A stretch of 64,000 bases of DNA from an uncultured Acidobacteriota bacterium (GCA_963741955.1 CAVUKB010000004.1:384001-448000); one strand, 5' to 3'; positions 1 through 64,000 are shown, numbered from the stretch's first letter. Translations and numbers: made by a program. Notes: generated from the letters alone by a model not told the origin.

Positions 1-448
1 CCTCGACGGCGTCGCGACCGACGTCACGGACCGAATCGTTCCGGAAGAGGAGTCCTGCGGCGAGAATCGCGAACGAGATCTGCTCGGCCCGTCCGCCGCC
101 GAACTGAGTGACGGCGCTCGAGAGGCGGCTGGTCCGGTCGCCTCGCGCGTCGCGGACGTCGTCGAAGATCGCCTGATCGTTCGCCATGACCGTCCCGAGG
201 ACCAGCGCGCCGCCGCCGAGCTCCGCCCACCCGCGTGAGTCGAGGCGGGAAGGGACGGTGACGATGGAGACGAGATCCTCCCGGTAGCGGGTGGCCTCGT
301 GTTTCACGGCGCGCCACGCGCGTCGTGGAGGAGACGGCGCCGCGGTCGAAGCGTCTCCGAGCGGAGGTGCAGTCGAAGGTTGGGCCGCGAACGCGCCGGC
401 GGGCCCGACCGAAAGGCTCAGGAAAAGGACGATCAGCCTGGTTCTCAT
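1..448 (-). CDS. Probable PAP2-family phosphatase membrane protein, 5' part only (runs off window start)
   Basis: Not in the ORF track. Manual minus-strand translation from ATG at 448 is open to position 1: MRTRLIVLFLSLSVGPAGAFAAQ...WAELGGGALVLGTVMANDQAIFDDVR...FGGGRAEQISFAILAAGLLFRNDSVRDVGRDAVE. Signal peptide plus an N-terminal region resembling PAP2-family proteins; catalytic motifs would lie outside the window. Confidence 0.55.
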   Translation of the reverse strand, partial: MRTRLIVLFLSLSVGPAGAFAAQPSTAPPLGDASTAAPSPPRRAWRAVKHEATRYREDLVSIVTVPSRLDSRGWAELGGGALVLGTVMANDQAIFDDVRDARGDRTSRLSSAVTQFGGGRAEQISFAILAAGLLFRNDSVRDVGRDAVE

Positions 449-566
449 CACGAAATCCGGCGTGAATTATGCTGCATCCGATTAAGATACCGATACACGA
501 CGCCCGGCGAACCGCAGGAACGGAATTGTCATCGGGCCGTCATCCGGAAGAGAACTCGGAACCAGG

Positions 567-1703
567 GTGTTTCGGCGGGTACACCATCAGGAGACATTTT
601 TGAAAGTTGCCGGGAAGAAACTCAACGTCATCAACACGCTGTTCCTCACTCTGACTCCACTGGCGGCCGCGATCGCGGTGCCGTGGTCGATCGCCCATTA
701 CGGGCTCGGCCTTGCAGAGTCGCTGATTTTTCTTGCGCTGTGGCTGGCGATTGCCGTCTCGGTCACCGCCGGATACCACCGCCTCTTTGCTCACCGGGCG
801 TACGAGGCACGCTGGCCGGTCCGGCTCTTCTTTCTCGTCTTCGGCGCCGGAGCACTCGAGAATTCGGTGCTCGCGTGGGCCGCGGATCACCGCGTGCATC
901 ACGTTCACGTCGACAAAGAGCAGGATCCGTACAACGTGAAGAAGGGCTTCTGGTGGTCGCACATCGGATGGATCTTCTTCGATGTCGACAAGCCCGAGCT
1001 CGACGGCGTGCGCGACCTGTCAAAGGATCCGCTGGTCGTCTGGCAGGACCGGAACTACCTCTGGATCGGACTCGGCGTCGCGTTCGGAATCCCGGCGCTG
1101 GTCGGAGTCCTCACAGGCTCGCTCGTGCAATGCCTGATCTTCGGAGCGATCCTCCGGATCGTGGTGACGCATCACGTCACGTTCTTCATCAACAGCCTCT
1201 GCCACATGATCGGCGGCCGGCCCTACAGTCTGCGGCACAGCGGGCGGGACAGCACCATCATGGCGGCCCTCGCGTTCGGTGAGGGATACCACAACTACCA
1301 TCACACGTTCGCCTACGACTACCGCAACGGCGTCAAGGCGTGGCACTTCGATCCGGCAAAGTGGACCATCTGGGCCCTCTCGCGGTTCGGACTCACCTCG
1401 AACCTCCGTCGGGCACCGCGTGCGGTGATCCTGCGCGCCAGGGTCGAAGTTCAGTTCGAAAAAGCGCAGCTCCGGATGCAGAAATGGAACGCCGCGGTGC
1501 GCAAGCTTCACGAGAGCCGGGTCTACGAGGCCTACGAACGGATGCAGAACGCGATTCAGGAGCTTCTCGCTCAGCAGCAGCCTTCGAAGGAGAAGCTCGC
1601 TCCGGTCGTCGACATCCGGACTCCTCACATCCGCAGCGCAATCCGGGACTGGAAGGAAACGATGCGCATGACCCGGCGGATGGCGCGCCAGCGCGCCGCG
1701 TGA
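567..1703 (+). CDS. Delta-9 type acyl-CoA/lipid fatty acid desaturase
   Basis: Three His boxes (HRLFAH, HRVHH, HNYHH), FGEGYHNYHH and DPAKW motifs, TM helices. Confidence 0.92.
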   Translation: MFRRVHHQETFLKVAGKKLNVINTLFLTLTPLAAAIAVPWSIAHYGLGLAESLIFLALWLAIAVSVTAGYHRLFAHRAYEARWPVRLFFLVFGAGALENSVLAWAADHRVHHVHVDKEQDPYNVKKGFWWSHIGWIFFDVDKPELDGVRDLSKDPLVVWQDRNYLWIGLGVAFGIPALVGVLTGSLVQCLIFGAILRIVVTHHVTFFINSLCHMIGGRPYSLRHSGRDSTIMAALAFGEGYHNYHHTFAYDYRNGVKAWHFDPAKWTIWALSRFGLTSNLRRAPRAVILRARVEVQFEKAQLRMQKWNAAVRKLHESRVYEAYERMQNAIQELLAQQQPSKEKLAPVVDIRTPHIRSAIRDWKETMRMTRRMARQRAA

Positions 1704-1752
1704 TTCAGGCCTCCGCACCATAACCGGGAGCGAAATTCCGTGAATGTTCTAT

Positions 1753-1857
1753 CGGGACGATCCTCGTATTTCGCACCGGGGAGGGGGGCGCGGGACGCCG
1801 CCCTGCATCGGACGGGACGTCCAACCCACGACAGTGGGTCGCGCGTCTCGCGCGAGG
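1753..1857 (-). repeat. Solitary inverted fragment of the ~219-bp REP/BIME-like unit arrayed at 45670-47410
   Basis: GCGCGGGACGCCGCCCTGCATCGGACGGGACGTCCAACCCAC-gaca-GTGGGTCGCGCGTCTCGCGCGAGG is the reverse complement of the array's unit junction. Confidence 0.9.
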
Positions 1858-1922
1858 TTCCGGGTTAGAATGGGGGCGAATCGCCGGCCCGCGTCGGAGC
1901 CCGGCCGTCTCGAGGATCTCGA

Positions 1923-2174
1923 ATGACTCGTTGCACCTGCGGACACCCCGAGAATCTGCATCCGCTCACGCATCCGTGCTTTGAAGAAGTCCGGTACGCG
2001 AACGAGGAACTTCCGTGCAGCTGCCTCGACTTCGTTCCCTCCGCACAACCGGCGATCTGTGCTGCCTGCAGTCATCCTCGAGACAAGCACCAGGAGCTTC
2101 GGCGGTGCCGGTCGACGGAAGGCGGCGGTTGCTTCTGTTCGGGGTTTCAGGCGGCCGTTCCCGTGCGGGCCTGA
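1923..2174 (+). CDS. Small Cys/His-rich putative metal-binding protein (83 aa)
   Basis: GAGGA SD upstream; two internal copies of C-x(1,2)-C-x-H-x4-H-x5-C-xn-C-x-C-x2-F. Confidence 0.65.
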   Translation: MTRCTCGHPENLHPLTHPCFEEVRYANEELPCSCLDFVPSAQPAICAACSHPRDKHQELRRCRSTEGGGCFCSGFQAAVPVRA

Positions 2175-2246
2175 CGTCGCGAAGCCGATCGCTCAGCTGC
2201 GGCTCGACTCATCCCGCGCACCGCTCTCCCCGAAACGTGCCCCCTC

Positions 2247-3449
2247 TCACCCCCGCGGCTCCGTTCCCCGCAGCAAGGCCTCCATCTCGTCGCTCCGTCG
2301 CGAGCGCATCTTCGCCTCCTCGGCGGTGATCGTCCCGTTCCGCACCAGCGTCGCCAGAGACTCTTCGAGCGAGATCATTCCCTGCCGCTTTCCGAGCGTC
2401 AGCTCCGACACGAGCTGCGGCAGCCGGTTGTGCCGGATGTGGTTGCGCACGGCGTAATTCGCGACGAGCACCTCCACGGCCGGGACGCGCCCGTGCCCGT
2501 CCGCGGTCGGGACGAGCTGCTGAGCCACGATCGCGTTCAGTGCGAGTGAGAGCTGGTGACGGATCTGGAGCTGCTGGTTCGACGGGAAGACGTCGACGAT
2601 CCGGCTGATCGCCTGCGCCGCGTCGCCGGTGTGGAGGGTGGAGAAGATCAGGTGTCCCGTCTCCGCGGCGGTCAGCGCCGTCGACATCGTCTCCAGATCC
2701 CGCATCTCCCCGACCAGGATCACATCGGGGTCCTGCCGGAGCGCGGCTCGAAGTGCTCCGGCGAAGGTGGGAGCATCACGGCCGATCTCGATCTGCTCGA
2801 TGATCGAACGGCCGTTCTGATGCTCGTACTCGATCGGATCTTCGATGGTGATCACGTGACGTGCCCTGCTGCGGTTGATCTCTCCGATCATCGCCGCGAG
2901 GGTGGTCGATTTTCCGGCGCCGGTCGGTCCCGTCATCAGAACGAGTCCGCGGTTCGGAACCGTGAGCTCTGCGAGCGCGGAGGGGAGTTGCAGCTCGGCG
3001 AGAGTCGGGATCTGCTGCGGAAGGAGTCGGATCGCAGCGGCGGGTTTGCCGCGCTGTCGATGCAGATTGATCCGGAATCGAAGCTGCTGTGACTCGGATG
3101 CGATGCCGATCGAGAAGTCGGCGGCCCCCTCTCGCTCGAACTGCTCGAGGCTCCGCGGGGTCATGTGTGCAGTCACCATCCCGCGGATCTCGTCGGCGTC
3201 GAGAGAGTCGAGATCGGAGACTTTCATCTCTCCGTGGATGCGGAACACCGGCGCCACGTTCGGGATCAGCAGGAGGTCCGTCGCCTCGATCCGGTGCATC
3301 GCCTCGAGAATGGACCCGAGGCGTTGGTCGAACGGCTTCTCTTCGAGGGGGAGCGCGGAGATGGAGATCGTTCCGCGGTCGGGCTGATCGGTCCGATTCA
3401 GCTCGTCGACCAGGCGGTTGAGCTCGGGGTCAGGGCGATAGGTGGGCAT
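2247..3449 (-). CDS. pilT: PilT/PilU family type IV pilus retraction ATPase
   Basis: Walker A GPTGAGKST, TIEDPIE, LRQDPDVILVGEMRD, AAETGHLIFSTLH, AVRNHIR (AIRNLIRE-like). Confidence 0.9.
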   Translation of the reverse strand: MPTYRPDPELNRLVDELNRTDQPDRGTISISALPLEEKPFDQRLGSILEAMHRIEATDLLLIPNVAPVFRIHGEMKVSDLDSLDADEIRGMVTAHMTPRSLEQFEREGAADFSIGIASESQQLRFRINLHRQRGKPAAAIRLLPQQIPTLAELQLPSALAELTVPNRGLVLMTGPTGAGKSTTLAAMIGEINRSRARHVITIEDPIEYEHQNGRSIIEQIEIGRDAPTFAGALRAALRQDPDVILVGEMRDLETMSTALTAAETGHLIFSTLHTGDAAQAISRIVDVFPSNQQLQIRHQLSLALNAIVAQQLVPTADGHGRVPAVEVLVANYAVRNHIRHNRLPQLVSELTLGKRQGMISLEESLATLVRNGTITAEEAKMRSRRSDEMEALLRGTEPRG

Positions 3450-3661
3450 GCGTTCTCCTCTCTTCGGCTGAGACCGGACACATCCGGTGGAGGTTACGGA
3501 AGCGAAAGATCGCGTCCCCGGGCTCCGGGATCAAGTGACGATAACTATATGTTATTTGAAATATGAGTCCGCCATCCGTCGTTCTCGTTTTCCGCGTCGT
3601 GACGAAGGTCCAGGTGGAGTCCGCCTCCCGGCGGAGTGTCTGCGGCGAGAAAGGATTCCGA

Positions 3662-4069
3662 ATGCTCGAATTCGCTCCTGTTCTCCTGGTGGAAGACGAT
3701 GAAACGACACTGCAGTTCCTCGGCGGGGTGTTCAGGTACTGCGGAGTCGCAGACCCCGACGTGGCGGTCTCCCGCGCGGAAGCACTCGAGCGGATCACGT
3801 CCGAGGATTACGCAATGATCGTGCTCGACCTCGCCATCGGCGCCGACGCCGTCCTTCTTCTGGACGATCTGCGTGCAAAGGGATGCCTGGCGAACGTGGT
3901 GGTCATTCACCCGCAGCAGGATGAGCGGCCCGCGGCGAATCTCGACGGCGTATTCGCAGTCATGGAGAAGCCTCTCCCCCTCGATCAGCTCACTCTCGTG
4001 ATCCGTCGCTGTCTCGCCGGCTCTCGTGCCGGAGCGGAAGCTTCCGGATCCGCCGAAAACACCGCATGA
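3662..4069 (+). CDS. Single-domain response regulator (CheY-like receiver)
   Basis: VLLVEDD, IVLDL phospho-Asp and terminal KP motif. Start placed at ATG 3662 inside ORF 3563-4069. Confidence 0.75.
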
Positions 4070-4178
4070 GCTGAGGCGGGTGACCCGGCGTGAATCCGGG
4101 CTGAGCCGGCTTGATCTCCGTCACGGTTTTCGTCCCGTCGCTTGTCACCAGGCGGGCGGCACATTAGGATCGACGTCG

Positions 4179-4901
4179 ATGACCGCTTCAGCCGCGGCGG
4201 AGCCGGTGTTCCGGGCTCGCGAAGTCTCGAAGATCTATCACATGGGAGATGTGGAGGTCCGCGCTCTCCGCTCCGTCAGCCTCGATCTTTTCCGCGGCGA
4301 GTTCGTCGTCCTCCTCGGCCCCTCGGGGAGCGGGAAATCGACGCTCCTCAACATACTCGGCGGACTCGACGTACCCACCACCGGTGAAGTCCGATTCGAG
4401 AACCACGATCTCTCGGTCGAAGACGACCGCGCTCTGACCAGCTACAGACGCGAGCACGTCGGCTTCGTCTTCCAGTTCTACAACCTCATTCCGAGTCTCA
4501 CCGCTCTGGAAAACGTCGCCCTGGTCACCGACATCGCCGATGACCCGATGCGTCCGGAGGAGGCGCTCGAGCTGGTCGGCCTCGGGGATCGCCGCAATCA
4601 TTTTCCGGCGCAGCTCTCCGGAGGCGAACAGCAGCGCGTGGCGATTGCGCGCGCGATCGCGAAACGTCCGGCGGTGCTCCTCTGTGACGAGCCGACCGGT
4701 GCTCTCGACTACGCCACCGGTCTGCGCGTACTCGAGGTTCTCGAGCGCGTGAACGAGGAGACCGGCGCGACGACTGCGGTGATCACCCACAACGCGTCGA
4801 TCGCCGCGATGGCGGATCGGGTGATCCGGCTCCGTTCCGGCGAGATCATCGAAGTCACGAGGAACGAGAAGAGAGCGCATCCTTCCGAGCTCTCGTGGTG
4901 A
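4179..4901 (+). CDS. ABC transporter ATP-binding protein (MacB/LolD-like)
   Basis: [34 protein letters not shown]. Confidence 0.93.
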
Positions 4902-4904
4902 CGC

Positions 4905-7268
4905 ATGCGCGCGCTCGACCGAAAGCTGTTCCGCGATCTTCTGCATCTGAGGGGTCAGGTCATCGCCGTAGCGCTGGTGGTGGCGTGCGGTATCGCGACG
5001 TTCGTCACCATGCGCAGCGCGTACGAGTCTCTCCTGGTGACCCAGAAGCTCTACTACCGGACCTTCCGCTTCGCCGACGTCTTCGCGCAGCTCAAGCGCG
5101 CGCCCGAGAGCGTGGCCCATCGCATCGCCACCATCCCGGGAGTGACCGGGGTCGAGACGCGCGTGATCCGGGACGTGAACCTCGACGTTCCGGGGCTGGA
5201 CGAGCCGGCGACCGGACGGCTGATCTCCATTCCCGAACAGCACCTCCCGATGATCAACGATGTTTTCCTCCGGAAGGGAAGGTGGATCGAGCCAGGCTCC
5301 CCGGACGAGGTGATCATCAGCGAATCGTTCGCGAACGCGAATTCGCTCGACGTCGGCGATGCGTTGTCCGCAGTCATCAACGGGCGCTGGCAGCGCCTCC
5401 GGATCGTCGGCATCGGCCTCTCGCCGGAATACGTGTACGTGATCCGCGGCGCGGACATCTTCCCCGATCCGAAACGATTCGGCGTTCTCTGGATGGGACG
5501 ACGTACCCTCGGTCCGGCGCTGAACATGGAAGGGGCGTTCAACGACGTCTCGCTCACCCTCGCTGCCGGAGCCGACGAACAGGAAGTGATCGAGGCGGTC
5601 GACCGGCTCCTCGAGCAGTACGGTGGGCTCGGTGCCTACGGACGCTCCGAGCAGGTCTCGGATCAGTACCTCTCGAACGAGATCGCAGGCGACCGGGTGA
5701 CCGGCACGGTGCTTCCTGCGATCTTCCTCGCCGTCGCGGCATTTCTGGTTCACGTCGTCCTCTCGCGCCTCGTGCAGACCCAGAGGGATCAGATCGCAGT
5801 GATGAAGGCCTTCGGCTATTCGAGCGCGCGGGTCGGGCTTCACTTTCTCGAACTTTCGATGGCCGCGGTGGTCGCCGGTTCGGTGCTCGGAATCGGGGCC
5901 GGGATCTGGCTCGGTTCCGGCCTGATGAAGGTCTACGCCGACTTCTTCCAGTTCCCGGTCCTCCAGTTCGTTCTTCGCCCGGTGGTGGTGGAGCTCGCAG
6001 TCGGCATCAGCGTCGTCGCCGCCGCGGCTGGTGCCTGGCTCTCCGTCAGGCAGGCGGTCGCGCTTCCTCCTGCGGAGGCGATGAGGCCGGAAGCGCCACC
6101 CGTGTTTCATCGCGGTCTGCTGGAGAGGATGGGAGTGTTCCGCCACCTCTCGACTGGAGCGCGGATGATCGTGCGGAACATGGCCCGCCGGCGGGCGAAG
6201 GCGATCCTTTCCGCCCTCGGTGTCGCGATGGCGGTCGGAATTCTCGTGGTGGGGCGCTACTCTTTCGACGCGATCGACCTGATGATGCGGATCCAGTTCG
6301 AGACCGTGCAGCGGGAGAATGTGACCGTTCCTTTCAACGAGCCTCGCGGTGAGGAAGCAGCGAACGACATTCGCCATCTTCCCGGAGTGATGCACGTGGA
6401 GACATGGCGCGTCGTTCCGGTGAAGCTGCGCGCCGGTCATCGCCGGAAACGGACTGGTTTGATCGGCGTGCAGCCGCAGCCGGAGCTCCGCCGGATCGTC
6501 GACCGTTTCGGCCGTCCGGTCTCGCTTCCTCCCTCCGGCCTGGTGCTCTCGAAATACCTCGCGGACGAACTGAAGGTCCGCCCGGGCGACACCGTCACGA
6601 TCGAAGCGCTGGAAGGGGAGCGGCGGACGAGGAACTTCCCACTCACCGGCGTGGTCGACGATCTGATCGGGACGAGCGCGTACATGGACATCCGCGCGGT
6701 GAACCACTTCATGGACGAGGGTCGCGTCATCTCCGGAACGTATCTGCAGGTGGACCCGCGGCGCATCAAGAGCCTCTACGGCACGTTGAAGCAGACGCCG
6801 GCGGTCGCCGGAGTTGCGGTCCGCGAATCGATGCTCGCGAGCTTCAAACAGACGGTGGCGGAGAATCTCTCCATCTCGAACACCATCATCATCTTCTTCG
6901 CCTGCGTGATCGCCGCCGGCGTGGTGTACAACGGAGCGAGAATCGCTCTGAGCGAGCGAGGGCGCGAGCTCGCGAGTCTGCGGGTGCTCGGGTTTTCCAA
7001 CGCGGAGGTCGGTACGATCCTCCTCGGCGAGCAGGCGATCATCACGCTCATCTCGATTCCGGTCGGGTGCACGATCGGATACTGGATGAGCGCGCTCGTC
7101 AGCCGCGCACTCAGTTCGGAGCTCTACCGTCTTCCGTTGACCATCAGCTCCAGGACGTACGCGTTCGCGGCTCTGGTGGTCATTTTCTCGTCGATCGTCT
7201 CGTCCATCGGAATCTACCTGAGAATTCGAAGACTGGATCTGGTGGAAGTGCTGAAGACGCGTGAGTAG
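4905..7268 (+). CDS. ABC transporter permease, duplicated MacB-PCD/FtsX architecture
   Basis: 787 aa with two periplasmic+FtsX halves (QIAVMKAFGYS; ELASLRVLGFS); ends LVEVLKTRE. Confidence 0.9.
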   Translation: MRALDRKLFRDLLHLRGQVIAVALVVACGIATFVTMRSAYESLLVTQKLYYRTFRFADVFAQLKRAPESVAHRIATIPGVTGVETRVIRDVNLDVPGLDEPATGRLISIPEQHLPMINDVFLRKGRWIEPGSPDEVIISESFANANSLDVGDALSAVINGRWQRLRIVGIGLSPEYVYVIRGADIFPDPKRFGVLWMGRRTLGPALNMEGAFNDVSLTLAAGADEQEVIEAVDRLLEQYGGLGAYGRSEQVSDQYLSNEIAGDRVTGTVLPAIFLAVAAFLVHVVLSRLVQTQRDQIAVMKAFGYSSARVGLHFLELSMAAVVAGSVLGIGAGIWLGSGLMKVYADFFQFPVLQFVLRPVVVELAVGISVVAAAAGAWLSVRQAVALPPAEAMRPEAPPVFHRGLLERMGVFRHLSTGARMIVRNMARRRAKAILSALGVAMAVGILVVGRYSFDAIDLMMRIQFETVQRENVTVPFNEPRGEEAANDIRHLPGVMHVETWRVVPVKLRAGHRRKRTGLIGVQPQPELRRIVDRFGRPVSLPPSGLVLSKYLADELKVRPGDTVTIEALEGERRTRNFPLTGVVDDLIGTSAYMDIRAVNHFMDEGRVISGTYLQVDPRRIKSLYGTLKQTPAVAGVAVRESMLASFKQTVAENLSISNTIIIFFACVIAAGVVYNGARIALSERGRELASLRVLGFSNAEVGTILLGEQAIITLISIPVGCTIGYWMSALVSRALSSELYRLPLTISSRTYAFAALVVIFSSIVSSIGIYLRIRRLDLVEVLKTRE

Positions 7269-7275
7269 GAGAAGA

Positions 7276-7338
7276 AGCATCGAGGATCTGAATAGCATCG
7301 AGGATCGAGCCATCGAGGATCGAGCATCGAGGATCTGA
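7276..7338. repeat. Short tandem repeat tract (CATCGAGGATC x4, heptamer-based)
   Basis: CATCGAGGATC at 7278, 7296, 7311, 7325; same motif as the tracts at 8560-8595 and 10313-10473. Confidence 0.85.
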
Positions 7339-7398
7339 GAAGTCCGAAGTGGCGGGGAACTGAGCCCCGAGCGATTCAATGCAGTGGGAGTGGATGTG

Positions 7399-8577
7399 AT
7401 GGCGAAGCGGATTTCGAGGAAGCAGTTCATCTGGGGAGGCGCGTTGATCCTGGTCGTGATTCTGATCGCGATCGCTCTGATTCCGGAGCGGATCCCGGTC
7501 GACACGGCGAACGCGGAGAAGGGAGAGCTTCTCTCGACGGTGGAGGACAAAGGCGAGACGCGCGTACTCGACCGATTCCTGATCACGTCTCCGACCGCGG
7601 GCAAGCTGCGGCGTATCGAGCTGCGCCCGGGTGATCCGGTGAAGGAGGGAGAGGTGGTGACCAGGGTGGACCCGGTTCCACTCGACGTGAAGAGCCGGCG
7701 TGAGGCGGATGCACGGGTCGAAGCGGCCCGCCAGGCGGTCGACGAGGCGGCAGCGGTGGTGCGGAAGGCCTCCGCGACGGCCGACCAGGCGGAGCGTGAC
7801 GCGAAGAGGGGAGAGAAGCTCGCTCGCGAAGGCGTGGTCTCGAGCGAGTCCGCCGAGCAGGCGCGGCTTTCTCTGATCACGGCGCGTCGCGACCTCGACG
7901 CCGCGACTTCCCGTGCGCGTGCCTCGCGATATCAGCTCGAAGAAGCGAGAGCCGCCCTTCTCGGAACTTCCGGGGGTCAGGCCTCCACTCCGATCGAGCT
8001 TCGCTCTCCGGTCTCCGGACGCGTTCTGACGATCCCGGAGCGGAGCGCTCGCGTAGTCGCCGCAGGAGAGCCGATCGCCTCGATCGCCAATCCGAGCCGG
8101 ATCGAGCTGGTGGTCGAAGTCCTCTCCGCCGATGCAGTGAAGGTCGATCCGGGTGACGAGATCATCGTCGAGGAATGGGGCGGAGACCGTCCACTCCACG
8201 GACACGTTCGCGAAGTGGAGCCCGCCGGATACACGAAGATCTCCGCGTTGGGAGTCGAAGAGCAGCGCGTCCACGTGATCGGAGATCTCGATCAGCCTGC
8301 GCCGGAGCTCGGAGATGCGTACCGTATCGAAGCGAAGATCGTCACCTGGCGAGGGAACGTGCTGAAAGTTCCGGTCAGCGCCCTCGCACGAGCCGGCGAT
8401 CGCTGGTCCGTTTTCGTGGTCGAGAACGGCCGCGCGCGCCGGCGACTCGTCGAGATCGGCCATCGCAACCAGACCGAAGCGGAAGTGCTGAAGGGACTCT
8501 CCCCCGGCCAGACCGTGATCGTGCATCCGTCGAACGACATCTCGGACGGAAGCAGGGTGAAGGCATCTGAGATCTAG
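7399..8577 (+). CDS. HlyD/MacA-family membrane fusion (periplasmic adaptor) protein
   Basis: N-terminal TM, lipoyl/coiled-coil hairpin, TKISALGVEEQRV, VEIGHRN, GLSPGQTVIVHP. Confidence 0.9.
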   Translation: MAKRISRKQFIWGGALILVVILIAIALIPERIPVDTANAEKGELLSTVEDKGETRVLDRFLITSPTAGKLRRIELRPGDPVKEGEVVTRVDPVPLDVKSRREADARVEAARQAVDEAAAVVRKASATADQAERDAKRGEKLAREGVVSSESAEQARLSLITARRDLDAATSRARASRYQLEEARAALLGTSGGQASTPIELRSPVSGRVLTIPERSARVVAAGEPIASIANPSRIELVVEVLSADAVKVDPGDEIIVEEWGGDRPLHGHVREVEPAGYTKISALGVEEQRVHVIGDLDQPAPELGDAYRIEAKIVTWRGNVLKVPVSALARAGDRWSVFVVENGRARRRLVEIGHRNQTEAEVLKGLSPGQTVIVHPSNDISDGSRVKASEI

Positions 8578-8595
8578 GATCTGAAAGGCATCTAG

Positions 8596-10312
8596 CCCGG
8601 ATTTCTCACAGTAGGGAGAAAAAGACCGCCGTTCCGTGCTATTAAGTTGAGTGTGCACAACAACATCAACAGCACGGGAGGCGGCGGTATGAAGCAGACA
8701 GAGTGTAGCGGGAACGAGTTGCGATTCCAAGGGGTGGGAGGGCGTGAGATCGTCGCCAGGTTCGACGGTGGACAGCTCACTTCGGACGGGGGAGGGCTCC
8801 TGCTGCTCGAGACGGAAAGGCGGACGAGGATTCTGGAAAGGTTCGTCGGATGCTTTCGGGATTACCGAAAACGCACTTTGGTTCAGCACTCGCTCGAGTC
8901 GATGATCCGGCAGCGGGTGATGGGATTGGCTCTCGGATATGAAGATCTGAACGATCACGATTCTCTGCGTGAGGATCCGCTGATCGGGACCTTATCGGGC
9001 AAATCGGATCCCAGGCAGCCGCTGGCGGGCAAGAGTACGCTGAACCGGTTGGAGTTGACCCCGGATGGTCACGGGGAGGATCGATACAAGCGGATCGTCT
9101 ATGACGGAAACGCGATTGATAAATTCTTCGTCGACGTGTTCTTAAAATCCAGGTCGACTCCTCCGGATCAGATCGTGATTGATCTGGACACGACCGAGGA
9201 CAGAATCCATGGGAATCAGGAGGGGCGATTTTTCCACGGCCACTACGGGTCGTACTGCTATCTGCCACTCTACGTGTTCTGTGGACAGGATCTGCTCTGC
9301 GCACGTCTGCGAGAGGCGAGCGTCGGACCTGCCGAGGGAACGGTCGAGGAACTCAGGCGGATCATTGGGCAGATCCGTGAGAGCTGGCCGGATGTGAAGA
9401 TCGTGATTCGTGCTGATTCGGGATTCTGCTGCGACGAGATCCTGAGCTGGTGCGAGTCCGAAGGGATCGATTACGCGATCGGTCTGCCCAAGAACCGGCG
9501 CCTCGAGGCGATGATCGAGGCGGAGATGGCTCTGGTACGAGCCGAGTCGCAACATCTCTCCGAGGCGTGCCGCACCTACAAGGATCTGAACTACCGGACT
9601 CGCAAGAGCTGGAGCCGGTCCCGTCGTGTGGTGGCGAAAGCCGAGTACCTGGTGGACAAAGCCAACGGCAGGTTCGTCGTAACGTCGCTCCCGGTGGAGG
9701 CGATGGCGGTGAAGCCGCTGTACGAAGAGCTCTACTGTGAGCGCGGAGAGATGGAGAACCGAATCAAGGAACAGAAATGTTTTCTGTTTTCGGATCGGAC
9801 CTCGGCGGCAACGATGAGAGCAAATCAGTTGCGGCTCTGGTTTTCTTCGGCGGCCTATCTGCTGATGAATGCGTTGCGGCGGCTGGGACTGAAAGGAACC
9901 GAGCTGGCCACCGCTCAGTGCAACACAATTCGGCTGAAGCTGTTCAAGATCGGAGCACGGATCCGCGTGACCACGCGCAAGATATGGATCTCACTCTCGA
10001 GTGGGTATCCGATGACGAAGCTGTTCGCGCTGGTCTGCAGCAACTTAGCTCTTGCCTCTCCCTGAAGGCGGATCGTTCCTCAACTCATCTTCCCGCAACC
10101 ACGTCTGTTCAACTCTGAACCAGAGGAAACGTGTGTCTGAGCGTTGGCTGCACGATACTGCCCGAACCTCCGCCGCCCTCCGGAACCAGCGCCCAGTCAA
10201 ATAACTTCAGCCTTGTTCGACTCCAACTCTCCCCATTCCGGCAAAATCTACGCTGAACGCCCCCTTCAGCTCCGGTTGAACTCCCCCAAAAGAGTCTTGT
10301 GAGAAATGCGGG
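8596..10312 (+). mobile_element. IS1380-family insertion sequence, 1717 bp, apparently intact
   Basis: IRL CCCGGATTTCTCACA (8596-8610) and IRR TGTGAGAAATGCGGG (10298-10312) match 14/15. CTAG is duplicated at 8592-8595 and 10313-10316. Single transposase ORF. Confidence 0.93.
8689..10065 (+). CDS. IS1380-family DDE transposase
   Basis: FDGGQLTSDGG, GYEDLNDHD, IDLD, IRADSGF, YCERGEMENRIKE, ANQLRL motifs; GGGAGG SD before ATG 8689. Confidence 0.93.
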   Translation: MKQTECSGNELRFQGVGGREIVARFDGGQLTSDGGGLLLLETERRTRILERFVGCFRDYRKRTLVQHSLESMIRQRVMGLALGYEDLNDHDSLREDPLIGTLSGKSDPRQPLAGKSTLNRLELTPDGHGEDRYKRIVYDGNAIDKFFVDVFLKSRSTPPDQIVIDLDTTEDRIHGNQEGRFFHGHYGSYCYLPLYVFCGQDLLCARLREASVGPAEGTVEELRRIIGQIRESWPDVKIVIRADSGFCCDEILSWCESEGIDYAIGLPKNRRLEAMIEAEMALVRAESQHLSEACRTYKDLNYRTRKSWSRSRRVVAKAEYLVDKANGRFVVTSLPVEAMAVKPLYEELYCERGEMENRIKEQKCFLFSDRTSAATMRANQLRLWFSSAAYLLMNALRRLGLKGTELATAQCNTIRLKLFKIGARIRVTTRKIWISLSSGYPMTKLFALVCSNLALASP

Positions 10313-10519
10313 CTAGGATCGAGGATCGAGGATCTGAAAGGCATCGAGGATCTAGGATCTAGGATCTAGGATCTGAAAGGCACCGAGAATCGCGAATCTA
10401 GGATCGGGGATCTGAAAGGCATCGAGGATCGAGGATCGAGGATCTGAAAAGCATCTCGAGGATCTGAGGATCGCTTATCCGCTCCTCAGATATCAGATAA
10501 CCGATAACCGATAACAGAT
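10313..10519. repeat. Heptamer tandem repeat tract: AGGATC(G/T) runs with GAAAGGCATC spacers, then (C/A)GATA(A/T)C heptamers
   Basis: e.g. AGGATCTAGGATCTAGGATCTAGGATCTGAAAGG, and CAGATATCAGATAACCGATAACCGATAACAGAT at 10487-10519. Confidence 0.88.
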
Positions 10520-10523
10520 GCTC

Positions 10524-11483
10524 CTATTTTCGGTCGGGTGACGAGTTGTAAAAGAACTGGCAGGTCACGCGCTCCGAGGGGTTCGGGAAGTCGGCGGGGA
10601 GGGGGTTGAGAGGGGAGGAGAGCTCGATTGCTTTCTTCGCCGCGAAGTCGTAGGGAGGAGTGCCTGAGCCCTGGACCACCTGAAGATCGGTGATGGAGCC
10701 GTTGCGCTGGATGGTGAAGCGGATCGTCACGACGCCTTTGAGTCCCATCCGGATGATCTCCGGCATGTTCGCGTACCAGTTGATGCGGATTCTCCGCACC
10801 ATCGCGTCGGCGTAGTCGCCCCACGGATACCACTGCGTCTCGAACGAGACGGGGCCGCTCTCCGCGAATCCGCTCTCGCCCCCTGATGCGCCGGCTCCTC
10901 CTCCGCCGAGTGCGGCCATTTTTCCGGCTTCACGAATCGCGGATTTCCAGTCGACGGCGCCGTCGGAGGCGGCTGGCTCACGCGCAGACGGTTCCCGAAA
11001 CGCGAGCGCCGCGTCGCTGGAGCTCTTCGACGGATCGCGATCGTGCTCGGAGTCCTGTTTCGAGCCGCGCTGGGCCTGCATTGCGGGAGTCGGAGGCGAA
11101 GGGGTGGAAGCCTGGCCGGGATTGCCCATGGGGGGGATGTACGCGCCTCCCGATCCGGGGCGCAGGGTCGGCTTCTCTCCGGTCGGGTTCGGCGTCGCAG
11201 CCCGGCGATTCCGGTTGGAGAACGGGGCATCGGGGGAGGGTGTCTGAGTCGTCGCCGCGCCGGGCGCTTCGGTGAATACGCGATCGGCCGCGGAGCCGCC
11301 AGCGCGAGGCTGCAACTCGACATACTCGATCGGACTCTTCTTCGGCGGCGGAGGAGCGGTCAGCGCGCGATAGGTCCAGAAACCGAGCAGCACCACGTGC
11401 ACCGCGAGCGATAGAAGGATTCCGAGCAGGATTCCCGACCCGGCGGGAGGCCTCTCCTCGATGAGATGGAGCTCTTGGTTCAC
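10524..11483 (-). CDS. TonB/TolA C-terminal domain protein
   Basis: N-terminal TM with SLAVH, Pro-rich linker, C-terminal VTIRFTIQRNGSI...SGTPPYDFAAKKAI...PLP. GTG start at 11483 inferred. Confidence 0.85.
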   Translation of the reverse strand: MNQELHLIEERPPAGSGILLGILLSLAVHVVLLGFWTYRALTAPPPPKKSPIEYVELQPRAGGSAADRVFTEAPGAATTQTPSPDAPFSNRNRRAATPNPTGEKPTLRPGSGGAYIPPMGNPGQASTPSPPTPAMQAQRGSKQDSEHDRDPSKSSSDAALAFREPSAREPAASDGAVDWKSAIREAGKMAALGGGGAGASGGESGFAESGPVSFETQWYPWGDYADAMVRRIRINWYANMPEIIRMGLKGVVTIRFTIQRNGSITDLQVVQGSGTPPYDFAAKKAIELSSPLNPLPADFPNPSERVTCQFFYNSSPDRK

Positions 11484-11628
11484 GACGCGACCAGCCTCTG
11501 TACTAAAGAACCGCTCTCCCCGATTTGTTCCCCGGAGCTCTCGCGCGGAGCCGGATTCGTAATGTTCTGCCGCGGGTCGTAGAATCGAAGAAAACGTCCC
11601 GCCGCGCGAGGCGGGAGAGGGAGCGACC

Positions 11629-12315
11629 ATGACAGAGGTGACGGTGCCTCCGGAGAGTCAGGGCGAGCGTTTCGACTTCGGGCGGTCATTCGCGTTCGTC
11701 TTCGAGGATCCGGACTGGCTGAACAAGATTCTGCTGGGCGGATTGTTCTATCTGCTCGGTGTGGTGATCGTCGGATGGTTCATCGTCTTCGGGTATCTCG
11801 CCGCTCTTGCACGTAACGTCATCGCGGGTGTGGAACGGCCACTCCCTGAATGGAGCGGTATCGGCGACTACTTCGCCGAGGGCCTGAAGCTGTTTGCGGT
11901 CGGGCTGGTGTATCTCCTGCCGAACTTTCTCCTGGCTCTGATGTGGTTCGGTCTGTCTGTTCTCTTCGACGCATCGGACAGCTGGCGGGTTTCGGGGCCC
12001 TTCGCCATGGTGCTGCTGGCTCTCTTCTCGGTGCCGATCGTTCTGATCGTCTACGTCACCATGCCTGCGGCGCTGATCCGGGTGGTGGTGACCAGGCGCT
12101 TCTCCGCGGCCTTCGAGTTCGGTCGGGTATGGGACCTGATCCGCTTCAACGCCATCAATTACCTTCTGACGATCGCCACCTACATCATCGCGAGTTTCGT
12201 CGGACAACTCGGCTTCCTCCTCTGTTGCATCGGCGTGTTCTTCACCTCGTTCTGGGGACTGGTGGTGACCACCCACGCGATGGCGCAGACGTATCGATAC
12301 TCGAGTGTGAAATGA
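11629..12315 (+). CDS. DUF4013-like integral membrane protein
   Basis: FEDPDWLNKILLGG...GY...LPEW pattern; multiple TMs. Confidence 0.78.
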   Translation: MTEVTVPPESQGERFDFGRSFAFVFEDPDWLNKILLGGLFYLLGVVIVGWFIVFGYLAALARNVIAGVERPLPEWSGIGDYFAEGLKLFAVGLVYLLPNFLLALMWFGLSVLFDASDSWRVSGPFAMVLLALFSVPIVLIVYVTMPAALIRVVVTRRFSAAFEFGRVWDLIRFNAINYLLTIATYIIASFVGQLGFLLCCIGVFFTSFWGLVVTTHAMAQTYRYSSVK

Positions 12316-12788
12316 GCGAGAGGGAGATCCGGATCGCCGCGACCGGTATTCTGGTCGCGGCAGCGTTCCTTCCGCTCGCCGCGGTCGCGACGAATGCGGC
12401 GATCGTCCTCGGCGCACCTTCGTCGCTGCGGGTCGTCTTTCACGCCGTCTGTCACGGCATCCCGGACCGCTGCCTTCTCCTCTTTGGAGTGCCGCTTCCG
12501 CTTTGTGGACGCTGTTTCGGCTTTTACTGCGGCGTCGTGGCCGGTATCGGCTCCTCTCTCCTCTTCCGGCGCGCCGCCTGGTGGTCGTCCAATCCGCGGC
12601 TCTGGTTTCTGCTGATGGTCCCGATGGCGATCGACGGCGTGCTCGAGCTGTTCCACGTCTATGCCGGAACCAACCTGCTTCGTGCTGCGACGGGAGTGGC
12701 TGCGGGAGCCGGAATCGGCCTCTGGGCGATGGCTGCATTGACGAAGAGCCGGTGCGCCGAGCAGCCGCATCGTGTGGCGCCGCTCTGA
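12312..12788 (+). CDS. DUF2085-like membrane protein
   Basis: VCHGIPDRC...LPLCGRCFGFY, PMAIDG, NLLRAATG; ATGA overlap with the upstream stop. Confidence 0.78.
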   Translation: MSEREIRIAATGILVAAAFLPLAAVATNAAIVLGAPSSLRVVFHAVCHGIPDRCLLLFGVPLPLCGRCFGFYCGVVAGIGSSLLFRRAAWWSSNPRLWFLLMVPMAIDGVLELFHVYAGTNLLRAATGVAAGAGIGLWAMAALTKSRCAEQPHRVAPL

Positions 12789-12793
12789 TTTTC

Positions 12794-12823
12794 TTGACGT
12801 TGTCTCGGCTGTTGCGCTACGCT
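12794..12823 (+). promoter_or_regulatory. Putative sigma70 promoter for the DUF4388-pgeF-PBP1B genes
   Basis: TTGACG-18bp-TACGCT in the intergenic region. Confidence 0.35.
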
Positions 12824-12917
12824 TCCACCATTAGTTGAAGCGCTGGGAAATCGTTCATCACAAAGAACCTACAAGGTGTCGTGGTGTGTCGGCGGTTTCC
12901 GTAGAGTGCAGAACGCC

Positions 12918-13736
12918 ATGGCTTTTCAAGGGTCGCTAAAGGAACTGCCTCTTCCCGACATCATTCAGCTCGTGAGTGTCTCCGGGAAAACCGGGAGATT
13001 CACTCTCGTGAATGAGGGTCACAGCGGTCTGATCTACCTCAAGAACGGGCAGATGGTTCACGCCGAGTTGGGAGAGCTGATCGGCGAAGAGGCGATCTAC
13101 GCACTCGCCATCTGGAACTCGGGAGACTTCCAGTTCTCCCCGAGTGAAGAAGCGCCGCGCCAGACGATCACCCGCTCGAACACCAATCTCCTGATGGAAG
13201 CGGCGCGCCGTCTCGACGAGTGGAAGGTCCTTTCGAAGAAGATCCCTTCGGTGGAGCTGGTTCCCGAGCTCCACGCCCGGCAGAACCGCCGCGAGCAGAT
13301 CGTCCTCAATCCGCAGGAGTGGATGGTGATCACACGGCTCGATGGCCGTCATTCGATCGCCGAAGTGGGGAAGGCCCTCAACCTCTCCGCGTTCGACGTG
13401 GCGAAGGTGCTCTACGGACTGATCACCTCCGAGCTGGTCACCCTAAAAAAAAAATCTGAAAATCCCGTCATCGCTTCCGCAGAGCACGCAGAGCTTCTCG
13501 CTCTCGCAGACCGGATCCGCCGAATAGCCGAACAGCACCTCGGCGAATCCGGCCGGAAGTCGATCGACAAATACTTCGCGCTCGCCGTCGACGCAATCCG
13601 AAAGGGACATGGTCCCGCCGCGATCGACCTGATGGTCCGCGAATTCGAAAAGGCCGCGTCGCTTCTCGGCGGACTCGCCGTCACCGAGCGCCTCCGTTCG
13701 GAGATCTCCGAGATTCGAGAAGCGAAAGCCTCCTGA
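12918..13736 (+). CDS. DUF4388 (PatA N-terminal-like) domain protein with C-terminal helical extension
   Basis: MAFQGSLKELPLPDIIQLV...KTG...IYLKNG...W..GDFQF...LLMEAARRLDEW; internal A10 run at 13445-13454. Confidence 0.82.
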   Translation: MAFQGSLKELPLPDIIQLVSVSGKTGRFTLVNEGHSGLIYLKNGQMVHAELGELIGEEAIYALAIWNSGDFQFSPSEEAPRQTITRSNTNLLMEAARRLDEWKVLSKKIPSVELVPELHARQNRREQIVLNPQEWMVITRLDGRHSIAEVGKALNLSAFDVAKVLYGLITSELVTLKKKSENPVIASAEHAELLALADRIRRIAEQHLGESGRKSIDKYFALAVDAIRKGHGPAAIDLMVREFEKAASLLGGLAVTERLRSEISEIREAKAS

Positions 13737-13740
13737 CTCG

Positions 13741-14496
13741 ATGACTTCCTCCTGGACCGTCGAAGACTCTCCCTTCGGTCGCATCGTCGTCGCGAACTCC
13801 CGGCCTCCCGCGACCGCACTCTTCTACACCACGGCCGATGATAGCGGTCGTCTCGGAGAGGACGTGGTGGACCGGCTCCGCGAATGGATCGGAGAGCGGT
13901 TCGGCATCTCCATCGACCGCTTTGGAACTTGCTCCCAGATTCACGGGACCGGCATTCAGCCGGTCACCGCCGCCGATTCCGCATGGTGCGAAACCGAGGG
14001 ATGCGACGCTCTCTGGACTGCCGAACCCAAGGCCGGGCTCGGCATCAAGGTTGCAGATTGCCTCCCCGTCGCGCTGGTGGATCCGGATGCCTTCGTGATT
14101 GCAGACATTCACTCCGGATGGCGGGGAACAGTGAAGAAAATCACGGAAAGAACCGTGTCGCGTCTTCGCGAAGAAAGCGGATTCGAAGCGGCCAGGGCGC
14201 ATGCGTACCTCGGCCCTTCCATCCGCCGCTGCTGCTTCGAGGTGGGGGAGGAAGTGGTCGATACGTTCATCGCGACGTTCGGTGAGCTCGCATGGCCGCA
14301 CATCGACCGATCCTTCGGTCCACGGCCCCATCTCGATCTGGCGGCGCTCACGCGCGACATCCTCCTTCAGCTCGGCCTTCGCTCCGAAACGATTCACGAT
14401 TCGGAGCTGTGCACCCGATGCGATGGTTCGCTGTTCCACTCTTACAGGCGCAGCGGCCCCGGTTCAGGCCGGAATCTCGCAATCGTGGCTCACTGA
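13741..14496 (+). CDS. pgeF: Peptidoglycan editing factor PgeF / YfiH family
   Basis: QIHG, ADCLPV, HSGWRG, GPSIRRCCFEVG, CTRC, FHSYRR. Confidence 0.9.
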   Translation: MTSSWTVEDSPFGRIVVANSRPPATALFYTTADDSGRLGEDVVDRLREWIGERFGISIDRFGTCSQIHGTGIQPVTAADSAWCETEGCDALWTAEPKAGLGIKVADCLPVALVDPDAFVIADIHSGWRGTVKKITERTVSRLREESGFEAARAHAYLGPSIRRCCFEVGEEVVDTFIATFGELAWPHIDRSFGPRPHLDLAALTRDILLQLGLRSETIHDSELCTRCDGSLFHSYRRSGPGSGRNLAIVAH

Positions 14497-17162
14497 TGCC
14501 GTCATTCCAGACCAGACTTCCATCCCGTCGAACCGTTTTCCGCACCATCTCGTTCCTCGTGGTTGCGGGAATCCTCCTCGTGATCGGCCTCGGCGTGTGG
14601 GGCTACTTCGAAGCCGTGAAGCGGTTCGAAGTGCGACGCGTTTCGCTCCCCACCCGCATCTACGCCGACCTCTTTCCGCTCCGGCCCGGCGTCTCGCTGA
14701 CTCCCGGGGATCTCGAAGACAAGCTCGGCCGCCTCGGCTACCGCGAGGTCGAGACGGTGAAAGGCGAGGGAGAGTACACGAAGTCCCACTCGACGTTCGA
14801 CATCTATCTCCGCTCGTTCCGCTATCCGACGGGAAAGCACGATGCCGAGAGGATCGAAGTCGAGCTCGCGGACGGTCGCATCCGGAGAGTCAGCGTGCAG
14901 GGAGGGGGAGCGGTCGAGACGGCTGCGCTCGAGCCCGAGCTCCTCACGTCGATTCTCACCAATCGGCTCGAGAATCGCCGTCCGGTGAACCTCGACCAGG
15001 TGCCGCAGAACCTGATCGACGCCGTCGTCGTGACCGAGGACATCCGCTTCTGGTCGCATCCCGGCGTCGATCCGATCGGGATTGTGCGGGCACTGGTACG
15101 CAACATCCGCAGCGGCGGAGTGGCCGAGGGGGGGTCGACGCTCACCCAGCAGCTGGTGAAGAACTATTACCTGAGCAATGAGCGGACGCTGAGACGGAAG
15201 ATCATCGAAGCGTTCATGGCGATCATCCTCGATGCGCGCTACTCGAAGAAGGAGATCCTCGAGGCGTATCTGAACGACATCTACCTCGGGAGGAACCGCT
15301 CCATCTCGATCATCGGAGTCGGCGAGGCCGCGCGCTATTACTTCGGCAAGCCGGTCGCGGAGCTCCAGCCCGCGGAGTCGGCGCTCATCGCGGGGATGAT
15401 CCGCAGCCCGAACAACTACTCGCCGTTCGCAGACGCGGATGCGGCGAAGAAGCGGCGTAACACCGTGCTCGGGCTGATGCTCAAGTACCACAAGATCGAC
15501 AGGAGCGAATACGAAAAGGCGATCGCAAAGGAACTGCCGAAGAAGCCGGGAAAGCAGCGGACCGGGCTCGGGTCGATCCCGTATTACGTCGACGAGGTGG
15601 TGCAGGAAGTCAGCGACGACTACGGCATCGGAAACGTCCGGGGACGAGGCCTGTCGATCTACACCGCGATCAATCTCGACTGGCAGGATGAGGCGACGAA
15701 CCAGATCAGGCAGGGGCTGCACGCGCTGGAGCGTTCCAGCAGGCGGCTCCGGCGCGCGGACAGTCCTCTCCAGGGGGTGCTGATTGCGGTCGATGTTCCC
15801 ACCGGGGAGATCCGGGCGCTGGTCGGAGGACGCGATTACAACGAGAGCCAGTTCAATCGTGCACTGCAGGCGAAACGGCAGGTCGGTTCACTCTTCAAGC
15901 CATTCGTCTACCTGGCGGCGTTCGAGCCGAGTCTTTCCCATCAGGTGATCACTCCGGCGACTCTGGTCAACGATCAGCGCTTCGTTCTGAAACGGAGATT
16001 TTCGAAGGACTGGTCGCCCCACAACTATGAGGGTGTCTACCACGGGATCGTGACCGTGGAGGAGGCGCTGGTCCATTCGATGAACGTCGCGTCCGTGCGG
16101 ATCGGGCTCGCCACCGGAATCGATTCGATCATCCGTGCGGCCCACGCGCTCGGCATCGAGACGGAGCTCGACTCGGTTCCTTCGCTCATTCTCGGATCGG
16201 TGGAGATTCCGCCCATCGAGATGGCGGAGGCGTACAGCACCATCGCACGGCTCGGGTCACGCCTCCCGCTGCACACCATCCGCTACATCACCGATGACAA
16301 CGGGAGGCTCGTCTCGAAGGCGGACTTCGAGCCGGTTCAGGTCTTTCCCGATCGCGATGTGTACGTCGGCGTGCACATCATGGAAGACGTGGTCACTCAC
16401 GGAACCGCTGCGGGATCCCGCCAGTGGTTCAGGAAGACGGCGGCGGGGAAGACCGGAACGACGAACGACAAGCGCGACGCGTGGTTCATCGGCTTCACAC
16501 CGGAGACGCTCGCCCTCACCTGGGTCGGCTTCGACGACAACAAGCCGACCGGGCTGGCCGGGTCGGAGGGCGCGGTGCCGATCTGGGCGAAGTTCATGAA
16601 CGAAGCGACGAAGGATCAGCAGGACCGTGACTTCCCGGTTCCGTCCGGAATCGTCTTCGTTCCCGTCGACGTCAGCAGTGGAGGTCTGGCCACGCCGTAC
16701 TGTCCGGAAGATCTCGTCAGAACGGTCGCATTCAAGGCGGGGACGGCACCGACGCAGGAGTGTCAGGTCCATCAGCCCCCTCCTCCTCCGCCGATGCAGT
16801 ACCCGTACGGTCAAGGCCTCCCGTACAGCGAAGGGATGCCGCCGGGAATGACGGGGACGGGACTCCCGCCCAGCGCGACCATGCCTCCTGAGCACGAGCC
16901 GATCCTCGGGCCGGGAAATATCGGTACCCCGCCGATGATGCCGCCGACCCGGACGCAGCCTCCCCCGACGCCGACACAGACGCAGGCTCCGCCGACACAG
17001 ACGCAGGCTCCGCCGACGCAACCCCCGCCGACGCGGACGCGACCGCGGCGGACGCAGCCTCCTCCGACGACCACCGCGCCTCCGCCGGAGCGGCCGCAGG
17101 AGAGTCCCCCGACGGCCACATCGACGGAATCACCTCCTCCGCCCGGAGAGACGCGAGGTTAA
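14496..17162 (+). CDS. mrcB: Class A penicillin-binding protein, PBP1B-like (UB2H-like insert, transglycosylase + transpeptidase) with Pro/Thr-rich tail
   Basis: EDIRFWSHPG, GGSTLTQQLVKN, RKIIE, SLFK, SMN, KTGT motifs; TGATG coupling with pgeF. Confidence 0.85.
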   Translation: MPSFQTRLPSRRTVFRTISFLVVAGILLVIGLGVWGYFEAVKRFEVRRVSLPTRIYADLFPLRPGVSLTPGDLEDKLGRLGYREVETVKGEGEYTKSHSTFDIYLRSFRYPTGKHDAERIEVELADGRIRRVSVQGGGAVETAALEPELLTSILTNRLENRRPVNLDQVPQNLIDAVVVTEDIRFWSHPGVDPIGIVRALVRNIRSGGVAEGGSTLTQQLVKNYYLSNERTLRRKIIEAFMAIILDARYSKKEILEAYLNDIYLGRNRSISIIGVGEAARYYFGKPVAELQPAESALIAGMIRSPNNYSPFADADAAKKRRNTVLGLMLKYHKIDRSEYEKAIAKELPKKPGKQRTGLGSIPYYVDEVVQEVSDDYGIGNVRGRGLSIYTAINLDWQDEATNQIRQGLHALERSSRRLRRADSPLQGVLIAVDVPTGEIRALVGGRDYNESQFNRALQAKRQVGSLFKPFVYLAAFEPSLSHQVITPATLVNDQRFVLKRRFSKDWSPHNYEGVYHGIVTVEEALVHSMNVASVRIGLATGIDSIIRAAHALGIETELDSVPSLILGSVEIPPIEMAEAYSTIARLGSRLPLHTIRYITDDNGRLVSKADFEPVQVFPDRDVYVGVHIMEDVVTHGTAAGSRQWFRKTAAGKTGTTNDKRDAWFIGFTPETLALTWVGFDDNKPTGLAGSEGAVPIWAKFMNEATKDQQDRDFPVPSGIVFVPVDVSSGGLATPYCPEDLVRTVAFKAGTAPTQECQVHQPPPPPPMQYPYGQGLPYSEGMPPGMTGTGLPPSATMPPEHEPILGPGNIGTPPMMPPTRTQPPPTPTQTQAPPTQTQAPPTQPPPTRTRPRRTQPPPTTTAPPPERPQESPPTATSTESPPPPGETRG

Positions 17163-17213
17163 CCCGCATTTCTCACACCGTCTCCGCAGCAGAGACGATG
17201 TGAGAAATGCGGG
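17163..17213. mobile_element. 51-bp MITE-like mini-element / hairpin built from two IS1380 ends
   Basis: CCCGCATTTCTCACA-ccgtctccgcagcagagacga-TGTGAGAAATGCGGG; both arms are identical to the IRR of the IS at 8596-10312. Confidence 0.75.
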
Positions 17214-17256
17214 TTAGGGACGCGAGACTCGAGGCGAGGGGCTCGAGTCTCGATTT

Positions 17257-17424
17257 CGGACCCGTGGGACAAGTCGGACCGGTCAGACCCGTCGGACAGG
17301 TCGCACAGAACATTGTTCTGCTCTTGTGCTGAAAGGCAGAATAGAATTCGCGAAAACAGGGCAGAGCGAGAATTATATTCTTCCCGACCCGACCCCCGAC
17401 CCCCGACCCCCGACCCCCGACCCC
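17257..17424. repeat. Short tandem repeats: degenerate 9-mer GTCGGACNN (17257-17308) and heptamer GACCCCC x~5 (17391-17424)
   Basis: Read directly; located between convergent PBP1B and fabF. Confidence 0.8.
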
Positions 17425-18677
17425 TACGCCTCGTGGGCGGAGAGGACCAGCGTCGCGTTCGTTCCGCCGAACCCGAAGGAGTTCGAGATGGCGTGGCGGA
17501 TCTTCTTCTCGCGCGCCTGATTCGGCACGTAGTCGAGGTCGCATTCCGGATCGGGGTGCTCGTGGTTGATGGTGGGGGGGAGCACTCCGTTCACGAGCGC
17601 CAGCGCGGTGTACGCCGCTTCGAGCCCTCCTGCAGCACCGAGAAGATGACCGGTCATCGATTTGGTCGAGCTGACCGCCATCTCGTACGCGTGCTGTCCG
17701 AAGACCCGCTTCATCGCCATCGTCTCCGCTTTGTCTCCGACCGGAGTCGAAGTGCCATGAGCGTTGACGTAGTCGATCTGGTCCGGGTTGAGAGCGGCGT
17801 CCTGTATGGCGAGGTTCATCACCCGAGACATCCCCGAACCATCTTCGGCCGGAGCGGTGATGTGGTACGCGTCGCCGGACATTCCGTACCCCGTGATCTC
17901 TGCGTAGACGCGCGCGCCCCGGCGCAGCGCATGTTCCCGTTCTTCCAGGATCACGATCCCGGCGCCCTCACCCATCACGAAGCCGTCACGATCGGAGTCC
18001 CAGGGACGCGACGCGTGCTCGGGGTCGTCGTTCCGGGTGGAGAGTGCGCGCATGGCCGCGAATCCAGCCACCGCGAGCGGGGTGACCACCGCCTCGGTTC
18101 CCCCCGCGATCATTGCGTCGGCGGCGCCGCGCTGAATGATCTTGAACGAGTCGCCGATGGCATGGGCTCCGGTCGCACACGCGGTGCAGGGAGCGGAGTT
18201 CGGCCCCTTCGCTCCGAAGCGGATCGAGACCTGCCCGGCGGCGAGATTCACGATCAGCCCCGGAATGAAGAAAGGTGAGACCCGGTTCGGCCCTCGCTCG
18301 AGGAGCTTCGCGTGCATCTCCTCGATCAGGGGGAGTCCGCCGATGCCGGAGCCGATCACCACTCCGACGCGCTCGGCGTTCGAGTCGTCCACCGTCAGTC
18401 CGGAATCGTCGACGGCCATCTGCGAGGCGGCGATGGCGTAGTGGATGAAGAGATCGGACTTCTTGATCTCTTTCTTTTCGATCCACTTCTCCGCCTCGAA
18501 ACCCCGGACCTCGCCGGCAATCCGGCAGCTGTAGTCCGACGTGTCGAACCGGGTGATCGGCCCGATCCCCGACTTTCCGGAGATCAGGGCGTTCCAGTTC
18601 TCGTCGTTCCCGATGCCGAGCGGAGAGACGACTCCCAGCCCGGTGATGACCACTCGACGTTTATCCAACGATTTCAC
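17424..18677 (-). CDS. fabF: 3-oxoacyl-ACP synthase II
   Basis: [15 protein letters not shown] (catalytic Cys), [29 protein letters not shown]. Confidence 0.96.
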
Positions 18678-18751
18678 CTGGGAGATAGAAATTATCCGGA
18701 AGAGAAAGATAGAAGGGTGGTACTCGGCTGATGACCGGAGCGAGAGCGCCT

Positions 18752-18994
18752 TTACTCGCTCTTTGCGTGCTTCTGGATGTACTCGGTCGCGTCCTTCACC
18801 TTCTTGATCTTCTCGGCTTCCTCATCGGAGATCTCGACGCCGAACTCTTCTTCGAACGCCATGATGAGCTCGACGGTGTCGAGCGAGTCCGCTCCGAGAT
18901 CCTCGACGAACGAGGCATCCGCAGTGACCTCATCGGCATCCACTCCCAGCTGCTCCACGATGATAGATTTGACCCTCTCTTCAACCGACGACAT
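18752..18994 (-). CDS. acpP: Acyl carrier protein
   Basis: [20 protein letters not shown] phosphopantetheine motif; ATG at 18994. Confidence 0.96.
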
Positions 18995-19125
18995 CGAATT
19001 CCTCCAGCTTCCCAAGTCAGGGATTTTCGACGCCTCTTTTAGCACAAGCCCCCTGTTTCGTCCATCTTTCCCGCGCGATTGGAAACCTCGCCATCGTCGG
19101 CAGCTCGAACCCCGCCTTACCGGGA

Positions 19126-19896
19126 ATGCGACGACGCAATCGCTGTTGGACGAACGGGAAGGCGGCTCGCAAAGAGCCGGAAAGGAGCTGGAAATTGCGT
19201 AGAATCCTCGCCCTGCTGCTTCTGGCCGGAATTGCCGTCGGCGTCTGGTACGGAGCGCGCTGGATCCGCCATCGCGACGACCTGCGGGCCACTCTCGTCT
19301 TCGACCATGCCGGCGATCTGCGCCGCGGCGATCCGGTCGAGGTGCGCGGCGTCCGCATCGGAACGGTCACCGGGATCGCCCGGCTGGAGAACCAGGATGC
19401 GGTCTCGATCCGCGTCGACCATCAGCACCGCAACCAGATTCTCTCCGATTCCCTCTTCACCATCGAGGGCTCACGCCCCGGGCCGAGCCGCCTCGAAGTG
19501 CACAACATCCTCTCGGTCGGCAAGCCGGTCGAATCGGGAGCGGTGATCCGGGTTCGCTCAGACCGGCTCACCCGGTGGCTCGCGAAAAATGGCGAGAAGG
19601 TGGCTCCGGTGTTCGCCGAGCTCGGGCAGAAGGCGAAGCAGCTCGTCGATCAGTACGAATCGGGAGAGTTGAAGAAGCAGATGGACGAGTGGCGGCGAGA
19701 ATATCCGGAGTGGAAGCGCGAAGGACGGGCCGCGGCCGAAAAACACCTCGACGAGATCCGCCGCAAGATCGATCAGGTCGAAGCAGAGCTCCGGAAGGAA
19801 GACCGGAAAGCGGAGGCCGAAAAGCTGCGGCAGCAGTTCCAGGAGTGGATGCAGAAGCTCAGGCAGGACGACGCCGAATCGGGAGCGGAGAATTGA
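19126..19896 (+). CDS. MlaD/MCE domain protein with C-terminal coiled coil
   Basis: TM followed by [26 protein letters not shown] signature; true start may be slightly downstream. Confidence 0.72.
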
Positions 19897-19985
19897 TCCG
19901 CCGAATGACGAAGCGGGAAGTGCGGGATGGCCTGCAACTCGCATCGACCTCAGCGGCAACGGAGATTCTGGAGACGCTCGGATTC

Positions 19986-20327
19986 ATGACTGCACAGAAG
20001 AGACGATTCACGTACGAAGAAGCGATCGACCTCCTTCCCGAGGTGCAGAAGATCACCGGCGAAGCGGTGAAGGAGCTGGAGATGGTCCTGTCGACCGAAT
20101 CGGCCGCCGCGTCGATCGAAGTTCCGCCGGAGCTGATTCGCGAGTACGAGCGGGTCGTTTCCGGATGGGCCGAGTCGATGCTCCGCCTCGGCACCGAGGT
20201 CAAGGGACTCTGGCTGGTCGATTTCGATTCCGGCAGCGGATACTATTGCTGGCGCTACCCCGAGCCATCCCTTCAATACTTTCACGATTACGACGCCGGC
20301 TTCTCCGGCCGGGTCAAACTCAACTGA
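19986..20327 (+). CDS. DUF2203-like protein
   Basis: RFTYEEAIDLLP...VKGLWLVDF...YYCWRYPEP...FHDYDAGFSGR. Confidence 0.78.
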   Translation: MTAQKRRFTYEEAIDLLPEVQKITGEAVKELEMVLSTESAAASIEVPPELIREYERVVSGWAESMLRLGTEVKGLWLVDFDSGSGYYCWRYPEPSLQYFHDYDAGFSGRVKLN

Positions 20328-20342
20328 GCGGGACGGGTGTCG

Positions 20343-21107
20343 ATGCTGAAAGCCATCGTGTTCGATCTGTGGGAGACGCTGATCAGCGATCCTCCGGAGA
20401 TCTCGAAGAAACAGGAGCAGCGCCGGCTGAAGAGGATCGAGGAGATTCTCTCTGCGGCGGGTCACGCCGATACGGCCGAGAGGATCGAGAACGCGTACCG
20501 GCGCACCTGGCACCGATGCCTCGAGCTCTACTGGTCGAAGGACCTCGACATCCCGACGCGGACCCAGATCGATCACTTCCTCGAGTCGCTCGAGCTCGAT
20601 CCCGATTCGTTCTCAGAAGAGATCCTCGGCGAGATCGAGCACGCGTATTCGATTGCCGCGCTCGAACTGATGCCGATCCTCACACCGGGAGCGGCGGAGC
20701 TTCTCGAGCGCCTGAAGCGCGAATACGCGATCGGTCTGATCAGCAACACCGGACGCACGCCGGGCTGGGTGCTCCGGGAGATTCTCGATTCGCACGGGCT
20801 CGCACGCTGGTTCGACGCGATGGTCTTCTCGAACGAGCACGGGGAGTGCAAACCGAAGCGCTCCATCTTCGAGGCGTGCTGCAAGGCGCTGGGGGTCGAA
20901 CCTGCAGAGGCGGTCTTCGTCGGCGACAATCTTCAGGTCGACGTCTGGGGCGCGCAGCGGTGCGGTATGCGCGGGATCCACTACATCCCTCCGGTCCGAG
21001 GTCTCGCCGTCGCCCCTCCGTCGACGACGGAGGTCGAGGTGGTTCCGGACGCCGTGATTCACGATCTCGCCGAGATCGACCAGGTGCTGGCGAGACTGGC
21101 ATCGTGA
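20343..21107 (+). CDS. HAD-superfamily hydrolase
   Basis: FDLWETL, LISNT, KP, FVGDN..DVWGA motifs. Confidence 0.88.
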   Translation: MLKAIVFDLWETLISDPPEISKKQEQRRLKRIEEILSAAGHADTAERIENAYRRTWHRCLELYWSKDLDIPTRTQIDHFLESLELDPDSFSEEILGEIEHAYSIAALELMPILTPGAAELLERLKREYAIGLISNTGRTPGWVLREILDSHGLARWFDAMVFSNEHGECKPKRSIFEACCKALGVEPAEAVFVGDNLQVDVWGAQRCGMRGIHYIPPVRGLAVAPPSTTEVEVVPDAVIHDLAEIDQVLARLAS

Positions 21108-21198
21108 ACGCGAGCGAGAGGAAGCCGTGGAATAGCCGTTGCAGCAGGAATGCATGAATCAGCCACTCCTTTCGGGGAAGGAAAGAGCTCACGACCCG

Positions 21199-22731
21199 AT
21201 GAATCACCACCGACGATCCTCTCTCGCGATACTCCTCACGCTCGTTCTCGCGCTGCCGTTCGGCACGCTGGAATGGAGCGCGTTTGCCGCTCCCGCTCCG
21301 AAGCGGAAGAGCGCCTCGAAGAAGAAGAAGAGTGCGAGCGCAGATCCTGTGGCGAGCGGCAGCACGCTCGAGCAGCGGATCGATTCTCTTCTGAACAATG
21401 CCGTCGTCCGCAGCGCGAACGTCAGCATCCAGATCGTCGACGTCGAGACCGGAACGGTCGTCGCGGAGCGGGACCCGCACAACATGGTGGCTCCCGCCTC
21501 GAACATGAAGCTCTTCACCACCGGCGCGGCTCTCGATAATCTGAAGCCCTCGTTCGAGATCACCACTCCGGTCGAGATGAGGGGGACGGTCGACCAGACC
21601 GGGACTCTCCACGGAGACGTCCGGATCGTCGGTCACGGCGATCCGACCATCAGTGGGCGGCTTCACGACGGCAACGCCACCGCGGTCCCTGAACAGTGGG
21701 CGGACGCTCTGAAGGCCGCCGGGGTGCGGACCATAGCCGGGAATCTGATTTTCGAGTACGGCTACTTCGATACGGAGTTCGTCCATCCGACCTGGCCGAC
21801 CGACCAGCTGGTGAACTGGTACGAAGCCCCGGTCTCGGCGTTCTCCATGCAGGAAGGGTGCGTCGCGGTACGCGTCTACCCGACCCGAAAGGGAGAGCGC
21901 GCGCGGGTCGAGCTCGAACCGGAGAACACATTCCTCACCGTCCAGAATACCTGCACCACCGGCGGCGGGCCGGGTGTCTTCATCTCCCGGAAGATCGGGA
22001 CCAACGACATCATCGTCCGCGGCAATGCCCCGCCGAAGTACGGACCGACCGAGATCTTCGTCGCGATCCAGGATCCGATCCGTTACTTCGCGAACGTCGT
22101 CCACCAGACCTTCCTTCGCAACGGCATCAATGTCCAGGGGCAGGTGCTCGTCACGCCGCACGACGGCCGGGCCGACTGGAAGGAGATCACCCGCCAGACC
22201 ACGCCGCTCCCGGTCGTGGTCTACGTGATCAACAAAGTGAGCCAGAACCACTACGCCGAGCAGCTGCTCAAGATTCTCGGCGCCGAACGGCGGGGTCAGG
22301 GCTCGTGGGATTCCGGTTCGCAGGTCGTTCACCAGTGGCTGGTGCAGGACGTCGGTGTCCCGGCGAACGAGTTCCATCAGGTCGACGGTTCGGGGATGTC
22401 ACGCGACAACCGCGTCACCGCCAACGCCTTCATCCACCTCCTCCGGTACATGTGGAACACGCCGTACCGCCGGGAGTTCGTCAGCTCCATGCCCTACTCG
22501 GGCGAGCCGGAGTCGCGCCTCCGCCATCGTCTCAACCAGGCACCTTACGCTCGGCAGGTGTACGCGAAGACCGGATACATCAGCGGCGTGATCGGCCTCT
22601 CCGGCTATGTCCACGCGAAGAGCGGAAGGATCTACGCCTTCTCCTTCCTCTTCAACCACTACCGCACCGGCGTCTGGGGCGTTTACCGCCTGCAGGACAA
22701 GATCCTCGAGGAGATCGTCGATCGCGGATGA
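21199..22731 (+). CDS. dacB: D-Ala-D-Ala carboxypeptidase/endopeptidase (PBP4, peptidase S13)
   Basis: Signal peptide, PASNMKL (SxxK), GDP, SQN, DGSGMSR, AKTG. Confidence 0.9.
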   Translation: MNHHRRSSLAILLTLVLALPFGTLEWSAFAAPAPKRKSASKKKKSASADPVASGSTLEQRIDSLLNNAVVRSANVSIQIVDVETGTVVAERDPHNMVAPASNMKLFTTGAALDNLKPSFEITTPVEMRGTVDQTGTLHGDVRIVGHGDPTISGRLHDGNATAVPEQWADALKAAGVRTIAGNLIFEYGYFDTEFVHPTWPTDQLVNWYEAPVSAFSMQEGCVAVRVYPTRKGERARVELEPENTFLTVQNTCTTGGGPGVFISRKIGTNDIIVRGNAPPKYGPTEIFVAIQDPIRYFANVVHQTFLRNGINVQGQVLVTPHDGRADWKEITRQTTPLPVVVYVINKVSQNHYAEQLLKILGAERRGQGSWDSGSQVVHQWLVQDVGVPANEFHQVDGSGMSRDNRVTANAFIHLLRYMWNTPYRREFVSSMPYSGEPESRLRHRLNQAPYARQVYAKTGYISGVIGLSGYVHAKSGRIYAFSFLFNHYRTGVWGVYRLQDKILEEIVDRG

Positions 22732-22923
22732 GTCGGAGTCGATCTGGTTCCAGCTTGCGGGTTGAATCCAGCCCGCCACCATTGAACCGGCACCGAGATC
22801 GGCGCGCCCCGCAGATGGTTCGAGCTCACCACCGACCTCCGCGCGTTCCACCGCTTCTCGAGTCACCACTTCGAGCCGACAACCCTTGCATCTTCTCCCT
22901 GCAGCACCGAAACTTGCAGCCGC

Positions 22924-24219
22924 ATGGCGCGCGCAGGCTGGCCCGGGAAGATCTCGTGGGGGACGTACGACCTCGCGAACACCATGTTCTCGATGAACGT
23001 CATCTCGCTCTACTTCCCTCTATGGGTGGCGAGCTCGTTCCATCGCGGCGAGGTGTGGTACGCGATCGCGTACTCGTTTTCCATGCTCCTCGTCGCGGTC
23101 GTCTCGCCTCTCGCAGGGACGGAAGGCGACCGCAACGGACATAAGCGGGTGCTCTTCCTCGCGACCACCGTCGCCGTCATCCTCACCGCGCTCCTCGGAT
23201 TCGGCCACTCCATCGTCTCGGTTCTCGTCATCTTCGTCGCCGCGAACTTCGGATATCAGGTGGGACTCGTTTCCTACAACTCGCTCCTCACGTCCGTGGC
23301 GGAGCCGCGCGAGAGGGGGATGGTCTCGGGTGTCGGAGTCGCGCTCGGCTACGTCGGGTCGTTCGTCGGAATGTTCGCCGCCTTTCCGTTCGTCAACCAC
23401 GGCGCGTTCGAGAAGCTGCCGGCATTTCTGCAACACGCGGTCAGCGCCCTCGCCATCGGCGGCGCTCCGGCCGGCGCCGTTCCCGCCCGTGCGAATGCGT
23501 TCCTCCCGACCGCCATCCTCTTTGCTCTGTTCTCGCTCCCTCTTTTTTTCTTCGTGCGCGAGCGGCGCGAAGGGAGACGTCCGTCGACCACCGGTTCGCT
23601 CCGCGAGGTCACCGCGACGTTCCGCGAGATCATTCGCCGGCGGAACCTCCGCAACTTCTATCTCGCGACGTTCCTCTACATGGACGCGGTCCATACCGTC
23701 TACATCGTCATGGCGACATACGCGAAGTTCGCCATCGGCCTCGACGACGGACAGATCCTCGAGTCGATGTCGATCGCATTGGCGGCAGCGGTGATCGGAT
23801 CGTTTCTCTACGGAATCCTCGCGGACCGGGTCACCGGTCGGACTGCGCTGATGACCGTTCTCGCGAACTGGGTCGTGGTGATGGTAGTGGCGGTCTTCGC
23901 TCACGGGTTCGGCGGGTTCGTCACCGTCGCCGTGATCGCCGGATGCGGTCTGGGCGGAGTGGAGGCGGTGCGCCGCGTGGCGCTCCTCTCGCTGATCGAC
24001 GAGGAGGAGAGCGGTCGCTACTTCGGCTTCTTCAACTTCACGGGGAAGGCGAGCTCCATCATCGGGCCGCAGCTTTGGGCCCTGGTCCTCTTCCTCTTCG
24101 AAGGGTGGGGAGGTATCCGGTTCCGGATCGCGGTGGGAGTGATGCTCCTTCTCGTGATCGCCGCGATCGGAGTCCTGCGCCGGGTCGAATTTCCGCCGGT
24201 CAGCCGCGTGGCGGCCTGA
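22924..24219 (+). CDS. MFS transporter (UMF1/ATG22-like)
   Basis: WGTYDLAN, YNSLL, VSGVGVALGYVG, GRYFGFF...GK; about 12 TMs. Confidence 0.85.
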   Translation: MARAGWPGKISWGTYDLANTMFSMNVISLYFPLWVASSFHRGEVWYAIAYSFSMLLVAVVSPLAGTEGDRNGHKRVLFLATTVAVILTALLGFGHSIVSVLVIFVAANFGYQVGLVSYNSLLTSVAEPRERGMVSGVGVALGYVGSFVGMFAAFPFVNHGAFEKLPAFLQHAVSALAIGGAPAGAVPARANAFLPTAILFALFSLPLFFFVRERREGRRPSTTGSLREVTATFREIIRRRNLRNFYLATFLYMDAVHTVYIVMATYAKFAIGLDDGQILESMSIALAAAVIGSFLYGILADRVTGRTALMTVLANWVVVMVVAVFAHGFGGFVTVAVIAGCGLGGVEAVRRVALLSLIDEEESGRYFGFFNFTGKASSIIGPQLWALVLFLFEGWGGIRFRIAVGVMLLLVIAAIGVLRRVEFPPVSRVAA

Positions 24220-24223
24220 GATC

Positions 24224-24496
24224 TCATTTCTGTTCGCGGGGCATGGACGGGCCGTGGTCCGACACCGGCGCCACTTCGAGCGTGAAGAGCTGTTGCTCCC
24301 GGCGCCCGGTGGCCACCACCTGGAGTCCCGGATAGCGCTGGAGATCTCCGATCAGGCTCGATTGCTCGGCCTCCAGAAACTTATCCACGGCGTCCTCCGG
24401 ACTGGTCGCCTCGAGCATGAAGAAGCGGGGAAGGACGGAAGGCGCGGCACGGCCCGCCTCGTCGGTCAGGAAAAGCTGTTCGATCCGGAATCTCAC
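24224..24496 (-). CDS. Small hypothetical protein (90 aa)
   Basis: GGGAGG SD before GTG at 24496; globular-looking sequence; C-terminal part of ORF 24224-24703. Confidence 0.6.
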   Translation of the reverse strand: MRFRIEQLFLTDEAGRAAPSVLPRFFMLEATSPEDAVDKFLEAEQSSLIGDLQRYPGLQVVATGRREQQLFTLEVAPVSDHGPSMPREQK

Positions 24497-24548
24497 TGGT
24501 CCTCCCCACGCCACCACTACCGCCATACCGCCCCATTTCCCTGCAATA

Positions 24549-24576
24549 TTGATGCAGTTCGGCGCTGTTCTATACT
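24549..24576 (+). promoter_or_regulatory. Putative sigma70 promoter of guaB
   Basis: TTGATG-16bp-TATACT, followed by GAGGAG SD and ATG 24595. Confidence 0.55.
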
Positions 24577-24594
24577 CCCAACCGAGGAGCATGC

Positions 24595-26160
24595 ATGAGT
24601 GACGAACAGGCGATTCGAGATGGCGAGCCGGTAGTCGGACGAGTCGAGCTCCGCGAGGTGCCGGGCACGACGGCGTCCGCGTCGGCGAGGTTCGACTCGG
24701 CAATTCCCCTTGCCCTGACGTTCGACGATGTCCTTCTGGTGCCGTCGAAGTCCGACGTCCACCCCAATTTCGTCGATACCAGCACGCGGCTGACGCGCGA
24801 CATCAGGCTGAACATCCCGATCATTTCCGCGGCGATGGACACCGTCACCGAGGCGCGCCTCGCGATCGCCATCGCACAGCAGGGCGGTCTCGGCGTGATT
24901 CACAAGAACATGACCATCGACCAGCAGGCCGAAGAGGTCGACAAGGTCAAACGCTCTGAAGCAGGAATGATCGTCGACCCCGTCACTATGCGGCCGTGGC
25001 AGCGCATCTCCGAAGCGCTCGCGGTCATGGAGAAGTACAAGATCTCCGGCGTTCCGGTCACCGACGAGAACGGAAAGCTCGTCGGCATCCTCACCAACCG
25101 CGACCTCCGTTTCGAGACCCGCTTCGATCTCCCGATCGCCGAGCGGATGACGAAGGAAAACCTGATCACCGTACCGGTCGGTACCACCCTCGACGCCGCG
25201 CGCGAAGTCCTGCACCACCACCGGATCGAAAAGCTCCTGGTCGTCGACGGCAACGGAGACCTCAAGGGGCTGATCACCGTCAAGGACATCCAGAAGGCGC
25301 GGAAGTACCCGAGCGCGTCGAAAGATCCCCTCGGCCGGCTCCGCTGCGGCGCCGCGATCGGCGTCGCGAAGGACTCCCTCGACCGGGCACGCGCACTGAT
25401 CGACGCGAAGGCCGACGTCATCGTCATCGATTCCGCGCACGCGCATTCGGCAGGCGTGATGGACGTGATCCGGCAGTTCAAGCGGTACTTCCCGGAGACG
25501 CCGATGATCGCGGGGAACATCGCCACCGCCGAGGCGGCCGAAGATCTGATCCGGCTCGGAGTCGACGGGATCAAAGTCGGCATCGGACCCGGCTCCATCT
25601 GCACCACGCGCGTCGTCGCCGGCGCCGGCGTTCCGCAGGTCACCGCGATCATCGAATGCACTCGGGTCGCCGAGAAGTACGACGTCCCGGTGATCAGCGA
25701 CGGCGGGATCAAGTTCTCCGGCGACGTGACCAAGGCGCTGGCCGCGGGGGCGAACTGCGTGATGATCGGCTCGCTCTTCGCGGGGACCGACGAAGCCCCC
25801 GGCGAGACCATCCTGTATCAGGGACGCACGTTCAAGGCGTATCGCGGAATGGGATCGATCGGAGCGATGCAGGCAGGGTCGAAGGACCGGTACTTCCAGG
25901 ATGCGGAAGACGACGCGGCGAAGCTCGTCCCGGAGGGAATCGAAGGAAAGGTGCCGTACAAGGGCTCTCTCTCCGCGATGATTCCGCAGATCGTCGGTGG
26001 CCTCCGCTCCGGAATGGGACTGGCGGGTGCCGCGAGCATCGACGACCTCCGGACGAAGAGTCGCTTCGTACGGATCACGGCCGCCGGACTCCGCGAGAGC
26101 CATGCCCACGACGTGGTGATCACGAAGGAAGCGCCGAACTACCGGATCGAATCCGAATAG
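24595..26160 (+). CDS. guaB: IMP dehydrogenase
   Basis: [22 protein letters not shown] pair, [30 protein letters not shown]. Confidence 0.97.
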
Positions 26161-26175
26161 GCGACGAGCGCCGGC

Positions 26176-26640
26176 TCCGCACCCCGGATGCAGCACGTGC
26201 CGAGGCTCCATGCGTGCAGGCAGTGGCCCGTGCCGAGGGGCGCGGATCCTCTGATCCGCCGCGCGAATCACGTTCGGAGCGGATCGGGAGGATGGCTTCG
26301 GCAGAAGCGGAGCCGTACGGTGCAGACGCTCCGCGCGTAGCCTCCCGCGCACTCTTTCCCGAGGTGAACACGATCTTCGAGGCGGATCCCGGCGAGCGGA
26401 ATCCGCTCCCCGGAAGCGGCACGTGGCGAGGCTCCATGCGTGCAGGCAGCGGCCCGTGCCGAGGGGCGCGGATCCTCTGATCCGCCGCGCGAATCACGTT
26501 CGGAGCGGATCGGGAGGATGGCTTCGGCAGAAGCGGAGCCGTACGGTGCAGACGCTCCGCGCGTAGCCTCCCGCGCACTCTTTCCCGAGGTGAACACGAT
26601 CTTCGATGCGGATCCCGGCGAGCGGAATCCGCTCCCCGGG
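26176..26640. repeat. Tandem duplication of a 226-bp intergenic hairpin-rich unit (2 copies + stub)
   Basis: GAGGCTCCATGCGTGCAGG at 26202 and 26428; the copies are nearly identical. Confidence 0.92.
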
Positions 26641-26690
26641 GTCGCCGCGGGGCTCGCCTCGTTCCACATTCTCGTGAATAATCCGCGTTG

Positions 26691-28133
26691 ATGAGCGAGA
26701 GCGATACCATTCCCCGTTTCGACCGCCGGACGCGCGAGCTCGCGCACCGCGTCGTCGACCTTCTGTTCGACCACGTCGAGAACATTCGCGAACAGCCGGT
26801 CGTCGACTGGCAGAGCTCCGATGAATTGCGACGTCGCTTCGCCGTCGGTGAAGAGCCTCTCGACGACGATCGGCTCGTAGAGAAGATCGCCGAGCTCGCG
26901 CGCAGCTCGATCCAGATCCATCACCCCTCGTATATGGGGCATCAGGTCTGTCCTCCCTTTCCCACCGGCGTGATCGGCGACCTGGTGATCTCGACGCTCA
27001 ACCAGTCGACCGCGGTCTGGGAGATGAGTCCCGCGGCGACGATCATCGAGCAGCAGATCGTCCGCTGGCTCATCGACCGTGTTGGCTACCCGGCAGATGC
27101 AGCCGGAACCGCCGTCTCGGGTGGCTCGGCCGCGAACCTGACCGCGCTTCTCGCCGCCCGCGCGAGATTGCAGCACGAAGAGGCGGGAAGGAAGCGGACT
27201 CCGGTGATCCTCTGCTCGGAGAGCACTCATTACTCCGTCGCGCGCGCCGCGTCGATCCTCGGACTCGGCCCGTCGAGCGTGGTGAAGATACCGGTCGGCC
27301 GCGACTATCGGATGGATGCGGACGCGCTGGTTCGAGAGCTCGACGGCGTCGAGGCGTCGGAGTCTCACGCCGCGATGGCGATCGTCGCAACTGCGGGCTC
27401 CACGGCGACCGGCTCGTTCGACCGGCTCGGCGAGATCGCCGAGATCCGCGATCGCTACCGCACGTGGCTTCACGTCGACGCGGCGCACGGCGCCTCGGTG
27501 CTCCTGTCCGAGACTCTCTCGCCTCTGGTACACGGACTCGATCGCGCGGACTCCCTCAGCTGGGATCCGCACAAGATGCTCTGGATGCCGCTCTCGCTCG
27601 GCGTGGTCCTGGTGCGACACGAGCGCTGGCTACGCGGTGCGTTCGAGTCCGACGCGCCGTACCTCTTCCATCGCGAAGCGGATGAGCCGAACATCGGTGA
27701 AATGACCATCCAGTGTTCCAGGCGCGCGGATGCGGTCAAGCTCTGGCTCACGCTGCAGGCGCACGGAACCGATGCATTCACTGCTGCGATGGAGAGAGTG
27801 ACCGAGCTGACGAGATACCTTCATCGCCGTGTGACCGACAGCGATGACTTCGAATCGATGCACGAGCCGGAGTTCAACATCTTCTGCTTCCGTTTCGTCG
27901 GCGATCGGAATCGTGACGAGGCTGAGCTCGACGGATGGAACCGGCGGATCCGGAGAGCGCTCATCGAATCGGGCGACGCGTGGATCACGTCCACGGTGCT
28001 CGGTGGAAGGCGAGTGCTGCGTGTGACGATGATCAACCCGGCGACCACAGAAGCCGACATCGACCGGATGCTCGATTCGGTGCGGCGCGTGGCGTCCGCG
28101 TTGGAAGATGAAGAGCTGGCGGAGCCGCAATGA
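26691..28133 (+). CDS. Group II PLP-dependent amino-acid decarboxylase (DDC/diaminobutyrate decarboxylase-like)
   Basis: YMGHQ, SGGSAAN, HYSV, ATAGST, WLHVDAAHG, WDPHK (PLP Lys). Confidence 0.9.
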   Translation: MSESDTIPRFDRRTRELAHRVVDLLFDHVENIREQPVVDWQSSDELRRRFAVGEEPLDDDRLVEKIAELARSSIQIHHPSYMGHQVCPPFPTGVIGDLVISTLNQSTAVWEMSPAATIIEQQIVRWLIDRVGYPADAAGTAVSGGSAANLTALLAARARLQHEEAGRKRTPVILCSESTHYSVARAASILGLGPSSVVKIPVGRDYRMDADALVRELDGVEASESHAAMAIVATAGSTATGSFDRLGEIAEIRDRYRTWLHVDAAHGASVLLSETLSPLVHGLDRADSLSWDPHKMLWMPLSLGVVLVRHERWLRGAFESDAPYLFHREADEPNIGEMTIQCSRRADAVKLWLTLQAHGTDAFTAAMERVTELTRYLHRRVTDSDDFESMHEPEFNIFCFRFVGDRNRDEAELDGWNRRIRRALIESGDAWITSTVLGGRRVLRVTMINPATTEADIDRMLDSVRRVASALEDEELAEPQ

Positions 28134-28873
28134 CGCTGGCGAGGCGGATCCGGATCGTACTCGTCGAGCCGCGTGAGGAAGGGAATGTCGGCGCGGTCGC
28201 CCGGGCGATGAAGAACTTCGGGCTCGACGATCTGGTGGTGGTCGGTCAGATCCCGGGGCCGGGACGCGTTGCGGAGTGGTGGTCGAGCGGCGCTGCGGAT
28301 CTGGTCGGATCAGCGAGAGTGGTCGCGACGCTCGATGACGCGATCCAGGACGTACACCGGACGATCGCCACGACCTCCGCGCGCGGACGCAGCGAGGACG
28401 ATCTTCTCACCCCCAAAGGTCTCTCCGAGCTGTGGCGGGACACCGGCGCAGGAGAACGGATCGCGCTCGTCTTCGGACGGGAAGATCGTGGTCTCACCGC
28501 AGAGGAGGTCGCGAAATGCCAGTTCCGCGTCAGCATCCCGACCTCTACTGCATTTCCGACCATGAACCTCGCGCAGTCGGTCGCCATCCTCTGTTACGAG
28601 CTGCATCGGGAAGATCCGCCGAGGGGCGCGGCGAAGCCCGCGGCCGCAGAGGCAGGGCAGATCGAGCGGCTGCACGAGATGGCGCGCGAGCTCCTTCTCG
28701 ATTCCGGTTTTTTGAACGCGGAGAATCCGGACCATATCTACGATGAGATGCGTGCCCTCGCAGGACGGGCGCGTCTGAGTGAAAGAGAAGTGACGCTGCT
28801 CCTCGGCGCCGTGAGGCAGCTTCGATGGAAGATCCACGGGAGCGAAGCTTCAGATCAGCCCGATTCGGCCTGA
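28130..28873 (+). CDS. SPOUT tRNA methyltransferase, TrmJ/LasT family
   Basis: NVGAVARAMKNFG, LVFGREDRGL, MNLAQSVAILCYEL. Confidence 0.9.
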   Translation: MTLARRIRIVLVEPREEGNVGAVARAMKNFGLDDLVVVGQIPGPGRVAEWWSSGAADLVGSARVVATLDDAIQDVHRTIATTSARGRSEDDLLTPKGLSELWRDTGAGERIALVFGREDRGLTAEEVAKCQFRVSIPTSTAFPTMNLAQSVAILCYELHREDPPRGAAKPAAAEAGQIERLHEMARELLLDSGFLNAENPDHIYDEMRALAGRARLSEREVTLLLGAVRQLRWKIHGSEASDQPDSA

Positions 28874-29268
28874 TGCTCGGCGAGACAGGAGGCGATCATT
28901 TCCAGGAAGGCTTCGAGATCGAACGGTTTGAGGATCGAGTTGCAGACGCTGTCGGGCGGGATGCGCTCGACGCCCCGCGGCCCGGCGGCCGTGAACACGA
29001 TCACGTGAGGTGGGGGCGAATGGGTTCCTTCGCGCTTCAGAGTTTCCAGGAATTCGAATCCGTTCACCTTCGGCATCATCAGATCGAGGAGGATCAGGTC
29101 GTAACGGTTGCGACGGACTTTTTCGATGCCCGCGCTCCCGTCTTCGGCCAGGTCGACGGTGAAGTGAAGACGTTGCAGAACCGCCTGGAGCAGCACACGA
29201 ATCGCGAGGTCGTCGTCGATGACGATAATGTTCCGTCCGGTGCCGTCGATTCTCGTCAGGTTCTGCAT
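28855..29268 (-). CDS. Single-domain response regulator (CheY-like)
   Basis: IIVIDDD, LILLDLMMPKVNG, VFTA, LKPF. Confidence 0.85.
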   Translation of the reverse strand: MQNLTRIDGTGRNIIVIDDDLAIRVLLQAVLQRLHFTVDLAEDGSAGIEKVRRNRYDLILLDLMMPKVNGFEFLETLKREGTHSPPPHVIVFTAAGPRGVERIPPDSVCNSILKPFDLEAFLEMIASCLAEHQAESG

Positions 29269-29414
29269 TTTCCGGGGGCTGTAGGTTTACAAGGGTTAAC
29301 CGGAACTTTCTGGAAGGACGATATGCGGAAACGGGGCCAGAGATCGAGAGTGACATTCAATCTCATGGAAGTCCAGTAGAAAGAGCGGCTTGCATTTCCG
29401 TACAGTTCAGGTGA

Positions 29415-31455
<2,041 letters not shown>

Positions 31456-31457
<2 letters not shown>

Positions 31458-31587
31458 TTTGCGCGAATTGCGCTGAGCTTGACCCGGTTCCGTTGACGGT
31501 TCAGAGCCCGGGCGTTCAGGTGTCCACTGAGAAAGCCAACCCGGGTCAACTCCAGGACTCCAATTTCGCGCAAATCGCGCAAATGAA
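31456..31587. repeat. Long imperfect inverted repeat between convergent ligA and surA-like genes, carrying GCAAATCGCGCAAATGAA
   Basis: ATTTGCGCGAATTG (31457) pairs with CAATTTCGCGCAAAT (31561); TTGACCCGG (31479) pairs with CCGGGTCAA (31541). Confidence 0.75.
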
Positions 31588-32238
31588 CTACCGGTACACG
31601 AACACGTCCACGTTCGCGTGCGAGCGGAGCTGCTTCGTCCAGCGGTCGACTTCCTGCTGGAGGCGCTGCTGCTTGAGGAGATCGCGGATCGCTTCCCGCA
31701 CGTCGCCGAGAGGCTGGACCGGAAGGCCCTGGCGCTTCCGCATCGGAACCCACGTGTCGGTGTAGTAGCGCTCGATCTCGTCGAGGGACACGAAAATCGT
31801 CGGCGAGAATCGCTCCTCGATGTATGCCTCCACCTGCAGCTGGCGCTTGAGAATCGCCTTCAGTTCGTCGAGACTCAACTCCATCTTCGACAGAGTCTCC
31901 TCGAACGCCGCCTGAGACGGGAAGCGCTGTATCACCTGCTGGAGTCTCGCTTCGATCGCATCCTTCGAGACGTCCTGCGCGCCGAAGCGTTCGACGTCAC
32001 GGAAGCGGAGGAGCTGCGCGATCATCGCGTCGAGGACCCGCCGGTGGTACGTTGCCTCGTCTTCATCCGCGTTCTTCGGGATCACGCGGAGGTTGATGAT
32101 CTGGTTGACCTCGGAAAGGGTGATCACCTCCTGCTCCACCACCGCCGCGATGCGGTCGATGATCTCCGCCCGCGCGGGGATCGCGGCGACGGAGATGAAG
32201 ATGAAGGCGGCCAGAATCGCTGTTGCGCTCTTTCGCAC
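31588..32238 (-). CDS. SurA N-terminal-like periplasmic chaperone
   Basis: Signal peptide, IIDRIAAVVEQEVITLSEV, terminal WTKQLRSHANV. Confidence 0.8.
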   Translation of the reverse strand: MRKSATAILAAFIFISVAAIPARAEIIDRIAAVVEQEVITLSEVNQIINLRVIPKNADEDEATYHRRVLDAMIAQLLRFRDVERFGAQDVSKDAIEARLQQVIQRFPSQAAFEETLSKMELSLDELKAILKRQLQVEAYIEERFSPTIFVSLDEIERYYTDTWVPMRKRQGLPVQPLGDVREAIRDLLKQQRLQQEVDRWTKQLRSHANVDVFVYR

Positions 32239-32429
32239 GTCTCTATTGTACCGTCGGGGGCGGCGTCATCTGCGAGCTCCCGTCGCTTTCGTGAACCTGC
32301 GCTTCGAATACCTGCCGCCGCAGCCGGCCGGGCCACGCCGCAGACTCCGAGACTGCTGCAAATTTCGATCACAGCGGACTTTACACTTCGGAACGGCGGG
32401 AATCATCGGGCGTGGCGTTCCGGTTCTTC

Positions 32430-32458
32430 TTGACACCAGACGTCTATATTTTTAGATT
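32430..32458 (+). promoter_or_regulatory. Sigma70 promoter of the hrcA-dnaK operon
   Basis: TTGACA (32430-32435)-17bp-TAGATT (32453-32458), abutting CIRCE. Confidence 0.75.
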
Positions 32459-32483
32459 AGCACTCGAGCACGAGGAGTGCTAA
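32457..32483. promoter_or_regulatory. CIRCE operator (HrcA binding site)
   Basis: Perfect TTAGCACTC-N9-GAGTGCTAA directly upstream of hrcA. Confidence 0.97.
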
Positions 32484-32488
32484 GACCG

Positions 32489-33559
32489 ATGACAGCCAAA
32501 TCCCCGAATCAGGACGAAGTTCTCGAAGGCCGCTGGCGTGAGGTCATGCGGGAGATCGTGCTGCAGTTCATCGCCCACGGCGAGCCGGTCAGCTCCCGTT
32601 CGCTCTCGAAATCCGGCCGCTTCAACCTCTCGCCCGCGTCGCTTCGCAACGTGATGGCGGACCTCGAGGATCTCGGCTTCGTCCAGCAGCCGCACACCTC
32701 CGCAGGCCGCATCCCGACCGATCGCGGCTACCGCTTCTTCATCGACCACCTGATGCGCTCGCACCGGCTCCAGCAGGTGGAGCGATCCGCGATCGAGGAA
32801 GGGATGGCGAGCGCGACGGAGCTCGACCACGTGATGCACATCGCGTCGAAGGTGCTTTCGCAGCTGAGCGATCAGGTGGGGCTCGCATTCATTCCGACTC
32901 TCCACCAGCTCTCGATGCGGAGCATCGACTTCATCCCCGTCGCCGAGCGGAAGATCATGTGCGTCGTAGTCGGAACCGACGGGGTAGTGGTGAACAAGAT
33001 CGTCGACACGACCGAGCCCTATTCACGGGAAGAGCTCGAGAGGATCGCACATCAGATCACCGACGATTATCACGGGATGACGCTCTCGGAGATCCGGGAG
33101 AAGCTGCTGGCGGCGATCCGCGAGGAGCGGGCGAAGTTCGACCGTCAGTACGTCCGCACGCTCGAGCTCGGCGTCGGCGCCGTGGAAGGGGTCATGCCGC
33201 ACGAGCAGGAGCTGGTGCTCGAAGGAGCCTCGTCGATCTTCAACAAGCCCGAGTTCTCGGACGTCGATGCAATGCGGAAAGCGATGCTCGCGTTTCAGGA
33301 AAAGGAGAAACTCGTTGCGATTCTCAATCGCTGCCTGAACGAGGATGGTCTCCGGATCTTCGTCGGTTCGGAGTCTCCCTACACGCAGGACTACAATTTC
33401 AGTATCGTGGCGACGCGCTACGGTTCCGGCAGAGTGCCGCTCGGGCTGGTCGGAGTCATCGGGCCGACCCGGATGGAATACGCGCGCGTCTCGACGATCG
33501 TCGACTACCTGGCGCAGGTCATGACCAGGAGAATCGAAGAAGCACAGGAGAATGGGTAA
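32489..33559 (+). CDS. hrcA: Heat-inducible transcription repressor HrcA
   Basis: EPVSS, SPASLRNVMADLE, QPHTSAGRIPTDRGYR, GVIGPTRMEY. Confidence 0.96.
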   Translation: MTAKSPNQDEVLEGRWREVMREIVLQFIAHGEPVSSRSLSKSGRFNLSPASLRNVMADLEDLGFVQQPHTSAGRIPTDRGYRFFIDHLMRSHRLQQVERSAIEEGMASATELDHVMHIASKVLSQLSDQVGLAFIPTLHQLSMRSIDFIPVAERKIMCVVVGTDGVVVNKIVDTTEPYSREELERIAHQITDDYHGMTLSEIREKLLAAIREERAKFDRQYVRTLELGVGAVEGVMPHEQELVLEGASSIFNKPEFSDVDAMRKAMLAFQEKEKLVAILNRCLNEDGLRIFVGSESPYTQDYNFSIVATRYGSGRVPLGLVGVIGPTRMEYARVSTIVDYLAQVMTRRIEEAQENG

Positions 33560-34183
33560 GTGAGTGACGAGAACGACCGCCCCGAAGAGCAGGACGAGGA
33601 CGTCTATTTCATCGATGGCGACGACTCCTCCCTGCAGGAAGCTTACGACCAGGCTTTGAAGAGCTCACCCGAAGAGGACGAAGCATCGACCGGTCCCGCC
33701 GTCGAGACGGACCCCGGCTCCGCCACAGAGGTCGAGCAGCTCAGGAATCAGCTGCTCCGCTCCCGGGCGGATTTCGATAATTTCCGCAAACGGATGGAGC
33801 GCGAGAAGGGGGAGTACCGCAAGTACGCCCTCTCCGAGCTGATCCGGCAGATCCTCCCGGTGATCGACAACTTCGAGCGCGCCCTTTCCTCTCCCCACTC
33901 CGAGGGAGAAGAATTCCGAAAAGGCGTAGAATTGATTTACAAGCAACTCCTGGACGTGCTGAAGCGGGAAGGAGTCCGGCCTGTCGAAGAGGCTCCCGTC
34001 CCGTTCGATCCGACTTTTCACGAAGCGATCACACGGGAAGAGAACACCGGCTTCGAGCCGCACACGGTCATCGACGTGCTCCAGAAAGGATACTTCCTGC
34101 ATGACCGGTTGCTGCGCCCGGCGATGGTCCGGGTGGCAGTGGACAGTGAGCCGGCCGGAAGCCAGAACGAGAACGCGGAGTAA
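33560..34183 (+). CDS. grpE: Nucleotide exchange factor GrpE
   Basis: ADFDNFRKR, LPVIDNFERAL, FDPTFHEA, QKGY...LLRPAMV. Confidence 0.96.
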   Translation: MSDENDRPEEQDEDVYFIDGDDSSLQEAYDQALKSSPEEDEASTGPAVETDPGSATEVEQLRNQLLRSRADFDNFRKRMEREKGEYRKYALSELIRQILPVIDNFERALSSPHSEGEEFRKGVELIYKQLLDVLKREGVRPVEEAPVPFDPTFHEAITREENTGFEPHTVIDVLQKGYFLHDRLLRPAMVRVAVDSEPAGSQNENAE

Positions 34184-34207
34184 GCGCCGCACCAACGGAA
34201 CTCGGGC

Positions 34208-36052
<1,845 letters not shown>

Positions 36053-36148
36053 TCCTTTTTTCTTCGAGCCGATCGGCGTCCGGCGAAGCCGGAGTCGCTC
36101 CTCATCATCGATAACGCCCTGAACCCGGAGGTCGAAACCGAAGTGGCT

Positions 36149-37267
36149 ATGGCAGGTACCCAGAAACGAGATTACTACGAGGTCCTCAGCGTCGAGCGCA
36201 GCGCGTCTGTCGAAGAGATCAAGAAGTCCTACCGCAAGCTGGCGATCCAGTATCACCCCGACAAGAACCCGGGCGACGCGACCGCGGAAGAGAGATTCAA
36301 GGAAGCCGCGGAAGCCTATGCGGTTCTCTCCGACAGCGAGAAGAGGGCGCGCTACGATCGATTCGGACATCAGGGGATGAACGGCGCCGCCGGCTTCGAT
36401 CCCTCCCAGTTCGTCGACTTCTCGGATATCCTCGGGGACCTTTTCGGCTTCGGCGATTTCTTCGGCGGCGGTGGCCGGCGTCGCGCGAACCGCCCCGCCC
36501 GGGGTGCCGACCTCCGCTACGACATGCGGCTCACGTTCGAAGAGGCGATCCGCGGAACCGACTCCGAGATCCGGATCGCACGCGCCGCCGCTTGCGGCAC
36601 CTGCAGCGGTTCGGGCGCCAAGCCGGGAACTTCGCCCACCGCATGCAACACGTGCGGCGGCCGGGGTCAGGTCCGCTTCAGCCAGGGATTCTTCGCCGTG
36701 GCGCGCACCTGTCCGAGTTGTGGAGGAACGGGGCGGATGATCTCCGATCCCTGCCCCTCGTGCAGCGGGACGGGGCGAGTCCACGAAGAGAAGAAGCTCT
36801 CGGTCAAAGTTCCCGCCGGTGTCGACGACGGCACCCGTCTCCGCGTTGCCGGCGAAGGTGAAGCGGGATGGAACGGCGGTCCTCCCGGGGATCTCTACGT
36901 CTTCATCTCCGTCGAGGAGGACGACCACTTTGTGCGGCGCGACTACGACATCCACGTCGAGCTTCCGCTCACGTACACCCAGGTGGCGCTCGGCACCGAG
37001 ATCATGGTGAAGACCATCCACGGCGAGGAGAAGCTGAAGGTCCCCGCCGCAACGCAGCCCGACCGCGTCTTCCGCTTCAAAGGGAAAGGCGTGCCATTCG
37101 TCGACGGATCGGGTCGCGGCGACCACTTCGTCCACGTCAAGCTCCATGTCCCGGGAAACCTCTCCGCGCGTCAGCGCGAGCTGCTCGAAGAGCTCGCGAC
37201 GCTGGAGGGAGAAGCTCCGGGAGAGCGGGGCGTCTTCGACAAGATGAAGGGTTTCTTCCACGGCTGA
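36149..37267 (+). CDS. dnaJ: Co-chaperone DnaJ
   Basis: J domain with HPD, G/F region, four CxxCxGxG repeats. Confidence 0.97.
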
Positions 37268-37288
37268 CACGGAAGGAGCCGCACTCCG

Positions 37289-38161
37289 ATGACCGATCAC
37301 GTTCTGGAGATCGTCTGGGCCGCGTCGCGGACGGACCTCGGCGAGCGGATCGAAGCAGAGCTCTACCTCTTCTCGCCGGGCGGCTGGGCGATGGAGGAGG
37401 AAGGGCCGATGATGGTCGCCCGGGCCTGGTTCGCCGGGGCAGAGGAGCGATCACGCGTCGCAGACGCCCTCGGCGCGATCGAGGGAGTGGCGGTGGACGC
37501 GATCGAGCGCCGCACGATCGACTGGCTCGAGCATTACCAGCAGTCGCTCCACGCGCTGACCATCGGGACGCGATGGATCGTCGCACCCGACGCCGCGCTG
37601 GTGGGGGAGAGTGATCGGATTCCGCTGATCGTTCCGCAGGAGCGGGCGTTCGGGACGGGTTCGCACGAGAGCACCGCGCTCTGTCTGGAGATGCTCGAAG
37701 AGCTGCCGCTGGAAGGGCGGGAAGGACTCGACATCGGAACGGGAAGCGGAATACTCGCCATCGCGATGGTCAAGCTCGGCGCGCGGCACGTCGTTGCATT
37801 CGACAACGACACGGAGACGATCGACATCGTCGGACCGAACCTCGCGCGCAACGGCATCCCGGGCGATCACATCGGCTTCTTCGTCGGCGCGCCGGAATCG
37901 ATTCGGGCGCGGGAGTTCGCGCTGGTGACCATGAACATCCTCCCGGAAGTGATCGTGCCGCTGCTGCCGCAGGTGCGGTCGTTTCTGGGGCCGGACGGAA
38001 ACCTGATCGTCAGTGGAATCCTCCACTCCAGACGCGAGGACATCCTCTCCGCCGCAAGCGCTGAAGCCCTGACCCTCGCGAGCGAGTCGACCCGCGGCGA
38101 ATGGTGGTGCGGCCTCCTCCGGAACGATGAAGCCCGGTTGGCCGTCCCTCCGGAACGATGA
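37289..38161 (+). CDS. prmA: Ribosomal protein L11 methyltransferase
   Basis: AFGTGSHEST, LDIGTGSGILAI, SGIL; canonical position after dnaJ. Confidence 0.9.
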   Translation: MTDHVLEIVWAASRTDLGERIEAELYLFSPGGWAMEEEGPMMVARAWFAGAEERSRVADALGAIEGVAVDAIERRTIDWLEHYQQSLHALTIGTRWIVAPDAALVGESDRIPLIVPQERAFGTGSHESTALCLEMLEELPLEGREGLDIGTGSGILAIAMVKLGARHVVAFDNDTETIDIVGPNLARNGIPGDHIGFFVGAPESIRAREFALVTMNILPEVIVPLLPQVRSFLGPDGNLIVSGILHSRREDILSAASAEALTLASESTRGEWWCGLLRNDEARLAVPPER

Positions 38162-38216
38162 GGCCAGGTGGGTCGTTCCTACGGGACGATGAAGGGCGGC
38201 GTCCCGCGCCGGCCTT
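38116..38216. repeat. Three 31-bp tandem units overlapping the prmA 3' end and merging into a fragment of the 219-bp REP family
   Basis: CCT(C/A)CGG(A/G)ACGATGA at 38116, 38147, 38178; then GATGAAGGGCGGCGTCCCGCGCCG. Confidence 0.78.
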
Positions 38217-38519
38217 CTCTTTGCAACTCACGTATCCCGCCCCCCCGCGAGCCGACCTGTCCATGAATAGCGAAGCCTCATCGCCGTCATAGACCCACCT
38301 GGCGAGGTACAATCACCTTGAATGGGTCTCCGTCCGTCTCTGTTCGGACAGCGAAGAGGACGGGTCCCTCCGGCGATGCCCGGGAGCCGAGTGGATTGGG
38401 AGCGGAAAGACTCGGAGATCGAACAGTGGGAACAGCGGCCCTGCCGCGACTCGCGCGTTGCGATTTTCGAAACAGGACCGAGGCGGTGCAACGTCCGGTT
38501 CGTGAGGTGGCCTGTGTTG

Positions 38520-39170
38520 ATGAAAGTCCTGATCGTACTCGCAATGGCGCTCAACTTTTCGCCGACTCTGCTCGGCGCGTGCGCGCCCCGCAAGATGCTG
38601 CGGATCGTCACGCAAAACGAATCTCCTGACCTCGTACCGGGAAGCTTCGGCGCTCTCCCGAAGACGATCTACCGGCTGGGCAACCGTTATGCCCGAATCG
38701 AAGAGCAGCCGGATCGTGCTGCAGGACTCCATCAGCTGATCGTCGTCAATACACCGGACACCTGGGTTGTGAACCTCACAGATCGTACCGCGCGTCACTT
38801 CGTGGATGCCGATCCCGAAGGTGACCTGTCGGTATTGCTCTTTCCGCCGGGAACATTCGGCGAAACGTTCCCGAACGAGCTGGAGCGGATCGAGATCGGT
38901 TGCGAGGTCGCTTTCTTCGATTCCCACGGGAGTCCGAAGACGGTGCTGAAGACCGAGAACGGCACGAAGATCACGCAAGCAGTCGGGCTGACCGGTTGGC
39001 GTCTCGTGCTGGTGCGGGACCGTGAGAGCGGTCCTCCTGTTCTTCTTTTCGTGTTCGAAGGCGACGAGATCGTGTCGGCGATCCGGTATCTCACGTGGGA
39101 AGAGCTCGAACCTGACGAGAAGCTGTTCTCCAGGCCGAAAGACGTCACGATCACGGCGCCCGCCGACTGA
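38520..39170 (+). CDS. Hypothetical exported protein
   Basis: MKVLIVLAMALNFSPTLLGAC signal-like N-terminus; beta-rich, possibly LolA-like mature region (inference). Confidence 0.65.
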   Translation: MKVLIVLAMALNFSPTLLGACAPRKMLRIVTQNESPDLVPGSFGALPKTIYRLGNRYARIEEQPDRAAGLHQLIVVNTPDTWVVNLTDRTARHFVDADPEGDLSVLLFPPGTFGETFPNELERIEIGCEVAFFDSHGSPKTVLKTENGTKITQAVGLTGWRLVLVRDRESGPPVLLFVFEGDEIVSAIRYLTWEELEPDEKLFSRPKDVTITAPAD

Positions 39171-39455
39171 CTCGGCAGTCCAGCCAACGGAGCCCGCAGA
39201 AGAGTCGCGTCGATCAACAGTGTCAGGCTCTCGAGCTTCCAGCTCTCACCGACGATCGAGGATGCCTCGAACGCGTGCGTCAGCTCAACCGTTACGCGCT
39301 TCGAAGATCGAGAGCGCGGAATCTCTTCGGAATCGATCGGTTCGCGGTCTTCATCTCGAACGCTTCCTGCTGTATTCTTGGACCAACCCCGCTCTGTTGC
39401 TCGATTACTGAGCTCAACGACTATTTGGCCGGCAAGGGCCATACCGGGAGGTCGC

Positions 39456-40067
39456 ATGAGCCTTTTCTACAAGTTCCAGTATCTCGTCGGCATGAAACCG
39501 TGGGAGCGGATGCCGTCACTTCCCATTGGGGAGCAGGCCGTCGCGTTTCTCGATCAGGAGGAGAGCGGCCGAGAACCTCCTTACGGTCGCGCGCTCGATC
39601 TCGGATGCGGCACCGGGTTCTGGTCGGTTCGCCTGGCTCGACGCGGGTGGGACGTAACCGGTGTCGACATCGTACCGAAGGCAGTGCGCAGCGCGCGCGA
39701 GCGCGCACGCTCGGCCGGCGTGGATAGTCGATTCTACGAAGGGAGCATCACGGCGCTCACGGACGCAGGCGTTGGTTCGGGATTTCGCCTCATTCTCGAC
39801 TTCGGTGTCGTACATGGCCTCTCTCCCGAGGACGTGCGGGCGGTGAGCCGCGAGGTTACGGCAGTGGCCTCCGAGGACGCCACGCTCCTGATGTATGCGT
39901 TCTCACCGGGGCGGCGAGGACCGCTGCCGCGAGGGATCAGTCGGGAAGAGGTCGAACGGGCGTATGAGGAATGGGCGATCACCGACGACGAACCATTCCT
40001 TTTGACCGGAGCGCCCCGGTTCGTGCAGAAGGCACATCCTCACTTCTACCGCCTTCGCCGCAGATGA
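39456..40067 (+). CDS. Class I SAM-dependent methyltransferase
   Basis: GGAGG SD; PWE, ALDLGCGTG, VTGVD motifs. Confidence 0.88.
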   Translation: MSLFYKFQYLVGMKPWERMPSLPIGEQAVAFLDQEESGREPPYGRALDLGCGTGFWSVRLARRGWDVTGVDIVPKAVRSARERARSAGVDSRFYEGSITALTDAGVGSGFRLILDFGVVHGLSPEDVRAVSREVTAVASEDATLLMYAFSPGRRGPLPRGISREEVERAYEEWAITDDEPFLLTGAPRFVQKAHPHFYRLRRR

Positions 40068-40180
40068 TCGTGATGGGCCAGTCGCCGGCGGTTTCCATAG
40101 CGCGCCGGCGTCGTGGTCACTCCGGCCGGCTGAGGCAAACTGTGATGCCGCCCATTGGCTGACAACGGTGAGAACCAGTT

Positions 40181-40747
40181 ATGAACGCGACACGGCAGAT
40201 CCTATTCGTTCAGGGAGGTGGCAAGGGCGTCCACGACGAGTGGGATCAGAGACTCGTCGAGAGTCTCCGCCGGGAGCTTGGACCGGACTGCGAGATCCGC
40301 TATCCGCGAATGCCGAACGAAGACGATCCGAACTATGCCTCGTGGAAGACGGCGCTGGAAAGAGAGTTTGCGGAGCTCGGTGATGGTGCAATTCTCGTGG
40401 GCCACTCGGTCGGCGGAACGATTCTGCTCAAAGTGCTCACCGAGCATTGGTCGGGCCGGGAGCTCGGCGCGATCGTTCTGATCGCGACACCGTTCGTCGG
40501 CGATGGGGGCTGGCCAGCCGATGATCTGCAGTTCCCGTCCGACCTTGGTGGGCACCTTCCGGACGGCGTTCCGATTCATTTCTTTCAAGGACTCGACGAC
40601 GGGGTGGTGCCACCATCGCATGTCGAGCTCTACGCGCGCGCGGTTCCGCAGGCTCGCGTTCATCGCCTCCCGGGCCGCGACCATCAGCTCAATGACGACC
40701 TGAGCGAGGTTGCTGCAGCGATCCTGTCGCTCGAAGCGAGACGCTGA
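40181..40747 (+). CDS. Alpha/beta hydrolase (YdeN/RBBP9-like)
   Basis: GHSVG nucleophile elbow, DD..VP, terminal His (GRDHQ). Confidence 0.85.
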   Translation: MNATRQILFVQGGGKGVHDEWDQRLVESLRRELGPDCEIRYPRMPNEDDPNYASWKTALEREFAELGDGAILVGHSVGGTILLKVLTEHWSGRELGAIVLIATPFVGDGGWPADDLQFPSDLGGHLPDGVPIHFFQGLDDGVVPPSHVELYARAVPQARVHRLPGRDHQLNDDLSEVAAAILSLEARR

Positions 40748-40914
40748 GAAGAATGTGGCCACGCGACTCCCGTCGTGACGCTGCCGATCGATCCGCATCC
40801 GCGTCGGTGTCGGCGAGACGTGGTGTAATCTTTCTGCTCTCGGCGCTCATCGGCGCCCGGCCGGCTCGATCAGTTCCGGTGCAGAACGAGTCTTTGCGGG
40901 AGGTGAAACAATTC

Positions 40915-41259
40915 ATGCAGGTTCAATATCTGGAGATCGTGACGAACGACGTCGATGCGGTCTGTGCGGCCTACACCGCAGCGAGCGGGTTGCGTTTCAC
41001 TGAGCCTGACGTCGGCCTCGGAAACGCAAGAACATCTCTCCTCCCGGCGGGCGGCATGGTGGGTGTCCGGGCGCCAATGCACGAAACGGAAAGCCCCACG
41101 GTCCGTCCGTACTGGCTGGTGCCGGACATCGAGGCGGCGGTCGCCGCAGTGGTCGCGGCCGGCGCGGAGATCGCTCATCCGCCGCTCGAGATCCCCGGTC
41201 GTGGAACATTCGCGATCTACATTCTCGGCGGAGTGCAGCACGGCCTGTGGCAGTTGTAG
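40915..41259 (+). CDS. VOC/glyoxalase-superfamily protein
   Basis: GGAGG SD; YLEIVT, YWLVPDIEAA, EIPGRGTFA, GLWQ. Confidence 0.85.
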   Translation: MQVQYLEIVTNDVDAVCAAYTAASGLRFTEPDVGLGNARTSLLPAGGMVGVRAPMHETESPTVRPYWLVPDIEAAVAAVVAAGAEIAHPPLEIPGRGTFAIYILGGVQHGLWQL

Positions 41260-41508
41260 CGACGCGGCCGGCTCCGTGCGGTGATCCGCGCGGCGGATTG
41301 CGAATCCGCACTCCAGGCGGCGGGCCCAGGAGCGCAGACTGCTCGCAACTCGCAACCCACCACCACAGGCTGAACTCGTCAGAGGGCATACCGGTCCGGG
41401 TGTTCGGAACAGGATCTGCACGATCATCAGAGTCATACGACCTCAGTCGTATTCGCCGCTCGAGGCGGTCCGCAGGACAGACGAACGAAAGAGAAGAGGA
41501 AACCCCGC

Positions 41509-41907
41509 ATGAAAGAGATCGCAAATGCCCGGTTTGCCATCAAGAGCTGGAACGAGAGCACTTACAGTGAGGGGGAGGGTCAGCCGAAGCTCACTCGGGC
41601 TACGGTCACCAAGAGCTACACCGGCGATATCGACGGCGAGGCGTCGGTGGAGTACCTGATGATGTATCGCAGCGACGGCTCGGCGACGTTCGTAGGGCTG
41701 GAGCGGGTCAGTGGAAAGATCGGCGGCAAGAGCGGATCGTTCGTGCTCCAACGCACTGGAACATTCGAAGGCGGCGAGGCGAGGGAGTCCTACAGCGTGA
41801 TCCCCGGCTCCGCAACCGGAGATCTGCAGGGCCTCGCGGGCGAGGGGAGCTCCGCCGTCGGTCACGGGGGGGAGCATCCTTTCACTCTCAATTATGAGTT
41901 TGCCTGA
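41509..41907 (+). CDS. DUF3224-like protein
   Basis: F.IKSW.E, GDIDG, FVGLE..G...GKSGSFVLQ, VIPGSATGDL.GL.G. Confidence 0.85.
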   Translation: MKEIANARFAIKSWNESTYSEGEGQPKLTRATVTKSYTGDIDGEASVEYLMMYRSDGSATFVGLERVSGKIGGKSGSFVLQRTGTFEGGEARESYSVIPGSATGDLQGLAGEGSSAVGHGGEHPFTLNYEFA

Positions 41908-42337
41908 CTCTGCAGAAACCTCCTGCCGCGGACGGAGCCGAGTCGGACGCCCCGCGCTCCGCGGCGACGTCCGACTCGGGGGTGCGAATCCTCCGATTCG
42001 CCTCGTAGATCTTGTCGAGTGCGACGAAGACGGCGGCCGCGGCTGAACGCGGAGCGTCGGTGGCGCTGGTGAGCAGCTCCGCTTCTGCCGCGGGGCTGAG
42101 TGATGCTGCGGTCGCTCACGTGCCGTGATCCGCGCCGCGGATTGCGGCGAGAAACGTGATCCCGACGAGGAGCGCAGCACCGGTTCACCAGCTCCTACAA
42201 CGTCCGTGTCCTCGAGCTGCATCGCTCGAAGCGTGCCGGATCCGCAAGCGTTGCAACATTGCCACGAGGAACGCGTATTCGTCGGGTGCGTTGAACTGTC
42301 CAGTCTGGTAGTGTTCGTCTCCTCAGGAGGTCTCGTC

Positions 42338-45300
42338 ATGCGCCACTCGCGACTCACCCTCTTCACGCTCCTCCTCGCCGCCCTCTTCGTCGTACCGGCG
42401 ATCGCCCGGGCAGCGGATCCTGCGCTCTGGTTGCGCTATCCGGCGATCTCGCCCGATGGCCGGACGATCGCGTTCAGCTACGGCGGCGATCTCTGGACCG
42501 TTCCGGCGACGGGCGGCGTGGCGACGCCGCTGACCGTCGAAGACGCGTACGAATTCTCGCCCGTCTGGTCGCCGGACGGCAGCAGCATCGCCTTCGCTTC
42601 CGATCGCTACGGCGACTTCGACGTCTACGTCATTGCGGCGTCCGGAGGAAAGGCGACCCGCCTCACCTTCAACTCTGCCGACGACACTCCGACCAGCTTC
42701 ACGCCGGACGGAAAATCCGTCCTCTTCGAGTCGGCCCGGCTCGACGCGGTCACCAGCGTGCAGTTCCCCACCCGGGCCCAACCCGAGCTTTACCGCGTCG
42801 CTCTCACGGGCGGCATGCCCGAGCAGGTACTGACCACCCCGGCCGAATACGCGGTGTGGAACCGCGCTGCAACGGTGCTGGCCTACTCGGATCGGAAGGG
42901 TTACGAGATGCCGTGGCGCAAACACGACGACTCCTCGTTCGCGCGCGACGTCTGGATCTACGACCCGGCGAGCGGACGGCACACCCGCCTCACGCAGTTC
43001 GGCGCCGACGATCGCCAGCCGGTGTGGAGCCCCGACGAACAGTCGCTCGATTACCTCTCCGAGCGCAGCGGCAGCTTCAATGTCTGGCGTCTGTCGCTCG
43101 CTCATCCGGAGAAGCCGGAGCAGATCACGCACCACACGGTGCACCCCGTGCGTTTCCTCTCGATTTCCCGCCAGGGAGATCTCTGCTACACATTCGACGG
43201 CGAGATCTGGCTGGAGCCGGCCGGTGCCACCGAACCTCACAAGGTCGCCGTGCAGGTGGCGACGGAGCCGCGTGGTGACGTGGTCGAGTGGACCGACGTC
43301 GGCGACCAGCTCTCCGAGTTCGACGTTTCGCCGAGCGGGAAGGAGATCGCATTCATCGCCCGCGGCGAAGTGTTCGTCACGGCCACCGACTACAAAGTCA
43401 CCAGGCGCATCACCAATACTCCGGAGCAGGAGCGGTCGGTCAGCTTCTCGCCGGATGGCCGGAGTCTGATCTACGCCAGCGAGCGTCACGGCAGCTGGAA
43501 TCTCTACCGCAGCGATCTGACCGATCCGAACGAACCGAACTTCTTCAATGCCACGGCGATCGTCGAGCGACCGGTGCTCGAGACCGCCGACGAAACGTTC
43601 CAGCCCCTCTTCTCACCCGACGGAAAAGAGGTCGCATACCTCGAGAACCGGACCACTCTGAAGGTCCTCGATCTGGCGAGTGGCCGCAGCCACCAGGTAC
43701 TCGCCGGCGACCGCAATTACTCCTACGCCGACGGCGATCAGTGGTTCCGCTGGTCCCCGGACGGCCGGTCGCTGCTCGTGACGTTCCTCAGCGACGGACG
43801 CTGGTCCTCCGAGGTCGGGCTGGTGCCGGCGGACGGAAAGGGAGAGCTGGTCAATCTCACCCGGAGCGGCTACGAAGACGAGATTCCGCGCTTCAACAGC
43901 GACGGCACGATGATGTATTGGGCCACCGACCGACAGGGAATGCGACGCCATTCCGGCTCGGGCAGCCAGGACGACATCTACGCCATGTTCCTGACCGAGA
44001 AGGCGTGGGATCGATTCAACATGACCCCTGCCGAGTTCGAACAGCTCAAGGCGAAGGAAGAGAAAGAGAAGAACAAGGACAAGAAGGCGAGCACCGCCGG
44101 CAAAGAGAAAGGCGACAAGGCGAAAGAGAAGAGCGACGAAGGCGACGAAGCACCGACGCTCGCGAAGCCGGTGACGCTGGAGCTCACCGGTCTCGAGGAT
44201 CGCACTGCGCGTCTGACTCACGCACCGGCGAATCTCGCCGACGCGGCGCTGACGCCGGACGGCGAGACTCTCGTTTACCTCGCCCGTTTCGAGAAGGGCT
44301 TCGATCTCTGGCTGACCACGCCGCGCAAGGACGAAGTCAAGCTCGTGGCGAAGCTCGACGCGGATCGCGCCGGGAACCTCCTGCTCGGTAAGGACGGCAA
44401 GAAAGCCTACCTCCTCGCGGACGGAAAACTCACCACCGTGGAGCTCGACGGCGGTAAGGTCAAGCCGGTCGCGCTCCAGGCGAAGATCGAGCTCGACGCG
44501 GCTGCCGAGCGCAGCTACCTCTTCGAGCACATCTGGCGCCAGACCAAGGAGAAGTTCTACGTCGAGGACATGCACGGCGTCGACTGGAACTCCATGAAGT
44601 CCACGTATGCGCGCTTCCTGCCGCACATCAGCAACAATCGAGACTTCGCCGAGCTCATCTCGGAGCTCCAGGGCGAGCTCGATGCGTCTCACACCGGCGG
44701 CCGTTTCCGTCCGAAACCGGAGAACGCGGACGCCACGGCATCCCTCGGGTTTTTTCCGCAGGCTGCGTATCACGGTCCCGGAGTCCAGATCGCCGAAGTG
44801 CTGGAGGGCGGCCCGCTCATGAAGGCGGGCAGCAGAATCGCGCCCGGTGTGGTCATCGGCGCGATCGACGGCGAGAAGATCGCTCCCGGCGCCGACTGGT
44901 ATCCGCTGCTCAATCACAAGGCGGACACCATGGTGCGCCTGAGCCTTCTCGATCCGAAGAACGGCAACCGCTGGGAGGAGACGGTCAAACCGGTCTCCGA
45001 TCGGAAGGAGTCGGAGCTGCTCTATCAGCGGTGGGTCCACTCGCGGCGCGACGCGGTCGACCGCCTGTCGAAAGGACGCCTCGGCTATGCGCACATCCGC
45101 GGCATGAATGACGCGTCGTACCGCGAGATCTTCGAAGAGATCTTCGGCCGTGCGGTGAACAAAGAGGCGATCATCCTCGATACCCGCTTCAACGGCGGCG
45201 GCAACCTGGACGAGGCCTTGACCGTGTTTCTCACCGGCAGAGTGTTCGCACGCAACGTGCCGCGTGGTCGGAGCATCGGGACGGAGCCGTCACTGCGTTG

Positions 45301-45637
45301 GACCAAGCCTTCGATCGTGGTCATGAACGAGGGCAACTACTCCGACGCGCACTGCTTCCCCGAGGCGTACACGGAGCTCGGGATCGGACAGACGGTCGGG
45401 ATGCCGGTGCCGGGCACCTGCACCTCGGTATGGTGGGAGCGCCTGCAGGACCCGACGCTGGTCTTCGGAATTCCGGAGGTCGGTCTGGTCGACAATGCCG
45501 GCGACTATCTGGAACGTAAACACCTGGCCCCCGATTACCAGATCGACAACGATCCGGCGCTCGAGGCGAAAGGGCGCGACCAGCAGCTCGAGGAGGCGGT
45601 GCGAGTTCTGCTCACGAAGCTCGACGCAGCGAAGTAA
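42338..45637 (+). CDS. Tricorn-like S41 family peptidase (PD40 propellers, PDZ, protease core), exported
   Basis: AGGAGG SD, signal peptide, repeated SPDG motifs, ELDASH, GYAHI, DTRFNGGG, YSDAH, DQQLE. Confidence 0.92.
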   Translation: MRHSRLTLFTLLLAALFVVPAIARAADPALWLRYPAISPDGRTIAFSYGGDLWTVPATGGVATPLTVEDAYEFSPVWSPDGSSIAFASDRYGDFDVYVIAASGGKATRLTFNSADDTPTSFTPDGKSVLFESARLDAVTSVQFPTRAQPELYRVALTGGMPEQVLTTPAEYAVWNRAATVLAYSDRKGYEMPWRKHDDSSFARDVWIYDPASGRHTRLTQFGADDRQPVWSPDEQSLDYLSERSGSFNVWRLSLAHPEKPEQITHHTVHPVRFLSISRQGDLCYTFDGEIWLEPAGATEPHKVAVQVATEPRGDVVEWTDVGDQLSEFDVSPSGKEIAFIARGEVFVTATDYKVTRRITNTPEQERSVSFSPDGRSLIYASERHGSWNLYRSDLTDPNEPNFFNATAIVERPVLETADETFQPLFSPDGKEVAYLENRTTLKVLDLASGRSHQVLAGDRNYSYADGDQWFRWSPDGRSLLVTFLSDGRWSSEVGLVPADGKGELVNLTRSGYEDEIPRFNSDGTMMYWATDRQGMRRHSGSGSQDDIYAMFLTEKAWDRFNMTPAEFEQLKAKEEKEKNKDKKASTAGKEKGDKAKEKSDEGDEAPTLAKPVTLELTGLEDRTARLTHAPANLADAALTPDGETLVYLARFEKGFDLWLTTPRKDEVKLVAKLDADRAGNLLLGKDGKKAYLLADGKLTTVELDGGKVKPVALQAKIELDAAAERSYLFEHIWRQTKEKFYVEDMHGVDWNSMKSTYARFLPHISNNRDFAELISELQGELDASHTGGRFRPKPENADATASLGFFPQAAYHGPGVQIAEVLEGGPLMKAGSRIAPGVVIGAIDGEKIAPGADWYPLLNHKADTMVRLSLLDPKNGNRWEETVKPVSDRKESELLYQRWVHSRRDAVDRLSKGRLGYAHIRGMNDASYREIFEEIFGRAVNKEAIILDTRFNGGGNLDEALTVFLTGRVFARNVPRGRSIGTEPSLRWTKPSIVVMNEGNYSDAHCFPEAYTELGIGQTVGMPVPGTCTSVWWERLQDPTLVFGIPEVGLVDNAGDYLERKHLAPDYQIDNDPALEAKGRDQQLEEAVRVLLTKLDAAK

Positions 45638-45669
45638 CTGGAATCCGGTATCCAAGGCGGGGCGGCCCG

Positions 45670-47410
45670 GTGGGTTGGACGTCCCGTCCGATGCAGGGCG
45701 GCGTCCCGCGCCGCCCTGTCCGGGTGCGAGATACGAAGATCGTCCCGCGAGAGAAGAGACGAACGGACGGCAGCGCGAGAGGAGCGTTTCGCGTTTGGTT
45801 GACGCCATCGCTCCCCGGCAGGATGCCGGGGAGCCTCGCGCGAGACGCGCGACCCACTTTCGCGCAATCCACAGGGCGCGACCCACATGTGGGTTGGACG
45901 TCCCGTCCGATGCAGGGTGGCGTCCCGCGCCGCCCTGCCCGGTGCGAAACGCGAAGATCGTCCCGCGAGAGAAGAGACGGACGGACCGCGGGCGAGAGGA
46001 GCGATGTGCCTGTTCGTTGAGGCGATCGCTCCCCGGCAGGATGCCGGGGAGCCTCGCGCGAGACGCGCGACCCACAGAGTGGGTTGGACGTCCCGTCCGA
46101 TGCAGGGTGGCGTCCCGCGCCGCCCTGTCCGGGTGCGAAACGCGAAGATCGTCCCGCGAGAGAAGAGACGAACGGACGGCAGCGCGAGAGGAGCGATTCG
46201 CGTGGCGTTGACGTCATCGCTCCCCGGCAGGATGCCGGGGAGCCTCGCGCGAGACGCGCGACCCACTTTCGCGCAATCCACAGGGCGCGACCCACATGTG
46301 GGTTGGACGTCCCGTCCGATGCAGGGTGGCGTCCCGCGCCGCCCTGCCTGGTGCGAGATGCGAAGATCGTCCCGCGAGAGAAGAGACGAACGGACCGCGG
46401 CGCGAGAAGAGCGATGTGCGTGTTTGTTGAGGCCATCGCTCCCCGGCAGGATGCCGGGGAGCCTCGCGCGAGACGCGCGACCCACTTTCGCGCAATCCAC
46501 AGGGCGCGGCCCACAGAGTGGGTTGGACGTCCCGTCCGATGCAGGGTGGCGTCCCGCGCCGCCCTGTCCGGTGCGAGATGCGAAGATCGTCCCGCGAGAG
46601 AAGAGACGAACGGACCGCAGCGCGAGAGGAGCGTTTCGCGTTTGGTTGAGGCCATCGCTCCCCGGCAGGATGCCGGGGAGCCTCGCGCGAGACGCGCGAC
46701 CCACTTTCGCGCAATCCACAGGGCGCGGCCCACAGAGTGGGTTGGACGTCCCGTCCGATGCAGGGTGGCGTCCCGCGCCGCCCTGTCCGGTGCGAGATGC
46801 GAAGATCGTCCCGCGAGAGAAGAGACGAACGGACCGCAGCGCGAGAGGAGCGTTTCGCGTTTGGTTGAGGCCATCGCTCCCCGGCAGGATGCCGGGGAGC
46901 CTCGCGCGAGACGCGCGACCCACTTTCGCGCAATCCACAGGGCGCGACCCACAGAGTGGGTTGGACGTCCCGTCCGATGCCGGGTGGCGTCCCGCGCCGC
47001 CCTGCCCGGTGCGAGGTACGAAGATCGTCCCGCGAGAGAAGAGACGAACGGACGGCAGCGCGAGAGGAGCGATGTGCGTGTTTGTTGAGGCCATCGCTCC
47101 CCGGCAGGATGACGGGGAGCCTCGCGCGAGACGCGCGACCCACAGACGCGCGACCCACTTTCGCGCAATCCACAGGGCGCGACCCACATGTGGGTTGGAC
47201 GTCCCGTCCGATGCAGGGTGGCGTCCCGCGCCGCCCTGCCCGGTGCGAAACGCGAAGATCGTCCCGAGAGAGAAGAGACGAACGGACCGCAGCGCGAGAG
47301 GAGCGATGTGCGTGTTTGTTGAGGCCATCGCTCCCCGGCAGGATGCCGGGGAGCCTCGCGCGAGACGCGCGACCCACAGACGCGCGACCCACAGACGCGC
47401 GACCGCACGA
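45670..47410. repeat. Tandem array of 8 REP/BIME-like units (~219 bp) between convergent genes
   Basis: GTGGGTTGGACGTCCCGTCCGATGC starts at 45670, 45889, 46079, 46298, 46518, 46737, 46956, 47190; each unit holds several short hairpins. Confidence 0.95.
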
Positions 47411-47418
47411 AAAGCCCC

Positions 47419-50400
47419 CTACTGCGCCGGCACGTACGTCGGATCCTGAGTCTGCATGTCGATCACGGAACCGTACGCAGTGATCTTCCCGCTGCCCGAT
47501 ACCACTCTCACGGAGATGCGCGCGTTGTAAGCGGTCGTCATTCCCATCGATTTGAGGACCTGCCCGAGCTGCGTGAATCCGTTCGCCGGCAGGTCGACCG
47601 TCATCTTCGCGGTCGTCAACGCGCCGGGGACGGTCGCCGAGATCTCGACCGTGACCGGGTTGCCGGTGACTTCAGTGATCCCGAGGTTCGTGCGGAAACG
47701 GTCCGACTGCTCGACCTGGAGGATCTGCAAAGGACGATCCCCCGCGGCGATCGCGTCATCCGGCATCACCGCCGGGATGAACTGGCCGTAGGTCCCGTTG
47801 GAAGTCTGGTTGTAGGTCCGCGCGGTGACCACCAGGCTGCTCGGTTCCGCGGTGGTGATCTGAACCGCACCGCCGGCACCGGGAGACTCGAAGAGCGACT
47901 GAACGACATTGTTCAGTGCCTTCTCCTTCCCCGCGTCGAGGATGACTTCCTTCGACACGGGAGCTCCTCCTCCGGTCGGATAGAGGGTCATGTCTGCAGT
48001 GACGCCGGACGCGCCACCATTGAAGATCCTCATGTCGGTCTGCCAGTTCGCGATCCCGTTCTTCAGATCCGCGACTCCCGGCACGACGTACTTCGTCTCG
48101 TGGATCGCGCCCGGGATCGCAGGTGCGATCAGGATCGGGTCACCGGTCTTCATGTCGATGGTCGATGCGTATGCGGTGACTTTTCCGGTGTCGGAGAGAA
48201 CCGAGACCTCGATCCGGCCGTCGTCGAGGGAGATCCCCTTCGTTGCGAGAACCTGATCGAGCTGGCGCTGCTCTCCCGGCTGGAGGTCTTCGGTGAACTC
48301 GGTCAGTGTCGTTCCCGAGGGGTCGAAGACCTTCACCAGCACAGTTGCCGGCTCGCCGGCCCCTTCGACCAACCCGAGGTTCGTGCGGTATGCGGATGAC
48401 TGAGCGATCTGCTGAAGGCTGATGGTGGTGCCCTTCGAGACCATGTCGGTGAAGCGCACTCCGGGGATGAACTGCCCGAACGTGCCGGCGGAGGTGTCGT
48501 TGTAGGTGCGGCTGGACGCGAGGGTGGTGAACCCGAGCGAGCTCGAGACGGATGCGGTACCTCCGGAGCTCGCAGAGACGGGGCGGACCTCGAGCACTCC
48601 GGTGGAGCTCTCGCCGGCGCTTCCCTTTCCGAACCAGTTGGCGAGAACGTCGTCGAGCGCGCCGGTTTGTCCCGGTGCGATGTCGAGCGTCGCGGAATAC
48701 CCGCTCGTGGTCCCATCCTGGCCGGAGGGAGTGAAGTAGAGCTGGTAGTGCATGGTATCGGTCGAAAGATTGCTCACCCGTACATCCGAGACCCACTTCG
48801 AGCTCACCCCGTCCGCATGCGCGACGGCCGGAATGATGATCGATTCCGCGGTCGGCGCGGTCTTCCCCGACGGCGTCGCGGGAGTGACGAGACTGAGAGA
48901 GATGGGAATGGTGGTGGTGCCGCCATCCATCGCCGAGATCGCGCCCGACTTCGCGGACGCGGTGGTGATGTTGACGGTCGAGGTGTTCGCTCCGGGGTCG
49001 AGCCGGCGCGGGTCCATCGAGATGGTGAGGGTCGCACCTTCAGGAGGGATGGTTCCGCTGGAGGGAGAGATGCTCAGCCACGGGTCGTCGCTGGTTGCGG
49101 TGAACGTTGCGGAGTCGGCGTTCTTCCCGGAGGAGCCGGAGCCGGGGAGGAAGATCTTCTGGGTGATCTTCTCCTGTTCGCCGAAGAGCGCGATGAACTT
49201 CTGATCCTTGCTGGTCGCATCCGGGGGCGGCGCGACCACCACCCGCACTGCGGCGGAGAACGCTCCGCGCTCGCCGCTGCAGTCGGCGATCGCACGGACG
49301 CGGTAGTACCAGGAGGTGGGACTCGTCGCGTCGTGCTGATACGAGGTCTGGAGGCCGGAGACGGTCCGGCTCGACGGATCGCTGAACGCCTCGTCGGATG
49401 ATTCCTGAATCTCGTAAGTCGTACTTCCGGGGAGAGGTGTCCACTGCACCGGATATCCGTCGCCGGAGAGGACGTGTCCCATGCTTCGAGCCCGGGGTTG
49501 GGACGGAGTGTCACAAGGAGCGGTGGGCAGCGCGGTGAATTGTGAGACGGGAGTGATCACGGATGCGCATCCGTCGATCATCGCCTCGACCGCCCAGAAG
49601 ATCCGGCCGGGCGGTACTTCGGTGACCAGCTGCGGGTCTGTGGTGGTGCCGAGGAGTGCGGGAAGGGCGCCGTTGACGGACGCATAGACGTTGTAAGCGC
49701 TGGCGCCGTCGACGGGAGTCCAGAGGAAGTCGGCGACGGGGCCGGTCTCCGCTCCGTCGGGCGGCGAGACCTGCATCGGCTGCGGGCGGATGCAGGCGGG
49801 ATCGATGGTCACCGTGCAGGTGCGAGAGTCGGATGTCACCGGTTTGCATCCAGGGAAGAGCGCGAAGGTGCGCCACCGGTACGATCCGGGCGGAAGGCGG
49901 CGGTCGGCAGCGGTCTGGGTGGTGATTCCGATCGGTGTCCACACGCCGTCGCCGCGCTGCGCCATCAACTCGTACGCGACTGCGCCGGAGACCGGATTCC
50001 AGGCGAAGCTCATCGTCGGATCGCTGGAGGTCCAGCCGTCGGGAGGCGAGGTGAGCTCCGGAGCCGGGTTCGCACAGTCGGACGATTCCGCGACCGTGAC
50101 TGCGACGGGTTGCGAGTGCGTGGCTGGACAGTCGCGGAAGAGCGCCTGAACGAACCACGTCAGTTTGCCCGGCTCGACGAGGACGGAAAGCGAGGTGTCC
50201 GGAGTCTGGCCTGCGACGCGCGGGACTCCGTTGGTGTAGACGATCCAGAGACGGTACGCGACGGCTCTGTTGACGGCACTCCAGGTGAATGTCGCGGGAG
50301 AATGGACCGTCGAACCAGCCGCAGGAGAGATCGGGAGAGGAGAAGCGTTGTCGCAGTGATCGACAGCGGCGAGGGTGAAACCCCGTTTCGCCGTTGTGAT

Positions 50401-51621
50401 CGGAGGACATCCGTTGAAGAACGCCTGGACGAACCAGCCGATGGTCCGGGCATCGAGCGGAACTTCGACGGCGGTTGCGCTGGTGGTTCGGATGTCCTCG
50501 AAGGGTCGCCCGTCGATGGAGACCCACAGCTTATAGGCGAACGCGCCGGGTGCGGCATTCCAGGAGAGCGTCACCGGAGAAGAGAGGCCGGTCGCACCTG
50601 CAGCGGGCGCGACGAGATCCGGTGCGCTGTTTCCGTTGCACGACGCCGACTCCGTCACCGTGAAGCTCGCGTGTGCGGAGACGACCGCGGGACAGCTCCT
50701 GAAGACCGCTTCGACCCACCAGGCGATGGTCCCGCTCGGGACGGGTGAGCTCAGCGTCGTCTCGCCGGACGTCTTGCCGAGAAGAGCCGGTGCGTTGCCG
50801 TTGACGGAAGCCCAGACGCGGTAGCCGATGGCATCCGGAACCGCGGACCATTGGAACGTCACCGGAGGCTGTACGTCCGATGTGCCGTCGGCCGGTGCGA
50901 GGAGCGTCGCAGCCGCGTGATCGCAATTCGGCGCCTCCGTCGTGAAATGCCCGAGCGTCGATCGTGTCGAAGGGCAGTCGGGGAACACTGCATCGACCCA
51001 CCAGACGATGTTTCCGACCGGGATGGTCGCGGTGAGGGAAGTCTCCGTCGTCTCGCCGGCCTTCTGGGGCAGTCCGGCGTCGACGGAAAACATCACCACG
51101 TACTTCGAGGCTCCGGAGACGGCGCGCCAGGAGAACGTGACGTCCGGATCGACGGTGGAGCCGGTCGCGGGTGAGGCGAGTGAAGGACCGTCGCTCGGAC
51201 AGTTGCTGGTGGTTTGCACCGTGAAGCGGGAGCAGAGACTGGAGCAGAATCCGGTGAAGGACGAGGCGGAGACCACGCGCCAGATGTACGTGTGTCCGGC
51301 TCTGATTGCGTTCGGATCGGGATTGAATGTGGTCTGAGTCCCGGGAACGGTGGCGACGGGCTGAATCGAGCCGCAGCTGCTCAGCGACGCATCGCCGAGA
51401 TAGATGTCGTAGTGATCGATTGCGCCTGGAGCCGGCGACCACTCGAGCTGGATCGTGCCGGAGACAGACGCTCCGTCGGCCGGGGACGTGGGTTGCGGAG
51501 GAGTGCATTGTCCGCTGGCGCTCCGGGCGATCCCGGAGAGGGAGAGAACCAGGACGCACGAAGCGATTCGGAGCAGTTTCCTGCTCGACGAAGAGACACG
51601 GGGCGTCGAAGACAAAGCCAT
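47419..51621 (-). CDS. Large secreted protein: 8 FN3/Ig-like repeats, BACON-like domain and duplicated C-terminal module
   Basis: GGAGGAG SD, signal peptide; repeats W-x2-V-x-GA-x2-Y...W-x-V-x-A-x4-C; SDDPWLSISPSSG; two copies of RTYN...GT(F/Y)GQFIP...RTNLG...AY(A/G)S.IDM.T.DP. Confidence 0.85.
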   Translation of the reverse strand: MALSSTPRVSSSSRKLLRIASCVLVLSLSGIARSASGQCTPPQPTSPADGASVSGTIQLEWSPAPGAIDHYDIYLGDASLSSCGSIQPVATVPGTQTTFNPDPNAIRAGHTYIWRVVSASSFTGFCSSLCSRFTVQTTSNCPSDGPSLASPATGSTVDPDVTFSWRAVSGASKYVVMFSVDAGLPQKAGETTETSLTATIPVGNIVWWVDAVFPDCPSTRSTLGHFTTEAPNCDHAAATLLAPADGTSDVQPPVTFQWSAVPDAIGYRVWASVNGNAPALLGKTSGETTLSSPVPSGTIAWWVEAVFRSCPAVVSAHASFTVTESASCNGNSAPDLVAPAAGATGLSSPVTLSWNAAPGAFAYKLWVSIDGRPFEDIRTTSATAVEVPLDARTIGWFVQAFFNGCPPITTAKRGFTLAAVDHCDNASPLPISPAAGSTVHSPATFTWSAVNRAVAYRLWIVYTNGVPRVAGQTPDTSLSVLVEPGKLTWFVQALFRDCPATHSQPVAVTVAESSDCANPAPELTSPPDGWTSSDPTMSFAWNPVSGAVAYELMAQRGDGVWTPIGITTQTAADRRLPPGSYRWRTFALFPGCKPVTSDSRTCTVTIDPACIRPQPMQVSPPDGAETGPVADFLWTPVDGASAYNVYASVNGALPALLGTTTDPQLVTEVPPGRIFWAVEAMIDGCASVITPVSQFTALPTAPCDTPSQPRARSMGHVLSGDGYPVQWTPLPGSTTYEIQESSDEAFSDPSSRTVSGLQTSYQHDATSPTSWYYRVRAIADCSGERGAFSAAVRVVVAPPPDATSKDQKFIALFGEQEKITQKIFLPGSGSSGKNADSATFTATSDDPWLSISPSSGTIPPEGATLTISMDPRRLDPGANTSTVNITTASAKSGAISAMDGGTTTIPISLSLVTPATPSGKTAPTAESIIIPAVAHADGVSSKWVSDVRVSNLSTDTMHYQLYFTPSGQDGTTSGYSATLDIAPGQTGALDDVLANWFGKGSAGESSTGVLEVRPVSASSGGTASVSSSLGFTTLASSRTYNDTSAGTFGQFIPGVRFTDMVSKGTTISLQQIAQSSAYRTNLGLVEGAGEPATVLVKVFDPSGTTLTEFTEDLQPGEQRQLDQVLATKGISLDDGRIEVSVLSDTGKVTAYASTIDMKTGDPILIAPAIPGAIHETKYVVPGVADLKNGIANWQTDMRIFNGGASGVTADMTLYPTGGGAPVSKEVILDAGKEKALNNVVQSLFESPGAGGAVQITTAEPSSLVVTARTYNQTSNGTYGQFIPAVMPDDAIAAGDRPLQILQVEQSDRFRTNLGITEVTGNPVTVEISATVPGALTTAKMTVDLPANGFTQLGQVLKSMGMTTAYNARISVRVVSGSGKITAYGSVIDMQTQDPTYVPAQ

Positions 51622-51861
51622 CGCTCCTCCAGGCCTCGCGAGGGAGGCAGACCAATCTCCGGTTCACGCCTCACGGCGCGATATCTCTTGGACGGAGATG
51701 GACCGAGTTTGCTTACCTGCCGGACCATTGTAGCGCCGGAGGGGCGACGGCCGCATCGCGTCGCCCGGTCGTTTCGCTGCCCCGAGGATTCGGCAGCATC
51801 CGGCGGCGTCCGGCCGAAAGGCAGCTCACGCTTCCCGAGAAGGGTCCGGCCGGGTGAAGAA

Positions 51862-52045
51862 GGGGTCAGGCCGTTTTTCCTCTGTCCGGTCGCGGGCGGG
51901 ATCGAAGCGCGGGGTCGGAGGGAGCGGGGTCAGGCCCGCTTTCGGCTCTCTTGTCCGGTCGAGCGGGGGGAGCGGGGTCGAGCGGGGGGAGCGGGGTCAG
52001 GCCCGTTTTCGTCTCCGGGGAGGGGCGGGGTCAGGCCCGTTCTCC
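51862..52045. repeat. G-rich direct repeats GGGGTCAGGCC(C)G x4
   Basis: Copies at 51862, 51926, 51993, 52027 with interspersed GAGCGGGG runs. Confidence 0.8.
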
Positions 52046-52084
52046 GCTCCGGCCCGGCGCCGGCGTCTCGGCATTCTGTCACGA

Positions 52085-52140
52085 ACTGGGAAATAGTGAG
52101 GATATGTGACCTTTATTGTCTACCAGTGTCCATGAATGTC
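52085..52140 (+). promoter_or_regulatory. Putative operator: six TG-anchored direct repeats with exact 10-bp phasing
   Basis: acTGGG, agTGAG, tgTGAC, atTGTC, agTGTC, aaTGTC with TG at 52087, 52097, 52107, 52117, 52127, 52137, in an AT-rich patch upstream of the HTH genes. Confidence 0.55.
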
Positions 52141-52186
52141 TTTACACGGCAGGCGGCTCCGCGTACGATCTCGTGACGGTCACGCG

Positions 52187-52936
52187 ATGCCCGATTCCGA
52201 GATCCTCAACATCCGCCAGCTTGCCGAGTACCTGATGGTGTCGGAAAAGACCGTCTACCGGATGCTCGACCGCAACCAGCTTCCCGCTTTGCGGGTGGGC
52301 ACCCAGTGGCGCTTCCGTCGTCAGGACATCGACGCCTGGCTCGAACAACAGGTGCAGCGCCCGGCGAGCGCCGGGAATCCGGAAACGCTCGACACGTTCG
52401 CTTCGTCCGAGCTCTCGATCCATCCGCTTCTCTCCGAGCAGAATGTCTGGCTCTCGATCGAAGCGGACTCACGCGACGCTCTTCTGGAGCGGATGCTCCG
52501 GGAGGGAGATCTCGACCCGGACGTGGATCGCGACCAGCTTCTCCGGTCGATCCTCGACCGCGAGGCGATCTGCTCGACGGCGCTCGTCGAGCAGGCGGCG
52601 TTTCCCCATCCCGTCGATCCCCGCCCGTTTCATTTTTCGCGAAAGAGGGTCCTGATCGCGACGCTGCGGGAACCGCTCGAGTTCAACGATCCTCACGGTC
52701 ACCAGCCGAGCGTGATCGCGATGATTCTCGCCCGCCGCATCCAGGGTCACATGCTCGCATTCTCCCGTGCGCTCAAGATCTTCGCCGACCCGGTGCTGAT
52801 CGATGCACTCCTCAGCGTTGGCACTCCTGCCGACGCGATCGAGGCGATCCGGATCGCCGAGGAGCCGCTCGACGCGATGAATGAAGGGGTGCCGGGAGAG
52901 GAGAAGGGAATGAGCCCGAAGGAGCCCGGATCGTGA
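52187..52936 (+). CDS. Excisionase-like HTH (HTH_17) - PTS EIIA (Fru/Mtl/Ntr-type) fusion regulator 1
   Basis: LNIRQLAEYLMVSEKTVYRM...LPALRVGTQWRFRRQDIDAW; ILDREAICST...AAFPHP. Confidence 0.87.
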   Translation: MPDSEILNIRQLAEYLMVSEKTVYRMLDRNQLPALRVGTQWRFRRQDIDAWLEQQVQRPASAGNPETLDTFASSELSIHPLLSEQNVWLSIEADSRDALLERMLREGDLDPDVDRDQLLRSILDREAICSTALVEQAAFPHPVDPRPFHFSRKRVLIATLREPLEFNDPHGHQPSVIAMILARRIQGHMLAFSRALKIFADPVLIDALLSVGTPADAIEAIRIAEEPLDAMNEGVPGEEKGMSPKEPGS

Positions 52937-53601
52937 AGCTCACCGTCGGCGAAGCGGCGACGATGCTCGGCACGACCGACCAGCGGATCTACGACTGGAT
53001 CGAGGACGAGAGCCTTCCGGCGCAAAAAATCCGAGGAGAGTACCGGATCAACCGTGCGGAGCTCCTGGAGTGGGCCACGGAGCGGGATCTCACGTTCGCC
53101 CCGCGGGGATTTCAGCGCCTCGCCAGCGAGAACGATGTTCCGTCGCTCTCCCGCGCCCTCCGCAGCGGCGGCATCCATCGCAGCGCAGGAGGGTCAGGTC
53201 TCCACGAGATCCTCGGGGGGGTCATCCGCGAGCTTCCTCTCGCCGGCGACGAGGACCGCGACGCGCTTCTGCAGGTGCTCGTTGCGCGCGAAACGCTCGG
53301 GACCACGCCGGTCGGAGAGGGAATCGCCATTCCTCACGTCCGTCATCCGATCGTCCTCGCTCCGGGAGAGGCCATCGCCGCGCTCGTGCTCCTCGACCAT
53401 CCGCTCGCTCTGCGAGGTCCCGACGGCGTCGCCGTCGACACGCTCTTCTTTCTCGTTTCGCCGACCGTGCACGCGCATCTCGCGACGCTCGCGCGGCTCG
53501 CATATCTCCTGCGGAAGCCGGAGCTGAAGCAACTCCTCCGGCGCCGTGCACCCGACAGCGAAATTCTCGCAGCCATGGAACGGCTGGAGGCTTCGGCATG
53601 A
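52933..53601 (+). CDS. Excisionase-like HTH - PTS EIIA fusion regulator 2
   Basis: LTVGEAATMLG...IYDWI...LPAQKIRGEYRINRAELLEW; ARETLGTTPVGEGIAIPH, HLATLARL. Confidence 0.88.
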   Translation: MKLTVGEAATMLGTTDQRIYDWIEDESLPAQKIRGEYRINRAELLEWATERDLTFAPRGFQRLASENDVPSLSRALRSGGIHRSAGGSGLHEILGGVIRELPLAGDEDRDALLQVLVARETLGTTPVGEGIAIPHVRHPIVLAPGEAIAALVLLDHPLALRGPDGVAVDTLFFLVSPTVHAHLATLARLAYLLRKPELKQLLRRRAPDSEILAAMERLEASA

Positions 53602-55535
53602 CCGCGGTGCTGATCCTCGCCGGGATCGTCCTCTGCGCCGTCAGCGGCATCCCCGCACTCTTCTCCACCCGCAGTGGCGCGCGCGCATCGACGATGCTCA
53701 TCGCGCTGGGCGGGATCGCCGGAATCGCCGGCAGCATCTTCGCGCTCCGCGGCGAGATCGGGATCATCAGCGAGCCGTGGGCGATTCCGGGTGGTGCGTT
53801 CCACCTCCGCGTCGACGCCCTCTCGGCGTTCTTCATCATCCCCGTCTTCGTCGTCGCCTTCTCCTGCTCGCTCTACAGCGAGAGAAGCTGGCCGCAGTCG
53901 GTGCGAGGTGCGGGCGTGCTGCGCCTCTTCTTCGGTCTGGTCGCCGGCGCGCTTGTCCTTCTGATGAGCGCCGCGAACGCCATCCTCTTTCTCGCTGCAT
54001 GGGAGATCGTCGCAGTCGGTGCTTTCTTCCTCATCGGGGCGGGAAGCGAATCGGACGAGGTCCGGAAGGCGTCGTGGCTCTACCTCGCGGCGAGCCACAT
54101 CGCGACACTCGCTCTCTTCACCCTTTTCTCCGTGATCCACGCCGCGACGGGGAGCTGGGAGCTCGCAACGATCCACACCGCGGCGCACACCGGAATCCTC
54201 CCCATCGTCTTCGCCCTCGCCGTGACCGGATTCCTGATCAAGGCCGGCGCGATGCCGTTTCACGTCTGGCTCCCCGGCGCGCATGCCGGAGGTCCGAGCC
54301 ACGTCTCGGCGCTGATGTCCGGCGTGGTAATCAAGATGGGGATCTACGGACTGGTGCGCGTCCTCTCGCTGTTCGACACCACCCCCGGCTGGTTCGGATC
54401 GACCATCCTTCTGATCGGAATCGTCTCCAGCATCCTCGGCGTCGCGTTCGCGCTCGCGCAGCACGACTTCAAACGCCTTCTCGCATACCACAGCATCGAG
54501 AACATCGGGATCATCCTGATCGGGATCGGCACGGGCTTGATCGGAAAATCGATCGGAAGCCCCGCGCTCACGATACTCGGTTTCGCCGGGGGTCTGCTTC
54601 ACGTCTGGAACCACGGGATGTTCAAGTCGCTCCTCTTCCTCGGCGCGGGATCCGCGGTGCACTCGAGCGGCACCCGTGAGATCGACCGGATGGGAGGGCT
54701 CGCACACCGGATGCCGTGGACCGCGGGGGCGTTTCTCCTCGGGGCGGTGGCGATCTCCGGTCTTCCGCCACTGAACGGTTTCGTCAGCGAATGGCTCCTC
54801 TATCTGTCGAGTTTCACCGGGGCGATCGATGGGCGTTCGCTCCTCGTTTTCGCGGTCGCTCCCGCGCTCGCGATCACCGGCGCGCTCGCCGTCGCCTGTT
54901 TCGTGAAGGCGTTCGGAGTCGTCTTTCTCGGCGCGCCGCGTACGGCCGCTGCGGCTGCGGCGCACGAGTCGCCCCGCTCGATGCTCGTCGCGATGGCGCC
55001 GCTCGCCGTCGCATGCATCGCGATCGGACTTTTCCCGCAGCTCGTCGTTCCTGCGCTCGCCCCGGCGGTCGCAGTCGTTGCAGGGCACGCTCTTTCGGCC
55101 GATCTCGGTGCGTCGCTCCTTCCGCTGCAACTCGCTGCGATCGCGCTCGCGATCGCGCTCGGCGCCGGTTTCCTCCTCCTCCGCAAGCGGGTCAAGAATG
55201 CCCGACGGTCGGTCACCTGGGACTGCGGCTACGTGGCGCCGACTGCACGGATGCAGTACACGGCATCGTCGTTCGCGGCCACTCTGGTGAGTCTCTTCGC
55301 GTGGGTTCTCCGTCCCGTCAGCCACGCTCCCGGCAACCTTCCGCTCTTTCCCTCCGACCGCCGGTTCGAGAGTCACGTGCCCGACGTGGTGCTGGAAGGA
55401 GTGGTCGGTCCCGTGGTCTCGCGCGTCTCCCGGATCTCGCGGGTCGGCCGCGCGATCCAGAGCGGACGCCTTCACGCCTATCTCCTGTACGTGGGAATCA
55501 CCCTGGTGGTGCTCCTGATCTGGAGCTTCCGATGA
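53598..55535 (+). CDS. Hydrogenase-4 subunit B-like proton-translocating subunit (Ehr complex, HyfB/NuoL-like)
   Basis: AWE, KAGAMPFHVWLPGAH, SALMSGVVIKMGIYG, KRLLAYHSIENIG, PPLNGFVSEW, WDCGY. Confidence 0.9.
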   Translation: MTAVLILAGIVLCAVSGIPALFSTRSGARASTMLIALGGIAGIAGSIFALRGEIGIISEPWAIPGGAFHLRVDALSAFFIIPVFVVAFSCSLYSERSWPQSVRGAGVLRLFFGLVAGALVLLMSAANAILFLAAWEIVAVGAFFLIGAGSESDEVRKASWLYLAASHIATLALFTLFSVIHAATGSWELATIHTAAHTGILPIVFALAVTGFLIKAGAMPFHVWLPGAHAGGPSHVSALMSGVVIKMGIYGLVRVLSLFDTTPGWFGSTILLIGIVSSILGVAFALAQHDFKRLLAYHSIENIGIILIGIGTGLIGKSIGSPALTILGFAGGLLHVWNHGMFKSLLFLGAGSAVHSSGTREIDRMGGLAHRMPWTAGAFLLGAVAISGLPPLNGFVSEWLLYLSSFTGAIDGRSLLVFAVAPALAITGALAVACFVKAFGVVFLGAPRTAAAAAAHESPRSMLVAMAPLAVACIAIGLFPQLVVPALAPAVAVVAGHALSADLGASLLPLQLAAIALAIALGAGFLLLRKRVKNARRSVTWDCGYVAPTARMQYTASSFAATLVSLFAWVLRPVSHAPGNLPLFPSDRRFESHVPDVVLEGVVGPVVSRVSRISRVGRAIQSGRLHAYLLYVGITLVVLLIWSFR

Positions 55536-56443
55536 ACGTTCTCGCCGCCGTGATCCTGAATCTGGCCGTGGTGCTGGTGGTCTCTCCGCTGATGCTCTCG
55601 GTGATCAACCGGACCAAGGCGATGGTGGCCGGGCGCACGGGGCAGCCGCTCCTCCAGCCGTATTTCGAGATCGCGAAGCAACTGCGCAAGGGAACCGTCC
55701 TCAGCGAGACCACCACGTTCGTCTTCCTTCTCGGGCCGGTCATCTCGTTCGTAGTGGTCCTCTTCGCCGCGCTCCTTCTTCCCCTGGGCGGGGTCAGAGC
55801 TCCAGTGGCCTTCAGTGGTGACGTGATTCTCTTCGTCTACCTCTTCGGGCTGGGCCGCTTCTTCACCACCGCCGCCGCGCTCGACACCGGTTCTCCGTTC
55901 GAGGGGATGGGTGCGGCCCGCGAGGCGACGTTCGCCTTCATGGCCGAGCCGGCGATCTTTCTCGGAATGCTCGCCCTCGCACGGATCTCGAAGACGCTCT
56001 CCCTTTCGTCCATGCTCTCGGTCTCCGGCGCGGAGCTCCGCACGGCGAGCGCCGCGGTGGTTCTGGTCGTCGCGAGCTGGTTCATCGTGCTGCTGGTCGA
56101 GAACTCGCGTGTTCCGTTCGACGACCCGAACACCCATCTCGAGCTGACCATGATCCACGAGGTGATGGTGCTCGACCACAGCGGCCCGGCGCTCGGTCTG
56201 ATCCTCTGGGGGAGCGCGATGAAGCTCTTCGTCTTCGCCGCCCTGATCGTGCACGTGGTCCTTCCGCGCACCGGCTCCACGGTCTTCGATGCCGCCGCAT
56301 CGGCCGGCGCGACGCTTCTTCTCGCGGTGGTGGTGGGCCTGGTCGAGAGCGGGATGGCGCGTCTCCGGCTCGTCCGCATCCCGCAGCTCCTGATCACTGC
56401 GAGCCTCGCTGCGACGTTCGCCGTAGTCCTGGTGGTGAGGTGA
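55532..56443 (+). CDS. HyfC/NuoH-like membrane subunit (Ehr complex)
   Basis: GRTGQPLLQPY, LDTGSPFEGMGAARE, ENSRVPFDDPNTHLELTMIHE. Confidence 0.9.
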   Translation: MNVLAAVILNLAVVLVVSPLMLSVINRTKAMVAGRTGQPLLQPYFEIAKQLRKGTVLSETTTFVFLLGPVISFVVVLFAALLLPLGGVRAPVAFSGDVILFVYLFGLGRFFTTAAALDTGSPFEGMGAAREATFAFMAEPAIFLGMLALARISKTLSLSSMLSVSGAELRTASAAVVLVVASWFIVLLVENSRVPFDDPNTHLELTMIHEVMVLDHSGPALGLILWGSAMKLFVFAALIVHVVLPRTGSTVFDAAASAGATLLLAVVVGLVESGMARLRLVRIPQLLITASLAATFAVVLVVR

Positions 56444-56445
56444 AC

Positions 56446-57081
56446 ATGAGCCACGCCGTCGACGGAATCCTGATCCTCCTCCTCCTGACGAACTTCTTCA
56501 TTCTCGGGACGGCGTCGCTCCGCGCCGCGATCCGGGCGGTTGCGATTCAGGGTCTGATCCTCGGGGTTCTCTCCCTCTGGGGCGAGAGCGAGCTGACTGT
56601 GCGTCTCGCCCTCTTCGTCGCTGCGACCGTGGCGGTCAAGGCGATCCTGATTCCGGGACTGCTCCAGAAAGCGATCCGTGACGTCCACATCCGGCACGAG
56701 GTGGAGCCGTTTCTCGGTTTCGTCCCATCGCTCTTTCTCTGTGCCGTCGGGACGGGGCTGGCAATCCTCTTCGCCGACCGTCTGCCGCTCGCGACGATGC
56801 ACCGCGGATCGCTCTTCGTTCCCGCTGCGCTCGCGACCGTCTTCGCGGGCTTCCTCGTGCTCACCACCCGGAGGAAGGCGATCTCTCAGGTCACCGGGTA
56901 TCTGGTCCTGGAGAACGGCGTGTACGTCTTCGGACTCCTCCTCTATCAGGCGATGATCATCGAGGTCGGCATCCTCCTCGACCTCCTGGTGGGCATCTTC
57001 ATCATGGGTATCGTCCTGAACCACATCCGTCGCGAGTTCTCGTCGCTCGACACCTCGCGCATGTCGAAGCTGAAAGAGTAG
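56446..57081 (+). CDS. HyfE-like membrane subunit (Ehr complex)
   Basis: AIQG, KAILIP, SQVTGYLVLENG, EVGILLD. Confidence 0.88.
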   Translation: MSHAVDGILILLLLTNFFILGTASLRAAIRAVAIQGLILGVLSLWGESELTVRLALFVAATVAVKAILIPGLLQKAIRDVHIRHEVEPFLGFVPSLFLCAVGTGLAILFADRLPLATMHRGSLFVPAALATVFAGFLVLTTRRKAISQVTGYLVLENGVYVFGLLLYQAMIIEVGILLDLLVGIFIMGIVLNHIRREFSSLDTSRMSKLKE

Positions 57082-57083
57082 AC

Positions 57084-58514
57084 ATGACCCTCTGGCTCAT
57101 TCTCGCACCACTGATCGGCGCCCTTCTGGCGTTCGTCGTTCCTTCGGAGCGGCTGCGCCCGTCGATCGTCGCCGTCGCGGCCGTGGCGCATACGGCGCTC
57201 ACCGTCGGGGTGATCCGGAGCGGTTCGCACGGAAGTCTGATGGTCGAGTGGCTGCGTCTCGATGCGCTCGGCACTCTGGTCCTGCTGGTGATCAGCACAC
57301 TCTTTCTCGTCTGCGCGATCTACGCCGTAGGCTATCTCCGGAGCCGATCCGACCGGCCGAACCGGGTCTTCTGTACGTCGCTCCTTCTCTTCCTGGTCAC
57401 CACCACCGTCCTCACCATGGCCCAGCAGCTGACGGTGATGTGGGTGGCGATGGAAGCGACGACGCTCTCCACCGCGCTCCTTCTCTACTTCAACCAGAAC
57501 GAGCGATCACTCGAGGCCACCTGGAAGTACCTGATGATCGGATCCCTCGGCATCGCGTTCGCGCTGCTGGGCACCCTCTTCATCGCATATGCGACGTTCC
57601 TCGGGTTCGGCGACTCGAATCTCGACTATCCGCTCCTCGTCCATCGCGCTGCCGGACTCTCCGTTCCGTGGCTGCGTGCGGGTTTCGTCTTCCTCCTGGT
57701 CGGTTACGGGACCAAGCTCGGTCTCGCACCGCTCCACACCTGGAAGCCGGATGCTTATGGCGAAGCGCCGGGGGTGGTCGGTGCTCTCCTGGCCGGAGGG
57801 ATGACCAGCGCCGCGCTACTCGCTCTCCTTCGTGTCTATCGGATCGTCGATGCCTCCGGAGACGGCGTGTTCGCCCGAGGGCTGTTCGTCACTCTCGGGC
57901 TCCTTTCGATCGCCACGGCTGTGGTGATGATGGTCGGCCAGCGCGACCTCAAGCGTCTCCTCGCGTACTCCAGCGTGGAGCACGTCGGCGTGATCGCGGT
58001 CGGGATCGGGCTCGGCGGAGTGGGGATCTTCGGCGCACTTCTCCACATGGTGAACTACGCGATGACCAAGGGTGTGCTCTTCCTCTCTGCGGGGAACATC
58101 CATCGTGGCTACCGCAGCAAGAGAGTAGGGGAGGTGACCGGCGCATTGATCCGGCTTCCCGTTTCGGCGGGTCTCTTCCTCGCCGGGTTCTTCGCCATCA
58201 CCGGTTCACCGCCGTTCGGGCCGTTCGTGAGCGAGCTGACGATCCTCAACGCCGCGACCGGGCAGCACCGCGTCGCAGTCGCCGCGATCTACGTCACTCT
58301 CCTCGTCCTCGTCTTCGTCGCCATGGGCGCTTCGCTCATGCCGATGGTCGAAGGCGCGCCACCGGTTGACGGCGAGCCGCCCGTGCTGCGCGAGAAGTCG
58401 CTCGAGACGGCACCGCTCTTCGTCGCACTCGCACTGGTTCTGATGATGGGGATCTGGATTCCCGCCCCGCTTCAGAAACTTCTCCACGACGCGGCGAAGC
58501 TCCTGGGAGGATAG
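57084..58514 (+). CDS. HyfF-like proton-translocating subunit (Ehr complex)
   Basis: WVAMEATTL, SLEATWKY, GYGTKLGLAPLHTWKPDAYGEAP, KRLLAYSSVEH, PPFGPFVSE. Confidence 0.9.
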   Translation: MTLWLILAPLIGALLAFVVPSERLRPSIVAVAAVAHTALTVGVIRSGSHGSLMVEWLRLDALGTLVLLVISTLFLVCAIYAVGYLRSRSDRPNRVFCTSLLLFLVTTTVLTMAQQLTVMWVAMEATTLSTALLLYFNQNERSLEATWKYLMIGSLGIAFALLGTLFIAYATFLGFGDSNLDYPLLVHRAAGLSVPWLRAGFVFLLVGYGTKLGLAPLHTWKPDAYGEAPGVVGALLAGGMTSAALLALLRVYRIVDASGDGVFARGLFVTLGLLSIATAVVMMVGQRDLKRLLAYSSVEHVGVIAVGIGLGGVGIFGALLHMVNYAMTKGVLFLSAGNIHRGYRSKRVGEVTGALIRLPVSAGLFLAGFFAITGSPPFGPFVSELTILNAATGQHRVAVAAIYVTLLVLVFVAMGASLMPMVEGAPPVDGEPPVLREKSLETAPLFVALALVLMMGIWIPAPLQKLLHDAAKLLGG

Positions 58515-60020
58515 ATGGCCACCGATCGGATACGACTCAGAAACGGAGAGGCAGCGCGGCTCGATGACATTCCTCGGCTTCCGATCGCGGAGCTCCGTCG
58601 TGGCGTGATCGAGAGCGTCAACGAAGGGGAGAGGATCGCTTCGCTCTTTGCATACCAACGAAGCGATGGACTGGAGCTCGTCGCGGTTCTCGCCAACGAC
58701 GCCACCGGTCGCCTCGGCATCTTCCGCGCCGGATTGCCCGACCTGTACGAGTCGATCACCTCCGAGTGTCCGCAGGCGCAGGCATTCGAGCGCGAGATCG
58801 CGGAGCAGTTCGGCGTGCGTCCTTCCGGTCATCCGTGGCTCAAGCCGGTCCGCTATCACGATTCGTGGCGCCCGGGTCACTCCGTGTTCGACGAGGGTAC
58901 GGTTCCGGCCGAGACGAAGCTCTTCCGCGTCGAAGGCGACGAGATCCACGAAGTCGCGGTCGGCCCGGTCCACGCCGGAGTGATCGAGCCGGGACATTTT
59001 CGTTTTCAGTGTCACGGCGAGACGGTCTTCCATCTGGAGATCGCGCTCGGGTACCAGCACCGCGGAATCGAGCGAAGCCTGATCGGCGGTCCATCGAAGC
59101 GATCGTTCCATTACCTCGAGACCGTTGCCGGGGACACCACCATCGGACATTCGGTCGCATTCGCACAAGCCATGGAGTCGCTCGCGGGGGTCAGGGCACC
59201 GGTCCGTGCGGACTCGCTTCGCGGAATCGCTCTCGAGCTCGAGCGCCTGGCGAACCACACCGGAGACCTCGGCGCGCTGAGCGGCGACGTCGCGTTTCTT
59301 CCCACCGCGTCATTCTGCGGGCGAATCCGAGGAGATTTCCTGAACCTGACCGCAGAGCTATGCGGATCGCGTTTCGGGCGCGGGATGGTGGTGCCCGGCG
59401 GGGTACGCTTCGATCTCGCGAAGGAGCAGATGGAAGGATTCGCGTCGCGGCTCGCTGCTGCGACGCGGGATGTAGTGGAAGCGGGGAAACTTCTGTGGAA
59501 CGCGCCGACGGTGATCGAGCGGTTCGAGAACACCGGTGAGGTGGCGGCGGAAGAATGCGATGCAATGGGTCTGGTCGGAGTGGCGGCGAGGGCATGCGGA
59601 AGATCGATCGACGTGAGGCACGATTTTCCGTCCGGCATCTACCGCTTCGCGCACGTTCCGGTGATGACCGCACACGTCGGCGACGTGAACGCGCGCGCGT
59701 TCGTCCGGTTCATGGAGATCCAGCGCTCGTCGGCCTTCATCGCGCGTCAGCTCGACGCGCTCCCTTCGACTCCGCTTCGGACCACGGTCGGCGCGCTGCG
59801 CCCGGAGATGATCGTCGTGTCGATGACCGAAGGATGGAGAGGCGAGATCTGTCACGTGGCGATCACCGACCAGAACGGGACGTTCGCGCGATACAAGATC
59901 ACCGATCCGTCGTTTCACAACTGGTTCGGTCTGGCCCTCGCACTGCGCGAGGGTCAGATCTCCGATTTCCCGCTCTGCAACAAGAGCTTCAATCTCTCGT
60001 ACTGCGGTCACGATCTCTGA
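58515..60020 (+). CDS. HyfG/HycE-like large subunit (NuoCD-like) lacking NiFe-binding CxxC motifs (EhrL-like)
   Basis: FEREIAE, VGPVHAGVIEPGHFRF, GYQHRGIE, EGWRGE. The L1 position reads ETVAGDTTIGH and the L2 position reads NKSFNLSYCGHDL. Confidence 0.9.
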   Translation: MATDRIRLRNGEAARLDDIPRLPIAELRRGVIESVNEGERIASLFAYQRSDGLELVAVLANDATGRLGIFRAGLPDLYESITSECPQAQAFEREIAEQFGVRPSGHPWLKPVRYHDSWRPGHSVFDEGTVPAETKLFRVEGDEIHEVAVGPVHAGVIEPGHFRFQCHGETVFHLEIALGYQHRGIERSLIGGPSKRSFHYLETVAGDTTIGHSVAFAQAMESLAGVRAPVRADSLRGIALELERLANHTGDLGALSGDVAFLPTASFCGRIRGDFLNLTAELCGSRFGRGMVVPGGVRFDLAKEQMEGFASRLAAATRDVVEAGKLLWNAPTVIERFENTGEVAAEECDAMGLVGVAARACGRSIDVRHDFPSGIYRFAHVPVMTAHVGDVNARAFVRFMEIQRSSAFIARQLDALPSTPLRTTVGALRPEMIVVSMTEGWRGEICHVAITDQNGTFARYKITDPSFHNWFGLALALREGQISDFPLCNKSFNLSYCGHDL

Positions 60021-60029
60021 GGGCGCCCG

Positions 60030-60797
60030 ATGCTGAAATCACTTCTCGCACGCGCCCGGCAGGGCCACCGCACTACGGCGTTCCCGGAGGGAGACGCGCC
60101 CTCTCTGCCGGCGCGCTTCAGAGGCCGCCCGGAGATCGACGTCTCGAAGTGTCCGGACGGATGCCGCGAATGCGCAGAGGCGTGCCCCGAAGAGGCGATT
60201 CTCCCGGGCGACGGCGGCGTGCGCGTCGACCTCGGGCGTTGCACCTTCTGTCCCCTGTGCGAAGAGGCGTGCCCCGAGGGGGCGATCTCGTTCAGCCGGG
60301 ATTACCGGCTCGCGACATCCGGCCGGGAAGATCTGCTCGTCGGGCCGGACGAAGAGCTGCGGCTCGCATCGGCTCTCGATGGTGAGCTGCGACGACTGTA
60401 CGGGCGTTCTCTCGATCTTCGTGTGGTGAGTGCGGGCGATTGCAATGCGTGCGCGGCCGACGTCAACGTCCTCACCACCATCGGCTGGGACATCGGACGT
60501 TTCGGGATCCGCATCGTCGCCTCGCCGCGCCACGCGGACGGGCTGCTGGTGCTCGGACCGGTCACCCGGAACATGGAGCTCGCGCTGCGGAAGACGTTCG
60601 ACGCGATCCCCGACCCGAAGCTCGTGATCGCCGTTGGGGCCTGCGCCATCTCGGGCGGGATCTACGCCGGCCACGACGAGACGCGCGGGATCCCGGCGGA
60701 CATCCCGGTCGATCTCTACATCCCCGGCTGCCCTCCACACCCTCTGACGATTCTGGACGGGCTCCTCCGGCTGCTCGGGCGCATCCCGTCGCGCTGA
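60030..60797 (+). CDS. Fused 2[4Fe-4S] ferredoxin + NuoB/HyfI-like small subunit (EhrS-like)
   Basis: CPDGCRECAEACP and CTFCPLCEEACP, then GDCNAC, SPRHAD, GACAISGG, PGCPP. Confidence 0.9.
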   Translation: MLKSLLARARQGHRTTAFPEGDAPSLPARFRGRPEIDVSKCPDGCRECAEACPEEAILPGDGGVRVDLGRCTFCPLCEEACPEGAISFSRDYRLATSGREDLLVGPDEELRLASALDGELRRLYGRSLDLRVVSAGDCNACAADVNVLTTIGWDIGRFGIRIVASPRHADGLLVLGPVTRNMELALRKTFDAIPDPKLVIAVGACAISGGIYAGHDETRGIPADIPVDLYIPGCPPHPLTILDGLLRLLGRIPSR

Positions 60798-60798
60798 A

Positions 60799-61233
60799 GC
60801 CCCTTGATGGGGGCTCGCATTGAATTCAGAGCAGGCGGACCCAGGACCTTCGCGCCCGGCTAAACAAAGTGACGCCCTTCGGGCTCCGGGGAGCAGGAGC
60901 GTCCGCAAATCGCGCAAATGAAATGGTCATCGAAGCCACGGGCCGCTGAGTCGCGGCACTTGTTACTGCGGAAGACGGGCGTCAGCGCTAAGGTAAATTG
61001 CGCGAGAGGGAGTGCCGCCCCCTGACGGGGGCTCCCGCTGGAGTCCGCACGCGCGGATCCGGGCCCTTACGGGCCCGGCTAAACAAAGTGACGCCCTTCG
61101 GGCTCCGGGGAGAGACGCGACGCGCGCTCTGGCTATGGCAAATCGCGCAAATGGAGTCGTTCTCGAAGCCACGGTCCTCTCCGTCACCGCACCCATTCCT
61201 GTCGAACGCGCCCGAACGGGCTATGGCAAATCG
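60799..61233. repeat. Composite intergenic repeat: two GCCCC.TGA.GGGGGC...GGCTAAACAAAGTGACGCCCTTCGGGC elements plus GCAAATCGCGCAAATG units
   Basis: Elements start at 60799 and 61017; GCAAAT anchors at 60905, 61138, 61226. Confidence 0.85.
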
Positions 61234-61297
61234 TTTCTGACCTCGAGAGTGGTACTCTTTTCCCGTTCCTTACAATTGAAATCGCAGGAGGATCGGT

Positions 61298-62893
61298 ATG
61301 CCCCGGACCCCGCTGTTCCGTCTCCTCGGACGCGCTCTGCGCGAGGCGCAGGCGGCGAACCACCTCGGCATGAGCAGCAGCGAGATGGTCGACGGCCGTC
61401 GCGTCCATCGCGTCGACCGTCGCGAGTTCCTTGCGGTCACTGCCGCGGCAACAGCAGGTCTGGCCCTAAGCGGCTGCAAGACGGCCGCACCGGTGGAGCC
61501 GCCAGCAGACGAAGGCGACCCGGTTCTCATTGTCGGAGCCGGCATCGCCGGTCTCACCGCGGCGTACCGGCTCGGGCAGAAGGGCATTCCGGCTCGGGTG
61601 ATCGAAGCCCAAAGCCGCGTCGGCGGCCGCATGTACAGCATCCGCAACTTCTTCGCCGACGGACAGGTGGCGGAGCTCGGGGGAGAGCTGATCGACACGA
61701 ACCATACCGAGATCAGGAACCTCGCCGCGGAGCTCGGGATCGCGCTGGACGACCTCTCGCTCGAGTCTCCCGGAATTCACGCCGACATCTTCTATTTCGA
61801 CGGGGCGGTGCGCACGGAGGAGGAGGTGGTCGAGGCATTCCAGCCGATCGCGGCGATGATCGAGAGGGATCTCGCGACGCTGACTGGCGACGACGTCACG
61901 TACCGCGCTCCGAGCAACGCCGAGGCGCTCGACCGGAGGACCATCGCGCAGTGGCTCGACCAGAACGGAGTGAGCGGATGGATCCGAACGCTGCTCGATG
62001 TCGGATACACCACTGAATTCGGACTGGAGCTCGACGAGCAGTCGTCGCTCAATCTCCTCACCATGATCGACACGAACCCCGATCCATTTCACATCTTCGG
62101 CGAGAGCGACGAGCGCTTCCACACTCATGACGGGAACGACACTATCCCCACCGCACTCGCACGCCGGCTGGAGCGCGACGTGGAGACGAACACGTTTCTC
62201 GAGTCGCTGTCCGAGCGTGCGGACGGCTCATTTCTCGCTTCGGTGCGCCGGAATGGATCGAGCACCACGATCCGCGCTCCGCAGGTGGTGCTCGCGATTC
62301 CGTTCACCATCCTCCGCGATGTGCGGATCGACGTGGAACTGCCACCCGCAAAGGAGGCCGCGATCGCAACCCTCGGATACGGTACGAATGCGAAGGTGAT
62401 GGTGGGATTCGAACGGCGCGTCTGGCGCGACGAGTACGGGTCGAACGGGAGCGTGCTCACCGATCTCGCGTTCCAGCTCTCATGGGAGACGAGCCGGAAG
62501 CAGGAGGGGCGGTCCGGAATCCTGACGAACTTCACCGGCGGAAGACACGGCGTGGAGGTGGGGGAAGGAACGGATGCGGAACAGGCGCGGAAGTTCGCGG
62601 AGGATCTCGATCGCGTTTTTCCCGGGATCGCCGCAGCCCGCGGTGATTCGAAGGCAGTTCGCTTCCATTGGCCGACGTTCCGTTTGACGCGTGGGAGCTA
62701 CGCGACGTACCGTCCGGGGCAATGGACGACACTGCGGGGCGCGGAGGGAGAAGCGGTTCGCAATCTCTTCTTCGCCGGCGAGCACTGCTCGCTCGAGTTT
62801 CAGGGGTTTATGCAGGGCGGCTGCGAAACCGGAGAAGCGGCGGCGCGCGCAGTCGCGGCTGCGCGGGGAGTTGCTGCGCGAGGCGTCGCGTGA
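61298..62893 (+). CDS. Flavin-dependent amine oxidase family protein, predicted Tat-exported lipoprotein
   Basis: AGGAGG SD; DRREFL twin-Arg, LSGC lipobox, GAGIAG, EA..RVGGR, ELGGE, FAGEH, GFMQG. Confidence 0.88.
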   Translation: MPRTPLFRLLGRALREAQAANHLGMSSSEMVDGRRVHRVDRREFLAVTAAATAGLALSGCKTAAPVEPPADEGDPVLIVGAGIAGLTAAYRLGQKGIPARVIEAQSRVGGRMYSIRNFFADGQVAELGGELIDTNHTEIRNLAAELGIALDDLSLESPGIHADIFYFDGAVRTEEEVVEAFQPIAAMIERDLATLTGDDVTYRAPSNAEALDRRTIAQWLDQNGVSGWIRTLLDVGYTTEFGLELDEQSSLNLLTMIDTNPDPFHIFGESDERFHTHDGNDTIPTALARRLERDVETNTFLESLSERADGSFLASVRRNGSSTTIRAPQVVLAIPFTILRDVRIDVELPPAKEAAIATLGYGTNAKVMVGFERRVWRDEYGSNGSVLTDLAFQLSWETSRKQEGRSGILTNFTGGRHGVEVGEGTDAEQARKFAEDLDRVFPGIAAARGDSKAVRFHWPTFRLTRGSYATYRPGQWTTLRGAEGEAVRNLFFAGEHCSLEFQGFMQGGCETGEAAARAVAAARGVAARGVA

Positions 62894-62898
62894 AGCGC

Positions 62899-63225
62899 AG
62901 TGCCGCCCCCTGACGGGGCTCGCACTGATTCGAGCACGCGCGGCCCCGTGCTCTTATGGGCCTGGCTGAACAAAGTGGCACCCCTTCGGGCGCGTGCCGT
63001 GGCGTCTGCAAATCGCGCAAATGAAATGGTCATCGAAGCCGCGGTCCGCTCGTTCACCGCGGTCGTTCCTGCGGACGACGCCCGGCAGGATTATGGCAAA
63101 TCGCGCAAATGAGATCGTTCTCGAAGCCCCAGCCCTTTCCCTCACCGCACCCATTGCTGCCGTACGCGCCCGCACGACCTATGGCAAATCTGGAACGCGC
63201 CCGACCGAGGGATGGCAAATCGCGA
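62899..63225. repeat. Third copy of the composite repeat with 88-bp-period GCAAATCG units
   Basis: AGTGCCGCCCCCTGACGGGG at 62899 (cf. 61011); GCAAAT anchors at 63008, 63096, 63184, 63215. Confidence 0.85.
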
Positions 63226-63242
63226 GCGACCTTCGTGCGCCG

Positions 63243-64000
63243 TCAGCCGTGCCGGATCTCCATGATGTCGCCGTCGCGGACTTCATAATGCTTTCCTTCC
63301 AGTCGCCAGTGGCCGACTTCCTTCGCTTTTGCGAACGAGCCGTCCGCGGCGATGAAGTCGTCGTAGTGCACCACTTCGGCGCGGATGAAACGGTCGTAGA
63401 AGTCGGAGTGGATCACCCCGGCCGCATCCTGTGCGGTCATCCCGTCGCGGATGGTCCAGGCGCGGCATTCGTCTTCACCGACGGTGAGGAACGAGCGGAG
63501 CCCGAGGAGTGCGTAGGCCTCGCGGATCAGAGTGTCGAGCGCGGACTCGCGGATCCCGTACTCGTCCATGAACATCCGCGCGTCCTCGTTCGAGAGCTGC
63601 GAGATCTCCATGTCGATTTTTCCGAAGAATGCGGAGACGCGCGTCCGCAGCCCCGCTTTCGCACCGGCCACGCGGGCCACTTCATCCGCCATGATCTCCT
63701 GCTGGCTCTCGTCGAGGTTGAGAGCGATCAGCATCGGCTTGAGTGAAAGGAGCTGGTACGTCTTGAGGAGCTGCAGCTCTTCGGGTGAGAACTCCTCGTT
63801 GCGAAGGACCTTCTCGTCCTGAAGTGCGGCGAGACATCGCTCCAGTACCGGAAGCTCGCGTTTCGCGATGTCGTCCTGCGCGCGGCCGAGCTGTTTGTGG
63901 ATCCGCTCGATCCGCGGCTCGACGACCGCCATGTCGGCGAGGATGAATTCGGTGTCGAACGTTTCCACGTCGCGGAGCGGATCGATCTTCCCGTCGGGGT
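63243..64000 (-). CDS. ychF: Redox-regulated ATPase YchF (Obg family), 3' part (start outside window)
   Basis: IDPLRDVETFDTE, LLSLKP, FLTVGEDECRAWT, AAGVIHSDF...FIRAEV, RLEGKHYEVRDGD. Confidence 0.93.
   Translation of the reverse strand, partial: PDGKIDPLRDVETFDTEFILADMAVVEPRIERIHKQLGRAQDDIAKRELPVLERCLAALQDEKVLRNEEFSPEELQLLKTYQLLSLKPMLIALNLDESQQEIMADEVARVAGAKAGLRTRVSAFFGKIDMEISQLSNEDARMFMDEYGIRESALDTLIREAYALLGLRSFLTVGEDECRAWTIRDGMTAQDAAGVIHSDFYDRFIRAEVVHYDDFIAADGSFAKAKEVGHWRLEGKHYEVRDGDIMEIRHG

Follow-up and report, generated by a model that had tools for sequence, protein, structure and literature searches.

According to two published descriptions, the Ehr complex of Geobacter sulfurreducens (GSU0739-0745) consists of NuoL/HyfB-, HycD/HyfC-, HyfE- and antiporter-like membrane subunits, together with a small subunit and a large subunit that lacks a NiFe centre (PMC7894505, PMC13194489). 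Likened by these subunit descriptions, the 64,000-nucleotide stretch of DNA analysed here (the window) holds the same gene set, with the difference that the Ehr of Geobacter has both EhrA-1 and EhrA-2 while the window has one HyfB-like gene. In the window this set is headed by two regulator genes, g1 and g2, and we found no mention of a regulator of Ehr in the searchable text of the literature. The structural genes are also homologous to those of the E. coli hyf and hyc operons (hydrogenase-4 and FHL). These operons carry their own regulators (HyfR, FhlA and HycA), but they encode true NiFe hydrogenases under formate-sensing sigma-54 activators, whereas in the window the NiFe cysteines are missing and the regulators belong to another family.

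For the sensor domain of g2, the best match in both sequence and fold is PtsN (EIIA-Ntr), and both conserved histidines are common to the two. PtsN is a signalling rather than a transport EIIA, and is linked to K+ homeostasis via KdpD and Trk. However, PtsN is a free-standing protein and works by binding to protein partners, whereas the EIIA domains of g1 and g2 are fused to a DNA-binding domain and head an apparent target operon. Transcription factors of the MtlR, LicR and LevR type combine PRDs with an EIIA(Mtl/Fru)-like domain, and PTS phosphorylation governs their activity. In comparison, g1 and g2 are far shorter proteins whose HTH is of the Xis/MerR type, and Pfam searches found no PRD (E <= 0.01), EIIB-like, Mga or sigma-54 domain in either, so that assignment to the PRD-containing class of activators was rejected.

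By Pfam, the HTH of g1 and g2 is of the same class as those of BldC and Xis (HTH_17, excisionase family). BldC is described as a MerR-like winged-HTH protein that forms cooperative multimers, head to tail, on direct repeats in variable numbers (PMC5859096), a binding mode that would fit the two to three TGTCY units at a 10-bp period described below if the putative DNA binding by g1 and g2 is real. In contrast with g1 and g2, BldC and Xis consist of one domain and have no sensor, and the BldC repeat, AATT-N4-C, differs from TGTCY. Given their two domains and the lack of a sequence match to BldC chains, g1 and g2 were not assigned to the BldC family, and the likeness is at most one of how the proteins work.

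A putative operon of two HTH-EIIA genes and six Ehr-type genes

Eight co-oriented, tightly packed ORFs were called at 52187-60797 on the plus strand of the window: the two regulators and six Ehr-type subunit genes (g3-g8). At four junctions neighbouring genes share 4 nt (GTGA at 52933, ATGA at 53598 and 55532, and GTGA at 56440), and the remaining gaps are 2, 0 and 9 nt. An initial reading of the DNA (the sequence-only reading) had described eight such overlapping or nearly abutting genes and named the first three of these overlaps, all of which the ORF calls reproduce; position 52087, where it let the system begin, is not a gene start, because that reading frame has stops. Solely from the overlapping start and stop codons, we infer that g1-g8 are co-transcribed. 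A GC-rich hairpin directly 3' of the ehrS stop codon (60798..60815, plus strand; sequence and RNAfold) is a possible operon end, with no T-run after it and no call from the terminator scan.

The first gene, g1 (52187..52936, +), encodes 249 residues with an HTH_17 domain (residues 7-55 counted from 52187) and a divergent PTS_EIIA_2 domain, as judged by Pfam and family alignment. Its longest ORF opens at 52136 and would give 266 residues, and the start was placed at ATG 52187 by alignment with 15 g1 relatives. The second, g2 (52933..53601, +), encodes 222 residues with HTH_17 and a PtsN-like EIIA domain (Pfam, NCBIfam). Consistent with the HTH-EIIA architecture originally assigned to both, the two domains exceed curated Pfam cut-offs in each protein: HTH_17 (PF12728) scored 62.1 bits in g1 and 48.2 bits in g2 against a cut-off of 27, and PTS_EIIA_2 (PF00359) 53.4 and 57.1 bits; TIGR01764 gave 60.4 and 44.6 bits against 28.8. 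At 22% identity g1 and g2 are deep paralogs, and the Pfam domain pair was present in all of the best 120 of the 197 relatives of g1 at E <= 1e-10.

Both proteins also retain the phospho-acceptor histidine that had been pointed out in AAFPH and IAIPH. In g1, the presumed acceptor His141 (codon 52607..52609, +; family alignment) is kept in 15/15 homologs, and the second active-site His varies across the family (QGH, QGQ or QGY), with His in the g1 of the window. In g2, the predicted acceptor His135 (codon 53335..53337, +) lies in GIAIPH, the counterpart of GxAIPH in the alignment with solved PtsN chains, and 18 of 19 homologs retain it, the remaining one having Gln; a second conserved His, His182 (codon 53476..53478, +), aligns with the AHL of PtsN and is present in all 19. 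PtsN chains were the best PDB sequence match of g2 (E 1.2e-11) and the best fold matches of its AF2 model (pLDDT 84.5; TM 0.72-0.76 on target). With the PtsN equivalog (TIGR01419 / NF008145), g2 reached 56.6 bits and g1, whose EIIA domain is distant from PtsN, 25.5 bits. Since these scores fall under the cut-off of 138.7 and both proteins are fused to an HTH, identity with PtsN itself was rejected, and the profile comparisons mark g1 and g2 as relatives of PtsN.

The six genes that follow, all on the plus strand, encode four membrane subunits and two others. They are ehrA-like (g3, 53598..55535; HyfB/NuoL-type and antiporter-like, 645 residues), ehrB-like (g4, 55532..56443; HyfC/HycD/NuoH-type, 303 residues), ehrC-like (g5, 56440..57081; HyfE-type, 213 residues), ehrD-like (g6, 57084..58514; HyfF/NuoN-type and antiporter-like, 476 residues), ehrL (g7, 58515..60020; NuoC plus NuoD/HycE-like large subunit, 501 residues) and ehrS (g8, 60030..60797; ferredoxin-NuoB fusion, 255 residues). 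Pfam detected Proton_antipo_M in g3 and g6, NADHdh in g4, Complex1_30kDa and Complex1_49kDa in g7, and Fer4 and Oxidored_q6 in g8. By NCBIfam, g3, g5, g6 and g8 are nearest to hydrogenase-4 subunits B (E 3.4e-168, under that model's cut-off), E (the hydrogenase 4 membrane subunit, E 2.3e-23), F and H, respectively. As in Ehr, antiporter-like (Mrp/NuoL-type) and NuoH-like subunits are found in one operon.

The best solved match of EhrL is HycE (E 2.9e-41), and alignment to HycE 7z0s_E indicated that, again as in Ehr, the four canonical NiFe cysteines are absent: AGDT stands where HycE has CGIC, and NLS where it has DPC, and extending the alignment places Gly at the fourth Cys position. The substituted sites are themselves conserved. 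AGDTTIGH (59127..59150, +), in place of the hydrogenase CGxCxxxH, has G206, D207 and H212 invariant among 51 sequences, and the C-terminal FPLCNKSFNLSYCGHDL (59967..60017, +), in place of DPCxxCxxH/R, is nearly invariant (C488 in 48/51, C497 in 51/51) and ends the protein, with no C-terminal extension. EhrS begins with a HyfH/NuoI-like 2x[4Fe-4S] ferredoxin module (Cys 41, 45, 48, 52, 71, 74, 77 and 81), followed by a NuoB-like module (Oxidored_q6, E 7.8e-26) in which Cys 138, 141, 205 and 234, in CxxC...C...CPP order, would bind a [4Fe-4S] cluster, as in the small subunit of Ehr; most related loci match the fusion as a single unit. That the large subunit has lost its NiFe ligands supports the nickel-less, hydrogenase-4-like (Ehr) complex proposed at the outset.

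Linkage of g2 to Ehr operons and the TGTCY repeats

A full-length g2-like gene was found in 19 of the 201 genomes of a phylum sample. In 17 of these an EhrL-like gene is located 5.6-7.6 kb downstream of it, on one contig and in the same orientation, and in the other two the genes are on separate contigs. A wider survey covered 80 g2-related loci with at least seven phylum-level record labels (Acidobacteriota, Verrucomicrobiota, Planctomycetota, Geobacteraceae and other delta-proteobacterial, Pseudomonadota, Omnitrophota and Lentisphaerota-type). A HyfB-like gene directly follows the g2-like gene in 69 of the 74 loci whose downstream DNA extends for 1.5 kb or more, and an EhrL-like gene occurs within 10 kb on the same strand in 57 of the 62 with at least 7.5 kb downstream; as the genomes are related and not independent, these counts overstate the number of separate events. 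Two Geobacteraceae MAG loci (L040 and L063) likewise have a g2-like gene before an Ehr operon, with EhrL at 51-57% identity. The association of g2 with Ehr operons is conserved, as the sequence-only reading had anticipated for HTH-EIIA genes. The tandem pair that it described is present in this lineage but is not general, because g1-like genes occur in 15/75 loci, all with Acidobacteriota-type labels. The regulator is also dispensable for Ehr, since of the 36 phylum-sample genomes whose EhrL match is strong (E <= 1e-120), 17 gave no g2-like gene at E <= 1e-10; no g1 or g2 match was found upstream of their Ehr operons in the stretches inspected, four of them with too little upstream DNA for a judgement owing to contig ends or gene order.

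Upstream of g1, a genome pattern search located a triple direct repeat with a 10-bp period, TGTCT-N5-TGTCC-N5-TGTCT (52117..52141, +), as a candidate operator. The pattern TGTCY-N5-TGTCY-N5-TGTCY has this single match in the 5.4-Mb genome, and the reversed control has none. Its last unit abuts and overlaps the -35 hexamer of a predicted sigma-70-like promoter, TTTACA-17-TACGAT (52141..52169, +), about 18 nt before ATG 52187, a consensus match at 9 of 12 positions. The TGTCC-TTTACA arrangement recurs in four tandem loci (L013, L016, L018 and L021). A REP-like repeat array also lies just upstream of the operon and is not present in related loci.

Across the survey, 49 of 77 loci (15/15 tandem, 34/62 single-regulator) have a period-10 TGTCY pair in the 150 nt that precede the first regulator gene, compared with no locus for the reversed pattern and two for the minus strand. 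On both strands of all 80 loci there are 59 strict matches, 53 of them on the plus strand within 1 kb upstream of a g2-like gene, and 23 of the 34 motif-bearing single loci have TTGAC at a fixed distance of 28 nt ahead of the first repeat. The strict pair is absent from 28/77 loci, including all three of Geobacteraceae, which in this respect are unlike the window. The repeats start on the final base of the -10 hexamer in most single-regulator loci, which points to repression, while the subgroup of the window has three repeats just upstream of, and overlapping, the -35. This conserved cis-element at the promoters of regulator-headed Ehr operons is new here. The TGTCY repeats are likely the operator of the HTH_17 regulators, and their conservation supports the role as transcription factors that had been proposed for g1 and g2.

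The PTS of the genome and the candidate signal

One contig of the genome (C5) carries a cluster of HPr, EI, HprK and EIIA-Man, and PTS_EIIC had no match in the genome. HPr carries GLHARAA and AKS motifs, which we take to be His15 and Ser46. EI is about 600 residues long, a length that suggests PtsI rather than the GAF-bearing PtsP, so a nitrogen signal is not indicated. HPr is present in 19/19 g2-bearing genomes of the phylum sample, compared to 157/201 overall, and in 5/5 g2 carriers from other phyla, that is, in all 24 carriers examined; in two genomes that have Ehr but not the regulator (G091 and G103), HPr gave no match. From these patterns and the retained histidines, we lean slightly towards control of ehr through PTS phosphorylation.

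It is also conceivable, though unlikely, that the proteins are ehr-specific transcription factors whose EIIA-like domain is no PTS phospho-acceptor but senses a small ligand, an ion or a protein partner, the His being kept for reasons of fold or ligand. Such a role would suit the variable second His of the g1 family, the weak scores of g1 against PtsN and FruA models, the g2 homolog with Gln, and the phosphorylation-independent regulatory domain of SLC4/Band 3 anion exchangers, which has the same fold and was among the weaker fold matches. It is harder to reconcile with an acceptor His kept in 18/19 g2 and 15/15 g1 homologs, with HPr in every carrier examined, and with the missing HPr match in G091 and G103.

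Improbable to a greater degree is a mainly post-translational action, in which the EIIA domain docks on the Ehr complex, as PtsN does on TrkA and KdpD, and the HTH is autoregulatory or idle. Translational coupling to the structural genes through the 4-nt overlaps would fix the stoichiometry, and ties to ion transport recur: of the two other EIIA_2 domains in the genome, one shares a protein with an N-terminal sensor domain of the KdpD type and the other is directly adjacent to a P-type cation ATPase, and two g2-like genes without Ehr neighbours precede a Na+/H+ exchanger with TrkA_C and a beta-carbonic anhydrase. Yet HTH_17 is strongly conserved in both the g1 and g2 families and is matched by a conserved DNA repeat at the promoters, and about half of Ehr operons manage without the regulator. 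That these genes are excisionase-like remnants of a mobile element beside ehr by chance can be dismissed, despite the excisionase-type fold of HTH_17, a weak match of the g1 HTH to phage Xis (4j2n, E 0.011) and the REP-like array, as the same linkage and order of genes recur in several phyla, the surroundings hold no integrase or phage genes, and the array is absent in related loci.

Proposed control of the Ehr complex

Based on the data presented above, it is very likely that g1 and g2 are regulators of ehr, and on balance we favor an explanation in which they are autoregulated, probably PTS-controlled transcription factors that bind the TGTCY repeats and set ehr expression. g2, and in this lineage g1 as well, would be a one-component transcription factor dedicated to the operon it heads. 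Its Xis/MerR-like winged HTH would bind the 10-bp-spaced repeats at the promoter of the operon, probably in the head-to-tail fashion of BldC and Xis, and because the regulators would bind at the promoter of their own operon, ehr would be autoregulated. The input would be the C-terminal PtsN-like EIIA domain, whose conserved His may be phosphorylated by HPr~P of a transporter-less regulatory PTS (EI, HPr, HprK/P), with either sign of effect conceivable. The amount of Ehr membrane complex would thereby be tied to PEP and energy status, and perhaps to cation status. That g1 and g2 act as a heteromer is a tentative suggestion.

A broader reading, which we regard as speculative and rather unlikely as a whole, joins these elements into a widespread, undescribed class of PTS-read one-component regulators. 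HTH_17-EIIA(Ntr-like) proteins would assemble head to tail on 10-bp direct repeats into filaments like those of BldC, phosphorylation of the EIIA His would govern this assembly, and in Thermoanaerobaculia-type Acidobacteriota g1 would join a hetero-filament on a third repeat, where the shift of the operator from the -10 and start site to the -35 could convert a repressor to an activator. Rather than a dead hydrogenase, Ehr, the conserved target of these proteins, would then be machinery under PTS control that serves energy conservation and the homeostasis of cations or pH. The pairing of regulator and Ehr, together with the repeated promoter site, offers a testable lead to the purpose of this poorly understood complex.

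Organization of the operon and the large-subunit site

The eight genes of the operon lie on the + strand between 52187 and 60797 of the window, which corresponds to G000:C4:384001-448000 in a 5.4-Mb, 99% complete genome. They overlap by 4 nt at four junctions (52933, 53598, 55532, and 56440), the remaining gaps are 2, 0, and 9 nt, and space for internal promoters is absent. Pfam and NCBIfam searches identified an HTH_17 domain followed by a PTS_EIIA_2 domain in both g1 (52187-52936, +) and g2 (52933-53601, +), with the genes that follow, all on the + strand, encoding antiporter-type subunits (HyfB-like g3 and HyfF-like g6), a NuoH/HyfC-like subunit (g4), a HyfE-like subunit (g5), a large subunit composed of NuoC and NuoD/HycE-like regions (g7, EhrL, 58515-60020), and a two-cluster ferredoxin module (HyfH/NuoI-like) fused to a NuoB-like small subunit (g8, ehrS, 60030-60797). 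The g8 product contains exactly 12 cysteines, 8 in the ferredoxin module and 4 in the NuoB-like module. The packed, co-oriented arrangement described in the sequence-only reading is confirmed by these data, but its start at 52087 is not, as alignment of the g1 family places the start of g1 at the ATG at 52187. The data sets listed as containing 52000-61000 comprise DNA contigs from a single soil-metagenome study and no RNA.

Among solved structures, g7 is most similar to HycE from the formate hydrogenlyase of E. coli (7z0s_E, E 2.9e-41). In the alignment of the two proteins, CGIC is replaced by AGDT and DPC by NLS, and the last ligand position, reached by extending the alignment by eye, is Gly, so that g7 lacks all four canonical NiFe cysteines. 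This agrees with the proposed nickel-less, Ehr-type complex, the absence of NiFe cysteines being given as the defining trait of Ehr complexes in passages of two papers (PMC6349859, PMC10284858). A lack of NiFe maturation genes was ruled out as an argument for a nickel-free enzyme, since HypD is present on contig C10. Judged from conservation, the EhrL site is not a decayed one: three residues of the motif ETxAGDTTIGH (G206, D207, and H212) are invariant across 51 EhrL sequences taken from the related loci, and the C-terminal FPLCNKSFNLSYCGHDL, at which the protein terminates, is almost invariant (C488 in 48/51, C497 in 51/51, and H499 in 46/51). Moreover, the g7 residues aligned with the quinone-site His38 and Tyr87 of Thermus Nqo4 are Ile and Gly. 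Together with the missing NiFe cysteines, this suggests a pocket that looks unlike a NiFe site and equally unlike a canonical quinone site.

The genes flanking the operon were rejected as members of the system, as tblastn returned no match to them in 80 related loci carrying g2-like genes. The upstream neighbor (47419-51621, - strand) is a divergently oriented 1400-aa ORF with weak matches to BACON_2 and GH85_C, and the downstream neighbor is an amine-oxidase-like flavoprotein. The ~500-nt spacer 3' of ehrS contains a duplicated module, with 43-nt copies at 60851-60893 and 61070-61112 that are 98% alike and 94-nt copies at 60905-60998 and 61138-61231 that are 71% alike; positions 61059-61104 within it give a full-model but subthreshold match to Rfam Acido-Lenti-1 (RF01687; 25.8 bits, gathering score 37, E 0.0011).

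The regulators and their linkage to Ehr operons

The two regulators are collinear, with an identity of only 22%. The sensor domain of g2 matched the PtsN chains 3urr, 4gqx, 2a0j, and 1a6j by sequence, with GIAIPH falling on GxAIPH and HL on AHL, and its predicted model was confident (pLDDT 84.5, pTM 0.79), with PtsN as the best fold match. Of 19 homologs, 18 retain His135 of g2 and all retain His182. At E <= 1e-10, 197 proteins belong to the g1 family; all of the best 120 of these 197 contain both Pfam domains, and the named members among them are Thermoanaerobaculia or Acidobacteria. Named relatives of g1 and g2 alike come from Thermoanaerobaculia and other Acidobacteriota MAGs. In the g1 family, His141 is conserved in 15/15 sequences, while the second His is not conserved. 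The paired HTH-EIIA fusions at the head of the operon, each retaining its presumed phospho-acceptor His, are confirmed. Pfam searches found neither PRD nor sigma-54 domains in g1 or g2. The g1 HTH weakly matched phage Xis (4j2n, E 0.011), and a search for kinship with BldC by sequence gave no match. Prediction of a g2-g1 complex (alignments A3 and A2) scored 0.00 against a mark of 0.32, which speaks neither for nor against a complex.

In a phylum sample of 201 genomes, whose tallies take in three unpublished genomes (G024, G049, and G152) that are not among the regulator- or Ehr-bearing genomes cited, a full-length g2-like gene was found in 19, including our own. Seventeen of these 19 carry an EhrL-like gene on the same contig and strand, 5.6-7.6 kb downstream of the g2-like one; the other two, G104 and G140, have the pair split between contigs. 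A scan with a g2 alignment, limited to one genome per species, detected no fewer than 555 relatives, of which the best 80 were returned. Among these 80, a HyfB-like gene directly follows the g2-like gene in 69/74 loci with at least 1.5 kb downstream, and EhrL follows within 10 kb in 57/62 loci with at least 7.5 kb downstream, counts that represent dependent events because many of the loci are close kin. The loci carry labels of Acidobacteriota, Verrucomicrobiota, Planctomycetota (including Brocadiia), Geobacteraceae and other delta-proteobacteria, Pseudomonadota, Omnitrophota, and Victivallales. The coupling of regulator and Ehr complex, which the sequence-only reading had itself made contingent on conservation in other genomes, therefore recurs in several phyla. 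As for exceptions, L013 retains only a remnant of ehrS, and in two loci without Ehr neighbors the g2-like regulator is followed by a Na+/H+ exchanger with TrkA_C (L087:9989-12733, a Fibrobacteres-labelled MAG) or by a beta-carbonic anhydrase (L061:10001-12266, Singulisphaera sp.).

While a regulator next to ehr is common, the tandem is not general. Within this set of the 80 best relatives (out of at least 555), a g1-like gene precedes g2 in 15/75 loci, with 2 further loci cut by a contig end, all of them bearing Acidobacteriota-type labels, and g1-like genes occur in only 3 of the 201 phylum-sample genomes. Second g2-type copies in L091, L046, and L048 suggest that a second regulator arose more than once, through independent duplications outside Acidobacteriota. 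These three loci, and also L058 and L059, carry Planctomycetota or Verrucomicrobiota labels and have their extra g2-type copies near the ehr operon.

Among 36 genomes with a strong EhrL match, 17 have no g2-like gene. No substitute regulator shared by these operons emerged from a Pfam search of 57 upstream ORFs from 12 of them, and the upstream genes (DUF1275, asparaginase, MFS, DUF4382, an enolase-type enzyme, and CoA ligase) are mutually unrelated. On this distribution, the regulator is an accessory that often accompanies Ehr, as opposed to one of its subunits. The sole other HTH_17-EIIA_2 protein seen in the phylum (in G143) lies near an RF-1 domain protein and Sel1 repeats, an unrelated context which implies that the Ehr link is a property of the g2 subfamily and not of the domain architecture as such.

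Direct repeats at the predicted operon promoter

Upstream of g1, the repeat TGTCT-N5-TGTCC-N5-TGTCT (52117-52141) adjoins a promoter match, TTTACA-17-TACGAT (52141-52169), and this is the only occurrence of the triple TGTCY repeat in the whole genome. In 49/77 loci (15/15 with the tandem and 34/62 with a single regulator), the 150 nt preceding the first regulator gene contain a TGTCY pair with a period of 10 bp, compared to 0 loci for the reversed pattern and 2 for the opposite strand. Across both strands of all 80 loci, strict matches number 59; of these, 53 occupy the + strand no more than 1 kb ahead of a g2-like gene, and two more are at the same promoters in inverted orientation. Several loci without a strict match have relaxed period-10 pairs; none were found in the three Geobacteraceae loci, L061, or L087. 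Close kinship among many of these loci makes the counts non-independent, yet the motif is maintained across phyla although its flanks diverge.

In 23 of the 34 motif-bearing single loci, TTGAC is found exactly 28 nt before the first repeat. Given a 17-nt spacer, the final base of the -10 hexamer would also be the initial base of the first repeat, and the pair would span the start site, a predicted repressor-type layout. In the subgroup containing our locus (with L013, L016, L018, and L021), three units are found just upstream of, and overlapping, the -35 element. Direct repeats one helical turn apart are consistent with head-to-tail binding of the kind described, in passages of PMC5859096, for the MerR-like winged HTH protein BldC.

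Other features were noted in this region. No known RNA element was detected at E <= 1 in the 5' region (51550-52300). The interval separating the -10 match from the start codon of g1 holds a perfect 13-nt palindrome, CGTGACGGTCACG (52172-52184), which was not seen in related tandem loci. The Thermoanaerobaculia-labelled loci L017 and L027 have, ahead of the g2-like gene, short tandem repeats of TTTCTGG and CAGAAAG-type units, respectively, in place of TGTCY. Four copies of a second repeat, GGGGTCAGGCCCG (51862-52039) or in longer form GGGGTCAGGCCCG(Y)T(Y)TC (51862-52049), occur upstream of g1; these were rejected as an operator, since a search of the related loci revealed none ahead of the regulator. 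In the whole genome, GGGGTCAGGCCCG is confined to contig C4, with other clusters at G000:C4:615920-624645 (L095), which flank an IS200/Y1-transposase-like ORF (L095:10639-11763), dnaE, a large PAS/GAF histidine kinase, and a thiolase-like gene. The array is classed as a REP-like element in a RAYT-like arrangement, and the clusters together look like a REP/RAYT system of very low copy number.

Proposed PTS wiring and implications for Ehr

Contig C5 encodes HprK, EIIA-Man, HPr, and EI in a row; judged by eye, there are also a RapZ-like ORF and, upstream, ORFs that resemble the sigma-54 C-terminus and HPF. No match to PTS_EIIC was found in the genome, and the PTS therefore looks purely regulatory. 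HPr is present in 19/19 g2-bearing phylum-sample genomes, compared to 157/201 overall, and in 5/5 carriers from other phyla, with no match in the Ehr-bearing, regulator-less genomes G091 and G103. The genome contains only four EIIA_2 domains, those of g1 and g2 included. The third is the C-terminal domain of a 582-aa protein, in which it is fused to a KdpD N-terminal sensor domain (G000:C5 ~546 kb; L004:1471-3216, -), and the fourth belongs to a 272-aa protein whose gene adjoins, on the same strand, that of a P-type cation-transporting ATPase (G000:C5 ~1181 kb; L001:1129-1944, -). In E. coli, the counterparts KdpD and PtsN occur as two individual proteins, which bind to each other. The KdpD fusion, the ATPase neighbor, and the neighbors in L087 and L061 are a hint, from few cases, that this EIIA class may be tied to cation or pH homeostasis, echoing the link of PtsN to KdpD/Trk.

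Co-transcription of the operon, phosphorylation of the regulators and its effect, heteromer formation, and direct contact between EIIA and the complex are inferences. Neither Ehr nor the EIIA and HTH_17 domains are new in themselves. Compared with the texts searched, what appears new is the fusion as a putative dedicated, cross-phylum Ehr regulator, the direct repeats conserved as its predicted operator, and the second paralog specific to one lineage. No text joining Ehr with EIIA or PtsN was found among the searchable full texts; a prior mention in the two founding Ehr papers, Coppi 2005 and Marreiros 2013, is possible.

Ehr complexes are common and are related to complex I and to group 4 hydrogenases; passages of four papers give their function as unknown (PMC6349859, PMC10284858, PMC7894505, PMC13194489); in one recent paper, they are regarded as non-functional (PMC13194489), and a passage of another describes higher abundance of all Ehr subunits in G. 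sulfurreducens on formate (PMC7894505). Based on the near-invariant, non-NiFe motif set across phyla, and on a dedicated conserved regulator with a conserved candidate operator ahead of the operon, we argue that the Ehr complex is functional. The HTH_17-EIIA regulator would be a minimal wiring of the PTS to transcription without PRD domains, and it provides an experimental handle, in that its presumed input, the PTS phosphorylation state, together with the candidate operator, would reveal the conditions under which Ehr is produced.
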